DNA of 60,380 bases, counting the filler, from Sanchytrium tribonematis (lineage: Eukaryota): NCBI GenBank assembly GCA_018985235.1. It is 6 parts of 6 records of this genome, joined end to end, with 100 filler letters (N's around TTAATTAATTAA, not from the genome) between each part and the next. Parts side by side here need not be neighbours in the genome. Positions count along the whole stretch, not along the records: positions 1 to 10,011 come from JADGIG010000311.1; 5 more parts are not named here. One strand, 5' to 3'. This document shows, piece by piece, positions 1 through 60,380 of the stretch. The translations under genes were made by a program, and so were the position numbers. The number at the start of each line of letters is the position of its first letter. Positions within the stretch are counted from its first letter, which is position 1. The notes below the pieces were generated by a model, which made no database searches, was not told the origin of the DNA, and worked only from the letters and a program-made list of their open reading frames with translations.

Positions 1-1
1 A

Positions 2-268
2 CGATTGAAAGAAAGACATGCTCGAAATCCCGGCATCATGCAAAGAATCGAGCACGAGCAATGGGTTTTAGAGTATGATAACGAAAGAGACGAACTGAAT
101 CGATCTATACAGCGCAAATTCAATGGCAGCTCACAATTGTCCGAGGAAGAAATGATAAATCTTGCGATGCAATTATCTCTTGATCATCAAGACCAATCCG
201 AAGCCAGGCAAAATCTGGAAGATGCAGCTATAATAGAAGCTGTTCATTCGTCAATGAACAATAAATAA
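2..268 (+). CDS. 3' end of a protein with two C-terminal UIM-like motifs (possibly F-box/WD40 Pof10-like); 5'-truncated by contig start
   Basis: Open frame from the contig edge; LSEEEMINLAMQLSLD and LEDAAIIEAVHSSM match the ubiquitin-interacting motif pattern (acidic-x-L-x-x-A-x-x-x-S). Confidence 0.6.
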   Translation, partial: RLKERHARNPGIMQRIEHEQWVLEYDNERDELNRSIQRKFNGSSQLSEEEMINLAMQLSLDHQDQSEARQNLEDAAIIEAVHSSMNNK

Positions 269-300
269 CTTATCATGCGAATAAAGTTAGAATGAGAATT
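172..300 (+). repeat. Direct repeat, copy 1 (3' end of the UIM gene plus poly(A) region)
   Basis: 194-278 aligns ungapped with 2167-2251 with 9 mismatches in 85 nt; similarity extends with small indels to ~172 and ~300. Confidence 0.95.
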
Positions 301-320
301 TAAATGAAACTAAAATTATA

Positions 321-2132
321 CTACACTAGGGCTATTTGCTTCAATTCCACCTCAAATAATTCTTTGAATCCCTCTTTTCCAACAAAGTTGAACTCTATAA
401 TGTTGCCTGGACTCCATTCAAATTGACCTAACCCTGCTGCGTCATCATGTAATCCCTTGCTAGTAATCAAGGTCAAAGATCTCACATTAAACACAACATC
501 TTTAAAAACTTCACCAAGACTCTTTTCAAACTTTAAATATCCAGACTTTGCATTGTCAACAATCAACATCAACGTATTCCTTGACTTCTTCCCTGTCTTT
601 CCCAATTTAAAGGTCTTCCCATATTCTCCTATCTTGATTTGAAAAAGGTGAATTGAATTGTCCCTCATTATTAGCAATCCATCAACGCCTGTCTCTTTTG
701 TAAAATAAAGAATCTTGTCAAATGAATAATCAAATATGAATTTTACACCATCAACTTTTGAACTAGGGTCAAAACTCAAGATACCATCAAAGACAGAATA
801 CTCTGAATACTCACTTAGATTAATAATGCGCTTTCTGATCTCTTCCTCGATTTTATGACCTAACGTATCAGAACCACCCCACTTCATCAATACACCTTGC
901 AAGCACATTAATAAATACTTGTCGGGGTGCTCTTCGTGAATAGCATCCAGTAAATCATAATACACAGGCATCAGAAACTCGAATGCCTGATTTTCATTAA
1001 CAATTAATAAGTCTTCATCACAAGCCTCCAGTAATGTACTGTAAGGATGAGGGAACAAATGGGATGGTAATTCATAAATCTGAATGGATTTCTGTGACCA
1101 AATTCGATCCTTGTTGTCTTTATTTTTCAAGAATAAAAGTCTAATAATAAAAGCCATTTGCTTATCTGTATCAATCCATCTTAATAGCTCATCACGGATT
1201 GTTTTTTCATTGTAAGTACCTCTGTACACATCCAACATCCTACCACCGACACCACCAGTACAATTCATATAATTGTCCAATTCAGCCAGTGATATATTGC
1301 GATCAGTTAAAAATCTGGTGAGTTCTTCTCTATTTCTCATTGGAGGAATGACTACCTCTTTATAACACTCGCGATTAAGGTCTGAAAATCCACCATGGTC
1401 ATATTTAATTGATTTTAAATTAGACTCTTGATATGCCAATGCTTTGGTAGCTGCACTTGAACCAGATATGATACCAAGTGACAAGACAGATTTACCAACT
1501 GCTAGTAGCTCACGAATCACTTTAATGTTTAGATCTTGTGTATTGCTTTTGACTTCGTAGAGCGACTGAAATTCGTCTCCGAATACAATCAATGTCTTAT
1601 TTTGATTCTGGCACCATGCAGATACATTAGTATCTGTAAAATCACCTATAGTCATTGGATTCAATACACTAGAAATTAATGTAGGCTGATGTGAAAAATC
1701 AATAAATATGACATATGTGAACTCTGAGCAGAAACCCTGAATAAACAACTTTAATCCTTTCATCAACAAAGTCTTTCCAACACTCTTACACCCTGTAATC
1801 ATCTTATTGCAACTTCTACCAAGTGGAGCGTTTTTATTCATATCATAAAGATTCATTTGACCTGATCTAATTAACAAAGTCATAACATCCTGGATTATCT
1901 CTTCTACAATTGAGGTCTTAAATAAAGAATGGATTAACACAGGTTCAATGACAACGGGCCATACCTTACGGAAGAAATCTACTAAAATAGATTTATCCAT
2001 CTTAAATGGGTCGCAAATTTTGATCAATTCATTCCATTCTAATCGAAGATCATCTAAAGTGATCTTTTTATCCACTTTCTTTGGCTGAGAGTTTTGGGTT
2101 TGCTTTTCTGAAAGATCATGTTTGTAACCCAT
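321..2132 (-). CDS. Crinkler/RHS-type P-loop NTPase + PD-(D/E)xK (REase-fold) protein, 603 aa, no recognisable N-terminal header domain
   Basis: Walker A GCKSVGKT, Walker B LIVFGDEFQ, sensor ISGSS, TGG motif; C-terminal G-x-x-I-E ... TGVDG ... FQIK nuclease-like signature. Confidence 0.75.
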   Translation of the reverse strand: MGYKHDLSEKQTQNSQPKKVDKKITLDDLRLEWNELIKICDPFKMDKSILVDFFRKVWPVVIEPVLIHSLFKTSIVEEIIQDVMTLLIRSGQMNLYDMNKNAPLGRSCNKMITGCKSVGKTLLMKGLKLFIQGFCSEFTYVIFIDFSHQPTLISSVLNPMTIGDFTDTNVSAWCQNQNKTLIVFGDEFQSLYEVKSNTQDLNIKVIRELLAVGKSVLSLGIISGSSAATKALAYQESNLKSIKYDHGGFSDLNRECYKEVVIPPMRNREELTRFLTDRNISLAELDNYMNCTGGVGGRMLDVYRGTYNEKTIRDELLRWIDTDKQMAFIIRLLFLKNKDNKDRIWSQKSIQIYELPSHLFPHPYSTLLEACDEDLLIVNENQAFEFLMPVYYDLLDAIHEEHPDKYLLMCLQGVLMKWGGSDTLGHKIEEEIRKRIINLSEYSEYSVFDGILSFDPSSKVDGVKFIFDYSFDKILYFTKETGVDGLLIMRDNSIHLFQIKIGEYGKTFKLGKTGKKSRNTLMLIVDNAKSGYLKFEKSLGEVFKDVVFNVRSLTLITSKGLHDDAAGLGQFEWSPGNIIEFNFVGKEGFKELFEVELKQIALV

Positions 2133-2146
2133 GTTTTAATAAACTT

Positions 2147-2266
2147 ATTATTTTTGATCATAAGCCCAATCCGAAGCCAGGTAAAACTTGGAAGATGGAG
2201 CTATATTAGAAGCTATTCATTCGCCAATGACCAATAAATAATTTATCATGCCAATCAATGAAAATT
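2147..2266 (+). repeat. Direct repeat, copy 2 (degenerate, frameshifted copy of the UIM gene end)
   Basis: Same alignment as copy 1; has 1-nt deletions (gatcat-aag) and no upstream coding continuation. Confidence 0.95.
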
Positions 2267-2314
2267 CTTTTTACTGTGAAACAATTTAAATTTATTGTAA
2301 CACACAAATAAAAA

Positions 2315-3860
2315 ATGACAAATCAATGTACAAATTGCAGCTCAGAAAATATTTTAAATGATCAGCAACTAGGGCATTTAGTGTGTGAAGATTGTGGTCA
2401 TGTTATCAGCGAAAATCAAATTGTCAGTGAAATACAATTTGTTGAATCAGGCAATACTGCCAGAGCAGTCGGTGCCACTATTAATGAGACTAATTCATCT
2501 ACACAGCAATCATCTTTAAACCATGCAAAGCGAACTATCAGTCAGATTGGATACCCATTGAACTTGCCAGACTCAATTATCGAAACTGCTCATAGATATT
2601 ACAAATTAGCACTTATAAACAAGCAAACTATGGGTAGAAGACATATCGATGTCTGCTGTGCTTGTATTTATATCGCATGTAGACTTAATGAAACCCCAAT
2701 CCTATTAATTGATTTGAGCGACATTACCAAATCATCTGTCTTCTCTTTAGGATCTATTTTCATGAGCTTATTAAAAGCTTTTAATTTAAAAGTCCCAATT
2801 ATGGATCCGGCTTTATATATCTCTCGGTTTACTGCCATGCTCAATTTAGGCGAAAACACCTCCGCTGTTGCTAGAGATGCTGTAAAATTGGTACAACGAT
2901 TTAGTAGAGACTGGATACAGACCGGTAGACGTCCTAATGGTATTTGTGGTGCTGCTTTGGTAATTTTTATTTATATAGTTAATTGCTGCTCGAATGAATG
3001 GAATTGAACTTCCTACTCACGACATTGAAAGATTGGTCAAAATTAGCGCCAGCACTATTAATAAGCGGTTGCTAGAGTTTAGTAGTACAGAATCTGCTTC
3101 TCTATCAGGTAACACTTTTCAAGTAGAATTAGTCAGCAAAGAGGAGGAGCCACCATCTTTTAAGAAAAATCGGGATGTCGAGAAAAATGAAAAAATGGTA
3201 TCTGAACTCAATATAACTCAGCAAAAAAAGCTCATGGAAATTATTGTTAATGAACTTGATGATGATGACTTTGCAGAAGAAATTCAACTCAGCATTGATG
3301 ACATGGTTTCATTAGAATATGATTCTGTCTCACTTAACGCACCAACAGCAGCAACTGACGAAGGCAAAAACTTAAGTGACTTAGAGGATGATCCTGTTGT
3401 GAATGAAATGATACTTTCAAAGGAGGCAGCTGAAATCAAAAAAATGATTTGGCACAAAGAATACGAAGAAGATTTGAAAGAAATGGCTGCTAGAAACAAA
3501 AGACCTCCCCAAGCAACCAGAAAGAAAAAACCAAAGGAAAACTTTAAGAGTGTTAGTGAAGCAATTAAAAAGAAGGTTGCCCCAAAATTATCGAAAAAAT
3601 TGAATTACGAATTGATGCAAGTGTTAGATACATCAGATGCACGAACCCGGACAACTTTGCCACCTCTTGATCCTACTGCTGATGAAAACAAAAGTATAAT
3701 TACTTTGTCATCGTACAAGACAAATAAGACTGGATTTACTCAAGCTACTCACTTAACTCGCGCATCCCTATTTTCTACAAGATCCTCTCAATTCAAATTT
3801 CAAAGGCTAAAGGTGTCTTACGCACCAGATGACTTCAATGCTTATGACGAATACGATTAG
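2315..3860 (+). CDS. BRF1: TFIIIB subunit Brf1, 508 aa; exons 2315-2959 and 2979-3860
   Basis: Zn ribbon CTNC..CEDC, cyclin folds, WIQTGRRPNGICGAAL|LIAARMNG restored by removing a 19-nt intron, C-terminal TBP-binding block LSDLEDD..ILS..IW. Confidence 0.95.
2960..2978 (+). other. 19-nt spliceosomal intron (phase 0)
   Basis: GTAATTTTTATTTATATAG; removal fuses ORFs 2315.. and 2994.. in frame. Confidence 0.95.
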
Positions 3861-3961
3861 TGTTCCGTGAACTTATTCAGTTTAAATTTTAAATAAATTA
3901 TGTCATCAAAGTACCGAATTTCTTTTGTAGTGCTTGATTTGCTAACTATTTTTAATTTGTA

Positions 3962-6308
3962 TTATTTTACTACTGCGTTGTTCAGCTTCATTTGTATCGT
4001 TCTCAAGGCGTAGTAGTTCGGGAAGGTTTTAAATCTCTGTTCCATTTGATAGAATTCCGTTATAGTCATGCTCTTTTCATCATTTGACTTGAATTCAACC
4101 GTTCGGCAATATTCTTCAAAAACGTTGGCCATTTCCGTTAAAGATGCAGACATTACAACGTGAGTCACTTGATCCGTAGTGTATTTGGATAATACCCTAT
4201 GCAATAATTCAGTTTCCTTAATGAAAGACAATATTGGCTCTGAAAATGCAAAATCTGGTGTTTCCTGTACATAGAGAACATTTTGGTATTTTGTTTTTAA
4301 TTCCTGTATTCTTTTTGATATTTCAATTTTCTAAATAAATCAACATTACTTTAAATGCACCCAAGTAGTATAATGTTCGTTCTTTAATAATATGAACTAA
4401 TTTTAATTCTATTTCCTTTTGATGGTCTTTTACCACATTAGCCAGTTTTTGGACCTCTTCATTCATGAATGAGATTTTGTCTTCTGGAATTTTATTAGTA
4501 AAAAATCCAATTATAAAGGGGGAAAGAGCAACGATGACTTCAACGCTCTGCCAACTTAAACAAAGATGTTTTGCAGTAATGCTTTTAAGCCCCGCTGTTT
4601 TTGCGGCACCTCCGCCGAGCACACTTTGGCATACCAAAGAATTGAAGTTTCTTAAAAACTCCATAACTTTGAAAAATGAGTCCCAGGTGATGTCATTGCA
4701 GCTTTTTGCGAAAGACAAATAGCTGTATAGGAATTTTATAAGATATAACACAACGCCGACAATTGGGTAACTTTTTCCGAGAATTACAAGCTTTTCCTTC
4801 GGGGACTGATCTGACTCATCTGATATCAAATTTTCATTTTCTATTTTTTTCAAAAGCATCATGAATTCTCCAGGGACATCTACCGATCCCCATTGCTCAT
4901 TCTGTATTAAGCTAGTAATATCGCTAGAGTTTTTGTTATGGAATATTAAGAGTCTCTGCCTCAAAGAAGTAATAAACCATGCTTGAAATATATTGAGAAT
5001 AGTGATGCTGTTTGGTTTCTCTGCGGATATCCACTTGCCGGATGTGAGTGAAAAATCATTTGTTTGCAAGTATTGAAGCAAAGATATGAGCTTCTTGCAG
5101 CCATCGTAGATATCCATCAAGGTTTCAAACTCAACTACCTCAAATATACTTTTTTGTTGTCCTTCCACAGGAATTAGCAATTTTTGAGTCAAATTCTTGA
5201 TTACATCAGATATTACAAATAACGTTTGATCTTTCGATTTGAAAAGCATATATTGTGAAAAAAGTACAATTACTGCACTAGAAGTCCGCTTAATTAAATC
5301 CTTGGCAGATGTTGCAGAATCCGATGACAAATTAATTCCTAGTAGGGTCCAATCACCATCTTCAAATGCCTTAAGTACTTTAATTTTATATTCTTCCAAA
5401 ATGTTGTCAATCATACCACTACTCTCAAAAGTATTCCAAAATTTGTTCAGGGTTGGAAGAGAGTAATTTGGAGATAATATTGACGGATATTCAAAGTTTG
5501 AAACTAAATTTGGAAAGTTGGGTCGGATTCCAAAGATTTGAGCCAGTCCTTCTTTACAAATGCCGTCATTGTAATTTTTTTCAAGCATTTCCAAATGCTT
5601 CCACATATGTTGTGTGGCAGGAAAACGAGGAAGTTTTAACTCTAACTGATGTATAATATCATGAGCCGCAAAATAATCTTTACTTTCGAGTAATTGAGTG
5701 GTCAATTCTAATAGTTCTTCGCATTCTTTGATATCTTTTATCATGGATTTAAACTTTTTTAATAATTCAACATTTTCTTTAGTCTGTATCACTTTAAACG
5801 CAGAATCGCAAGACTTTTTGATTTTTTCCAAAGTCAGCTTGTGAGACAAAAGTTCATCATCAATAACTTTAAAGGTTGTTTGCAAATCAGACATTGATTT
5901 TGATATGGTATATAACTCTTCGGACTTCTCAGAGATGACATGGATAAGCTTGTTTTCTACATTTGATTGATATTGCTTTAATTTTTCAAGAATGTTTGGA
6001 GCATTTGCTGATAAAACTCTCAAATCATCAACTTTAATATCCATTAGACGCAATAAACTATTAAAATCTCTTGATTTTTCAAGTTCTAAGCTTTCAAATA
6101 ATTTTGGAATTTCGTCACTAGTTACACTAAGTGCACTCTTCTTCAGCTTCAAGATTCTGTATTGATCATATTCCTGAGTGATATATTTGATATAAGGATT
6201 TAAATTTGGGGGCTTAACTGGCCCGCCTTTTGGCTGAGTTGCTGCAAGTTCTTCTCTAGTAGGTTGATTTAGGACTGATGAAATAGTTATGTATTTTTGA
6301 GGCAACAT
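3962..6308 (-). CDS. VPS54: GARP complex subunit Vps54, 775 aa; exons 6308-4350 and 4330-3962
   Basis: ISSVLNQP N-terminal motif; FNSLVCQSVLGGGAAKTAGLKSITAKHLCL Vps54 signature; the two ORFs join in frame through a 19-nt intron. Confidence 0.92.
4331..4349 (-). other. 19-nt spliceosomal intron (phase 0)
   Basis: GTAATGTTGATTTATTTAG on the minus strand; removal gives AFK|KIEISKRIQ.. in frame with the 4231 ORF. Confidence 0.9.
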
Positions 6309-6476
6309 TAATGTTTCAGAGAATTTTATTTGCCAAATTAAAGGTTTGTAGCAATTTATTCAAAACTCAGGTAATATCGCTATTTGTGTCTGTGAATTTT
6401 TCTTCCAGTGCATATTAAAACTATTCAAGATTTAGCCTCCAAAAGTTCTTGTAATATTCATAACCTAACAAAGGAG

Positions 6477-7400
6477 ATGGATCCAAAATTCCAATGCAGG
6501 TACTACCGTAATAAATATCCAAATGTTGATGACCTGGTAATTGTCACCACTAATCAGATTGCTGAAATGGGTGCGTACTGCTCTTTGTTGGAATATAACA
6601 ATGTTGAGGGTATGATATTATTGAGCGAGTTGTCGCGAAGACGTATTAGAAGTATACAGAAAGTTATTAGAGTAGGTAAGGATGAAGTTTGTGTGGTTCT
6701 TAAAGTGGATCAAGAGAAAGGCTACATCGACTTGAGTAAAAAGAAAGTCACATTGGAGGATAGCAAAATGGCAGAGGAACGATATCTGAAAGCGAGAACT
6801 GTGCATTCTTTAATGAAGCATGTAGCGGAAAAAACTGACAGGAATTTGGAGGAATTATATGAAATGTTTTGTTGGGATCTTTATGACAAATATGGACATG
6901 CACTAGATGCATTTAAAATTGCTGTGACTGATTCAGAGAAAGTCTTTGAAGGAATTAAAATCGATCCTCAGGTTTTCGCTGAATTACAAGTTCAAATCAA
7001 AAGAAGACTAACCCCACAACCCATTAAGGTTAGAGTTGATGTGAATGCCTTTTGCTATGCTTACGAAGGAATCGATGCCATTAAGGAAATTTTTGGCGAT
7101 GCCCTGAAAAACGAGCACCAAGGTTTCAGCAGTCCCTTAAAGATCAAATTGGTAGCACCTCCAGTCTATGTTATAACTGCTCTTACTCTAGATAAAAATG
7201 CGGGAGTCGAACTTATGACCAAAATTGTCGACGACATGAAAGAGAAATTAAAAAGCAAAGGCGGAGATTTGACAATAAAAGAGGCTGTTCGTGCTGTCTC
7301 AACAAATGATGATTTAGAATTGGAGAAAATGATGAAAAAGTTGGCGCTTGAAAATGCGGAAGTTTCTGGCGATGACGAAATATCAGGAGACGACGAATAA
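6477..7400 (+). CDS. SUI2: Translation initiation factor eIF2 alpha
   Basis: CRYYRNKYP, S1 domain, phosphorylation loop ILLSELSRRRIRSI; first ATG at 6477. Confidence 0.98.
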   Translation: MDPKFQCRYYRNKYPNVDDLVIVTTNQIAEMGAYCSLLEYNNVEGMILLSELSRRRIRSIQKVIRVGKDEVCVVLKVDQEKGYIDLSKKKVTLEDSKMAEERYLKARTVHSLMKHVAEKTDRNLEELYEMFCWDLYDKYGHALDAFKIAVTDSEKVFEGIKIDPQVFAELQVQIKRRLTPQPIKVRVDVNAFCYAYEGIDAIKEIFGDALKNEHQGFSSPLKIKLVAPPVYVITALTLDKNAGVELMTKIVDDMKEKLKSKGGDLTIKEAVRAVSTNDDLELEKMMKKLALENAEVSGDDEISGDDE

Positions 7401-7444
7401 AGCAATAATCTATGATGTTTACTGATAAAATAATTAATACACTT

Positions 7445-8158
7445 TTACAAAATTTCTATGTCTTCAATATCGACATTTTGTTGAAGAAAAAAAACTCCAA
7501 ATTGAATGTGGCGGTACGAGCTCAAGGTAAGCTTATTATCATGATACATTTTACAAGCAATGTCATTTAGCCACAAACATGCATCTCTTGAGAAAGGAAG
7601 AGGCTTGTTAGTTTGATTTAATCGTAGTAAAAGTTGCTGTGCTACAGAACGTGATAGTTTGAGGCTTTTTTCAGACTCCAGTACATGAATAGCATCTAAT
7701 ACTGTCTCGCATTGCTCGCCAAATCCTTTTCCAAAGTAAATAATTAATTGTTTTAACTCGTTTAGAAACAATTCCTTTCCAACATCATTTAGCATGTTGT
7801 AATCCATTAGAGTAGGATAAGCATGTGAGGCAGAGCTAACCCAATGCTTTACATGCTCTCGGTCGTCATCTTCCAGATTCTTGAGTATAATATTTAAGGT
7901 TTCCGCAGTATTTGTTGATGAAATATAATAAGGCGATTTAGATGTTTTAATTGGACTGTTGGTAGCATGGATGAGTAATTGAAGAAGATCTTGGTCATTG
8001 ATTCCAGGATCTTTTTCGTCAAGATGGCTTTTTTTTAAAGTTGATCGAAAATATTTTACAAATGATATCAAGTAAATGTTGGCTCCCGAAAACAAAATAC
8101 AAATAATACAGAGCTTTATGATTGACGTCAACCAAAAATCATCAGAAGCATTTAACAT
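7445..8158 (-). CDS. Hypothetical protein with an N-terminal transmembrane segment
   Basis: ~237-codon ORF filling the intergenic space; hydrophobic stretch IIKLCIICILFSGANIYLISF; family not recognised. Confidence 0.6.
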   Translation of the reverse strand: MLNASDDFWLTSIIKLCIICILFSGANIYLISFVKYFRSTLKKSHLDEKDPGINDQDLLQLLIHATNSPIKTSKSPYYISSTNTAETLNIILKNLEDDDREHVKHWVSSASHAYPTLMDYNMLNDVGKELFLNELKQLIIYFGKGFGEQCETVLDAIHVLESEKSLKLSRSVAQQLLLRLNQTNKPLPFSRDACLWLNDIACKMYHDNKLTLSSYRHIQFGVFFLQQNVDIEDIEIL

Positions 8159-8271
8159 ACCAAGCCACACGAGACTAGAATTTGTTTTAATTTCTGTGAC
8201 GTGCCTATTTAATGAAACAATAGAAAAGGAATCTCAAAATAGTTCTTTTAAAATTAAAGGGGGTGAAAATT

Positions 8272-8868
8272 ATGGTCGAATTGTCTCGCAAAGAGTATTG
8301 GGACAGTGTTTACAAAAGGGACATTAACATTTTGAAGGATTCTGGCGACATTGGTGAAATTTGGTTTGGAGAGCAAGTAGAAGAAAATATCCTCGACGCC
8401 GTTGAAAAATATTGTACAAAAGATATGAAAATTGTCGACATAGGGTGTGGCAATGGTTCAATTACCAATTTATTGTCACAAGAAGGGTACGATTGTACTG
8501 GATATGATTACAGCGAATATGCGGTGGAACTTTGTAATACTGCTTTTCCTGATTTAAAATTTGAATGCGTTGATATTTTAGAATTAAGGGCGAAAAGTCT
8601 TTTTAATTGTGCAGTTGACAAAGGCACATTGGATGCAATATATTTATCTGGAAAGCCTACTGACTTGAGCATCTATGCAGAAAACATGTTTAATGCATTG
8701 AAAGACAACGGGTTTTTATTCATCACAAGCTGTAATATGACAGTCGATGAGCTTCAAAACATATTTGTAAATTTCGAGATGATTCACAATATCCCGTATC
8801 CAGTGTTCCAATTTGGTGGACAATCTGGACAGAAAGTTACTTCCTTGGTTTTTAAAAAAATAAATTGA
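8272..8868 (+). CDS. EFM4: Protein-lysine N-methyltransferase Efm4/METTL10 (eEF1A methyltransferase)
   Basis: KEYWDSVY..GEIWFGE, VDIGCGNG, DKGTLDAI, ITSCN, FQFGG motifs. Confidence 0.93.
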   Translation: MVELSRKEYWDSVYKRDINILKDSGDIGEIWFGEQVEENILDAVEKYCTKDMKIVDIGCGNGSITNLLSQEGYDCTGYDYSEYAVELCNTAFPDLKFECVDILELRAKSLFNCAVDKGTLDAIYLSGKPTDLSIYAENMFNALKDNGFLFITSCNMTVDELQNIFVNFEMIHNIPYPVFQFGGQSGQKVTSLVFKKIN

Positions 8869-8898
8869 ATTTCAGGAGAAATTTAGAAACAAGCCTGT

Positions 8899-10011
8899 AT
8901 GCATTCTATACCGCCAATATTACTAACCGATTCCTATAAACTGGCTCATTTTGAGCAGTATCCAGATTGCAACAAGATGGTGGCATACGGAGAATTTCGG
9001 AAACCATTGAGCGATGGAGACCATCGAATTGTATTTTATGGCATTCGATATCTTCTCACTTTGGTTACTAAAAAATGGACTTTGAACGATGTTGAAAAAT
9101 CTGAATCATTTTTAAAAACGCATTATAATGGAAAACCGTACCCGTTTCCAAAGCAATTATTTCTTGACTTTATTGAAGAACATGATGGACACTTTCCAGT
9201 TCAAATTGAATGTTTGGATGAAGGAACTATTATCTATCCCCATGTTCCTGTTTACCAAATTATTGCTTATGGAAAATATTCAAAGTTAGTTACGTATCTG
9301 GAAACCATTTTGACCATGATTTGGTACCCTTCAAATGTTGCAACAATATCGCGACACACTAAATCTATCATTGAAAAGTATTATGAGCAAACTGTAGATC
9401 AAGACGGTTTTTGGTCCTTGGATTCACGCTTACACGATTTTGGTTACCGTGGTTGCACCTCTGTTGAACAAAGTGTCATTGGCGGAGCTGCTCATTTGCT
9501 TAATTTTACCGGTACTGATACATTGTCGGCAGCCTACCACGTACAATATAATTTAAATAATGGAAAACCTGTAGGATATTCAATTCCTGCGACTGAGCAT
9601 TCTGTTATGACTGCTTGGAATACTGAAAAAGAAGCCATCTCAAACATGATCAACAGGTATGGAGATGGAGTGTATGCATGTGTAATGGATAGCTATAGCT
9701 ACATGAAAGCTTTAACCGATGTTCTTCCTAGTATTTATCAGGAGAAAATAGGGAAAGGCGGATTTCTGGTTTTAAGGCCAGATAGTGGTGATCCTGTCGA
9801 AACAGTCTTACAAGCCTTAAGATCCGCTGAGCGTGTATTTGGCTGCAGTTTTAATCAAAAAGGTTACAAAGTAATTAATGGATGTGGTGTGATTCAAGGC
9901 GATGGAATCAATAAGGACACGGTCCAAAAAATACTCGAAGCAGCAGAAAAGGAAAAATACAGCGCAATGAATATCGCATTTGGGATGGGAGGTGGTTTGT
10001 TACAAAAGCAT
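8899..10011 (+). CDS. NAMPT: Nicotinamide phosphoribosyltransferase; 3'-truncated at contig end
   Basis: LLTDSYKLAH, LHDFGYRG, SIPATEHS, LRPDSGDP, IQGDGI, FGMGGGLLQK. Confidence 0.93.
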
Positions 10012-10111
10012 NNNNNNNNNNNNNNNNNNNNNNNNNNNNNNNNNNNNNNNNNNNNTTAATTAATTAANNNNNNNNNNNNNNNNNNNNNNNNNNNNNNNNN
10101 NNNNNNNNNNN
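10012..10111. other. Artificial contig linker
   Basis: 44 N + TTAATTAATTAA (stops in all six frames) + 44 N. Confidence 0.99.
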
Positions 10112-13100
10112 CGATTGAAAAGGTCGAACCTTGGACTGAAATTGTGAAAAAATTCAATACTGGTGCTATGTCGTTTGGGTCTATTTCGATTGAGGCACAT
10201 ACGACGCTTGCAAAGGCTATGAACACTCTTGATGCCAAAAGTAATTCTGGAGAGGGAGGCGAAAACGAGGAACGGTCTTCAGACAATTTACTGCGGAGCA
10301 AAATCAAACAGATAGCAAGCGGCCGTTTCGGTGTAGACAGCTTTTACTTAAGTACAGCTGACATGCTTCAAATTAAAATAGCTCAAGGAGCCAAGCCCGG
10401 GCAAGGTGGAGAACTGCCCGGAAGTAAAGTAGATGAACATATAGCGCGAACCAGGAAAAGTACCAAAAATGTAGGGCTAATTTCCCCCCCTCCTAATCAT
10501 GATATCTATTCCATCGAAGATCTGCAGCAACTAATATACGATTTAAAATCTTCTAATCCGCTTGCGAAAATTTCTGTAAAGTTGACTAGTCAAAAGAATA
10601 TAGGTACAGTTTGTAACGGAGTCTCAAAAGGCTTGGCAGATCACATCGTTGTCAGTGGATTTGACGGTGGTACCGGAGCCGCGTCATGGAGCGCTATAAA
10701 GAATTGTGGTATTCCTTTTGAGCTTGGCCTCATCGAAGCACATACCACATTGGTGAAGCACGGTTTAAGAAACCAAGTCACGTTGCAAGTTGATGGCAAT
10801 ATTCGAACGGGGAAGGATGTTGTTCTTTCAGCAATATTAGGTGCACAAGAATGGGCATTTAGCACTGTGCCACTAATCACCATTGGATGCATTATGATGA
10901 GAAAATGTCATGAAAACACTTGCCCTGTTGGAATAGCAACCCAAGATCCTGTTCTTCGCGAAAAATTTAAAGGGCAACCTGAGCACATTATTAATTATTT
11001 CCATTTTTTAGCGGAAGAAATTCGAGAGTTACTCGCCGAAGTAGGATTTCAATCACTGGATGGTCTTGTTGGTCACTACGAACTTTTATTAAGGAAAGAA
11101 TTCAAACCTTGTATGAAACAATCCAAGCTTGACATAGAAAAGATTCTACCTATACTACATGTTCCTTATCAAGCGCAGCATCAAAACCATAAGTTAGAAT
11201 CAAGATTTGATTTTAAGAACTTTGATTACGTTCATGATGCTATTTTTAACAACAAAGATGTGGAATTTGACGTTCAGATAAGAAATTGCGATAGAGCCAT
11301 AGGAACATATTGGTCTTATTTAATTAGCAAACATAAATGCAAAGGCTTCATTAAGTTAAATGGAACCGGATATGCAGGGCAAAGCTTTGGCGCCTTTTGT
11401 CAATCCAACATTACACTAAAGTTGACTGGTGCTTGTAACGATTACGTAGGAAAGGGACTTAGTGGCGGCACAATTATCATTAAAGGCGACACGAATGACT
11501 TGCTTTGCGGTAACGTCTGTCTATATGGCGCAACAAAAGGAAACTTATTCGTTGGAGGTCATGTAGGCGAAAGATTTGCGATTAGAAACTCGGGAGCAAA
11601 TGCAGTGGTGGAAGGAATGGGTGATCATGGCTTAGAATATATGACTAATGGAACGATTGTTTGTTTGGGTAAAACTGGAATCAATATTGCAAGTGGGATG
11701 ACTGGTGGTACAGCCTATATACTGAAATCAGCAATAGAGTCCGTCAATCCTAAAACTGTGGATGTTGAAGATATCGATTTTCAAGATCAAGTTGCCCTTA
11801 AGGATTTGTTGGAGCAGCACATCTTGCACACTCAATCAAAGTTAGCAAAACATTATCTTAACAACCTAAATAGTTTTGTGAAATTATTTCCAAAAGACAT
11901 GAAGAAAATGAATCAACCTATTAAACTCAGTTCTTCCCATGATTCTGGAATATCCATGATGGACATGGAGGACATTACAAAGAACCAAGGATTTAAAGTT
12001 TTTGAGGCCGAAAAGGATCACAAGATCGATCCTGAAATGCGAGTCAATAGCTTTAAAGAAATAACTAAAAGGCTGCCAGAAAAGAGACTCCTTAAGCAGG
12101 CCAAACGATGCATGGATTGTGGAACACCCTTTTGTCAATCGGACTTTGGCTGCCCTATCGGAAATCTCATTCCCGAATGGAATTCACTCGTTGCTGAGTC
12201 TGACTGGAAAGCAGCATATGATAGATTATCATTGACAAATAATTTTCCTGAATTCACAGGTAGGGCTTGCCCTGCTCCTTGTCGTGATGCTTGTGTCTTG
12301 GGAATTATTGATCAACCTGTAGCCATTAAAAGTATTGAGTGTGCGATCATTGACAAGGCTTTTGAGAATAATTGGGTGATCCCGAGAATCCCAAAAGCAA
12401 GAACGGGTAAAAATATTGCGATCATTGGTAGTGGTCCTTGTGGTTTATCAGCTGCAGATTTGCTGAATCAAAGTGGACATACTGTCACAGTTTTTGAACG
12501 AAGTGATAAGATTGGTGGACTGCTTATGTATGGAATACCTGATATGAAATTATCCAAATCACTTGTAGATAGGAGGGTGGATCTCTTGGGTGCCGAAGGC
12601 ATACAATTTAGGCCCAAAACAAATATTGGAGTCGATATCGATATTAAGAAACTTCAATCTTCATTCGATGCAGTGATCTGTTGTACAGGTGCTTTAAATC
12701 ATAACAAGTTAAAGGTGCCAGAGAATGTCACTGGATTTCTTTACGCTATGGATTATTTAGAATCGGTTCAAAAAAATTTACTTAACAAGCAGCCGTTTGA
12801 TATAAATGCCAAGGGTAAAAATGTTGTAATTGTAGGTGCTGGTGATACTGCAACTGACTGTTGTGCAACCGCTTTGCGCCAAAAAGCTAAGACTGTCACT
12901 ATTTTAGATATTAATAACGAGAAATTAGACAAACGGTCCATAGACAATCCATGGCCAGAATTTCCAAATACTAAAAAGGTCGATTATGGACATGAAGAAG
13001 GTATTGTCATTCATGGTAGAGACCCGCGGGCTTATGGAAAAATGATTGATGACATTATTGTAAATGAAAAGAATCAAATTTGCAACATCACGTACCACAA

Positions 13101-13449
13101 TGTCAATGCTACAAAAGACAAAGATGGTGTTAGAAAAACCGAGTTTTTGACGAATGCTCCAATTTCGATACCTTGTGATCTACTTGTTGCTGCAATTGGA
13201 TTTTCTGGCACAGAATACGAGTATTTGAAGGACTCATCTGTCACGTTAACAAATAGGAATACAATTAGCACTAACCACAATTCATACAAAACTAACTGTC
13301 AAAATATTTATGCAGCTGGAGATTGCAGAAAAGGTCAATCATTAATTGTTTGGGCAATCCGAGAGGGCAGGGAAGTAGCCAGGGAAGTAGATATTGCTTT
13401 AAAAAGCAATACAGATATTCCTTTAACCGGTGGAATTTATAAACAATAA
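10112..13449 (+). CDS. GLT1: NADH-dependent glutamate synthase (fused alpha/beta), C-terminal ~1110 aa; 5'-truncated
   Basis: TGAMSFGSIS, QIKIAQGAKPG, CIMMRKCHENTCPVGIATQDP, GXGXG domain, RCMDCGTPFCQ and TGRACPAPC Fe-S motifs, AGDCRKGQSLIVWAI. Confidence 0.98.
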
Positions 13450-13505
13450 ATTGTCAATTCCTGAAATTTTGAAACTTTTCTCCTTGTACAGATTTATTTT
13501 GCGAA

Positions 13506-14258
13506 ATGCCCTTTGTAGAACAAAAAAGAAAAAAGCGAAAAGTGCCCTTCCCGTGGATCAAATTTATTAGCGCCTTAGTCGGAACAACTTTCATAAGCTA
13601 TTTAATGGTATTTACATACAAAATTGTATGGATGATAAATAACGTTCCTTTTTGTAGGGATTGGAAAGATTACTCGTTTTTCAGAATTGGTTCTTTGGAG
13701 TGTTTCCCCTGCCCACCTGGTGTATTATGCATGAATGATGCTATAATAGGCTGTATTAATAATCAAGATAATTACATTGAACATCCATTATATTTCCATT
13801 CGTTTTTTCGAAAAATACTTTTACCTGTTTGTGTTGAAAAAGCACCAGAATCAGTTCCATGGGATGTCCATGTATACTCCGTTATCCCATATTTAGTTGC
13901 TACACTATTGGCATTTGGCAGTTATAAGTTTTACATGTACAAGTACAATTATAACAAATTAGTTCACAGTCTCGCCACTCAATCCATTGTAATGGTTAAA
14001 AAGCATTCGGCATTATTAGATACAAATCCAAATCTTGTTCTTCCAACAGGTTTAGATGTTACCCATTTAAGAGATCATTTCTTGTTTCCCAAGTATTCAT
14101 TAAAGAAGAGAATTGCAATTTGGAATGAAGTGTCGAAAATTGTAACCTCAAATTCCAATATTGCTGAACAGAAAGTCATGTTCAAAAACGACTGGCATCT
14201 TGTGTGGAGTTACAAATCGTCTATTAGTGACCACGAGATGAGTGATTTGGAAGAATAA
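13506..14258 (+). CDS. SRC1: Inner nuclear membrane Man1/Src1-type protein (two TM segments + MSC domain)
   Basis: Basic NLS-like N-terminus, TM, CFPCP..C luminal motif, TM, HLRDH..IWNEVSKIV..NSNI..VW winged-helix MSC pattern. Confidence 0.75.
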   Translation: MPFVEQKRKKRKVPFPWIKFISALVGTTFISYLMVFTYKIVWMINNVPFCRDWKDYSFFRIGSLECFPCPPGVLCMNDAIIGCINNQDNYIEHPLYFHSFFRKILLPVCVEKAPESVPWDVHVYSVIPYLVATLLAFGSYKFYMYKYNYNKLVHSLATQSIVMVKKHSALLDTNPNLVLPTGLDVTHLRDHFLFPKYSLKKRIAIWNEVSKIVTSNSNIAEQKVMFKNDWHLVWSYKSSISDHEMSDLEE

Positions 14259-14297
14259 ATTTTTAAATTGGTTTTCTCAATACAAGCGGAGATACTC

Positions 14298-16503
14298 ATG
14301 TTGGTCAACTTTATTAAAATATTCACTGGTATTCAATTTGGTGCATCGTTATTAACTATTGTTTGTCTTTATTCAGTCTCTGACCAACAGCCTTTGATAA
14401 ATAATGCTCGATTGATTCCCAATCTTAGATATTTGGCTTTTGCAATGATTTTGATGAGCAGTGTTGAATTACTATTGACGCAAGAACTGATAAGCTATAT
14501 TTTTGTATTCAATTGTTTTTCATGGCTGATTTCCTCTTCTATTATCACTCAACATCGACGTCAAAAGGTGTTTAATTGGCTAAATATTGTTGCGGAGTTA
14601 TTATTTACGGCAAGCTTAGCATGCGAGTTGAAAATAGAGAATTACTTTGATATAATTATTCTCATTACAGTTTGCATAAGAGCTTTATGCTTGCTTATAT
14701 TTGTGCTGGTATCTGCAAGGACAAAAAACAAATATTTTTCACACCTTAAAAAGTTACTACCATTTCTCATACCTAAAAGTGAACTTAAGATCCAAATGTA
14801 TATCTTTTTGTCATTGATGTGTCTTGTAGGTGCAAGAGTGGTAAATGTTTTACTTCCTTTGCAATATAAGCATGTAATTGACTCATTACAAAACAAGGAT
14901 CGTTTCCCAGTCGACATTATTTTATTGTACGCATTCATTAATTTACTCCAAGGCGGAAGTGGCTACTTAGCATCTTTACAATCTTTTTGCTTCATTCCGG
15001 TGAGGCAATTTATAACACGGTCTATTGGAGTAGCCACATTTCAACATTTACACCATTTATCAATGGAATTCCACATAAATAGAAAAACGGGAGAAGTTCT
15101 TAGAGTGATGGATAGAGGAACGAATAGTCTGAGCTCGATAATGCAATCGGCCCTATTTAATGTTTTACCGATTATTATTGATATTTCTGTAGCTATTGGA
15201 TATTTCATTATAGTATTCGATGCCTACTTTGGCCTAATTTTATTTTGTGCCATGTTTTTCTATATATTCTTCACAATTTTGATCACAGAATGGAGAAGTT
15301 CGTTGCGAAGAAAAATGATCGATTCTGATAATTTGATGTCACAAATAGCTGTTGATAGTTTATTGAATTTCGAGACAGTCAAACTTTATAATGCCGAGGA
15401 ATATGAGACTAAGCGTTATGCGGATAGTGTTGACAGTTACAACAAATCGGATTGGAGAAGTTCTGCAAGTTTGAATTTGTTAAATGCCTCGCAGAATACT
15501 GTTATTTGTTTATGTACCCTCTTTGGTGCTTTGTATGCTGGATTGCTTGTTCATCACGGCAAAATTACAATTGGGGATTTTGTTATGTTTATCACTTACT
15601 TGAACCAGCTTTACACGCCTCTCAATTTTTTTGGAACTTTTTACAGGATTGTCGCCCAAAATATGGTGGACTTGGAAAAGTTGATTGATCTTATGGAGAT
15701 AGAGGCTGATATTAAAGATGACGAGAATGCTGAAATTTTAAAGATTCGTGGGGGACATTTAGAAATTGAGAATTTGTCGTTTTCATACGATGGAAGAGGA
15801 GATGCATTAAAAGAAATTAACATCGCTGTTCCACCAGGTAAGAGTGGTGCCTTGGTTGGGTCCTCTGGAAGCGGGAAATCTACTATAATGAAATTATTGT
15901 TTCGATTTTACGAATGTACACGAGGAGTCATCAAAATTGATGGACAAGATATTCGAAAAGTGTCGCAAAAGTCTTTAAGATCAAGGATCGGTATTGTTCC
16001 CCAGGATTGTGTGCTATTCAATGACTCGATTTTATATAATGTACGATATTCCAGACCAACAGCAACTGATGATGAGGTTTTCGAAGCGTGCAAACAGGCC
16101 CAGATTCATGACAAAATATTGACATTCCCAGATGGGTATCAAACAAAAGTGGGAGAAAGAGGTTTGCGTCTAAGTGGTGGAGAAAAGCAAAGAATTGCAA
16201 TTGCTAGAACTTTTCTAAAAAATCCACCGATTATTTTTTTTGATGAAGTATTTGGTATTAACTTAGGCAACATCTGCTCTGGATAGTGAGACAGAAAAGC
16301 ATATCCAACAGTCTTTTAAAAAACTTAGTCAAGGCAGGACATCTTTGAGCATCGCACATCGATTGTCAACAATTGTCAATTGCGATGTTATTTATGTTTT
16401 GAAGAATGGCAAAATTGTAGAACATGGTACTCATTCAGAGCTACTCAGATTAAAAGGGGAGTACGCAAATTTATGGTACGAACAAAACAAGGAAAGCAAA
16501 TAA
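14298..16503 (+). CDS. Half-size ABCB transporter of HMT1/ABCB6 type, 728 aa; exons 14298-16247 and 16267-16503
   Basis: [41 protein letters not shown]-loop DE|ATSALD and IAHRLSTI restored by a 19-nt intron. Confidence 0.93.
16248..16266 (+). other. 19-nt spliceosomal intron (phase 0)
   Basis: GTATTTGGTATTAACTTAG interrupts the invariant DEATSALD motif. Confidence 0.97.
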
Positions 16504-16537
16504 AATTGTCTCAAATTTCTCCTTTTAACATTTTGGA

Positions 16538-16750
16538 ATGACAAATAGTAAACAGGCAATAGTGGAACTACCGGATGATGTGGATCCAACTTCTTTAATC
16601 TCATTTGATTTAAGAAACAAAACTGCTTTGATCAATGGAACTGCACATAATTTGGAATTTGGACAATCCACATCCATATTGGTATTGAATGCTAGTGGAG
16701 ATATTGTGGCCAACACGAGGCAAGTAATACATGTACTTAGTAAGCAATAG
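16538..16750 (+). CDS. Small 70-aa protein, weak resemblance to RNA polymerase I A34.5 / triple-barrel subunits
   Basis: ORF fills the space between neighbours; IVELPDDVDPTSL resembles the Rpa34 N-terminal motif; weak call. Confidence 0.4.
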   Translation: MTNSKQAIVELPDDVDPTSLISFDLRNKTALINGTAHNLEFGQSTSILVLNASGDIVANTRQVIHVLSKQ

Positions 16751-16766
16751 GGACTCAAAATAGTTT

Positions 16767-17195
16767 ATGAAAATAATACGGAGTGCGCTTTGGAACAAGA
16801 TGATACGGTCTTTAGTACAATTCCAAAAATACAAATTCGGGACCACTCTTCTCTCTCCCGACCAGGAATCTCAACATAGAAAACCCCAAGGATCATTTTC
16901 AGCGCCATTTGATATATTTAAAGCTATGAAAACGGACCCATTAAAAGAATATAAAAATGCAAAACTATTACGATTATTTCAATTAGAAAATGGAAACATC
17001 ATGCCTAGATATATGACTGGTTTGACCAAAATTAATCAAACTAAACTTGCCAAAGCTATCAAAAGATCGCGTCATTTCGGCTTGTTAACTTATCTTGCTC
17101 CAGGTAAAGCTGAGGCTCCTTTTCCAGAATTCAAAGCAAAGGATAGTTTATCTTCCTCGTCTCAACTTCAAAAAATATCAAAACGTCTTAAATAA
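16767..17195 (+). CDS. RSM18: Mitochondrial ribosomal protein bS18m (start may be ATG 16800)
   Basis: YKNAKLL..GNIMPRYMTGL..QTKLAKAIKRSRHFGLL S18 signature. Confidence 0.9.
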   Translation: MKIIRSALWNKMIRSLVQFQKYKFGTTLLSPDQESQHRKPQGSFSAPFDIFKAMKTDPLKEYKNAKLLRLFQLENGNIMPRYMTGLTKINQTKLAKAIKRSRHFGLLTYLAPGKAEAPFPEFKAKDSLSSSSQLQKISKRLK

Positions 17196-17224
17196 TTCCC
17201 ACAATAAATTTCTAAGATTAATTA

Positions 17225-17890
17225 ATGATTTTTGCATTTCCCCTAAAAATGATTCTGAAAAGATTCTTGTCTAAACAGAGGATTTGGACTCTCCCTAATT
17301 TATTAACAATGAGTCGAATCGCCATGACCCCTGCACTATTTATTACCCTCACTCACAATCAACCCGCTGCTTCTTTGATATTGCTAAGTGCGGCGGCTTC
17401 CACAGATTTGCTGGATGGCTACATTGCAAGAAAATTCAATCAATCTTCAAACTTCGGCAGTTTTTTAGACCCATTCGCCGACAAGTTTTTTATGTTTACT
17501 TCATCATGCGCCTTATATACCATGAATATGATGCCGCAATACGTTTTCTTTACGTTCATAGGTAGGGACTTACTTCTTTTAGGTACCTCATTATTTTGGC
17601 GACATAGAACTTTGCCACCACCCAAAAGTTTTGCGAGAATGATGAGTCTTATTCAAATTCCAAGTCCACAAATTTTGCCAACTAGACTTTCCAAGATCAA
17701 CACTGTATTGCAACTATCATATATTGGTATGCAGATTGTTAAATTGACTCTAACTTTCGACATATCGGTAATCATTAATGTTCTGGAAAAGATTGTGGTT
17801 GCAACTTCAATTTGGTCTACTTTCCAATATATGGTGTATCCAACAAATTACATGAAATTGTTAAAATCGAAAAATCGAGAGAGCAAGTGA
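17225..17890 (+). CDS. CRD1: Cardiolipin synthase (CDP-alcohol phosphatidyltransferase); start may be ATG 17249
   Basis: IWTLPNLLTMSRI, TDLLDGYIARKFNQSSNFGSFLDPFADK, PTRLSKINTVLQ. Confidence 0.9.
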   Translation: MIFAFPLKMILKRFLSKQRIWTLPNLLTMSRIAMTPALFITLTHNQPAASLILLSAAASTDLLDGYIARKFNQSSNFGSFLDPFADKFFMFTSSCALYTMNMMPQYVFFTFIGRDLLLLGTSLFWRHRTLPPPKSFARMMSLIQIPSPQILPTRLSKINTVLQLSYIGMQIVKLTLTFDISVIINVLEKIVVATSIWSTFQYMVYPTNYMKLLKSKNRESK

Positions 17891-17931
17891 TATATGTTGG
17901 CCACAATAAACATACAAAATATTTTTGTAAC

Positions 17932-18162
17932 ATGAAGTCCTTTGTCGCGGGTGCAGGAACTGCAACAATTGTGCTATTTTTAATTCAAAGGCAAGTCCAA
18001 AATAGCTACAATGAGGTCAATAGTACTTTAGAATCTGCTAGGTCAGAGCTATCTGTAAGAATGGCCGGTAAAGAAATAGAACAACCCATCGCCAGGCCAG
18101 TTGCATCTCTTTGGAACTCAGCAATATTCAAGCTGGCAGATTTTATCACCCACATACAATAA
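17932..18162 (+). CDS. Small protein resembling MICOS subunit Mic12
   Basis: N-terminal Gly-containing TM (FVAGAGTATIVLFL), amphipathic helix, C-terminal WN motif. Confidence 0.55.
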   Translation: MKSFVAGAGTATIVLFLIQRQVQNSYNEVNSTLESARSELSVRMAGKEIEQPIARPVASLWNSAIFKLADFITHIQ

Positions 18163-18167
18163 AAAGT

Positions 18168-18703
18168 TTATTGAGCCGTATTGTCACCACGTAATCTTCT
18201 TGCCAACTGAACATCCTTGACCTGAATAGTAACACGTTTAGCATGAATTGCAGCAAGATTAGTGTCTTCAAAAAGCCTTACCAAATATGCCTCAGCTGAT
18301 TCTTGCAAGGCCATCAAAGCGAGGGACTGAAACTTGATATCAGTCTTAAAATCTTGTGCAATTTCACGCACTAATCTTTGAAAAGGAAGTTTTCTAATCA
18401 ACAGATCTGTGGATTTCTGATACCTTCGAATCTCTCGTAAAGCCACTGTACCTGGCTTATATCGATGTGGTTTTTTAACCCCGCCTACGTAAGTAAAAAG
18501 TTCTCTGAGCAATCTAAAGAGTCGATATAAGCTAGTTCAAAACTAAAAAGTGTAGAACTCATGTGCAAATCGACTTATCTTTAAATTGCATAAATAATAC
18601 CTTGCTGAGTTGGTGCAGACTTCCTAGCAGCTTTTGTTGCCAACTGTTTCCGCGGAGCCTTTCCTCCGGTTGATTTTCGGGCAGTCTGTTTTGTTCTGGC
18701 CAT
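18168..18703 (-). CDS. Histone H3 (divergent), 139 aa; exons 18703-18601 and 18484-18168
   Basis: [60 protein letters not shown].. Confidence 0.97.
18485..18600 (-). other. 116-nt intron containing a long hairpin
   Basis: GTATTA...TTTTTACTTACGTAG; removal restores the H3 frame; arms 18569-18589 and 18509-18526 are complementary. Confidence 0.93.
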
Positions 18704-18760
18704 CTCAACTGTTTGAACTTCGATGCGGGGGAAGCCAGGTTTTAACGGAAATTTGTAGCT

Positions 18761-18807
18761 TCTGATTGGTGGGAATGATAATTTTATATTTCCAAGCAAT
18801 GATTGGA
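18761..18807 (-). promoter_or_regulatory. Pair of CCAAT boxes upstream of histone H3
   Basis: ACCAATCAGA (18761-18770) and TCCAATCA (~18800-18807) on the H3 strand, about 60-100 nt upstream of the ATG. Confidence 0.45.
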
Positions 18808-19112
18808 TCAAAAAATTTAAAACACGGATAACTACAAAAGTTGTATTTTAATCATAAAATCATTGCAATAACTACATAATATTATTTAACCGGAGCCTAA
18901 TTGTCTAATCAGATAAAAAATCCGTTGAAAATTGATTGCACTACAACGTTTTAAAATGCCTAAATTTCAAACAAAAAAGTTCTCCGAAAATTTAAAAGTC
19001 ACACAAAAACATGTATTGTATAAAATCAAAATAGACCTTGAAGATGCAAGAAAGAATTTTTACCAAGCTGGAGTGATAAATTAATTAGTTTCTGCAATAA
19101 TTTTTCACACAA

Positions 19113-20101
19113 ATGTCTTCGCAAATTGAAACGGATCTTTTAACTTTAACCAGATGTGTCATTAACAATCAAAAGCTGCACTCAGAAGCTAAGGGAGATC
19201 TCACCTTACTGTTAATGTCCATTCAATTGGCTTGCAAAATGATTGCATCTGCCGTGCGAAAAGCTGGTATCATTCACTTGACTGGACTAGCAGGAAATCA
19301 GAATGTCCAAGGTGAAGACCAAAAGAAATTGGACGTAATCGCCAATGAGTTGTTTATAAATGCCTTAAAATCTTGTGGAAAAGTCAAATTGATGGTTTCT
19401 GAAGAAAATGATGATCCAATTATTTCGGAAACTGATGCTCCTTACGCAGTGTGCTTCGATCCCTTAGATGGTTCTTCAAATATAGATGCTGGCGTCAATG
19501 TGGGGTCCATTTTTTCTATTTTTAAAATTAAGGATCAAAAAAATCCCTTAAAATCGGTCTTAAATAAGGGTGACCAGATGGTTTGTGCTGGCTACTGTAT
19601 GTATGGAATGTCTACAGAAATGGTTATTTGGACAGGGGACGATTTGGTCCAAGGATTTACGTTAGATCCGACTGTTGGAGAATTTTTATTGACACGACCT
19701 TCTATTAGAATACCTTCTCGCGGGAAAATTTACTCCGTCAATGAAGGAAACTACAATAACTGGTTTGAATATTGCCAAATTTACTTCAACAGTGTTAAAC
19801 AGGGAAAAATTACTGCTAAAGGTGATGGCTGTACGAACGACAAAGTGTATTCGCTGCGTTATGTTGGAAGCATGGTTGCAGATGTACACAGAACGTTACT
19901 TTATGGTGGAATTTTCGCATATCCTAAAGACATTAAATCCAAAGGAAAACTAAGAGTTTTGTATGAAGTATTTCCGATGTCAATCTTGGTTGAAAAAGCT
20001 GGTGGATATTCTTATAACGAAGGAACAAGGGTATTTAATTTTTAATCAAGGTTTTAGATATGGCACCGGAGACTATACATGAACGATGTGGGATTGTTTT
20101 G
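19113..20101 (+). CDS. FBP1: Fructose-1,6-bisphosphatase; exons 19113-20030 and 20051-end; 3'-truncated
   Basis: GEDQKKLDV, VSEE, FDPLDGSSNID, RYVGSMVADVHRTL, GKLRVLYE; TR|VLDMAPETIHER restored by a 20-nt intron. Confidence 0.97.
20031..20050 (+). other. 20-nt spliceosomal intron (phase 0)
   Basis: GTATTTAATTTTTAATCAAG; contains an in-frame TAA; removal restores RVLD..P..IHER. Confidence 0.93.
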
Positions 20102-20201
20102 NNNNNNNNNNNNNNNNNNNNNNNNNNNNNNNNNNNNNNNNNNNNTTAATTAATTAANNNNNNNNNNNNNNNNNNNNNNNNNNNNNNNNNNNNNNNNNNN
20201 N
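20102..20201. other. Artificial contig linker
   Basis: N44-TTAATTAATTAA-N44. Confidence 0.99.
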
Positions 20202-20202
20202 C

Positions 20203-21303
20203 TATCAACGAGGAATTCCAATTCAGAAATTAAGGCAAAACCAAGAAGTTTCACGACAGAGGTCTGTTAGAAGACGCACTATTAAAAAGAGTTTTTGGGA
20301 TACTTTACATTCATCGCTTCTCCAAGTGTATCAAGAGTACAAAGAATTTGCTATCGATGTGTGTGGAGAATTTTCAGAGTATTGCAAATCATTTTTCTCA
20401 GACAGAGATCAAAACTTACGTAAGACACCTGCGTTCTTTAGTCTATACTATCTACTTCTGAAAAGAGCCGTTATGCAACTTTTTAAGTCACCTAGATTAT
20501 TTTTATTTGATATTTTTACACATTTCACTGCAGGCATAATAGTCAGTATAGCAGATCAAGATTTTAAATACGTCGGCAAACTTCCTCAGCGAGTTTGTGA
20601 TTTGACAATTGAAGACAGCCCAGTTGACACTATGTGTTTAGCTCCAATAGATTGGATGGGAAATGCAGGTATGATCATGATTTTTGGAATACTTTTCACG
20701 GGTCAAGCTGCTGCGACTTCCACATTTATGCACGAAAAGACCGTTTATTGGAGGGATACTTCAAGTGGAATGCCAGCACTACCATATTACCTCGCAAAAG
20801 TCACTGCAGATATCCCTCGAATAATATTGGCTGCAATATTTTACACTTTGGCGTTTTTAGTATTTTTTGACTACAGAAGTTCGTTTTTCTGGCTTTTTTT
20901 CATTGTAATTTGTTCTTACTATGCTGCCTTTAATATGGGATATTTTATAAGTATAGTTTTGCCCAAAAGTAGCGTATTGTTATTTTGCGCAGCAAGTTCG
21001 TTACTGTGGGGATTTCTATTTGCTGGAGTTACCCCTGATTACCGAGAAGTTTCTCAAGGTACTGAATTTAACGGAATCAGTTGGATTTGGGAGCTTTCGG
21101 CTCCGAGATACGGTGTCGAGCTGTTTTACATTCTTGAGGTGGGAGCTCGACCTTGGGCTGAACTAAGCTCTGAACCATGGAGACATAATTACAGTCGAGA
21201 CAATTTCAACAAATCTGTCACAGGTCTGGTTGGCATTGGAGTTTTGTGGGGAATTCTGTCGTTTATGGCATTAAAACTTGTCAAGCGGCAGAAGCAAAAA
21301 TAA
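20203..21303 (+). CDS. ABCG (white-type) transporter, C-terminal membrane domain; 5'-truncated
   Basis: RKTPAFF..LLKRAVMQ, TFMHEKTVYWRDTSSGM..YYLAK, six hydrophobic segments. Confidence 0.85.
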   Translation, partial: YQRGIPIQKLRQNQEVSRQRSVRRRTIKKSFWDTLHSSLLQVYQEYKEFAIDVCGEFSEYCKSFFSDRDQNLRKTPAFFSLYYLLLKRAVMQLFKSPRLFLFDIFTHFTAGIIVSIADQDFKYVGKLPQRVCDLTIEDSPVDTMCLAPIDWMGNAGMIMIFGILFTGQAAATSTFMHEKTVYWRDTSSGMPALPYYLAKVTADIPRIILAAIFYTLAFLVFFDYRSSFFWLFFIVICSYYAAFNMGYFISIVLPKSSVLLFCAASSLLWGFLFAGVTPDYREVSQGTEFNGISWIWELSAPRYGVELFYILEVGARPWAELSSEPWRHNYSRDNFNKSVTGLVGIGVLWGILSFMALKLVKRQKQK

Positions 21304-21317
21304 AATTGTCCAATTCT

Positions 21318-22112
21318 TTATTTAAAAAACATAGAGTCTAAATGAATGATAACTAGTTGGTCTAGAATTGATTTGGATATGCCATATTGTGTAGATTTCT
21401 TTTGGGAAAGATCAAATAATAACTTAATATTTAGATCCAATTCAGTTTTGATTGATAGTCTGAAATTTTGCCATTGCTCTTTTAACTTTGTATTTCTATC
21501 TGAAGGGTCCCAATTCTTTATGTTATTTTCGATAGTTCTTTCAAATTCATTCAACATATTATCAAAAGATTCAGATCTAAATTTGTTTTCTCTTAATTTT
21601 TCGATTTTAAGTCGGTATTTTGCAAAATGCTGTAGTAAATAGGGCAATTTAAAGACGTCCCTTGTCGCTTTCTTAATTACAACTGTGCTAGGAACATTTC
21701 CCAAAACACTATATTTGCCTTCAAAGACTGAGGCACATTTTTTCACCCAGTAGCGAATGGAAAAATACCCTTCATCTATATTAGACATATCATCCAATGT
21801 TTCTTTAACGAGCTTTCTATCCAGAGATTTAAATTCATTAATTTGCGTAAATGCATAAATATCCTTTAAATGCATTTCTTTCTCCACAAGCTCGTTCAGA
21901 TCTTTTCTTAAATTATCAATTTGAACAAGATGTGCCAGAGACTTGTATGATTTTATATCGGCGCTTAAACCTTTAATATCCATGTCGTTAGCTAACGTAA
22001 ATAAAGTTTGCAAAAATTTTGGCACTTCTTCAAAAGGAAGTTGCTCGCTATCAAACCACCGGGACCAAAGTCTAGAAAAAATCGAAGCATACGCAAGGTG
22101 GATAAATATCAT
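21318..22112 (-). CDS. Hypothetical, probably secreted helical protein
   Basis: 264-aa ORF starting MIFIHLAYA (very short signal-like peptide); no family recognised. Confidence 0.6.
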   Translation of the reverse strand: MIFIHLAYASIFSRLWSRWFDSEQLPFEEVPKFLQTLFTLANDMDIKGLSADIKSYKSLAHLVQIDNLRKDLNELVEKEMHLKDIYAFTQINEFKSLDRKLVKETLDDMSNIDEGYFSIRYWVKKCASVFEGKYSVLGNVPSTVVIKKATRDVFKLPYLLQHFAKYRLKIEKLRENKFRSESFDNMLNEFERTIENNIKNWDPSDRNTKLKEQWQNFRLSIKTELDLNIKLLFDLSQKKSTQYGISKSILDQLVIIHLDSMFFK

Positions 22113-22219
22113 AATGATTTACAATTTCTCCTCGTATATTTTGATTTGACTGCAAATTGCACAATTGTTTCACTTGTGATTGGAGGATTTGGGGGACAAA
22201 TTTTTTTATTAGTACCGTC

Positions 22220-23341
22220 TTATAAAAAGTTGAGTGACTCAGTTATATGTATTTTCTCTTGTATAAATTTTTGCATTTCGCTTGCATTCAGCCGTACTTG
22301 CTCGTCATCTGGACATATCATGACTACGTTGGCAATCATAAGAGCTATATCTTCAAAAAAAGACATCATAGAGGTATACTTTTCTCGATATATATTTGCT
22401 TTAATTGCTTTCAAGCCGAGCGGCCTCAAGCAGCCATGAGGCCTAGCAGCATAAACTTTATCGACGCCTTTATATAAATAGCCCAGCTTATGATCTTGAA
22501 TTTCAGTGAGAATCATACTCATCAATTTTTTCAAACTTTTCATAGTTGAATCAGTTGGGTCCATTTTTTTTCTTTTGGAGACAGACTCGCCTTGATTTGC
22601 AGTAGCTTTTCGTTTTCTGGCTGGTTTTTTTACTTTTGCAGACTTCCGACGTTTCCTCGTTGGAACTTCGCTTACAGAATCAGCGACACCGCTTTCCACT
22701 TCTGGACTTTCAACCGAATTCACATCCATTGCTGATACCCCAGGCTGTTTTTCAGAAACTTTTTCCTTCGGTTTCTTACTTATATTAGGGAAATCTTCAG
22801 CAATAATTTTCGTTTTAAACTCTAATTTTTGAAAATCATTTTTCTCTCGCTTCGATGGAGAGGATTGATTCTCAGACTTAAGATCATTGTCTTTCACCAG
22901 CTGCGAATTTTTGATTGGGGAAGTCTTTTTGTTGATCACAGGTTTCTTAGGACTTGGAGATCGCTCAGCATTGATCAAAGCTTGTAAACGCTCCTCTTCC
23001 TCTTTTTTCCTTCTTTTATGCGCAATTTCATTATCTAGTTGGATCTCCATAACAGTAGCAGAATGAAGAATATCGAGAAGATCTTTTAAAAATTCTTGTT
23101 GAGGAACGCTATCGGGAAACCGTTTGTACGTTCTATAATCTTTAATCAACAAATGAAAAAGCTCCTTCCACTTATCCTCCTCCATGCATTCGGCTAAATA
23201 CCCGTTATTTTTAACTTTCTCAACTTGCATATTGATTTTTTCAGTAACTTTGTTCCACTGATATTGCTCATTGATGGCGAATCTAACCAGCAGTGTCATC
23301 AAGTATCCATGGACATTAATATCATTAAAAGAAGGAAACAT
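22220..23341 (-). CDS. BRD8-like protein (N-terminal SANT-like helices, basic linker, degenerate C-terminal bromodomain)
   Basis: WNKV motif near the N-terminus; RPLGLKAIKANI..YTSMMSFFEDIALMIANVVM matches bromodomain helices A/B; start codon uncertain. Confidence 0.65.
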   Translation of the reverse strand: MFPSFNDINVHGYLMTLLVRFAINEQYQWNKVTEKINMQVEKVKNNGYLAECMEEDKWKELFHLLIKDYRTYKRFPDSVPQQEFLKDLLDILHSATVMEIQLDNEIAHKRRKKEEEERLQALINAERSPSPKKPVINKKTSPIKNSQLVKDNDLKSENQSSPSKREKNDFQKLEFKTKIIAEDFPNISKKPKEKVSEKQPGVSAMDVNSVESPEVESGVADSVSEVPTRKRRKSAKVKKPARKRKATANQGESVSKRKKMDPTDSTMKSLKKLMSMILTEIQDHKLGYLYKGVDKVYAARPHGCLRPLGLKAIKANIYREKYTSMMSFFEDIALMIANVVMICPDDEQVRLNASEMQKFIQEKIHITESLNFL

Positions 23342-23419
23342 TGTTTGCAGAAGATTGGAAATCATAAAAATGCAAATTTGTTTCAAAATCACCAAAAATA
23401 AAAGATAAATTATATATGT

Positions 23420-24622
23420 TTATTCAACAACCTCAGTAACCACGCCAGTACCTATAGTTTTACCACCTTCCCTTAGTGTAAATCTCACACCAGACGCAAT
23501 TGGTTGTGCTTTATCCAGAGTAATAGAGCCAGTGAAACGGTCCCCAGGCATTACTAAATCTTTATGTGCATCCAAGTTACATGTGACGTCCATTGTTCGC
23601 ATAAATAATTGAGGCTTATACTTTCCTGAAAATGGAGTATGTCGCCCACCTTCGTCCTTTGTCAAAATGTAAATCTCAGCTTTGACAGACTTAGAAAGCT
23701 TGAGGGTGTTAGGAATTGTAACAACCTGTCCTCTTCTGATCTGGTCTCGCTTAATTCCTCTTAAAAGAAGTCCCATACTATCCCCAGCTTGACCTTGATC
23801 CAATGATTTATGGAACATTTCGATACCAGTTACAGTTGTTGTTAATTTTTCACCATAACCTAAAATTTCGACTTCCTGATTTTTGTTAATTACACCTTCT
23901 TCTGCTCTACCCGTTATCACAGTTCCTCTTCCTGGAATAGAATGAACATCTTCGATAGGCATTAAAAAGGGTTTATCTAGTGCCCGTTTGGGGGTAGGAA
24001 TCCATTCATCAACTTTCGCCATTAGCTCCTCCACCTTAGATTTCCCTAATTTTTCATCCTTTCCATTTAAAGCCGCAAGCGCAGATCCAGCCAAAATAGG
24101 AGTATCTTCTTGAAAACCATATTCAGCCAAAACATCTCTCATTTCCATCTCTACCAATTCAATCATGTCATTATCAACTGTGTCAGCCTTATTTAAGAAC
24201 ACAACAATGTGATTGATTCCTACTTGTTTTGCCAAAAGCAAATGTTCTCTGGTTTGAGGCATTTGCCCATCACCAGCGCTAACTACTAAAATTGCCCCAT
24301 CCATAGTTGATGCTCCAGTGATCATATTTTTAATATAATCCTGGTGTCCAGGGCAATCGACATGACCATAATGCTTTTTGTCTGTCTCGTATTCAACATG
24401 TGCAGTACTTATAGTTATTCCTCTTTGTTGCTCCTCTGGGGCTTTATCAATGTCCTTATAATCTTTAAAAATTCCCTTCCCTGATTTCTCAGACAATACT
24501 TTTGTGATTGCAGCAGTCAAAGTTGTTTTACCGTGGTCGACATGGCCTAAAGTTCCGATGTTTACATGTGGCTTACTGCGAACAAAGGTGTTCCAAAGAG
24601 GTTTCGTTAAACGAAAAAGCAT
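23420..24622 (-). CDS. TUF1: Mitochondrial elongation factor Tu
   Basis: [34 protein letters not shown]; short presequence. Confidence 0.98.
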
Positions 24623-24656
24623 TGTGTCACCCGATTCTCCAAATTTTCGAAATTTA

Positions 24657-24917
24657 TCAAGCTTTTATTAATATATCAGATTCATCCGCCACTACGTCAA
24701 GTATAGGAATATCCCCCTTCAACGGTTCAATATCCTGAACATCTCTAAATTCGAATTTCATTTGCTTTGTTTTTTTCGCCTGGCGACTCATTCTTTTGGC
24801 ATGACGCTGTGATTTTTCTTTCCCTATTTCTTTTTTGCTCTTCCTTCTCTTTTTCCCTTTTTGTAAATGAGCCTGAAGACTCTTTTTATCAAACACTACT
24901 TCCTTGCTTTTGATCAT
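24657..24917 (-). CDS. Short Rrp17/Nop25-like nucleolar protein, 86 aa
   Basis: [13 protein letters not shown] followed by a K/R-rich helix resembles the Nop25/Rrp17 N-terminus. Confidence 0.55.
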
Positions 24918-24969
24918 TGTATCGAGGAGGAATAATAAGTTATATTTTTATCATTTTAGAAACAATTTG

Positions 24970-27900
24970 ATGAAAACAAATTACCAAGAAGTGCAAGAAG
25001 CAGAAATGGAGTCTCTTCAGAGTATTTTTGGAGATGACTTTCAGAGAATATCCGTAAAAACAGTTTGGAATGTAGAAAATAGAAATAGTTGTTCAATCAA
25101 AGTTAGACCTTCACAGCAAGAACTTAAAGAACATGTTTCAATATTGTTAATAGTATCCATGACGCCTAGATATCCGGATGCTGAGCCTATTATTTCCCTC
25201 AATGAAGCAGAATGTGCGACTGATGTTAATGATCTCTTAGAAATGCTTCTGAAGCTAGCCAAAGAGAGAGTCGGAATGGAGATGATATACGATCTTTATG
25301 AGGTGACTAGTGAATTTTTGAATACTCATTTTAATTCAGCTACAATGATTGCTAAAGGTTACCAAGACACAAGTTTATTGGACAATCTGAGCCAACGTCA
25401 AGATGTTGAGAGAATAGAACGTCAGAAGCAAATTGAAATGCAGCGCCGACAAAGGCAAGAAAGCTTTGACCAGAGTATAAGAAAAGAACTGGAATTTAAA
25501 AGCACTTTAGTTAAAACTAGAAGTTTTAATTCAGTACAATTTAAACTTCAATATGACGGTACAGAGACAGAAAGTTATTTCTGGAGTCAAAAAGTGGTCA
25601 CTAGCATGGAAGAAGTCTTAGAAGCTCCATTTATTGTTTACATATATCCATGGAAACAATACCTATATCATGCAAGGGATGATAATAACTTGTATATTTT
25701 AATTAAATTCGAGGAATTGATCAATGCCAATATTACTGACAATAATTTTGAAATTCCTGTTGAAGTCAATCGGCTGAAAAAAACATTAGACGACCTTTTG
25801 CGACAAAAGACAGAAATCTTACCATTTGTAAATTATCAAATCACTCTTTACCCAAAAGACGATTTTTTAAAATTGTCTATTAAAATACTACTGAAAAGAA
25901 AGAAGTCGGCTAACTACGCTTCTCTTTCGGATCTACTCTTGACGGTGCACAAGTTTAGTTACGAAGATTTGAAACTCATTTTTTATGATCTCGTCGATCA
26001 ATTTAGAACCATTCATTCAAACGGCTTTTATTACAAAAATCAGGATCCTGAATATATCATTTTTGAGGATGATGTCCCATGCCTTTTATTTCCTTATTAT
26101 TTAAGAGATATTTTTAAGCTTTCTAATTATCCTGTGGAGCATCTTTTCGAATCTGAGACTTGTCCGCCGGAACTTACGAGTAACCCTCAAGCTCAACCAA
26201 CAACTGTTTCAGATACTTGGTCATTCGCGATCTTGCTATGTACATTCTTGCTTGGTGATATATCGAATTTTAAATTTCGTAAATTAAGATTGAGATTAGA
26301 GAGCAAACATTTTCCAGCGCCGTCACATTTTCAAGAACTGATTTTAAGATGTCTTGGTAACGACCCGAGGGATCGACCAACATTTTCTGAACTCCAGAGG
26401 TTGGAATGGCGGGGCAGAGAGCTAATTCTCAACGATATATACAAAACAATATCAAATGATAGGATTGATACAGAGCCATCAGGGCTTTCTCCAAACGCCC
26501 CTTCCACGTTTATTTCACCTACAAGTCGATATTTAAAAGATTTCGAGGAATTATCAGTAGTTGGAAAGGGAGGTTTTGGCGTAGTGGTAAAGGCGCAAAA
26601 TAAGCTCGATGGTAGAATCTATGCAATTAAAAAAATCAAATTGTTTAAAAACAATTCATCTTACAAGCAAATTACTAGAGAAATTCGCAGTCTTTCTCAA
26701 ATTGATTCGAATCGATGTGTACGATATTACCATTCTTGGCTAGAACCTTACGAGAGTTCGCCAAATAGCAAACATGACTCTGACTCCAGTGAGACAGAAG
26801 ATCTCAATGTAGCTCGAAAAAGTCTGAGTATTGAGATAGAATTTGACTATGCTGAAAATCAAGATGCCTGGATATCACCTCAAGCTAGCATGCTTAAAAG
26901 GTCTCCTGAATCTAGCATTTTGTCAGTGAGCGACAGCTCAAATTTTGAGGACAATAAGAAGGAAATTTTATTTATCCAAATGGAATTTTGTGATAATTTA
27001 AGTCTCCGAGATGCGATTGACAAAAACATGAATCCAGATGATTCTTGGAGAATTTTACAGCAAATCACAGAGGCACTTAACCACATCCACAGTCTTGGTA
27101 TTATTCATCGAGATTTGAATCCAAGGAATATATTTATCGATAAAAATGGAAATTGCAAATTGGGCGACTTCGGTTTATCAACTTTTGTTACAGCTCAAGT
27201 TCAACAAAATATTAAGAGTAATAATAGTGGAGAATATTTAAAATCTCACTCAAAATCTAAATCGATGTCACATGGTGTTGGAACTCGATTATATATTGCC
27301 CCTGAGACGATGACGAAGTCTAAAAAATCTAATTACACAGCAAAAGTGGATATGTATTCTCTTGGAATTATATTATTTGAATTGATTCATCCTTTTAGCA
27401 CAATGATGGAAAGAGTCTTTGCCTTAGAGGCTCTGCGCTCGACTCAGATACAATTTCCGTCTGACTTTGATTCTACAAAATACAAGACACAAACTAGCTT
27501 AATTAAAACTCTTTTAAGCCATGATCCTAATACTAGGCCTAGTAGTTCAGATCTACTTAATTCGGGACTGTTCCCGAATTCAATAGAAGCCATTAACGTA
27601 AGGAAGGCATCTGAAATAGTACTAAATGGTGGACCCACAGGTATAAGACAAGTCGTAAGCGAGCTTCTCAAGCGAAAAGTGAAGGATTTCAAGGATTACA
27701 CCTATGATATTGATGCAAATACAACCGAGATTTTTGATCAGCTCCCAATTTTAAATCAAATTCAGCAATATTTGAGAAAAGTCTTTCAAAATAGGGGCGC
27801 TATTGAATATCGACCTCCCATTCTTATGCCATACAGCAATTTACTTTTAGATATGAATATTGATAAATCAGGAGCTTTCTTAGTTGATTCTGCTGGTATG

Positions 27901-29262
27901 CCTGTCGTATTGACTTATGATTTGAGCTTTTCACTTTCTAGAATTATTGCCAAAACAGAAATGCAAAATCGCAAACTATATATGATAACCGATGTTTTTC
28001 GAAATTCTGCTGCATTAACGCAGCCCCGTCAGATTCCACAGGCTGTCTACGCTATGATAGGCGAGAAGGAAGATCCTGACTTTGCAATTTTATCCGTCTT
28101 AGAGTCGCTATCAATCATTTTTGACATAATGATTAATTTGAAAATTGGACAAAAATGGTATGTTTGTATCAATCATATTTCAATTTTAGACGCAATTCTA
28201 CAATTTATCACTGGAAATGATGATGAAAAAATTACATCTTTGAAAAGTGTGTTGCATTTATTGCCATCCAATAGATTTAATATTAAAGATCTTCCTAATT
28301 TAACAAATGATCAAATAATCGTAAATATGTTGGAAAAGTACAACTTAAAACTCGACTCTGTGAAAAATATTTCGCTTCCTTTCTTCAAGCTGACGCGGCA
28401 CATACTTATGTTATCTGATTTGATAGAAATGTGTTTTGGAAACGAGAATATTGTCTGGAATCCGATTTTAGCTCCAACAACAGGGTTTTCAGACGATCTT
28501 TTCTTTCAAGTTTACATCGAGAAAGATGATAATAAGACTCTTATTGCCAGTATAGGTGAAAGTTGCACTGATATAATTTCCAAATTTGGCGGAACCAAAA
28601 CTTTTAACCAGTCTTGCTTTGTTTTAAAATTCAGCCTTCCCATTTTTGGAAAATTTGCTACCAATTTCTTAAATGTTAATCTGGATGTAATTATTACTTC
28701 TTTTTCTAATCAAGATTCTTTCAAAGAAAGATTTTTGATAGCAAAGCTCTTAAGAGATAACAAAATTACATGTGAACTGTGGATGGGTGACTCTCTTGCA
28801 TTTGACCAAAATTCCAAATATTGCAATGATCGAAATTGTAGATACATTTTGTATGTAAAAACGAAATTAGGACAACCAATATTAAAATTGAAGGATATTG
28901 TGACAAAGTCTGAACGAGAAATTACTCAAGAGAGCATAATTTCCGAATTAAAAGCATTACTAGGTAAAAATACGGATTCTGTTCAATTTTCAAACGCGGT
29001 TCACTTTGAAAAGAAGAAATCTAAAAAGCCTGTTCATCTTTATCACGAAAAAGTTTTGGAAAGCTGTCAGAGACTCCAATCCCTGCCAATTTTTGTAGTT
29101 GACGTAACTTACAAAGAAATACTGTCAGCTTTCATTTTAAATGAAATTCCAAATGATGATATAAAATTTTCAGTCAAACAAGTTCAGCTGGCTTTCAAGT
29201 CTCTAGGACAATTAATCATCCATACAATAGATAACCAAATCTTATTTTACCCAATAAACTAA
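24970..29262 (+). CDS. GCN2: eIF2-alpha kinase Gcn2, 1430 aa (RWD, pseudokinase, kinase, HisRS-like)
   Basis: QEAEMESLQSIF..YPD RWD; SRYLKDFEEL..GKGGFGVVVKAQNKLDGRIYAIKKI; LFIQMEFC; KLGDFGLS; HisRS-like C-terminal region. Confidence 0.95.
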   Translation: MKTNYQEVQEAEMESLQSIFGDDFQRISVKTVWNVENRNSCSIKVRPSQQELKEHVSILLIVSMTPRYPDAEPIISLNEAECATDVNDLLEMLLKLAKERVGMEMIYDLYEVTSEFLNTHFNSATMIAKGYQDTSLLDNLSQRQDVERIERQKQIEMQRRQRQESFDQSIRKELEFKSTLVKTRSFNSVQFKLQYDGTETESYFWSQKVVTSMEEVLEAPFIVYIYPWKQYLYHARDDNNLYILIKFEELINANITDNNFEIPVEVNRLKKTLDDLLRQKTEILPFVNYQITLYPKDDFLKLSIKILLKRKKSANYASLSDLLLTVHKFSYEDLKLIFYDLVDQFRTIHSNGFYYKNQDPEYIIFEDDVPCLLFPYYLRDIFKLSNYPVEHLFESETCPPELTSNPQAQPTTVSDTWSFAILLCTFLLGDISNFKFRKLRLRLESKHFPAPSHFQELILRCLGNDPRDRPTFSELQRLEWRGRELILNDIYKTISNDRIDTEPSGLSPNAPSTFISPTSRYLKDFEELSVVGKGGFGVVVKAQNKLDGRIYAIKKIKLFKNNSSYKQITREIRSLSQIDSNRCVRYYHSWLEPYESSPNSKHDSDSSETEDLNVARKSLSIEIEFDYAENQDAWISPQASMLKRSPESSILSVSDSSNFEDNKKEILFIQMEFCDNLSLRDAIDKNMNPDDSWRILQQITEALNHIHSLGIIHRDLNPRNIFIDKNGNCKLGDFGLSTFVTAQVQQNIKSNNSGEYLKSHSKSKSMSHGVGTRLYIAPETMTKSKKSNYTAKVDMYSLGIILFELIHPFSTMMERVFALEALRSTQIQFPSDFDSTKYKTQTSLIKTLLSHDPNTRPSSSDLLNSGLFPNSIEAINVRKASEIVLNGGPTGIRQVVSELLKRKVKDFKDYTYDIDANTTEIFDQLPILNQIQQYLRKVFQNRGAIEYRPPILMPYSNLLLDMNIDKSGAFLVDSAGMPVVLTYDLSFSLSRIIAKTEMQNRKLYMITDVFRNSAALTQPRQIPQAVYAMIGEKEDPDFAILSVLESLSIIFDIMINLKIGQKWYVCINHISILDAILQFITGNDDEKITSLKSVLHLLPSNRFNIKDLPNLTNDQIIVNMLEKYNLKLDSVKNISLPFFKLTRHILMLSDLIEMCFGNENIVWNPILAPTTGFSDDLFFQVYIEKDDNKTLIASIGESCTDIISKFGGTKTFNQSCFVLKFSLPIFGKFATNFLNVNLDVIITSFSNQDSFKERFLIAKLLRDNKITCELWMGDSLAFDQNSKYCNDRNCRYILYVKTKLGQPILKLKDIVTKSEREITQESIISELKALLGKNTDSVQFSNAVHFEKKKSKKPVHLYHEKVLESCQRLQSLPIFVVDVTYKEILSAFILNEIPNDDIKFSVKQVQLAFKSLGQLIIHTIDNQILFYPIN

Positions 29263-29329
29263 ATTTTTGCACAAATCACTATTGACATTAAAATAAGTGA
29301 AGAATCGGCTTTTTATTGAAAATAAAGTA

Positions 29330-30190
29330 TTAACTAACTAAAAAAGTCTTGTAAGCAAAATTATCAGTTTCTTCAACATACCATAATCCTGTTGCATTGA
29401 GTCTTTTAATTAATTCTTGCTTCTCCGAATTTGGTACTTGTAGCCCTAAAAATACACGAACAACATCACCTCCAATACTTCTCAAATGGCACAATGTCAT
29501 ATTCCATTTTCCAAATGATTTGTAAAGATACTGCAAGTATTTAGTACGCTCTCTAAATTCGAATCGAAACACGACTTCATTTTCAACTTTACTTCTACCA
29601 CCAACTAAAAATCTAAGATGAGATTTCATAAGCTCATTTTCACTGAGGTCAGTAGCCTCCATGTTGTTCCATTTCAGTTGATCAATTACGTCTAAGGTAT
29701 CCTTTTTAGATTCTATAACGAATGAGGCAAATACATGGGCCTCATTCAAAGTGTTGAATCTATATGTCAATTCCACAAATGGACGATTTATAATATTAAT
29801 CATCTTTAAAAATGTGCCTGGAGTTTCTCTAATGATTATGTGTAAAAGAGATTCTCTTTCTTCACCAATGTCGCTTCTTTCGGTAACAAATCGAAGCCTC
29901 CCAAAGTCCATATTGGCGCCACTGCAAATAGCAATAAGTTTCTTTTTTGATGATTTCGTTTCAGCAACCCATCTTTTTAAACCAGCCAAAGACAACGCAC
30001 CTGATGGTTCTAAAATAGAGCGGGTGTCGCCAAATGTGTCTTTTATGGCTGCACAGATTTCGTCATTAGTTACAACAACCATTTCATCTACTAAATTTTT
30101 GCAAATTCTATATGTCTCTTCTCCTGCTCGTCCAACTGCCGTTCCGTCTGCAAATAAATTTGGTTCAGTTATGGTCACTAATTGATGACT
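29330..30190 (-). CDS. ILV1: Threonine dehydratase, C-terminal part with regulatory ACT domains; 5'-truncated
   Basis: LFADGTAV, DEICAAIKDTF.DTRSILEPSGAL, SGANMDFGRLRFV.ER, KSHLRFLVGGR. Confidence 0.95.
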   Translation of the reverse strand, partial: SHQLVTITEPNLFADGTAVGRAGEETYRICKNLVDEMVVVTNDEICAAIKDTFGDTRSILEPSGALSLAGLKRWVAETKSSKKKLIAICSGANMDFGRLRFVTERSDIGEERESLLHIIIRETPGTFLKMINIINRPFVELTYRFNTLNEAHVFASFVIESKKDTLDVIDQLKWNNMEATDLSENELMKSHLRFLVGGRSKVENEVVFRFEFRERTKYLQYLYKSFGKWNMTLCHLRSIGGDVVRVFLGLQVPNSEKQELIKRLNATGLWYVEETDNFAYKTFLVS

Positions 30191-30290
30191 NNNNNNNNNN
30201 NNNNNNNNNNNNNNNNNNNNNNNNNNNNNNNNNNTTAATTAATTAANNNNNNNNNNNNNNNNNNNNNNNNNNNNNNNNNNNNNNNNNNNN
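30191..30290. other. Artificial contig linker
   Basis: N44-TTAATTAATTAA-N44. Confidence 0.99.
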
Positions 30291-30674
30291 ATGCTGTACT
30301 ATCTTTTCAAAATTGGATTTCAAATTTATTGTTATGGAAAGCTGCCAAGCTTGCCTTTGGAAAAAGACAGATTGTATTTCATTGACGGGAATATTCGCAA
30401 AGGAAAATTCTTGGGGTTGAAATATGCTTCTAATGTATTGAGGGTGGTAAATAAGTTTGATGTAAATTTTTTCAAGCAGCCTAAGAGAGAGTATAATAGA
30501 ATAGTTGAATATAAGATGAAAGATGACGAGTTTCCTTTTATACTTAATTTATTGAAAGATCAAGGTTACCTTTTTTATTGTTCCTTTTCAATCAATGGAA
30601 GTGAAATTGACTCAGATTATTGGATATTTTTAAATTGCGACTCGTCCCAAGTTAACCTATTGTCAAAGTGTTGA
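30291..30674 (+). CDS. Hypothetical protein, probably 5'-truncated
   Basis: 127-codon open frame from the contig edge; no family recognised. Confidence 0.4.
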   Translation: MLYYLFKIGFQIYCYGKLPSLPLEKDRLYFIDGNIRKGKFLGLKYASNVLRVVNKFDVNFFKQPKREYNRIVEYKMKDDEFPFILNLLKDQGYLFYCSFSINGSEIDSDYWIFLNCDSSQVNLLSKC

Positions 30675-30824
30675 TATCATGCTATATATGCTATAAACTT
30701 CAAGTTTACGTCCATTATGCTTTGGTTAGCCAAAATTCGAAACACATGACTGAATGACATTCGACGCACGGATCATGCAAAAACCGAAAAGGGGATATTT
30801 AAGCGAGCTCCCCCCTCTGAATAA

Positions 30825-31328
30825 ATGTTGCCAATATTAGCTCTCTTTTATGGATTAAAAATCACTATTATTCAACCGTATGCAGGAACAGAATATAAGA
30901 CAGGAGACAATATTCAAGTATCTTGGTCAGTTGATGGCGAAGTCCCGGAATCGGTATCATTCGTTCTCTTAGATGGTCGAAGTAACATGAACAATGCCGA
31001 TAATTTGGGCGAAGTTACAACAGTTTCGCCTCAGGTTCAGGGTTTTACATTTAAGGCTAGCGAATCCTTATCAACTGGAAGCAAATATTTCTTGAGAGTG
31101 GGAAACGACGGAGAGTATCGGTATTCCTCTGCATTTAAGATTCAAGCTTCTAAGGACTCTAAGAATAATACAAAGGATGCTACAGATAATTCAAAAGATT
31201 CTAGCAATTCTACTAAAACTGATTCGACAGATTCTCCTGCACCTGCTGCTGCCGCTGAAGGGAGTGGCTCAAATGTTCATTCCATTATTTTGTCTTTGTT
31301 CATCCTGTTAATTATGTTCATCTTATAG
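30825..31328 (+). CDS. Kre9/Knh1-like N-terminal Ig-fold, Ser/Thr-rich GPI-anchored cell-surface protein (paralog 1)
   Basis: Signal-like N-terminus, I..P..G.....G..I.VSW, YFLRVG..YRYSSAFKI, low-complexity stalk, hydrophobic C-terminal GPI signal. Confidence 0.8.
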   Translation: MLPILALFYGLKITIIQPYAGTEYKTGDNIQVSWSVDGEVPESVSFVLLDGRSNMNNADNLGEVTTVSPQVQGFTFKASESLSTGSKYFLRVGNDGEYRYSSAFKIQASKDSKNNTKDATDNSKDSSNSTKTDSTDSPAPAAAAEGSGSNVHSIILSLFILLIMFIL

Positions 31329-31455
31329 ATTATGAAACAATAAATCTAGATACTATAATTGAAAATCGGAAAAAATCTGTATTCTGATTGGTCTCGGCTA
31401 ATTCGACAGGATTTAATTTGTTAAAATATAAGCTGAGGTGGTATAATTTATTGTT

Positions 31456-31968
31456 ATGATTTTGTATACTCTTCTGTTTTCATTAGGGATTGCTATTACA
31501 TCTTTTACGTCTACTTTGTCAGCAGGAAGTGAAGTAATTATTTCTTGGTCGATTGATGGAGCAAACCCGGAAACGATTGACTTCGCTCTTTTAGACGGTA
31601 CAACTTCTTTTGATAATGCAGCTCTAGTAGGTAATATATTACAAGGGGCTTATCCCTCTGCCCTATCTTTCAAATGGAAAGTTCCAAATGTCCCATCTGG
31701 TGATAAATATTTTATAAGGGTCGGTATTAATGGTGATTATCGATACTCCAGTAATTTCTCTATTGCAGGATCCTCAAAATCTGTTTCCGCCGCTAATTCC
31801 ACGCCAACAAGCACTCCAAGTCCAACTCCAACCCCAAAGTCTTCCCTGCCCACTGAAAGTCCAAATGAGAAAGAAAATAGAAACAAAGACCCAAATAGAA
31901 GGTTTGTAAGCTCTGTAAGTACATTGCCAACTTATTTGAGCACTATGCTTGCATTGTATTTATTCTAA
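31456..31968 (+). CDS. Kre9/Knh1-like GPI-anchored protein (tandem paralog 2)
   Basis: Shares SWSIDG..PE...F.LLDG, YFIRVG..GDYRYSS.F.I with paralog 1; S/T/P stalk; hydrophobic tail. Confidence 0.8.
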   Translation: MILYTLLFSLGIAITSFTSTLSAGSEVIISWSIDGANPETIDFALLDGTTSFDNAALVGNILQGAYPSALSFKWKVPNVPSGDKYFIRVGINGDYRYSSNFSIAGSSKSVSAANSTPTSTPSPTPTPKSSLPTESPNEKENRNKDPNRRFVSSVSTLPTYLSTMLALYLF

Positions 31969-32158
31969 TAAAATTATTTATTTTTAAAGTTTGAATTTCC
32001 ATGATGGTTACCAAATAGAGACTTTGGTATCAATGTGCTCAATTTGGCTTGTGTAAATGAAACGGAGGCAATCAATCTTATTGTAATGACCTTGATTGGT
32101 TCCCTTTTATGAGAATGACTTATCCACTCATTTATAAACCCACAGGCAACCCATCCAA

Positions 32159-32404
32159 ATGGCTGATGTCAATAATCTATTAAAAGTTACATTTCAAAAA
32201 TCAAAAGACACACAATCCTTAAGAGATCGCGTGCTAATGGCAAATTCGTTGAAGTTTACGATTCGTCAATACCCTGTTCAATACGCGGCAACTGTTTGTA
32301 AAAATTTCAAAGAAATGGAGATTCTGCTGGAAGACTTGATGAGAGAAGGAAAAACAACTTATGAATGGATACTTGCAGATATGAAATTTTATGAATTGAA
32401 ATAA
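32159..32404 (+). CDS. 81-aa protein with a SERTA/Ecm13-like motif
   Basis: LLKVTFQKSKDTQSLRDRVLMANSLK resembles the SERTA core L..S..K...SLRRSVLIANTLR; stop lies in AATAAA like genuine genes here. Confidence 0.5.
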   Translation: MADVNNLLKVTFQKSKDTQSLRDRVLMANSLKFTIRQYPVQYAATVCKNFKEMEILLEDLMREGKTTYEWILADMKFYELK

Positions 32405-32433
32405 ATTTGAATGTACATCAATTAATCTCATGT

Positions 32434-33638
32434 TTATTTACTCAACTCTTGCACAAATTCAATAATACGACTCATTGCTAGACGTAATTTTTCTTCTTTT
32501 GGAGTAATAACAACTCTTACATAATTTTTGATTCCAAAGCATTGTCCCGGCAAACACTGTACAGACTTAACTTTCATGAGTTGCTTGCAAAATTCGATGT
32601 CATCTAAATGACATTTCTCTGGAACTTTGAACATGACATACCTAAATAAGTTGTAAATTACATTGCGCCTTGTGGTTTTACAACATTTGTTACCGTTGAT
32701 AGCTGATTATAAACAATCATCGCGTGCTCTTTTAATGTTTGATTTAGATCCTTGAAAAATGATTGAGGTGTATTCTCAAAGATATCAGGTAAAGCCGATT
32801 GAATGATTGAATTGGGTCCTAATATAAGCTGACTGAGTTTCACAATTCCCTTTAGTAAGGCCTCGCTGTGATAGACAATGACCCAACCCAAACGATAGCC
32901 TGGTGCCAAGAATTGCTTTGCTATTCCGCCTGTTGACAAAACAGGTAAACTAGTCAATTCACCTATGCAATGAAATGATCCCTCAAAATTCATATTGGCA
33001 TAAATTTCATCAGCAATAATTGGAATGCTAAAATGTTCAATAACTTTAATGACATCCTTCAAGTGGTGAAGTGAATAATTTGAACCGCATGGATTTGAAG
33101 GGTTGTTAATTAAAATAGTTTTAATATTTTTATGCGTCTTCAAAATAGTTTCAAGCTGTGCAAGATCTAATTCCCATTGTTTATCAGGAAGTAAATCGTA
33201 ATATACCGGTTGCAAGTTCAGACTGTGAGCTAAAGTGGTATATAGTGAAAATGAGGGCTTTGCGATTAAAATTGCATCTCCGGGATTGCAAAGCGCTTTA
33301 ATGCTCATCTCTAGTGCATGGCTACAACCACTTGCTAAAATAACTTGAGTGGCTTCTACTTTTGAATTGTTTGTTTTTGACCAAAAATTAGCAACAGCCT
33401 CTCTACTTCTCAAATAGCCTACGGAAGGAGGATAGCCGTTTGCTTTTCCACTTCTAATCGCTTCAATCATAGCGCTATTGACAGATTCTGGCACAGGGAA
33501 ATTCCCATATATTGTTGGGTCACCTATACTTAGAGGTATCTTTTCCAAATTATCATTCCACTCTTGAATATTGTCAACTATGGCTCTTATAGGATTATTT
33601 GTTCGATTTACGACTTCTGCACATAAATTATTGGACAT
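32434..33638 (-). CDS. TAT: Tyrosine aminotransferase (class I PLP), 394 aa; exons 33638-32662 and 32641-32434
   Basis: NPIRAIVD, LSIGDPTIYGN, SGCSHALE, NNPSNPCG, IADEIY, GGIAKQFLAPGYRLGW; PQGAM|YVMF restored by a 20-nt intron. Confidence 0.93.
32642..32661 (-). other. 20-nt spliceosomal intron (phase 2)
   Basis: GTAATTTACAACTTATTTAG; AT|G TAT GTC ATG gives the conserved GAMY motif. Confidence 0.95.
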
Positions 33639-33700
33639 GTCAACTTGAGTTGGAACAAGATTTTTTTCTTCCCCTTCCACATCAAAACACGAATTTTATC

Positions 33701-34709
33701 ATGAATTCTTTTGGTGCAAGTGATATTTCTGCTACAATATTGCCAGGAGATGATATATCTAATATCCAATTTCACCCACAACAAGATATGTTGGCAGTTG
33801 CAGCATGGGACAATTCTATCAGTGTTTATGATGTCCAGCCGAACCAGATTAATCCGAAAGTACAAACAAAACTAACTTCGACACCGCTTGATATAGAATG
33901 GATAGGCGAAAATATGATTGCTTCTGCCAATTCTGATGGAACGATTCAAATTTATAATGCAGTCGCAAATACAACAAATACAATTGGAAAGCACGAAGCA
34001 GGAGCCAGGTCTGTTCATCTTGCATCCGAAAACATAATTGTCTCCGGTGGATGGGACAAAGCTATAAGATATTGGGATATTAGATCAAATCAGCCTATTG
34101 GTCAAGTTGCTCTTTCTGAGAGAATATATTGCATGGACGCATTTAACCAGGTTGTGGTTGCAGCTACGGCTGACAAAAACATACATGTGCTTCACATGGG
34201 CAATCCGATGCAAGTTTTCAAAACAATGCAATCGACATTAAAATTGCAATCTCGATCAATCGCTGTTTATAGACCCAATCCCAATGGATTTGCACTTGGA
34301 AGCATAGAAGGTAGATGTGCACTTGAATATTTTGAAGATAAAGATCAAAGCATGAAATTTTCATTTAAATGTCATCGTGAAGATACCAAAAATATATATG
34401 CCGTTAACGCAATCAGGTTCCATCCCAATTTTGGAACATTTACTACTGCAGGTAGTGATGGATGCTTTCATTTCTGGGATAAAGAGTCTAAGCAACGCCT
34501 AAAAGCAAATACCTCGAAAGGTCTTCCTATAACCTGTAATTATTATTTATTAAGCTGTTTCGTTCAATAACAATGGTCAATTATTTGCCTACTCACTATC
34601 TTATGACTGGTCGAAGGGCCACGAGGGTAAAAAACCAGATATGAAGCCTCAACTTTGTGTTCAGAGACTAAAGGAAGAGGATGTTAGACCAAGGCAAAAG
34701 AAAAAATAA
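33701..34709 (+). CDS. GLE2: mRNA export factor Gle2/Rae1 (WD40), 329 aa; exons 33701-34535 and 34555-34709
   Basis: GSIEGRCA, FSFKCHR, GTFTTAGSDG..FWDK; exon 2 supplies FAYSLSYDWSKGH. Confidence 0.95.
34536..34554 (+). other. 19-nt spliceosomal intron (phase 1)
   Basis: GTAATTATTATTTATTAAG; removal gives PITSVSFNNNGQLFAY. Confidence 0.96.
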
Positions 34710-34722
34710 ACCCCTTGAAATT

Positions 34723-36333
34723 ATGTCTTTTTTTGTAAAAGAAAACAGTTTGAATGGTGACGGTACCGAATCTGCACCATATAGCGATGTACAGCAGCTT
34801 TTTGAAGCAAATGGGCTGGTCGAGCAATCAAAAATCTTTATATACAATGGTGATAAATTTGAACCTATATCACAATCGTTTTACAAGAAAAGCACAAAAT
34901 ACTTCGAGAAGCAACAAAAGAAAAAATCTGCACCAAAGGTTGTTGCAAAATCGCAAACTGAGGCTTTGAGTCTCGATGACTTGAATTCAGAACTTGAGGC
35001 GATTAAGATTCTTGATTTAAAAATAAAACCAATTGAAATTGGCAAATTGACACCTGGCCCAGAAATTAGAAGAATACAGGGGTGGGTGCATCGTATTCGA
35101 AAACAAAAAAGCATTTCGTTTATTGTTTTGCGAGACGGAAGTGGATTTGTTCAGATAGTTGTAGGGAAAGAACTGTCAGCATTTGTAGATCAGATATCAG
35201 TGGAGTCAACAATATCTGTTTCTGGAATTGTAAGTGCAACTGAATCGACATCACAAGGCTTTGAGTTACAAGTTCATGCTATCACTGTTATTGGAAAAGC
35301 ACCATTGGGTGATGAAACCTTCACAAATAAAGTAAATGAAGAAAGCAATCCAGAAGTGAAATATGACCAGAGACATTTAGTTATAAGAGGTGATACTGCA
35401 AGTGCCGTTTTAAAAATGAGAAGTATAGCAAGTTATGCATTTCGACAATTTTACCGTGAAAATGGCTATCACGAAATCCAGCCACCGCTTATGGTTCAAA
35501 ATCAATGTGAGGGTGGTAGCACACTATTCGGATTTAATTATTACGATGAATCAGCTTATTTGACTCAATCTTCTCAATTATATTTGGAAACTATATTACC
35601 CGTATTTGGTAAAGCATTTTGTATGACTGAAAGCTTCAGAGCGGAAAAATCAAGCACAAGACGTCACTTGTCGGAATATACTCACATTGAGGCCGAGATC
35701 AGTTTTATTGAATTTGAAGATCTTCTTAACCATTTGGAAAAACTTTTGTCTTTTGTTGTTGAGTTTTTGCAAAAAGACGACGAAGCCAAGATCTTGTTGA
35801 AGCAGTTAAATCCCCAATTTTCTGGACTAAAATTACCTATTAAGCGTATGACTTATAAGGAAGCCATTAAATGGTTAAGAGAAAATAATATTGAAAAGTC
35901 AGAGGAGGACGGTGGAGGTCCCTACGAATTCGGTGATGATATTCCAGAAGCCGCTGAGAGAAAGATGGTTGACACATTAAAAGTTCCTGTAATGATGACT
36001 CATTTTCCAGCAGAAATGAAAGCTTTTTACATGAAAAAAGTAGACACTGACGAAACTTTAACCGAGAGCGTTGACATTTTACTTCCAAATGTTGGTGAAT
36101 GTGTAGGAGGCAGTATGAGAGAATCTGATTACGACCGACTAATGAGCAAATACAAAGAGGAAGGTCTAGATCCTTCCTTGTATTATTGGTACACTGATCA
36201 AAGAAAGTACGGCACAACAGAGCATGGTGGATACGGTTTGGGGCTAGAAAGATTTCTTTGCTGGATATTAAATCAGTATACGGTTAAAGATGTTTGCTTG
36301 TATCCAAGATTTGTTGGACGATGTAAACCGTAA
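34723..36333 (+). CDS. DED81: Cytosolic asparaginyl-tRNA synthetase, 536 aa
   Basis: GWVHRIR OB fold, QRHLVIRG, YLTQSSQLYLE, SFRAEKSSTRRHLSEYTHIE, HGGYGLGLER, YPRFVGRCKP. Confidence 0.97.
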   Translation: MSFFVKENSLNGDGTESAPYSDVQQLFEANGLVEQSKIFIYNGDKFEPISQSFYKKSTKYFEKQQKKKSAPKVVAKSQTEALSLDDLNSELEAIKILDLKIKPIEIGKLTPGPEIRRIQGWVHRIRKQKSISFIVLRDGSGFVQIVVGKELSAFVDQISVESTISVSGIVSATESTSQGFELQVHAITVIGKAPLGDETFTNKVNEESNPEVKYDQRHLVIRGDTASAVLKMRSIASYAFRQFYRENGYHEIQPPLMVQNQCEGGSTLFGFNYYDESAYLTQSSQLYLETILPVFGKAFCMTESFRAEKSSTRRHLSEYTHIEAEISFIEFEDLLNHLEKLLSFVVEFLQKDDEAKILLKQLNPQFSGLKLPIKRMTYKEAIKWLRENNIEKSEEDGGGPYEFGDDIPEAAERKMVDTLKVPVMMTHFPAEMKAFYMKKVDTDETLTESVDILLPNVGECVGGSMRESDYDRLMSKYKEEGLDPSLYYWYTDQRKYGTTEHGGYGLGLERFLCWILNQYTVKDVCLYPRFVGRCKP

Positions 36334-36397
36334 TAAATTTTGTGTTTGATTTGATACATTCTGTGCTCCTAAGAGCTTTTGAAACTAAAACCAGCTA

Positions 36398-37060
36398 ATG
36401 TCCGAAGAATGCAAATTTGGTGACTGTATTGAGACATTCGGTACAATGGAAGAGCTTGTCAAACATCTTGAAGAACATGTATCGGAATTAACAGATTTTG
36501 GCTGTCAATGGAGAGATTGCAAGAATAAAAAGGGTAAGAAAATGACTAATATGCAATCTTTGATAACCCATTTGCGTACACATACGGGTGAAAAACCCTT
36601 TATATGCCCTCTTCCTGAATGTATCCAAAGATTTAGTAGAAGAGATGCAATCTTGAAGCACTGCCAAACTGCCCATCCTGAGTATGACACGCGCAGCAAA
36701 AATGTAAAATATTTTAAAGAAACTGATTTGTCAAATGGGTATATGTTTAAACTCGATGGGAAAATACCTTATAAACCACCAACCTCTCAAAAGTCTCATA
36801 AAGGTCAGTCACTTTCTGCACCGTTAGAGATGGAAGATGATCTTGTCATGGAAGTTAGCGAATCAACTGAATGGCACAAACTCTCAGATTATGAAAAATT
36901 GGAAGTTTTACAAAAGCGTATTTTATTTCTACAAGAAGACAACAAATTACTCAGAGACGTGTATCAAATTGAGCAGCTTTTGTTCAAAAGACTTAAGCTC
37001 ACCAACGATATATTAAGAGAAAAAGCCTTTGGCAACTTACTTGCTGATGAAGACAAATAA
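36398..37060 (+). CDS. C2H2 zinc-finger protein (three GLI/ZIC-like fingers) with a C-terminal coiled coil
   Basis: CKFGDC..HLEEH, CQWRDC..HLRTH, TGEKPF linker, CPLPEC..HCQTAH. Confidence 0.85.
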   Translation: MSEECKFGDCIETFGTMEELVKHLEEHVSELTDFGCQWRDCKNKKGKKMTNMQSLITHLRTHTGEKPFICPLPECIQRFSRRDAILKHCQTAHPEYDTRSKNVKYFKETDLSNGYMFKLDGKIPYKPPTSQKSHKGQSLSAPLEMEDDLVMEVSESTEWHKLSDYEKLEVLQKRILFLQEDNKLLRDVYQIEQLLFKRLKLTNDILREKAFGNLLADEDK

Positions 37061-37176
37061 ATTTATTCAAATTTAGGCCACTTAAGTTTGGAAATGAAAT
37101 TCGAATCTTTTGAGACAAATAAATTTATTCAAATTTAGGCCACTTAAGTTTGGAAATGAAATTCGAATCTTTTGAG
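37051..37176 (+). repeat. Perfect 62-nt tandem duplication
   Basis: 37051-37112 = 37113-37174 (agacaaataaatttattcaaatttaggccacttaagtttggaaatgaaattcgaatcttttg). Confidence 0.97.
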
Positions 37177-38070
37177 GAAGAAATGAATTATTATCAACAA
37201 GAAAACGAAAGAATTAGAAAAAGAGCAGAGCAAGCATTTAAAGAAGCTGAAAATTCAATTCAAAATGCTGGTATTGACTTCACAGAAGATTCAACAGTTC
37301 ATTCAAATAATATAAATAAGGAAAAAGTATCTTGCACTAGTGAGAGTGCTAATATCCAAGAAACTAGCTTGAATGAACACACAATTTTAGAGAAGATTGA
37401 AAAAAAATTACAAGATGATGAGAAATTTATTCAGAGTGCATTAAAATTAGAAAATACTGGAAGTGTGATCACCCAAGAAGCGTCACTTCGATTTTATCAA
37501 GCGAAGTGCCTGACATTAGAAGAAGAGTTCATAGTTATGAAAAAGGAATTACAAGCCCTAAAATTAGAAAATGCTAATTTAGTCAAATCCAACAAATCAA
37601 GTAAAATAGATATTGATAAAACTCAGAACGAGGTTCAAATCTACAAAACAAAAGAACTTAAATTAAATGAAGAATTATCCCACTTAAAAGACGAGAATTT
37701 GATATTACGAAAGCAATTCAAGGACAATTTGAAAGATCTTGAGGTGTTAAAAGGAAAGCAGAAAAATAGTCAAACTAGTCTTGATTCAAAAGAAAACAGA
37801 GTTGCACGAGCCATGGAAGAGGTGGCGAGGGTTAAAAAGCAATTGGAACAAGCTGAATATTTTTTCAAAACCAAATCGGAAAACAACAACTCGAAATTAT
37901 CCCATGTTATAGAAGAAAATACAAGACTCAAGAAACTGATTAATGAAATGGAGACTGCCATCAAAAAACAAACTCAGCAAATCAGCGTGATTAAGAAACA
38001 AAAGGTGCACTCCACGGCATCCCGTGATTTATTAGATTATCTGAAATCGACTCAATTAAATGACTTTTAA
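37156..38070 (+). CDS. TEX9: TEX9-like centriolar/ciliary coiled-coil protein, 304 aa
   Basis: ASLRFYQAK..LEEE, ENRVARAMEEV, AIKKQTQQISVIKKQKVH match the TEX9 blocks IRFLKAK..QEE, EVRLNRALEE, FKKQ..LIDVLKRQK.H. Confidence 0.75.
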   Translation: MKFESFEEEMNYYQQENERIRKRAEQAFKEAENSIQNAGIDFTEDSTVHSNNINKEKVSCTSESANIQETSLNEHTILEKIEKKLQDDEKFIQSALKLENTGSVITQEASLRFYQAKCLTLEEEFIVMKKELQALKLENANLVKSNKSSKIDIDKTQNEVQIYKTKELKLNEELSHLKDENLILRKQFKDNLKDLEVLKGKQKNSQTSLDSKENRVARAMEEVARVKKQLEQAEYFFKTKSENNNSKLSHVIEENTRLKKLINEMETAIKKQTQQISVIKKQKVHSTASRDLLDYLKSTQLNDF

Positions 38071-38079
38071 GATTTTTAT

Positions 38080-38815
38080 TTATTTACTATACAAAGCTGT
38101 TTCTATCTTTTGAGCAATCATTATTGTCCTTTCCAATCTCTTTTCTTCCATAAGAAGTCGCTGATCGATTGATCTTGAGTTGTGTCGAATAGAGCTCATC
38201 AGGTAGTCATGTTTTGGTCTAGGAAGTACCAGTTTGACAGGGTTCTGAAACTTACTCGATTGAGTAACAATCGGACCATTTGCTAATTTCATTGAACCAA
38301 CAATCTCACTGAGACTTGAGGAAGAAAGCATGTCACTCTTCATGGCTTCCTTTTCTCTTCCTCTTATATTGCTTATGTTTGACTTTATAACTGTAATCAA
38401 AATGTCCTTGTCATCCTTGCTGACTGTCTCACAATCAGCCAGATGAGGAACGGCTTCCATTTTCTTGTATCCTGTTCGTTCTCCGCAAAAACAAGTATAT
38501 ACTTTTTTGTTGTTAATCTTGCTAAATTCGCCATATTTCTGGCATAATTGCTTCCATACCACTTCTCTCTTCTGAGGAGGTGGAAACTGCTGTTTGATCT
38601 GCGATAAACTTTCAGTAAAATTGGACCTGTCAGCATTGCTTATGCTTTTGCATACATTAGCAAGGTGATATGTGACAGAAGTTTTATTGTCAACCATACG
38701 GCTGCCACATTGGCATTGGAACACTATATAAATTAGAACTACCATGTTGATAACGACCATGTTCTATTGCAGGAAATGCACCAAATGGTTTGCAAAGTTC
38801 CTTCCAAGTAACCAT
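38080..38815 (-). CDS. Protein with two tandem BED-like CxC..H..C zinc-finger repeats, 238 aa; exons 38815-38743 and 38723-38080
   Basis: Spliced N-terminus MVTWKELCKPFGAF..VFQCQCG..HLANVC mirrors the second repeat VVWKQLCQKYGEF..VYTCFCG..HLADC. Confidence 0.8.
38724..38742 (-). other. 19-nt spliceosomal intron (phase 1)
   Basis: GTAGTTCTAATTTATATAG; removal completes internal repeat 1. Confidence 0.9.
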
Positions 38816-39026
38816 TGCAACAGAAATTTGTATAGAAAGGGGCTGGAGCTATAAAAGATATACTGATTGGCTGTATTGATTGTCCAATCACTCAGTTTGG
38901 CGAATCAAATTGAAGCTCAATGAACAAAGTTTAAAGTTACAGTGATGCTTTGTACCATCAAATTACCTCAAACTTAATTGAGCTATCACTATTTGCACTT
39001 AGATTCTCATTATTTTTGAAACTAAC

Positions 39027-40273
39027 ATGATTTTAGGTGAGGTTTCAATTCGCAAAAAAAGCGAACCTTTTGGGGACAAATATGTTTCTATGAATAACGA
39101 ATCCATAACAATATATGACTGGCAATTCGGTTTCTTTTGTAGAATTTTAAAGTCTCCAAAATGTTCGGATTTTGAAAATGTGGTGTATATGGACAATAAT
39201 GTTATTTTTGCTTGTACAACCGATTTATTGATGATTTTTATTGAACTTAAACATAAAGGATCAATTAATTTGCCTGGTAAAATATTATCTGTTTTTCCTT
39301 TGGAGAACTATTACGGAATTTGTCTGAAAAATGCTTTTACATTAATTTGTCTTTCACCTGTCGTAGAATTCAAATACGCATTGAAATGGGATCGCCTTGG
39401 AATCAAAGGCTCAGTTTTTAAGTGTGAATATTGTTCTGGATATTTATATGTGGCGACAGCAAGAAAACTATACATCATAAATACTGGAGAGTCGCTTCAA
39501 GCAGAGGACTGGGATCTTGTTCAAACCTTGTCGGTAGACCTTTTAGATTTTGACGTATCTAGAACAGTTCTTTGTACTGTTACCAAAAATACGATACAAC
39601 TTTATAATTCATCGAACAATTTGTTCGAACATGCTGAAGATATTGCTTTAGAATGTGTAAAAACTGTTAAACTTTCAAAAGACCTGAAGTATATACTCAC
39701 GCTTCATAAAAAACAGGATTCTAAAGGTTGGTTTTCTATGATTTTACTACCTAATTTTAAAATATTTTCATCAGAAAATTGGCAATCATTTTTAAAAAAA
39801 GACAATGACTTAGTCAACAATGCTAATTGCATCCAATTTGATGTTCATGAGTTATCGGTACTCATTCAGACACCCAATTATTCATATTTTTTCCCAATTG
39901 CAAAGCTATCGTACGAAATCACCCCATCATATTTAAACTCACTGTTTCCATGCTTACTAACTAGACATCAATTACACATAGCAACCACGGTCTCTCAACC
40001 TTTCAGTATTCCTGGCGGTTGCCATTTTATACCATTGAGCTATCCTACCGGATTTACTTTGGAAAAATTTTCCGCGGTTAATATATTGAACACCAAAGAC
40101 TTACTCTTCTTAACAAGACTGACTAAAATTCATATTTTTAGCAAAGCTCAAGTCGTTTGGCAAGAAATAGACTTTAAGGATGGTAGTTCCACTACGATAG
40201 ATTCCATTGTTTTTGTCAATAACTGCCTGATATGCTTAATCACGACTGTAAAGAATCATTATTCCGAACAGTT
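39027..40273 (+). CDS. Divergent beta-propeller protein, possibly the Ric1 N-terminal half; 3'-truncated
   Basis: Long beta-rich ORF; only weak resemblance to the Ric1 WD40 region. Confidence 0.45.
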
Positions 40274-40373
40274 NNNNNNNNNNNNNNNNNNNNNNNNNNN
40301 NNNNNNNNNNNNNNNNNTTAATTAATTAANNNNNNNNNNNNNNNNNNNNNNNNNNNNNNNNNNNNNNNNNNNN
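40274..40373. other. Artificial contig linker
   Basis: N44-TTAATTAATTAA-N44. Confidence 0.99.
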
Positions 40374-40374
40374 A

Positions 40375-40530
40375 AGCGAGGAAGAAGCAATTGAAGTAGC
40401 AAGACTTTGCAAAAACGCTGGAGTTCCGATAAGAGTCGGATCCTACGGGTATAAGGCCAATGGTTACGTAAGGTTTGCAGTCAGAGAATCGCATCAATTT
40501 GATCATATTTTAAAAGCTATTAAGAAGTAA
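40375..40530 (+). CDS. C-terminus of a class I/II PLP-dependent aminotransferase (HisC/CobD-like); 5'-truncated
   Basis: Translates SEEEAIEVARLCKNAGVPIRVGSYGYKANGYVRFAVRESHQFDHILKAIKK*; G..IR...YVRFAV is the typical C-terminal motif. Confidence 0.7.
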   Translation, partial: SEEEAIEVARLCKNAGVPIRVGSYGYKANGYVRFAVRESHQFDHILKAIKK

Positions 40531-40750
40531 ATTCATGTCAGATCTTAGGCTGACTTTGTTTAAAAGAGAATTTTCTAATCTAGCCTAATCAAGATTGCGC
40601 TGAATATCAATTAGATAAAAGTTACATTCTGCATCAAAAAACTAACCCATTAGATTTTTTTATGCAATTTTGAAATGGCTTTGAGAGCAAGTTCAGAAAA
40701 CTGAAATAAAAATAAAGTTATTTTTTTTGAAACAATTTTTTTCGATTGAC

Positions 40751-41474
40751 ATGCAAGTATGTTTTCAAAAGGAGGGTTTAAAGCTTAGCTAGCACAGAGT
40801 TATTTGCTAATATTATGTATGGAAAAGATACGTTTTCAATTGGCTAGCTTGATCCTCTTTCACTAAATTTTTACTAACGTAGACAATTAAATGTGTTGTT
40901 GTTGGCGATGGTGCCGTTGGTAAAACTTGTCTTCTTATTTCATATACAACTAACAAATTTCCACAGGAGTATGTTCCAACTGTTTTTGACAATTACGCGG
41001 TAACCGTTATGGTTGGCGATGAGCCATATACACTAGGATTATTTGATACCGCTGGTCAGGAAGATTATGATAGGCTACGACCACTAAGTTACCCCCAAAC
41101 AGATGTATTTTTAATTTGCTTTTCAGTTGTAAATCCATCATCTTTTGAAAATGTTAAAGAAAAATGGCACCCCGAAGTTAATCATCATTGCCCAGGGGTA
41201 CCTTGTCTCTTGGTAGGTACACAAGTTGATCTTAGGGATGACGCAGCTACAGTCGATAAATTGGGAAAGCAAAAGCTAAAACCAATTTCGAATGAACAAG
41301 GCCTTAAACTCTCCCACGATTTATCATTGATTAAATATGTAGAATGCAGTGCGTTAACACAGCAAGGACTCAAGAATGTTTTTGATGAAGGTACAATTTT
41401 ATAATATAGCAATTGTGGCTGCATTATCACCGGCAAAATCTAAGAAAGAGAAAAAGAAGTGCGTTATTATTTAG
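40751..41474 (+). CDS. CDC42: Rho-family GTPase Cdc42, 192 aa; exons 40751-40756, 40883-41390, 41410-41474
   Basis: [65 protein letters not shown] CaaX. Confidence 0.98.
40757..40882 (+). other. 126-nt intron containing a long hairpin
   Basis: GTATGT 5' site; TACTAAC branch sequence directly followed by GTAG; arms 40769-40792 and 40840-40860 pair. Confidence 0.95.
41391..41409 (+). other. 19-nt spliceosomal intron (phase 1)
   Basis: GTACAATTTTATAATATAG; removal restores FDEAI and the CaaX tail. Confidence 0.97.
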
Positions 41475-41516
41475 TAAAAATTTCCGAATTTCAATTGTCC
41501 TTGCTCCGAAGTTTCA

Positions 41517-42356
41517 ATGGAAATTTCATTGAGCTCAGTATGGCCAAGTCCCATTTGCTTCCCTTTAATTGAGCGTGTTGAAGATAAAGAAGAAAGCAAT
41601 TTTTTAAATTGTATCTTATGGTACCATTACGATAAAAGACGCAGTTTTGCAATTCTTCCAGAATTGAATAATGAAAATCAAAACAAGGCCCATATATACA
41701 TGTACCAACAGGATGAAGAAATAGAGGAAATGTCTGACATTAAAGTTGACATTGACAGTGCGGTTGAAAATATAAATATACCGCAACTGGATTCCATTTT
41801 CCAGAAATTTATTGCAAATTCTTGGAATTTTACTGGCATGCAATATACCCTTTACACCGGATGCCATTTAATCATTTTATATTTTTATAGCGATCGTATG
41901 AAAATGCAACACATTTATGAATCTCTCGTCAAATTTTTTAAATTTAAGTCGGTGTGGAAATCATTTGAAGATCTTGTATATTATAGTAGATATTTATGCG
42001 AAGACAATATTGAGTGGGTTTATAAGCTAGAAAAACGGCATTATGATTTTGCGATGATAGTCAAGGCCTATAATGAAAATATTTATCCTCCTGGAAATGA
42101 ACTTGTTTTGTCAAATTATGTGCAATCTTTTCAAATCCAAAATATAACGGAAAAGAAAAAAATCTTATTGCCTTGTCTCAAGGGCAACGCAATAATGAAA
42201 GCGGCGACTTTATTGGAATTGTTCAAAATATACCAATTTGATAAAATCGGTCCTAAGATAGAAAAGCAATTTTTACAAATTTGTAATGATCACTCCCTTT
42301 ATTTTCTTCTTGATGTCTTTAAAAATAATCTTCACAACAAAATAAAGTTATTGTAG
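41517..42356 (+). CDS. Hypothetical protein, 279 aa
   Basis: Long ORF filling the intergenic space; no family recognised. Confidence 0.6.
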   Translation: MEISLSSVWPSPICFPLIERVEDKEESNFLNCILWYHYDKRRSFAILPELNNENQNKAHIYMYQQDEEIEEMSDIKVDIDSAVENINIPQLDSIFQKFIANSWNFTGMQYTLYTGCHLIILYFYSDRMKMQHIYESLVKFFKFKSVWKSFEDLVYYSRYLCEDNIEWVYKLEKRHYDFAMIVKAYNENIYPPGNELVLSNYVQSFQIQNITEKKKILLPCLKGNAIMKAATLLELFKIYQFDKIGPKIEKQFLQICNDHSLYFLLDVFKNNLHNKIKLL

Positions 42357-42377
42357 TCACATCCCCTTTCTAACCAT

Positions 42378-43355
42378 ATGCGGAAAATCGAATCAAGCAG
42401 TAGTAGTTTCTATTCCGACTTCACTACGATTGACCAAATTCTATCCAACGAGGACCCAAAGCATCCCCTTAGTGCCGATGCCCTTTTGAAATTTGCGAAA
42501 TCGATATATGCCGATGAAAACGTTAGATTTATTTTGGATGCCAAAAGAGTAATGTCTTTCAAAAATTTACCTTCTTACAAGATTTTAGCCAAGAGATATG
42601 GTACTTGTCTCAATCTCCCAAATGAAATACAATGTAGATTCGTCAAAGGTGATCTACTAGGTGTTGAAGAGGCGTATTGCCATATATATGAAATAGTTAA
42701 GACTGACATTTATCCCAAGTTTTTAAAAACTATCCAAATTAGGAAGCAACTAGATTACACACGTCAATCTGCACTTTGGTGGAAGAAGCGGCAAACCTTA
42801 AATTCATTTTTTTCATATCCTGATCCAATATTAGTGATAGATGCTCGGTGTCACTCTTTTCTATGCACAATTTTGATTATTACTTCGATCATGTTGTCTC
42901 TAAATTTTGGAACTGATTACGGGGTGATGATTTATTTAACTTATGGGTATTTGGCAAGATTTTGTTGTGGACCCAAATTGGATTTTCAATCCTACTTTGT
43001 AATATTCATGCTACGGCCACTCATCATTGAAACCAATCTACTAGATGTGACATTTGAGTCCGGATATCCCAGAAGAATAGTTCAATTATTAGCTGGATTA
43101 TTGGCACTTGCAGCATCAGTGTTGTTGTATTTAGATTTGGTTTTTGTATATTGTGGGGTGATCGGATTTTTGGGATTGTTTGCTTGTGTCAATGCTCTTT
43201 TTGACTATTGCGTATTGTGCCAAGTTCTAACACAACTTGTTAAGCTGAAAATTCTACCTCCCAAATGTGATTATCGGGCAGGTACAAGAATGATAGGCGT
43301 GCCTACAAGAACCTCGAAGCAAAGAATAGATAGTGTTATCGTTATCAACAAGTAA
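42378..43355 (+). CDS. RGS domain fused to a DUF4395-like membrane domain, 325 aa
   Basis: N-terminal LLKFAKSIYADENVRF..LNLP..IVKTDIYPKFL (RGS); C-terminal YPDPI..DAR, YGYLARFCCGP, PRRIVQ, FDYCVLC..L.KLKILP (DUF4395 pattern). Confidence 0.75.
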   Translation: MRKIESSSSSFYSDFTTIDQILSNEDPKHPLSADALLKFAKSIYADENVRFILDAKRVMSFKNLPSYKILAKRYGTCLNLPNEIQCRFVKGDLLGVEEAYCHIYEIVKTDIYPKFLKTIQIRKQLDYTRQSALWWKKRQTLNSFFSYPDPILVIDARCHSFLCTILIITSIMLSLNFGTDYGVMIYLTYGYLARFCCGPKLDFQSYFVIFMLRPLIIETNLLDVTFESGYPRRIVQLLAGLLALAASVLLYLDLVFVYCGVIGFLGLFACVNALFDYCVLCQVLTQLVKLKILPPKCDYRAGTRMIGVPTRTSKQRIDSVIVINK

Positions 43356-43393
43356 ATTATATCAAAATTTTAACGGGACGATTCATAAAACTG

Positions 43394-44344
43394 ATGTCAG
43401 ACATTTTCCATGGAGCACAAAACCACGATGTTTTGCGCAGTTGGCACGAATCTGAAATCAGCCCAAAGCATTTGGTTTATCCTATCTTCGTCACAAATAG
43501 AGAATCAAAAGAAGAAATCAAGGCAATGCCAGGACAATATCGAATCCCTGTTAAAGAAGTTGCAGCATTTATAGAAAAAATTAAAGGTTTAAAATCTATT
43601 CTTTTATTTGGTGTAGCTGAGGAAAGTCAAAAAGATCAAATTGGGACATTTGCTAACGCTCCTGACAATCCTGTAATGATTGCCATTCCTATTATTAAAT
43701 CTAAATTTCCAAATCTGTTGATCATATCGGATGTCTGTTTATGTCCTTACACTACTCATGGGCATTGCTACATACCAAAACTTGAAGATATTGATGTTCC
43801 AAGCACAGTTTCTAGATTAGCAGATATCTCACTCTCATATGCGAAGCAAGGCTGCCATGTCATTGCTCCATCGGATATGATTTCTACAAGAATAAGGCAT
43901 ATCAAAGCAATTTTGAACGAAAATAATCTGCATGTTGCTGTTATGAGCTACTCTTGCAAATTTAGCAGTTGTCAATATGGCCCTTTTCGTTCTGCAACGC
44001 AATGCTCACTCTCAGGTGATCGAAAATCATATCAACTACCACAATCAAGAGAAATGGCCCTAAGAGCTGCCAAAAGAGACTGCCAAGAAGGTGCAGATTT
44101 TTTGATGGTAAAACCAGGCTATCCATATCTTGATATTTGCCGTGATATATCAAACGCTATCCCACAGTTGCCGTTAGCAGTATATATGGTTAGTGGTGAA
44201 TATGCCATGTTGTACCACGGCGCCCAAAACGGTGTATTTGATTTGAAAGATGCCGTTCTTGAGACAATATTGTCTTATAGAAGGGCGGGATGCAATATAA
44301 TTATAAGTTACTTTACGCCTGAAATTTTAAAATGGATTCTTTGA
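43394..44344 (+). CDS. HEM2: Delta-aminolevulinate dehydratase (porphobilinogen synthase)
   Basis: DVCLCPYTTHGHC Zn site, IAPSDM, YGPFR, GDRKSYQLP, MVKPG, VSGEYAML. Confidence 0.97.
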   Translation: MSDIFHGAQNHDVLRSWHESEISPKHLVYPIFVTNRESKEEIKAMPGQYRIPVKEVAAFIEKIKGLKSILLFGVAEESQKDQIGTFANAPDNPVMIAIPIIKSKFPNLLIISDVCLCPYTTHGHCYIPKLEDIDVPSTVSRLADISLSYAKQGCHVIAPSDMISTRIRHIKAILNENNLHVAVMSYSCKFSSCQYGPFRSATQCSLSGDRKSYQLPQSREMALRAAKRDCQEGADFLMVKPGYPYLDICRDISNAIPQLPLAVYMVSGEYAMLYHGAQNGVFDLKDAVLETILSYRRAGCNIIISYFTPEILKWIL

Positions 44345-44349
44345 TTTAT

Positions 44350-47300
44350 TTAATAAATGGCTAGAAATTCTTCGAAAGTTGTAGGTCGTTTTCTTGTTAA
44401 CTTACAAAGTATTCGTGAACCTACCTCACTCAAAATTGGGACTTTCAACTCTTCCCAGTCTTGAGAGCTCATTTTCCCCTCTTTGTCAACTGCGAAAGCG
44501 ATGATTTGCTCCGAAGAGACTTTCACACTTAAATGTTTGCTTTTTAGCAATGGAATCAGTCTTATGTAGTCAAAAGATTTGACAGAATAAAGACCTTTTA
44601 AACAAATTGCAGCGAATTGAGGATTTTGCTTTTCCAACTCAATAATATCTGATATCATCTGTTCTGAATTCTCCATGAAATGCAAGCCAAATAGATTCTC
44701 CAATTTTGAAATTTCAGAATGCTTGACTTTGTGAAATGGAGTCATTCTTAATGCAAGGCGAATCAGTAAATTTTCATCTGCAATTTTTGAGACTATTTCC
44801 TCCTGTAATGTTCTCTTGAGATTCTGGAATAAACTAAGCAAAACTCTATCGCTTGAAAATTGTTCAATAATGGAACGGCTTTCAACTTCATCTAAAATTA
44901 ATCTTCGTTTGGTAAATAAATTCGGGAAACACTCAAGTTCTTTAACATCTTTGATGAAAATCGACAACCTATGATTGATTGCCATGAAATTGTTAGTTAA
45001 CTCGAATAAAGCTTCTGATGTTTCTTGTTGTAAACATTTTAATATTACACGATGTAACTGAGGAATAAATGGCTTTACCTTAGAACTGTTGTGGGTAATA
45101 TAAAAGCTTAAACATTGATATCCAATGTCGCCACTCTCTGGTAACACACGAATCAGTGGACCAATCCATGTTATTAAAACCTCATCCAATATTACGATTT
45201 TTTGACTAAGAATATAAACCGCCTCTATACATTCGTTTGGATTTAAACCAGTATAATTGCTGAGCAAGATGTGGGAAACCCATAGCAAATCGTTCTTTGT
45301 ATTGGCAATGTCACTCCCAACAAGATGTTTCACGTTAATTTTGACAAAATCCCATAATTTTAAGCAATATTGTGAAGTCTCCGTTTTAGGAATAGTTAAT
45401 GCACAGTCATTTAAACAAATCATAACCGAGTGATGGTCAATGTTTAATTGCAAAGCCGTTAGAATGTCCAAAAATAAATCGCTGACCATATCTGGCTGAA
45501 GCTTGGACAATGCCATGAGTACAGATAGCCCATTAGACACATTTTTATGACGTTTAAGTTTATCCAAACAATTTTTAGCAAGTGTAAATGAATTACTTGA
45601 GTCGAAATTGCTAAAAAGGTTCAAACAATCATCTTTTGAGAGCGTAAATTCATCCATTTTTGTCAAAATATAATCAGCGTGTACATTAACAATTTCCTCG
45701 TCATTAATTAGCAAAAACAAGCTCTTATCAGTACTTTTTCTCATTAATTGTAAATATAAAAATTCAATATTTCTAACGTAGTAATGCCACAAATCATTAT
45801 CTAAGCTAAGATCTAGCAAACTAAGAGCACTCTCTTGCCCCAAATTGACCATAATTTTCACCACAAATTCTTTTTCACTTAAGTGATTTTTAATATAGCT
45901 AAATAAGTCCTTTGGTTTATATTGTACGGTAAATATGCTCAGCAACCTCAGTTCATTGTTTTCAATACAATAATCTACTCCTTGTTTATAAAATCCCTTC
46001 ATTTTATGCTCGATTTCAGAAATAACATTTAAGACTTGCTCATCACTTTTTATGTTGGGAAGTAAAGTCAAAAGGTCAGAAGAGCATTTCAACAGTGCAG
46101 AATGAGTGTTACTGACTATTAATTTCCATAAATTTTGGCAATTGCTTCTTATTTCAAGCAAAGTATCAAATCTACAAATAAATATCAGACTTAAAATTTT
46201 CTGAAAATACTCCTTAAACTTATCTCGCAGCTCCTCAAAAATATATGACTGATCATTTTTGGAATTGATGTTTAATCCAGTCAATTCCACAATTAAGTCT
46301 TGCAAAATCTCCAACACATTGATTCGAATATTATCAGCCCTTGTCAACCCAGAAATAATGCTTGGTAACAAAAGCGTTACACTGTTAGATGCAAAATGCT
46401 GAATAAGAACCTTGGCGCTTTTAACACTGATTTTGAGTACTTCATCATTAGCTGAATTTAATCCTCCAAGAATGCATTTAAATGTTGGGCCAATGAATGG
46501 TTCAAAATGAGATTGAAATGCCATTGGTAAATAAACAAATAGTGTCATGTATTGGGTGGGAAATTTTTCACATTTTTCCTTCAAGAGGTCGAATTGCTGT
46601 TCCAAAACTTTAGTACCATTTGCGTAAAAAATTTCGCTACAAAGTTGAGCGTTTCCGTTGACATCCACAATTGACTGACTCTTTTCCAAGTCTTCAAAAG
46701 ACATCAGAAGATAAGATATTCTATTCGGCAATTTTTCAATTATAGCACCAAATGCTTTAGTAGAGTATGAACGCACTTCTGGTAGCGCTGAACGAGACAA
46801 AATTTTCAGCTTTGAAAGCAACTCAGTGAAGTATGTATCAATTGTTTGTGGGGTACAGATCTTCACCAAGCTACCAATTAATTGAGCAGAACGAATTTGA
46901 GAATCTTTCTTTCTATTTAGATCTAGGGCCTTGTTCAGTAGTGGTAGAAGCAAGGCAAAACTGCTAGCATCTACAGAATGCGTGAAAGTTGTGCTAAGAA
47001 GTGTTACCAACGCATCATCGACCTCATCAGTGGCGAGCGAATTCAGAATTATCTCACTGTGCTGCTTCAATTCAGGGTTACTGATTGCATTGGAAAAATC
47101 TGTCAAAGCTAATTTTGCACTAGCACTTACTTGATAATGCGAGTCATTACTTAAGCTTGTTAATACTGGAATAATATGCGGCAATTGGTCTGACAGGACT
47201 CTTAAATCACAATAAGCTACAAATCCCAGAATAAGACAACATCCATTTCTTGTCTTCCATTGATCATGATTAATAAGCTTAAGTATCATTGGAATCATAA

Positions 47301-50235
47301 GCTTTAAGGCAATAAACGATAGCTTTGGCATTATTCTTTTTGCAAATGAATTTGTGGCACTTCTGACTTCAACATTTGGGTCTCCAAAAGCTTGCAAAAA
47401 AACTAAATTCAATTTGATTATATATGGCTCAAATAATCTTCCAAAGTACTGACTACTGTAGTCCATTAACTTTATAGCGAACAAACGTAGAACGCCATCT
47501 TTTTGCTCAAAACAGCTTTGGATTAATTCGACATGTTTTAAGCTTTTGTACCGTTTTAAACCCAGAGACTTTGCATAGGTGGCTAGTAAAAGAGCTTTTC
47601 CGCGTATATTGACTTCGTTGAATTTTTTTATCTCTTCCGTATGAATCGAAGTATACTTGCCGGTCTCGTTGTCGTTTATTCTCCAAAAAGTGAGCAAAAC
47701 ACCGCTAATCATGATTTGAGAACTTTCATTGTCCGTGGAAATCAGCTTGTTTACCAGATTATCAAATATTGAGGATATTGACGGGTCATTTTTAAGATAC
47801 TCGGCGAAACAACCAACAAATTGACACACTATAGTACTTGTTAAATTGTCTGTGATATTGCGAAGTGCGACTAGTAACTTTGGTAAAAGAGTAGTTGAAA
47901 GCTGGCTATTGTTACTAATTAGCTCGGAAAATTTAGTTCTTATCAAGTTTGTGATCTGGTCAAACTCATCATTGATCCAATTCTTTTCGATAAATGACAT
48001 AATAACTTCTTCGATAAATTCTGGATGCCGGTCCAATAAAACACATATTTTGGTTACGACAAATGCTTTCGGGGAATGTGAAAATTCACTTTTTCGAAAA
48101 ACCTTTTCGAACGAAGAATATTCAGATTGCAGCTCACTCAAGTAAGTTGAAGTGTCTGATCTGTGATCAGCTAAATAGTTTGCATAATTTATCCATATAA
48201 CATTGACAATTGAATTCTCAAAATGATGCAAAAAATCTAAATTTAAATCGTTTGGATGTTTTGAAAGCTCTTTTTCAAGCAAAACAAAAATTGGACTGTC
48301 GTATCTTGCAAAGTGGAAAAAGCAACTAAGGAGTTTGTTTTCAAATATTGAGCTCAATAGCACGACACAATCGACTACTGCCTCTCTTTGTAACAGATCA
48401 CTGCTATTGTACAATTGAAATAGGACAATTAACAAACTTAATTTGTCTTCTCTAAATTCTTCAAGGATTTCTTCAAATAAGTCAACTAGTGAATTTTTGT
48501 AATTACTCACCAAAAGTGCAAATAATTTTGGTAAAAATTGGCTGATATTATTGAAATATTTGGCTACTATATTATTCTCTTGCAGATACCTTGCTATTGG
48601 CATTGAAAGAAGATTGTTCTCTATAGCAGACTGAACAAAACTCGATATAATTGGCAAGCAATTTTTTGACTCAATTAAAGGACTAAGCTCCAAAAATAAA
48701 TCAGAAATATCAGATAAGTTTCCATTAAAATAGTCAATGAGGCTTTCTATAGTTTGATGACTCGAAACGCCGCATATTACAATAAATTGAACTAGAATAT
48801 GTCTATCAACTTCAGTAATATAATTTGGTAATTGATTAGCAATAATTAGAGCATCGAAAACATCTCTACAACACGGAATAGATAACTTTGCAGAAGTCAA
48901 ATATTTAAATTTTTGCTCAAATATGGTCAATATTTTAACAAAGTCACATATTTCGCCCACAGGACTGGTTTGTATTAAATTTTGGATTTCATCACGAATA
49001 AGCTGCTCCTCTTTTCTCTGCATGTCTAGTTTATTCTGATCTTCCTTGGTAAGCTTCGCTTTCTGTTCATTTAGTTGCTTCAGTCTAAGCGATCTGTCTT
49101 TAGGATCCTGAATATTTGCTACATTTAAAATGTCCTTAAACGGATAATAGCTTTGGTGTAAATAAATATCGAAATTTTCTTTTTCCACAGAGTTGCATTT
49201 TCGATTCCAACTTTTAAAATTTGCGATAAGCTTCGAGATTCTAGCAAATAAATAGGATTCATCAATTTCCTTCTCCTTTTCGATATCGGTTGAAAAGAAC
49301 GAATCGGTTAGTAAAATTAAATAATAATCTTCAAGAAATTCTAATTTCAGTAGAGCATCTGATATCCCTATTAAAAGTTTTCTAGTAGATGATATACTTT
49401 GGAAAAAATCTTTGCAATAATACTTGTCAACGATTTCAATTGTGCTCCAAGAATCTCGCGTTGAGGATAATAGCGGCCACAATTCCAATAGTCTGTCGGC
49501 AAAATTAGTAGTGCTAGAACTATATTGCAACAAGGAAATTAATGTAAAATTGAAGATAGACTTATCGACGTTTGAGATCGAATGTTTTTTCAAATATGTG
49601 ACAAGCTCGTGCCATAATGGCTGATTCAAAATTTGAGGAAGTAGCTTTTTTAGCAAAAATAAATCAGTGCTTGAACTTGACAGTAAAGAGTCCACTAAAA
49701 ACTTAGACAAAACTGTTTTATCAATTTTAGTATGATTCAGCTTAATGAATGAAAGATTTTGAACTAAATTATCACTGGAGAGATTAAAATCAAGGCTTGT
49801 CCATGAATAACTTTGACTCGGATTTTTCCCATGAAGTAGAAGGCCTTTTATATCTTTTAATTCTAAGTGCTTCGAGTCCAATATAGATTCATCTTCGTTG
49901 TGATAGATAATATAATTACAAATAATATCTTTTTTGGAAGCGCTAACAAATTGACTTTCCATATTGGTGCGAAAATAATCTCTCAAAATTTTTTCATTGT
50001 AGATTACATATTGCTTCACATAAAATATCAAAAGAACAACCAATTCTTGATACCTTTTTAGCCATTTGTCCAAGGTTTCGTCAGATATTTGATATTTCTT
50101 CTGATTTGCTTTTCGATGTATTTTTAATTCTCGAATCAGATCTCTTGCTTGAGGTGGATACCTTTTAATGAATACATCCAACTGGAACGATTTCAATTCC
50201 TTTGATTGTAGAAAGGAAATCAAGCAATTCTCCAT
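44350..50235 (-). CDS. GCN1: Gcn1 HEAT-repeat translational activator, ~1961 aa
   Basis: GRLFEPYII..FGDPNVEVR..DQWKTR..LSDQLPHIIP.L..DSH.QV..ISNPE..F.HSVDASS; IGPLIRV and VKPFIPQLHR near the C-terminus. Confidence 0.9.
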   Translation of the reverse strand: MENCLISFLQSKELKSFQLDVFIKRYPPQARDLIRELKIHRKANQKKYQISDETLDKWLKRYQELVVLLIFYVKQYVIYNEKILRDYFRTNMESQFVSASKKDIICNYIIYHNEDESILDSKHLELKDIKGLLLHGKNPSQSYSWTSLDFNLSSDNLVQNLSFIKLNHTKIDKTVLSKFLVDSLLSSSSTDLFLLKKLLPQILNQPLWHELVTYLKKHSISNVDKSIFNFTLISLLQYSSSTTNFADRLLELWPLLSSTRDSWSTIEIVDKYYCKDFFQSISSTRKLLIGISDALLKLEFLEDYYLILLTDSFFSTDIEKEKEIDESYLFARISKLIANFKSWNRKCNSVEKENFDIYLHQSYYPFKDILNVANIQDPKDRSLRLKQLNEQKAKLTKEDQNKLDMQRKEEQLIRDEIQNLIQTSPVGEICDFVKILTIFEQKFKYLTSAKLSIPCCRDVFDALIIANQLPNYITEVDRHILVQFIVICGVSSHQTIESLIDYFNGNLSDISDLFLELSPLIESKNCLPIISSFVQSAIENNLLSMPIARYLQENNIVAKYFNNISQFLPKLFALLVSNYKNSLVDLFEEILEEFREDKLSLLIVLFQLYNSSDLLQREAVVDCVVLLSSIFENKLLSCFFHFARYDSPIFVLLEKELSKHPNDLNLDFLHHFENSIVNVIWINYANYLADHRSDTSTYLSELQSEYSSFEKVFRKSEFSHSPKAFVVTKICVLLDRHPEFIEEVIMSFIEKNWINDEFDQITNLIRTKFSELISNNSQLSTTLLPKLLVALRNITDNLTSTIVCQFVGCFAEYLKNDPSISSIFDNLVNKLISTDNESSQIMISGVLLTFWRINDNETGKYTSIHTEEIKKFNEVNIRGKALLLATYAKSLGLKRYKSLKHVELIQSCFEQKDGVLRLFAIKLMDYSSQYFGRLFEPYIIKLNLVFLQAFGDPNVEVRSATNSFAKRIMPKLSFIALKLMIPMILKLINHDQWKTRNGCCLILGFVAYCDLRVLSDQLPHIIPVLTSLSNDSHYQVSASAKLALTDFSNAISNPELKQHSEIILNSLATDEVDDALVTLLSTTFTHSVDASSFALLLPLLNKALDLNRKKDSQIRSAQLIGSLVKICTPQTIDTYFTELLSKLKILSRSALPEVRSYSTKAFGAIIEKLPNRISYLLMSFEDLEKSQSIVDVNGNAQLCSEIFYANGTKVLEQQFDLLKEKCEKFPTQYMTLFVYLPMAFQSHFEPFIGPTFKCILGGLNSANDEVLKISVKSAKVLIQHFASNSVTLLLPSIISGLTRADNIRINVLEILQDLIVELTGLNINSKNDQSYIFEELRDKFKEYFQKILSLIFICRFDTLLEIRSNCQNLWKLIVSNTHSALLKCSSDLLTLLPNIKSDEQVLNVISEIEHKMKGFYKQGVDYCIENNELRLLSIFTVQYKPKDLFSYIKNHLSEKEFVVKIMVNLGQESALSLLDLSLDNDLWHYYVRNIEFLYLQLMRKSTDKSLFLLINDEEIVNVHADYILTKMDEFTLSKDDCLNLFSNFDSSNSFTLAKNCLDKLKRHKNVSNGLSVLMALSKLQPDMVSDLFLDILTALQLNIDHHSVMICLNDCALTIPKTETSQYCLKLWDFVKINVKHLVGSDIANTKNDLLWVSHILLSNYTGLNPNECIEAVYILSQKIVILDEVLITWIGPLIRVLPESGDIGYQCLSFYITHNSSKVKPFIPQLHRVILKCLQQETSEALFELTNNFMAINHRLSIFIKDVKELECFPNLFTKRRLILDEVESRSIIEQFSSDRVLLSLFQNLKRTLQEEIVSKIADENLLIRLALRMTPFHKVKHSEISKLENLFGLHFMENSEQMISDIIELEKQNPQFAAICLKGLYSVKSFDYIRLIPLLKSKHLSVKVSSEQIIAFAVDKEGKMSSQDWEELKVPILSEVGSRILCKLTRKRPTTFEEFLAIY

Positions 50236-50257
50236 TGTATCACTTGAAATTTTCAAA

Positions 50258-50350
50258 ATGAATGAAGAGGTAAATAGGCTGAAAAGAAAACTTAAAGAAT
50301 TGGACAATCCTACTGAGCGCAAAAAAAATAATGATGGATTTGTTGGGAAA
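50258..50350 (+). CDS. Possible 5' end of a gene divergent from GCN1; truncated
   Basis: AAAATG start; MNEEVNRLKRKLKELDNPTERKKNNDGFVGK open to the contig end. Confidence 0.35.
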
Positions 50351-50450
50351 NNNNNNNNNNNNNNNNNNNNNNNNNNNNNNNNNNNNNNNNNNNNTTAATT
50401 AATTAANNNNNNNNNNNNNNNNNNNNNNNNNNNNNNNNNNNNNNNNNNNN
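50351..50450. other. Artificial contig linker
   Basis: N44-TTAATTAATTAA-N44. Confidence 0.99.
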
Positions 50451-50452
50451 GA

Positions 50453-50629
50453 TGGATTCTGGACAACAAATGTTCGACCAGGTCTGATTGGAGATTATCT
50501 ATCAGCATCTTGGATACTTTATGGGGTGGGATTTTGATGACTACCACAATTTATTTGACTGACATGGTAGATATTTGGAGAAATAAATATTTGAGCTTTT
50601 ACCCTTCATGCTATCCAACAATTCATTAG
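50453..50629 (+). CDS. C-terminal fragment of a DUF2177-like membrane protein (gene or pseudogene)
   Basis: Translates ..SDWRLSISILDTLWGGILMTTTIYL..; W.L.I.I.DTLWGG is the DUF2177-type motif. Confidence 0.5.
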   Translation, partial: WILDNKCSTRSDWRLSISILDTLWGGILMTTTIYLTDMVDIWRNKYLSFYPSCYPTIH

Positions 50630-50683
50630 AGAAACAATGACAAAACATTTGGACTCTTTCCCATGCTTTTAAAAAATCCCATT

Positions 50684-50764
50684 CCCAATTAATAATAAAT
50701 ACTCAGGTCATCAACTTTTGCCATGATCTCCAATATTCTTGGAAAGTAAAACTTGATTCCAATG
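50684..50764 (+). repeat. Dispersed repeat, copy A (matches 59051-59161)
   Basis: Shared blocks aattaata.taaatactcaggtcat, atctccaatatt, tggaaagt..aacttgatt.caatg. Confidence 0.8.
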
Positions 50765-51157
50765 CTGCACAATCTATAATTGATAAGATTCCATTACTTA
50801 ATTTTTTTAGTAGTAATCTCTTCAATTCTTGCAAATTTCATTTTATGTCCAAGTGGTATATTTTACGAGATTATTTTCCTTAAAATTTTAGAATAATTTG
50901 CGCAATTCAACATTTATAGTGACAATCTAAATGTCATCTTTACAAATATGCAAAAGTTTAATATTTTTTATAATTAATCTGTTTGTAAAACCGAGGTCAA
51001 ATTAGCAGGCTCCGATACCATACGTGTAGTTGCGTCCATTTCCTGTCGTGTACAAACTCAAAACCTCTTGCAAACATTTCAAATTTGGACTCATTTTTGT
51101 TTTTCTTGTATCTGGTGAATGATGAGTAATATGGAGCAATTTCCGCTTTTAAGTGGC

Positions 51158-51199
51158 TGTCAACAATATGGAAAATGCAGCACCAGATGATGCTTTGAC
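51158..51199 (+). repeat. Start of 5' LTR
   Basis: tgtcaacaatatggaaaatgcagcac.agatga.g.tttgac repeated at 54827-54868 (3 C/T differences in 42 nt); begins TG. Confidence 0.75.
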
Positions 51200-54100
51200 C
51201 CAACAAACAGGAACTGAAACAAACCCACACCAACTACCACCCCCTATCAACTTAAGGTACCGTCCAAAACACCAATGAGCTGTTAGTCCAGCTAGTCACG
51301 CGGTTAAGGGCATACTAGGTACCAGAGCATCTGCTGGATTCCGAATTGAGCCGAATCAGTAAGGCACTTTTGGTGGAATTACAACATCCAAGCTTGTATT
51401 TGGTGGTGCAGACCCCATGGATGTAGATAAGTTCGATTATGCTGCTATTCCTAAGAATTTTGTGGAGAAAAATTTATTTACACAAGATTCTAGCAGTTCT
51501 ATGGGCATCACAAAACCTAAAAAATTTATTCAGGGTTATGAGCAAATGATTATCCATTATGGTGGTGGTGCGGAACACTTTTTAAAATTTTGGAGATCCT
51601 TAGAATTGTTTACAAGGCCATTGTAATTCCAATTTTAGGCTCATATGAAGAACGCTGGGAAGAAATGAAACAAAGACTTTTAAGGCTACCCTTAGTGTAG
51701 AGTATAAATAAATTTAGAACGCCAGTTTCAAACGCGGGTTCAGATGAAGAAAGAATCCGAAACATTTTATGCGGGGTTTGGCTTTGGGAAGAGAACTCAC
51801 TGAGATGGATGCGTTATTATGAGTATTCCCCAAATAGTTAAACGATTTGCGTTTGGAATTCGTGACAAACGCATCAGAAATAAAGTTTTAGAGAGTGAGT
51901 CAGCTGATCTAGCTGTTGCTATTAAAATTGCTCATAAAAAAGAAGAGCAAATATGTATTATTATAATCAGGTTCTGTAACCACAGGTCAAACAACAACAA
52001 TTTCGAGCAAGTAAAAAAACAGACTCACATCAAATTAAACAAATTACGCAAAACCCAAATGCAGTCCAAACTAGATTACCTGATGGATCTCTTGTAACAG
52101 GATATTGTCGTTTTTGCAAACTTCCTGGTCATTGGAAGAAAGATTGCCCAAAATTATTAGCTAAGACTGAATTGAATACAATGATTAAATCTAAGTCAGG
52201 CTATTCACTAATTTTTGTAACAGGTTATGTTGCAAATAGAGCCCATCGTATTTTAGTGGATACCGGTGCATCGACAAATTATCTATATTTGTCAGTTTTA
52301 GAGAATACAAGCGCAGCACTGTAAGATTTAAAAGAAAAGTTCACGGTCAAATTACCCAATGGATCTCAAGTCAAGATCATAGGCAAGGTGGTATTACCAG
52401 TCCGGCTTCAAGACATTGATTACAATATTGAATTTTTGATTTTGAATTCATCGAGTCAGAAAATCATTGTTGGAAACAGTTTTATGAAGCAAGTCGGTGC
52501 TATTATTGATTACAAGAAAAAGCTTATTTCATTTGAGGTGGGTGCGGTCTCATTAAAATTTGCAAATTCTGAGAAAGAATTCTCAAACATACAACAAAAC
52601 AACTTTGGCTCAAAGGCTGTTAAAGAAGAGCATTTTCCAAGTAATTGGGAATCTGAAACGGATCTTAAGATTATTACACATGATGAAGTCTATTAAGACG
52701 ACTTTGATAGAAATCAGGCTGATATAAATCCTGATTTGCCAAAAGAAGAACAAAAACAGATTTAAACAACCATATTTGTACCCTCTTCCTCAGGCACATG
52801 AAGCAGCCGCCCTTAAGCAGGTCGAAAATATGTAAGATATGGGAATATTAGTTGAGAGCGATTTTCATATCTCACATCTCATTTCGCTAGTTCCGAAGGT
52901 GAGGGCTGACAATCTCTTGACTGTCTATTACTCGGCATTTATAACAAATTATAGTCATTTAGCAAGTCCTTTGACAAGAGCAACTCGTAAAGATTATGTG
53001 CCTTTTCAGTGGACAAAGGAATTGGATACGGCTTTCAAGATCTTAAAGTCCAGTATTGCTAAGGAACTTGTCTTGGTTCAGCCACAAGTTGACATCGATC
53101 TTGAGCTTTTGTCGATGCTAGTGGGCTTGCTGCTGGTTTTATTTTAATGCAAAACGGCCATGTGATCGAGTTTGGTTCTAAAAAATATAATGAGTTAGAA
53201 CAAAAATATAAATCTTTGCTTTGGCTGTACTGCTTGGCCTCGAACATTACAAATACTATTTGCTAGGTCGACACGTGACTGTGTACTCAGATATGACCAG
53301 CCTTAGATGGTTGTTTTCGAACACTCAAATTGGTCGACTTGGTCGTTGGTGTTTACGCATGGCAATATTTGATTTTAGCATCACCAAAAATCCTGCCGAT
53401 ATCTTTAGTAGAAATTTTACTCTTGATTCACATTTGGGGGAGGGAACACAGCATTTGGTCAGTACAATTGTTACCCGATCCGCAATGTCCTCGAATTTAA
53501 CAGAAAACACCGGTTCAAATCCTGGTCCTAACTCAAATTTAGTTAGAGATTTATCAATTATTCTCCAATCGTATGGGACTTTACCTAGAATCAATGGCAA
53601 GATTGCGTTAAATGATCAGCAATTTCAATTATTATTTAACCAGATCCATACACTGGTTGGCCATAGTCGTGTAATAAAGCAGTTTCTTTTGAAATCATTC
53701 TTTGTACCAAATCTACGGAAGGAAGTTCAAAAAAATTTGAGCCAATGTGATATTTGCAGAAAGGCACGACAGCCACAATTGCCTAAAAATGTGGAATTAA
53801 TGATATTCCCGTCTTGTTCCATAGTTGGGGAGCAAATTTTCCCGGATTTAAAGGTGATGCCTAGAGAATTTACGGTCGATGAATATAAGGTCATCTTGGT
53901 CATTGTTCACCAACATAGCCGTTATACATGGCTTAAGGTGCTTGAGTCATTTACGGCTTCTGAATTAGTCAGAGTATTTGATGAATGGTTGCAATCCAGT
54001 ACCATCTGGATTCAAGAGTTACGGTTTGATGCAGGAACAAATTTTGTAAGTAAAGTCTTCACAGAATGGTTGCATAGAAAGGGTGCGCAACGGATAGAAC

Positions 54101-54816
54101 CGGTGCCCAGATCACATCAGACAATCGGATTAGTGGAACGACAGATACAAGAAGTGAACAGATATTTCAGACGCCATCCACATTATCTTAATATATGGTG
54201 GACAAGAGTACATATTATTGCACAAATTTTGAATTTGACGCCACGTAAATCTTTAAATTGGAATTCTCCACTAGAAGTTTTACAGACGTCACTCGATAAC
54301 TCACTCAACGTGATTGAAATTGTGGACACTAACACAATTTTAGGAAGTTTTATATCTTAGATGAGACATCAGAATTTGGAATTGACAAAATCGAGGTCTT
54401 TGAGTAATTTAGTTATGAATATGTTTGGTGTTGGTTCCTTTGTTAATTTGTTGGATTATATCAAGGCTGAAAATAAGCATACTAGCTTATTGCGATGAAA
54501 TGTATGTTGTTTTGCAAGTTACACCAGATAGTAGCTGAGTCTTATTAGGAAAGATAAATTTTGAAAATGGTCAAATTGTGGAGTCGCATACAGTGACATA
54601 CAAAGAATTATAGCCGTTACCAACGATCTCAGGTAAAGCAGATAACTCAAAATGCGTCAGTTCGGCCAATTAATATTTTAGGATTAATGGCTTTACAACA
54701 ATGTGAGATGAGGGATAGTTTTAAGTCAATAGGAGCCAATCAATCAAATCTACAGAAAAAGATATTAAAGATGATTGAAACTGCTAATCAGATTAGCAAC
54801 ATATCAGAAAGCCGCA

Positions 54817-54868
54817 TTTTGGGGAGTGTCAACAATATGGAAAATGCAGCACTAGATGACGTTTTGAC
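54817..54868 (+). repeat. Polypurine tract and start of 3' LTR
   Basis: TTTTGGGGAG immediately before TGTCAAC.. at 54827, downstream of the integrase. Confidence 0.75.
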
Positions 54869-57800
54869 AACAATCGAGAGAATGTTCGAAATGAATAATT
54901 TATTGACCAATGAGAACGCGACAAAATGGTAAATAAAGGGTAGCGATGTCAATAAATAGTTTACTGTCTAAAGTCTTCCAGCCAGTCTTGATTCTAACAG
55001 TGGCATTTATGGTAGTTGATTGCAATGTGAGCAATATTAGAAAATAAATCTGCCTAGGGAGTATTCAGGGTCATCTATTTCCTTGCGAGAAGCGACCCAT
55101 CTGACAAACACGTCTGACCAATCAGCTTGCACCAAAATGTCAGCGTTGGCTATAATCTATCTTATTTCTGTATTTGTTAATTAGTTTAATGTTTACTTAG
55201 TTGTCAGTGAATACTAATTTGACTCTTCTATTACTATTATGCGCCAAAATGCATGCAATGCAGTCAATCCTGCGCTTGTGCTGTCGCTACACTTGTATTC
55301 CTGTATTGTTTTGACAATTATATATAGCTTCAAAAGATTTGTTAAGATCCAAATCATTTACCTGAGGTGCAGCCAAATTATAGCATCATCCATCGTGTGG
55401 GCTTTGGAATCTTACTCATTATCATTCTAGATTCATCATCTTCAGAAAGTAATGCTATGTCAAGACAATCTCTGGCAGATTTGACACGCTGGTCAATCTT
55501 CACTTTAAAGTCAGCTTTTCACCAATCTATATGCATCATTACTCAAATTAGCAATAATCATTATAACATACTGATTTACCAAATTCAGCACTGTAATCTG
55601 ATTTGGGAGTGGCAAAAGTGCATTTCAACATTGATTGGAAGTAGATTGTTTATTATGTGGTCAGCCACGAAATCGATGCTGCGGAACTGGTTCTTTCTAA
55701 TTTTCTGCATGGGGAAAATTTTTTGTTTTTTTTCTAATATCTTCGTTTATCACTTTAAATAAAATATCTCATATTGCTGGCAAATTAGTGATTAGATTAT
55801 CATTCACGTCGTTGGAGTCGACGCCAGGGATAAAGTATTACAGAATTGACTCATTTCTTTGTTTTTTGACTTCTCACTCGTTTGATTACGGAAATCTCGT
55901 AGTCTTGCATTCTGTAGTCTACTTTTCACATTCATTTGGACAGTAATGATGGGATTTGTACCCAAGGATTGTGATTGCGCTCTAGCAGCTTCCCTACTTT
56001 AAAGTGGCTGGTGTTGATAATCCAGTTGAACAATTTAGAAGTGGTTTGACATAGTTGATGTCGATTCTTGATTGTTTCCCCTTGTTTTGAACTCATAATA
56101 TCATTGGGTCTCAAATCCTTTGTAATACATGAGATTACATAAATTGAAGCGGATCCCCAGAAAATAACGAAGACAGAACATTAATAAACAATTTATTAAT
56201 TCTACCTCAAACACTGGTAGCTCATCTTCCTTGGGTGATGAATTTAACAACCATTTCTTGGCGGGACTTTTCTCTTTTTATAAAATACATACTTAATCTT
56301 CAGGCAAGAGACTCACATCTCAATAAATTAGCCTCTGCCTTTTCACTCGCGATTGGATAGGAAGTAAAAACAAAGGTCGAGAATGATGTTATTTACCAAA
56401 TTCGAAAGCTTAGAGATGCTTATCAATAAAGACAAAATTATAATTCCTAAATCTGTTTAATTCAAATTCTTGGCTGAATTATATACATCCAAGAGAGTCC
56501 ATAATGATCGGGATTTTTTACTCTTTGATCAATAATTTCAACTTGCTATGATTTTCACTTTCACGGATGTTCATCGATCTCTGAAGGAGGAATTTTGAGT
56601 TAATGTACGAATAATTATGACGAATGTGCGTATAGGGATCATATTATTACAATTTCAGGCATTTCTTATCCGAATTCTTGCTTTTTTGAGAGACAATTGA
56701 ATTAGTTTCAATACATAATTACATTTTTCGTTTATGCATTGTCATTAAAGAATTTAGACCCAATTTTGTTAATTTCCTTTCTGTTTCAGTGATAATTAGT
56801 TTAGATCTCGAATTGTCTAAAAGTGGGATTTGATTCAATAGTTGTAAGTTGGTCGCTTTGACATTGATGTATCGAAGAATATCAAAATGTTTGTTGAATC
56901 ATCTTCTTTGAATCTAACAAGTTGAACATCTTTGCAACTTGTCGGCGTATAACTTCACTGAACAACCACAAGTCGACAAATATTTCGTATTTTCATAACA
57001 GTCATCAATTGAAACTAACTGATGAACCGGACCTGTTGCTGTAAAGGGAAAATTGTATTTTTTTTGGGGGGAAGGAGAGAATTCTTTATAAATGGAATGT
57101 AGAATGTTCTATATGACATTCTTGTACCAGTTGCTATTTGGCATGTAACACCGATACGTTCAAACAACTTTGTATTTTTGCACAATTAAAATATTTCAAA
57201 CTTTCCCCTGATATGGACAGAATACTGCTGAAATCAAGGCATAATCTGAGACACTAATAAATCACGTCAAGTTCATCTCATCATGGTAGCGAGGATCCGT
57301 TTCGAACACGACTTCAGCAGCCAATGGAAGGTGCGAATTTTATTGAACAAGTTTTACTCCCCAACAATCTTGGTTTAATCCCTCTCTCACTCGGGTTCAG
57401 TGGTGTAGTACCTTCCCAAGACCCCCTCCTGTACAAGGCTTGGCATTACTTTTTTTCCAGAGTTTCCCTGTACAGCCTGAGTTTCGTTTTTTCTCAGCAT
57501 TTTAATTTTTCGGACAACGGCAATTGTATGAAGGGTTTTCTCTCTTAAGTACTCATCTTTCCTGCGTGTAATGAGTAGGGGGATAATATGGAGAAAATTC
57601 TGTTGTAAACAAGGGTTAATTCGAAAACCTAATATTTTTTAATCGGGCTACTATAATAGAATTGGAAAGACAAAAATCTATTAATCGAGTTGTTTCTAAT
57701 GCTATCACTTGCAGATTCAACTTTTTTGCCAAGTCAAAAATGGTCTGTTCTTAGTTTAATTGATTATCAATGGCCTTTCCAATGTCAAAAGTATTCCTAG

Positions 57801-58013
57801 CATCTCTGCATTAGCAGCAATTTTACGGCTATAATTGAGCTCACCTTTTTATTTTTGACTAGTATTTTCATGTTAAAAATAGTTTTTATGCACAAATTAC
57901 ACCTTGTTACAAGGATATTGCCCCCCCTTATTTTTAATAAAATCGATTTATCCTTTTGATTATTGATTTATTCAGGTTTTCTCTAAAGGAATCTTGCAAA
58001 TTTGACCACAATT

Positions 58014-58600
58014 TTAAAACGGTTTCAATAATATCCTCACATGTTTGGCAAAAATACCAGCAATTTTTTGTTGATCTGTCAGCATGATTAACACTCTTTG
58101 TTGGTAATTTGCGATGTTATTTTTGTTTTGAAATCGTTTTAAAGTTACATTCGAAAACGGCAATTCCAGCTTTTGTATCATCATTCTGAAGCAATACCTG
58201 TCTGTATCTTTACATAGTTTCTTGATTCTAACACCATCCGCGCCCGTAACTACTGTATGTGACTTTGCAGTAATAGGTGGAAGACCCAATTTTTGGAAAT
58301 TTCGATTTCCTCTTTCTTACTGCATCATACAGATATACTTGTCACTAATGTATCTCATTGATTCATTTTCTTCTAGCAGTGCTATAATAGCGATATGATT
58401 ATATTTGTCAACTGTTGTGACAAACCCATGTAACAACCTGTGACTAACAATGTTGTGTATCTAGCCTGTCCCATCAAGACTCTCGTTGCGTAGCTCGCAA
58501 GTTGTTCACTCAAGTTCTTCATTTTTTATCTGAAGCACATATTTGTGGTACGGTGAGTGACTGCGCCAGATGGTCACACATTTTTTTTGGGTGCAGTAAA
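58014..58600 (-). mobile_element. Tc1/mariner transposon remnant (N-terminal HTH region of the transposase, possible left TIR)
   Basis: VTGADGVRIKKL..MIQKLELPFSNVTLKRF..MLTDQQK..FAKH fits the Tc3/Tc1 HTH pattern; upstream TACTGCACCCAAAAAAAATGTGTGACCA resembles Tc1-type termini; no DDE domain seen. Confidence 0.65.
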
Positions 58601-59050
58601 TAGCAATCAAGTAAGGCTTTGCCTTGCAAAATTGCTTTATTTATTTAAAGTTCAACTTTACCAGAGATGGTCACTCATATGAACATCTATGTCGCCATTT
58701 TGAATATTTTATGATAAAATTGATTTATCCATTAACTCATCAAAGCAATGCCATTCATATGCACGAGTACATGAGAATAGGCGATCGACAACCAAAAATT
58801 GCTTCTAGTCAGTATATGGCTTGATTTGATTACCGCGAATAAAGTTCAAAAAAACCTCATCAAGTCGATCACTGTGTGCTTTTCGACGAATCACCTTATT
58901 TCTTTCACCTTTTCTATTATAGTAAAAAAAATGTTTTTAGAACACTTTTCCAGGAATTCATTGGGCCCATTGAAAACTGCTAAATCATTGGTCAGTTTTT
59001 TGAAAATATCTTTTGCAAAGAAAATAAAGTGTTTACCCATCCAATTCCTC

Positions 59051-59161
59051 CTAAATTAATATTAAATACTCAGGTCATTTACTTAAATCTCCAATATTTT
59101 CACTGTAGTAACATGTTTTCAAACCATTTTCAATAATGGAAAGTGGAACTTGATTTCAATG
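59051..59161 (+). repeat. Dispersed repeat, copy B; similarity ends at the Harbinger boundary
   Basis: See copy A; carries GTATTTAATATTAATTTAG (19 nt) on the minus strand at 59051-59069. Confidence 0.75.
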
Positions 59162-60380
59162 GGCCTGTACGGGATTCGATCCAGTATATTTTGTTTGAAG
59201 GGGAAGGATAATTGTTAATGAAGCCAGATTGAATCCTGACCGATCCGTGCGTCATGATCCGGTCATGATCCGATCACACGGATCACAAGCGGGGATCCAC
59301 ATGGTTACGCACGGATCGGAATTTACCCTCTATAAAGAGCCCATTCCCCAAAATAAAGTACATTAACAACTCAAAGTAGTATTTATTATTATCACACCCT
59401 TCAACTAAATCCAATAACCCATTCCTATTTCCATCGACCGATCCAATGTAAATAATCCAAAGGTATGAGAGTTATTCTTATGTTGTAAGTCAGAACTAAC
59501 AAATTCTGCCGCTTGAATAATTCCAATTATCCCTTTGGTGTTGTCTTTAATAGACTGATTTACATTGGATAGTTTATTGAATCCTTTAAAATTTTGTTAT
59601 TAAAGGTAATTCATATTGTAAAGCGGTCCATTGATACATATAAGGTTTTAAAAGAATACCAAGAGAATATATACGAATTGGACTTGATGATTTATTTGTA
59701 TAGAATGGGACATGGAATAGGGTATAGAATCATTTCAGGATTCTTCCGAGCACATCAATCTTTTGTTAAAGTGGTTCAAGTTTTAGTGAAATGCTACAAT
59801 CAATTTATTCACTATCCTACTGAGCGTGAAATTTCAGGGATTGTCGAGCAATTTAGTTTTAAAACTAATCGTTATGATGTTATTGGAGCTATGGATGGCA
59901 CTTTACTACGAATTGAGAGACCCAAACTTTTTTCAAATGCTTATTATTGTCGTAAAGGCTTCTTTGCTTTGCATATGCTAGCTGTATGCGATTGGAGGTA
60001 TAAATTTTGGTATGTACAAGTAGGTGATGTAGGAAACACTCATGATTCAATAGCATTTATGGGATCTAATTTATACGATGACATTTCTAACGGCAATTGT
60101 AGATTAAATTTCAATGGAATTGCCCATAAAATTCTTTGCGATAGTGCTTTTAGAAGAATGCCATTTTTAATTAAAACCAATGCTACTGACTTCCATCGAC
60201 GAAGATTTTTACATGAGTATAGAGAATTTAGCATTAAATCAGGAAGGACTTGCATTGAGTGTATTTTTGGTATTTTAACAAACAGATTCTTGTATTTTCA
60301 ATCTCGAATTCGTGAAGACACAGAAAAGATTAAATGGGTGGTTATGTCAGCATGTATTGTTCATAATTTTCTAATTGATA
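59161..60380 (+). mobile_element. PIF/Harbinger DNA transposon (left end plus DDE transposase, truncated by window end)
   Basis: Frame open 59573-60380: IGAMDGT, YYCRKGFFAL, AVCD, GNTHDS, LCDSAF, RTCIECIFGILTNRF, ACIVHNF; in-frame TAG at 59570; GC-rich left end GGGCCTGTACGGG and GATCC-rich subterminal region. Confidence 0.9.

What the first reader, a model, noticed from the sequence alone, without database searches (positions are those of the whole stretch)
172..2266. Header-less Crinkler-type NTPase-nuclease gene between ~110-125-nt direct repeats of host sequence: candidate minimal mobile element
Seen: the 603-aa ORF (321-2132, minus) is flanked by two copies of the neighbouring gene's 3' end and poly(A) region. 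The core 194-278 vs 2167-2251 has 9 mismatches in 85 nt. The left copy is the intact coding end; the right copy is frameshifted. The unique insert (~301-2146) is almost only the ORF, with 14 nt before the ATG and ~20 nt after the stop. I see no TIR, LTR, poly(A) tail or intron. The protein has Walker A/B motifs and a C-terminal E..D..QxK nuclease-like motif, but no secretion or ubiquitin-like header. Known: CR (Crinkler/RHS) NTPase+REase modules have been proposed to derive from prokaryotic transposable elements. Inference: this is the footprint of a self-mobilising NTPase-REase unit that makes very long target-site duplications. A long duplication regenerates the host gene end and lets the unit insert harmlessly in a genome with almost no intergenic DNA. 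The ORF is intact although the repeats have diverged ~10%, which suggests selection or domestication.
Basis: partly seen in the sequence, partly recalled or inferred. Interest (0 to 1): 0.82.

Follow-up and report, generated by a model that had tools for sequence, protein, structure and literature searches.

The report
Wandering nuclease gene with duplication scar
In a tightly packed genome of a single-celled eukaryote, one gene for an ATPase with a predicted DNA-cutting domain sits between two 114-base copies of its neighbour's end, likely the scar of a single old insertion of a gene that probably moves between species, and we found no sign that its family makes such repeats as a rule.

Summary
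The repeat is real: 172-285 and 2147-2258 match at 87% over 114 columns, and one contig spans the locus. The right copy has decayed like neutral DNA while the 603-aa ORF stayed open. The protein is a STAND/AAA+-type ATPase with a C-terminal E..D..QxK motif conserved across an unannotated family of 123 clusters, mostly without a header; the nuclease fold itself was not confirmed by a fold search. Its nearest relative is 85% identical although 17 of 17 neighbouring host proteins have no relative at 90% and BRF1 none above 41%, which points to lateral movement. Best reading: a one-off, repair-mediated insertion that survived because the duplication keeps both the host gene end and the DNA upstream of BRF1. 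The layout copies that of yeast WHO homing elements, so a homing element with a new kind of enzyme remains open (about 0.2).

The parts
2..268 (+). 3' end of the upstream host gene (two UIM-like helices; gene begins before the window)
   Evidence: open frame to TAA; Pfam UIM E 0.019, below cut-off
172..285 (+). left repeat copy: last 97 coding nt including the stop, plus 17 nt, of the host gene; intact
286..320 (.). 35-nt spacer between left repeat and the stop of the inserted ORF; no poly(A) relic, no TIR
321..2132 (-). 603-aa ATPase-nuclease ORF, intronless, GC and codon use like host genes
933..2057 (-). residues ~26-400: helical N-part, STAND/AAA+-type ATPase and following helical/winged-helix region
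   Evidence: AlphaFold2 pLDDT 91.9; best matches 2qen Z 14.0, TnsC 7mbw Z 13.7, 2fna Z 13.5; Foldseek 2qen E 2e-8
1770..1793 (-). Walker A (residues 114-121)
   Evidence: G114 67/67, G119 68/68, K120 67/68 rows
1572..1577 (-). Walker B acidic pair D186-E187
   Evidence: D 69/71, E 67/71 rows
324..920 (-). residues ~405-603: predicted PD-(D/E)xK (REase-type) nuclease domain with E429, D484, Q498-x-K500
   Evidence: E 53/67, D 59/64, Q 58/64, K 53/63 rows; quartet intact in 44 of 63; helix-three strands-helix-strand order in the model; fold not searched on its own
716..728 (-). polymorphic site: the X1 contig is 12 nt longer here and carries an in-frame stop before the D..QxK residues; P0002 also has four more residues here, without a stop
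   Evidence: translation of the variant done by hand from the tool's table
2133..2146 (.). 14-nt leader, the only unique DNA upstream of the ATG
2147..2258 (+). right repeat copy, decayed (two 1-nt gaps, one nonsense, six replacement and two silent changes in the 75-nt coding core); lies in the 182 nt shared by the two divergent ATGs, so likely promoter DNA
2315..3860 (+). BRF1 (TFIIB-related), with a 19-nt intron at 2960-2978; ATG 73 nt after the pseudo-stop of the right copy
   Evidence: Pfam TFIIB E 3e-30 and zinc ribbon
37051..37176 (+). control: perfect 62-nt tandem duplication over a stop codon, intergenic spacer and next ATG, with no insert

Best explanation
A single-copy gene for a STAND-type ATPase with a predicted restriction-type nuclease domain, likely acquired from another organism, was likely copied once into a DNA break between the upstream gene and BRF1 by host repair, which duplicated 114 bases of the target. 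Shown: the repeat, its neutral-looking decay on the right, the open ORF, the ATPase fold, the conserved E..D..QxK motif, a single copy in the run's contigs. Inferred: the empty site had about 73 nt between the host stop and the BRF1 ATG, so BRF1's promoter probably overlapped the host gene's coding end; only an insertion that duplicates this stretch leaves both genes working, which makes a long duplication a survival filter rather than proof of a special transposase. The gene brought no promoter (14 nt) and would be transcribed from the duplicated, divergent BRF1 upstream region. It was then kept by selection, most likely as an ATP-gated nuclease in a genetic conflict (selfish or anti-invader). 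The enzyme may have made the break itself; that step is untested.
For: Repeat and decay: 2 silent of 9 changes against 1.8 expected under neutrality. ORF kept: at 0.12 changes per site 0 of 2000 simulated copies stay free of stops, at 0.06 0.15% do. Lateral movement: P0002 is 85% and P0003 64% identical, but 17 of 17 host proteins found in the collection (20 asked) are alone in their 90% cluster and BRF1 has no relative above 41% among 139 candidates; homologue P0031 is 39% GC in flanks of 17% and 28%. One-off: 1 contig laid at 80% among 81,121 records, no loose ends, no joint; 3 proteins in all by word search; 0 of 3 testable homologous loci have a flanking direct repeat. Background: a 62-nt junction duplication without insert in the same window; intergenic gaps of 30-182 nt in the first 10 kb. 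Turnover: 4 of 7 metagenome loci (two are the same sequence) are broken by stops, frameshifts or a deletion, 2 are open, 1 is cut by the contig end.
Against: The insert is almost exactly one ORF (14 nt and 35 nt of unique flank), which is neater than random capture would usually be. The three tested homologues are only ~24-26% identical, and old repeats decay (L004 has only 90 nt upstream). The DNA around the two close homologues could not be read, so their hosts and flanks are unknown; a partly assembled close relative could explain P0002 without lateral transfer. GC and codon use of the ORF are host-like. The X1 contig carries an allele with an in-frame stop, so selection on the full protein is not absolute. 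The whole genome was not available, so paralogues under 80% DNA identity are not excluded; short unplaced fragments at 51-59% exist.
Confidence: 0.5

Rival explanations
1. WHO-like homing element: the unit is the nuclease gene plus a resistant 3' end of the host gene; the enzyme cuts empty alleles near the left edge of the repeat and the decayed right copy serves as the second homology arm for gene conversion.
For: Same layout as yeast WHO elements (host 3' end, nuclease gene in either orientation, decayed 3' fragment; PMC7282813 sections 10, 12, 13) and as fungal mitochondrial mORF hybrid genes (PMC3630166 passages). It accounts in one stroke for single copy, open ORF beside a decaying fragment, lateral movement, a null allele and many broken homologues. 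Both gaps of the right copy lie in its first 17 nt, a weak hint of cutting and repair there.
Against: The two copies do not differ as two coding alleles would: 2 silent of 9 changes, P 0.003 / 0.04 / 0.13 if both had evolved at dN/dS 0.1 / 0.2 / 0.3. With identical copies at insertion every site of the empty allele would persist in the filled allele. No cluster of elements, no empty allele among the contigs, no duplication at 3 homologous loci. No long-site recognition domain is evident.
Confidence: 0.2
2. One reading: an autonomous one-gene transposon whose ATPase-nuclease nicks the target about 110 nt apart and makes long, variable target-site duplications at every insertion.
For: Direct repeats hug the ORF; ATPase part resembles TnsC among others (Z 13.7); long variable duplications (8-514 bp) are known for IS1549/IS1634 (PMC2266710 passages); NTPase+REase modules are linked to mobile elements (PMC5289972 section 11; PMC11342252 passages).
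Against: Single copy; no element ends for a transposase to recognise; 0 of 3 homologous loci with direct repeats; TnsC is tied with archaeal ATPases, ORC/Cdc6 and NLR proteins; no strand-transfer domain.
Confidence: 0.12
3. Two separate events: a spontaneous tandem duplication of the gene junction came first, and the ATPase-nuclease gene later landed (or was moved from elsewhere in the genome) between the two copies, the only safe place.
For: A perfect 62-nt junction duplication without insert exists at 37051-37176; host-like GC and codon use.
Against: Needs two rare events at one spot; the insert lies exactly at the copy boundary.
Confidence: 0.13
4. Assembly or amplification artefact.
For: Depth is uneven between neighbouring contigs (71.7 vs 123.7) and only one run holds the locus.
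Against: The copies differ by 13% with a nonsense change and gaps; a second assembly spans both junctions in one contig with one difference in 9,765 nt.
Confidence: 0.03

Closest known systems
CR (Crinkler-RHS-type) NTPase+HTH+REase proteins (Zhang et al. 2016, seen only through PMC5289972 section 11 and passages of PMC11342252 and PMC6131194)
   Same: P-loop NTPase followed by helical region and a nuclease-type motif; found in varied microbial eukaryotes; ESM Atlas neighbours include clusters with Crinkler (45% of members) and RHSP (14%) families.
   Different: No Crinkler or RHS Pfam match among the families shown for the protein and its relatives (top 25 of 36, 92, 104); no ubiquitin-like header, and 42 of 50 full-length relatives have the Walker A within 140 residues of the start; single copy, not an expanded effector family; clade assignment untested.
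WHO elements of Torulaspora/Lachancea (PMC7282813; bioRxiv 10.64898/2026.08.13.744650, abstract only)
   Same: Nuclear free-standing nuclease gene between an intact host 3' end and a decayed copy of that end; WHO10 insertions at new genes also duplicate the host 3' end.
   Different: Enzyme is ATPase + PD-(D/E)xK-type motif, not LAGLIDADG + zinc finger; host gene is not FBA1; duplicated part is 114 nt; copies diverged neutrally; no cluster; homing not shown.
Mobile endonuclease ORFs with duplicated C-termini in fungal mitochondria (Allomyces atp6, Glomus atp6/atp9/cox2/nad3; PMC3630166 passages)
   Same: Host C-terminus duplicated around a mobile nuclease ORF.
   Different: Nuclear here; different enzyme; no sign that the left copy is foreign.
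IS1634/IS1549 insertion sequences (PMC2266710 passages)
   Same: Long, variable direct repeats of target DNA (8-514 bp).
   Different: Those encode IS4-like transposases and occur in several copies; here no such transposase, no TIR, one copy.
Archaeal STAND-type ATPases PAB2304 (2qen) and SSO1545 (2fna); Tn7 TnsC (7mbw)
   Same: Best structural matches of residues ~30-400 (Z 13.5-14).
   Different: 10-17% identity; they cover the ATPase part only; a shared fold shows no function.

Membership tests
CR (Crinkler-RHS) proteins | P-loop NTPase domain followed by helical/HTH region | tested here: met
   Model pLDDT 91.9, STAND/AAA+ matches; AAA_14 in 37 of 77 members
CR (Crinkler-RHS) proteins | C-terminal REase (PD-(D/E)xK) fold with catalytic residues | tested here: inconclusive
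   E/D/QxK conserved, intact in 44 of 63, fitting strand order; fold searches covered residues 8-411 only; no Pfam or PDB sequence match for the C-part
CR (Crinkler-RHS) proteins | N-terminal ubiquitin-like (LxLFLAK) header | tested here: not met
   N-terminus is 25 low-confidence residues then three helices; same start in P0002 and P0003; only 182 nt to the next ATG; no Pfam Crinkler match
CR (Crinkler-RHS) proteins | Alternative alpha-helical header | tested here: inconclusive
   Helices 26-96 exist, but ATPase structures align from residue 30-65 on, so they may belong to the ATPase
CR (Crinkler-RHS) proteins | Belongs to a numbered CR-NTPase / CR-REase clade | not testable with these tools
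   Primary paper and its profiles not held
WHO homing elements | Layout: intact host 3' end - nuclease gene - decayed 3' fragment | tested here: met
WHO homing elements | LAGLIDADG + zinc-finger endonuclease at FBA1 | tested here: not met
WHO homing elements | Incoming 3' end is a diverged, still-coding allele | tested here: inconclusive
   2 silent of 9 changes fits neutral decay; P 0.003-0.13 under coding constraint; no outgroup allele
WHO homing elements | Allele-specific cleavage and gene conversion | not testable with these tools
   needs an assay and population data
Long-DR insertion sequences (IS1634/IS1549) | IS4-like DDE transposase and terminal inverted repeats | tested here: not met
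Long-DR insertion sequences (IS1634/IS1549) | Several copies, each with its own direct repeat | tested here: not met
   one copy at 80% or more; 0 of 3 distant loci; paralogues under 80% not excluded
Retrocopy by target-primed reverse transcription | Poly(A) tail at the 3' end inside the duplication | tested here: not met
   286-320 holds no T-run on the + strand

The most novel reading that the evidence does not exclude
A nuclear homing or self-inserting element built from a single STAND-ATPase/PD-(D/E)xK nuclease gene: it cuts at the 3' end of a host gene, is copied in with a ~110-nt duplication that rebuilds the gene end and doubles as its promoter and homology arm, jumps between unrelated microbial eukaryotes and decays after fixation. 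It would be a WHO-like element with an enzyme class not known for homing, and a direct trace of the mobile ancestor proposed for Crinkler/RHS effectors, with a family of over 120 clusters behind it.
Probability: 0.2. Interest if true: 0.85.

Novelty: new variant of a known kind. Interest (0 to 1): 0.5.

Why it matters
The claim that Crinkler-type NTPase+REase modules come from mobile elements rests on domain and neighbourhood arguments; an insertion scar around a bare module, plus a close homologue in what seems to be an unrelated host, is the kind of locus on which mobility can be tested directly (empty site, cleavage assay). It also defines an unannotated, header-less ATPase-nuclease family of microbial eukaryotes with a high-confidence model. 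If the scar is a one-off repair product, the interest is moderate: an example of how genes enter genomes that have almost no intergenic DNA.

Tried and rejected
Whole genome not held, so no genome-wide tblastn. Close-relative loci: none in metagenome contigs with A1 or in viral contigs; L001 is a phage replicative-helicase-like false hit (my reading of the sequence) and L009 an archaeal P-loop hit over the Walker A only, so no prokaryotic or phage member was found; plasmids and phages gave no tblastn match. Indirect synteny test: no BRF1 or neighbour homologue on contigs of the lengths that carry P0002/P0003. First model from 3 sequences failed (pLDDT 31). NCBIfam, PADLOC, PHROGs gave nothing firm. 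The one member with PDDEXK_9 (P0135) matches only in the ATPase and its C-part does not match the family's C-terminal profile, so it is no evidence for the nuclease fold. A second-look fold search never ran. No RNA holder listed. Rejected: alternative genetic code (genes end in TAA, TAG and TGA); hidden upstream header exon (no room; same start in homologues); extension of the repeat beyond 172-285; TIRs; poly(A). A weak inverted match around L002 (score 42 vs 40 in shuffles) is T/A-run sequence and was not counted. Literature searches listed no paper on NTPase-REase genes with long flanking duplications; the library lacks most subscription papers and the primary CR paper, whose text and supplements may bear on this.

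Full report
Observation. The window is a 35% GC, gene-dense eukaryotic sequence with intergenic gaps of 30-182 nt in the first 10 kb and introns of 19-20 nt. The organism was not identified. The finding's anatomy is as described. Positions 172-285 and 2147-2258 align over 114 columns at 86.8% (E 1e-30), far beyond shuffles (149 vs at most 32 in 1000). The left copy is the coding end of the upstream gene, the right copy has two 1-nt gaps and a nonsense change. Between them lie 35 nt, the 603-aa ORF on the minus strand, and 14 nt. There is no TIR and no poly(A) relic. One contig of run X1 spans both junctions and differs from the window at one site in 9,765 nt; X1 may be the source sample.

Age and selection. 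In the 75-nt coding core the copies differ at 9 sites: 2 silent, 6 replacement, 1 nonsense; 1.8 silent are expected under neutrality, and so few silent changes are unlikely if both copies had been coding (P 0.003, 0.04, 0.13 at dN/dS 0.1, 0.2, 0.3). So the copies were probably identical at first and the right one decayed by about 0.12 per site. An unconstrained ORF of this length would have gained about 10 stops in that time (0 of 2000 simulations stop-free), so the ORF was kept by selection (inference). Against a simple picture, the X1 contig has a 12-nt longer allele near 720 with an in-frame stop ahead of the D..QxK residues (translated by hand), at the place where P0002 has four more residues. 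A retained bubble at 9736-9853 shows that the sample is polymorphic. Two alleles, one open and one truncated, are the simplest reading; raw reads were not available.

The protein. Pfam gives only a weak AAA_14 match. Word searches found three proteins: itself, P0002 (85%) and P0003 (64%, 404 aa). A profile search of 1.84 billion representatives found 123 clusters at E 0.001 or better. Of 50 Met-started members of 540 aa or more, 42 have the Walker A within 140 residues of the start: the family is header-less by nature; P0084 has a longer N-terminal extension that may be a header (not tested). With 77 of these sequences AlphaFold2 gave pLDDT 91.9, pTM 0.91. Residues ~30-400 match archaeal STAND-type ATPases (2qen Z 14.0, rmsd 5.2, 276 aligned; 2fna Z 13.5), TnsC (Z 13.7, rmsd 4.7, 254 aligned), NLRs and ORC/Cdc6; the best viral match is an uncharacterised Sylvanvirus protein over 495 columns (E 1e-12). 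The C-terminal domain was not covered by these searches. Its nuclease reading rests on conservation of E429 (53/67), D484 (59/64), Q498 (58/64), K500 (53/63) (quartet intact in 44 of 63), on the helix-three strands-helix-strand order of the model, which fits the PD-(D/E)xK core as I recall it, and on Atlas neighbours carrying Hjc (10%), Mrr_cat (13%), Crinkler (45%) and RHSP (14%) (leads only). Atlas neighbours of the first three ranks are all or nearly all eukaryotic; no prokaryotic, phage or plasmid member was found.

Is it mobile? Within the genome, not now: 1 of 81,121 records of X1 lays on 1-3200 at 80%, with no loose ends and no joint that would mark an empty site (contigs drop rare variants and a filter omits some). 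Between genomes, probably: P0002 is 85% identical, yet 17 of 17 host proteins of the window that are in the collection (20 asked; among them eIF2-alpha-, EF-Tu-, tRNA-ligase- and FBPase-like proteins, named from my reading of their sequences) are alone in their 90% clusters, and the best BRF1 relatives are 31-41% identical. A nuclease gene better conserved than housekeeping genes points to lateral transfer or to carriage on another replicon; a partly assembled close relative is the remaining loophole. Homologue P0031 in L002 is 39% GC in 17% and 28% flanks, again like a newcomer.

Does the family make long duplications? A scan with family motifs gave 7 metagenome loci. Two have open ORFs (L002, L004), four are broken (L003, L005 = L006, L008), one is cut by the contig end (L007). 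Three have both flanks: L002 (400/600 nt tested), L004 (90/600), L003 (320/146). None has a direct repeat above shuffles (150, 118 and 58 of 200 shuffles as good), whereas the window scores 149 vs at most 33. These are distant (~25%) and may be old, so the test is weak but negative. The window itself shows that such duplications arise without this gene: a perfect 62-nt tandem duplication over a stop, spacer and ATG at 37051-37176.

Mechanism. Removing the insert and one copy leaves 73 nt between the host stop and the BRF1 ATG. BRF1's promoter then likely overlapped the host coding end, and only an insertion that duplicates this stretch spares both genes. I therefore read the repeat as the scar of one repair-mediated insertion (staggered or resected break, gap filling on both sides), filtered by survival, of a gene that travels laterally and turns over fast (0.5). 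The gene has no promoter of its own and would use the divergent BRF1 upstream region. Whether its own nuclease made the break is untested. Rivals: WHO-like homing (0.2), which has the same layout (PMC7282813 sections 10, 12, 13 read) and would explain single copy, lateral movement and decay, but lacks the recoded incoming end; a general long-duplication transposon (0.12), for which IS1549/IS1634 give precedent (PMC2266710 passages) but copy number, ends and homologue flanks give no support; duplication and insertion as separate events (0.13); artefact (0.03).

Comparison and novelty. The protein works like a CR-type NTPase+REase module (PMC5289972 section 11; PMC11342252 and PMC6131194 passages; the primary paper was not held) but fails the ubiquitin-like header test and could not be placed in a CR clade. 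The locus looks like a WHO element or a mitochondrial mORF hybrid gene (PMC3630166 passages) but has another enzyme, so it is a member of neither. PMC12957317 (abstract and outline only) describes a different Crinkler-like selfish gene that moves with adjacent transposons. Seven searches listed no report of an NTPase-REase gene inside a long host duplication. Verdict: real feature, new variant of a known kind, interest 0.5; the homing/self-insertion reading has probability 0.2 and would merit 0.85.

Noticed in passing
window 2960-2978 (BRF1), also about 20031-20050, 41391-41409 and 32640: Very small GT-AG introns of 19-20 nt; removing the BRF1 one restores a continuous frame.
   Followed up: partly
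window 37051-37176: Perfect 62-nt tandem duplication covering a stop codon, the spacer and the next start codon.
   Followed up: partly
window 716-728 vs X1 contig: Two alleles of the ORF: the contig's is 12 nt longer and has an in-frame stop; the two differ nowhere else in the gene.
   Followed up: partly
window 53293-54360 and 59687-60379: Integrase (rve, H2C2) ORF of an LTR-type element with a 49-nt direct repeat at 51158/54827, and a DDE_Tnp_4 (Harbinger-like) ORF: the genome has ordinary transposons.
   Followed up: no
window 9736-9853: Allelic bubble in X1 with 4 differences in 118 nt at depths 88.5 and 38.7.
   Followed up: no
L004 2199-2537: 339-nt element with long inverted arms and short internal repeats (MITE-like) downstream of a family member whose nuclease motif is degenerate.
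   Followed up: no
L002 446-505 / 2528-2586 and 284-375 / 4186-4277: Weak AT-rich inverted matches around the family gene; probably low-complexity, not excluded as decayed ends.
   Followed up: partly
BFVD A0A3G5AH84 and A0A3G5AHI5 (Sylvanvirus): Giant-virus proteins are the best whole-length structural matches of the model; a possible carrier between hosts.
   Followed up: no
protein P0084: Family member with about 120 extra N-terminal residues that look like a beta-rich header; no Pfam match.
   Followed up: partly
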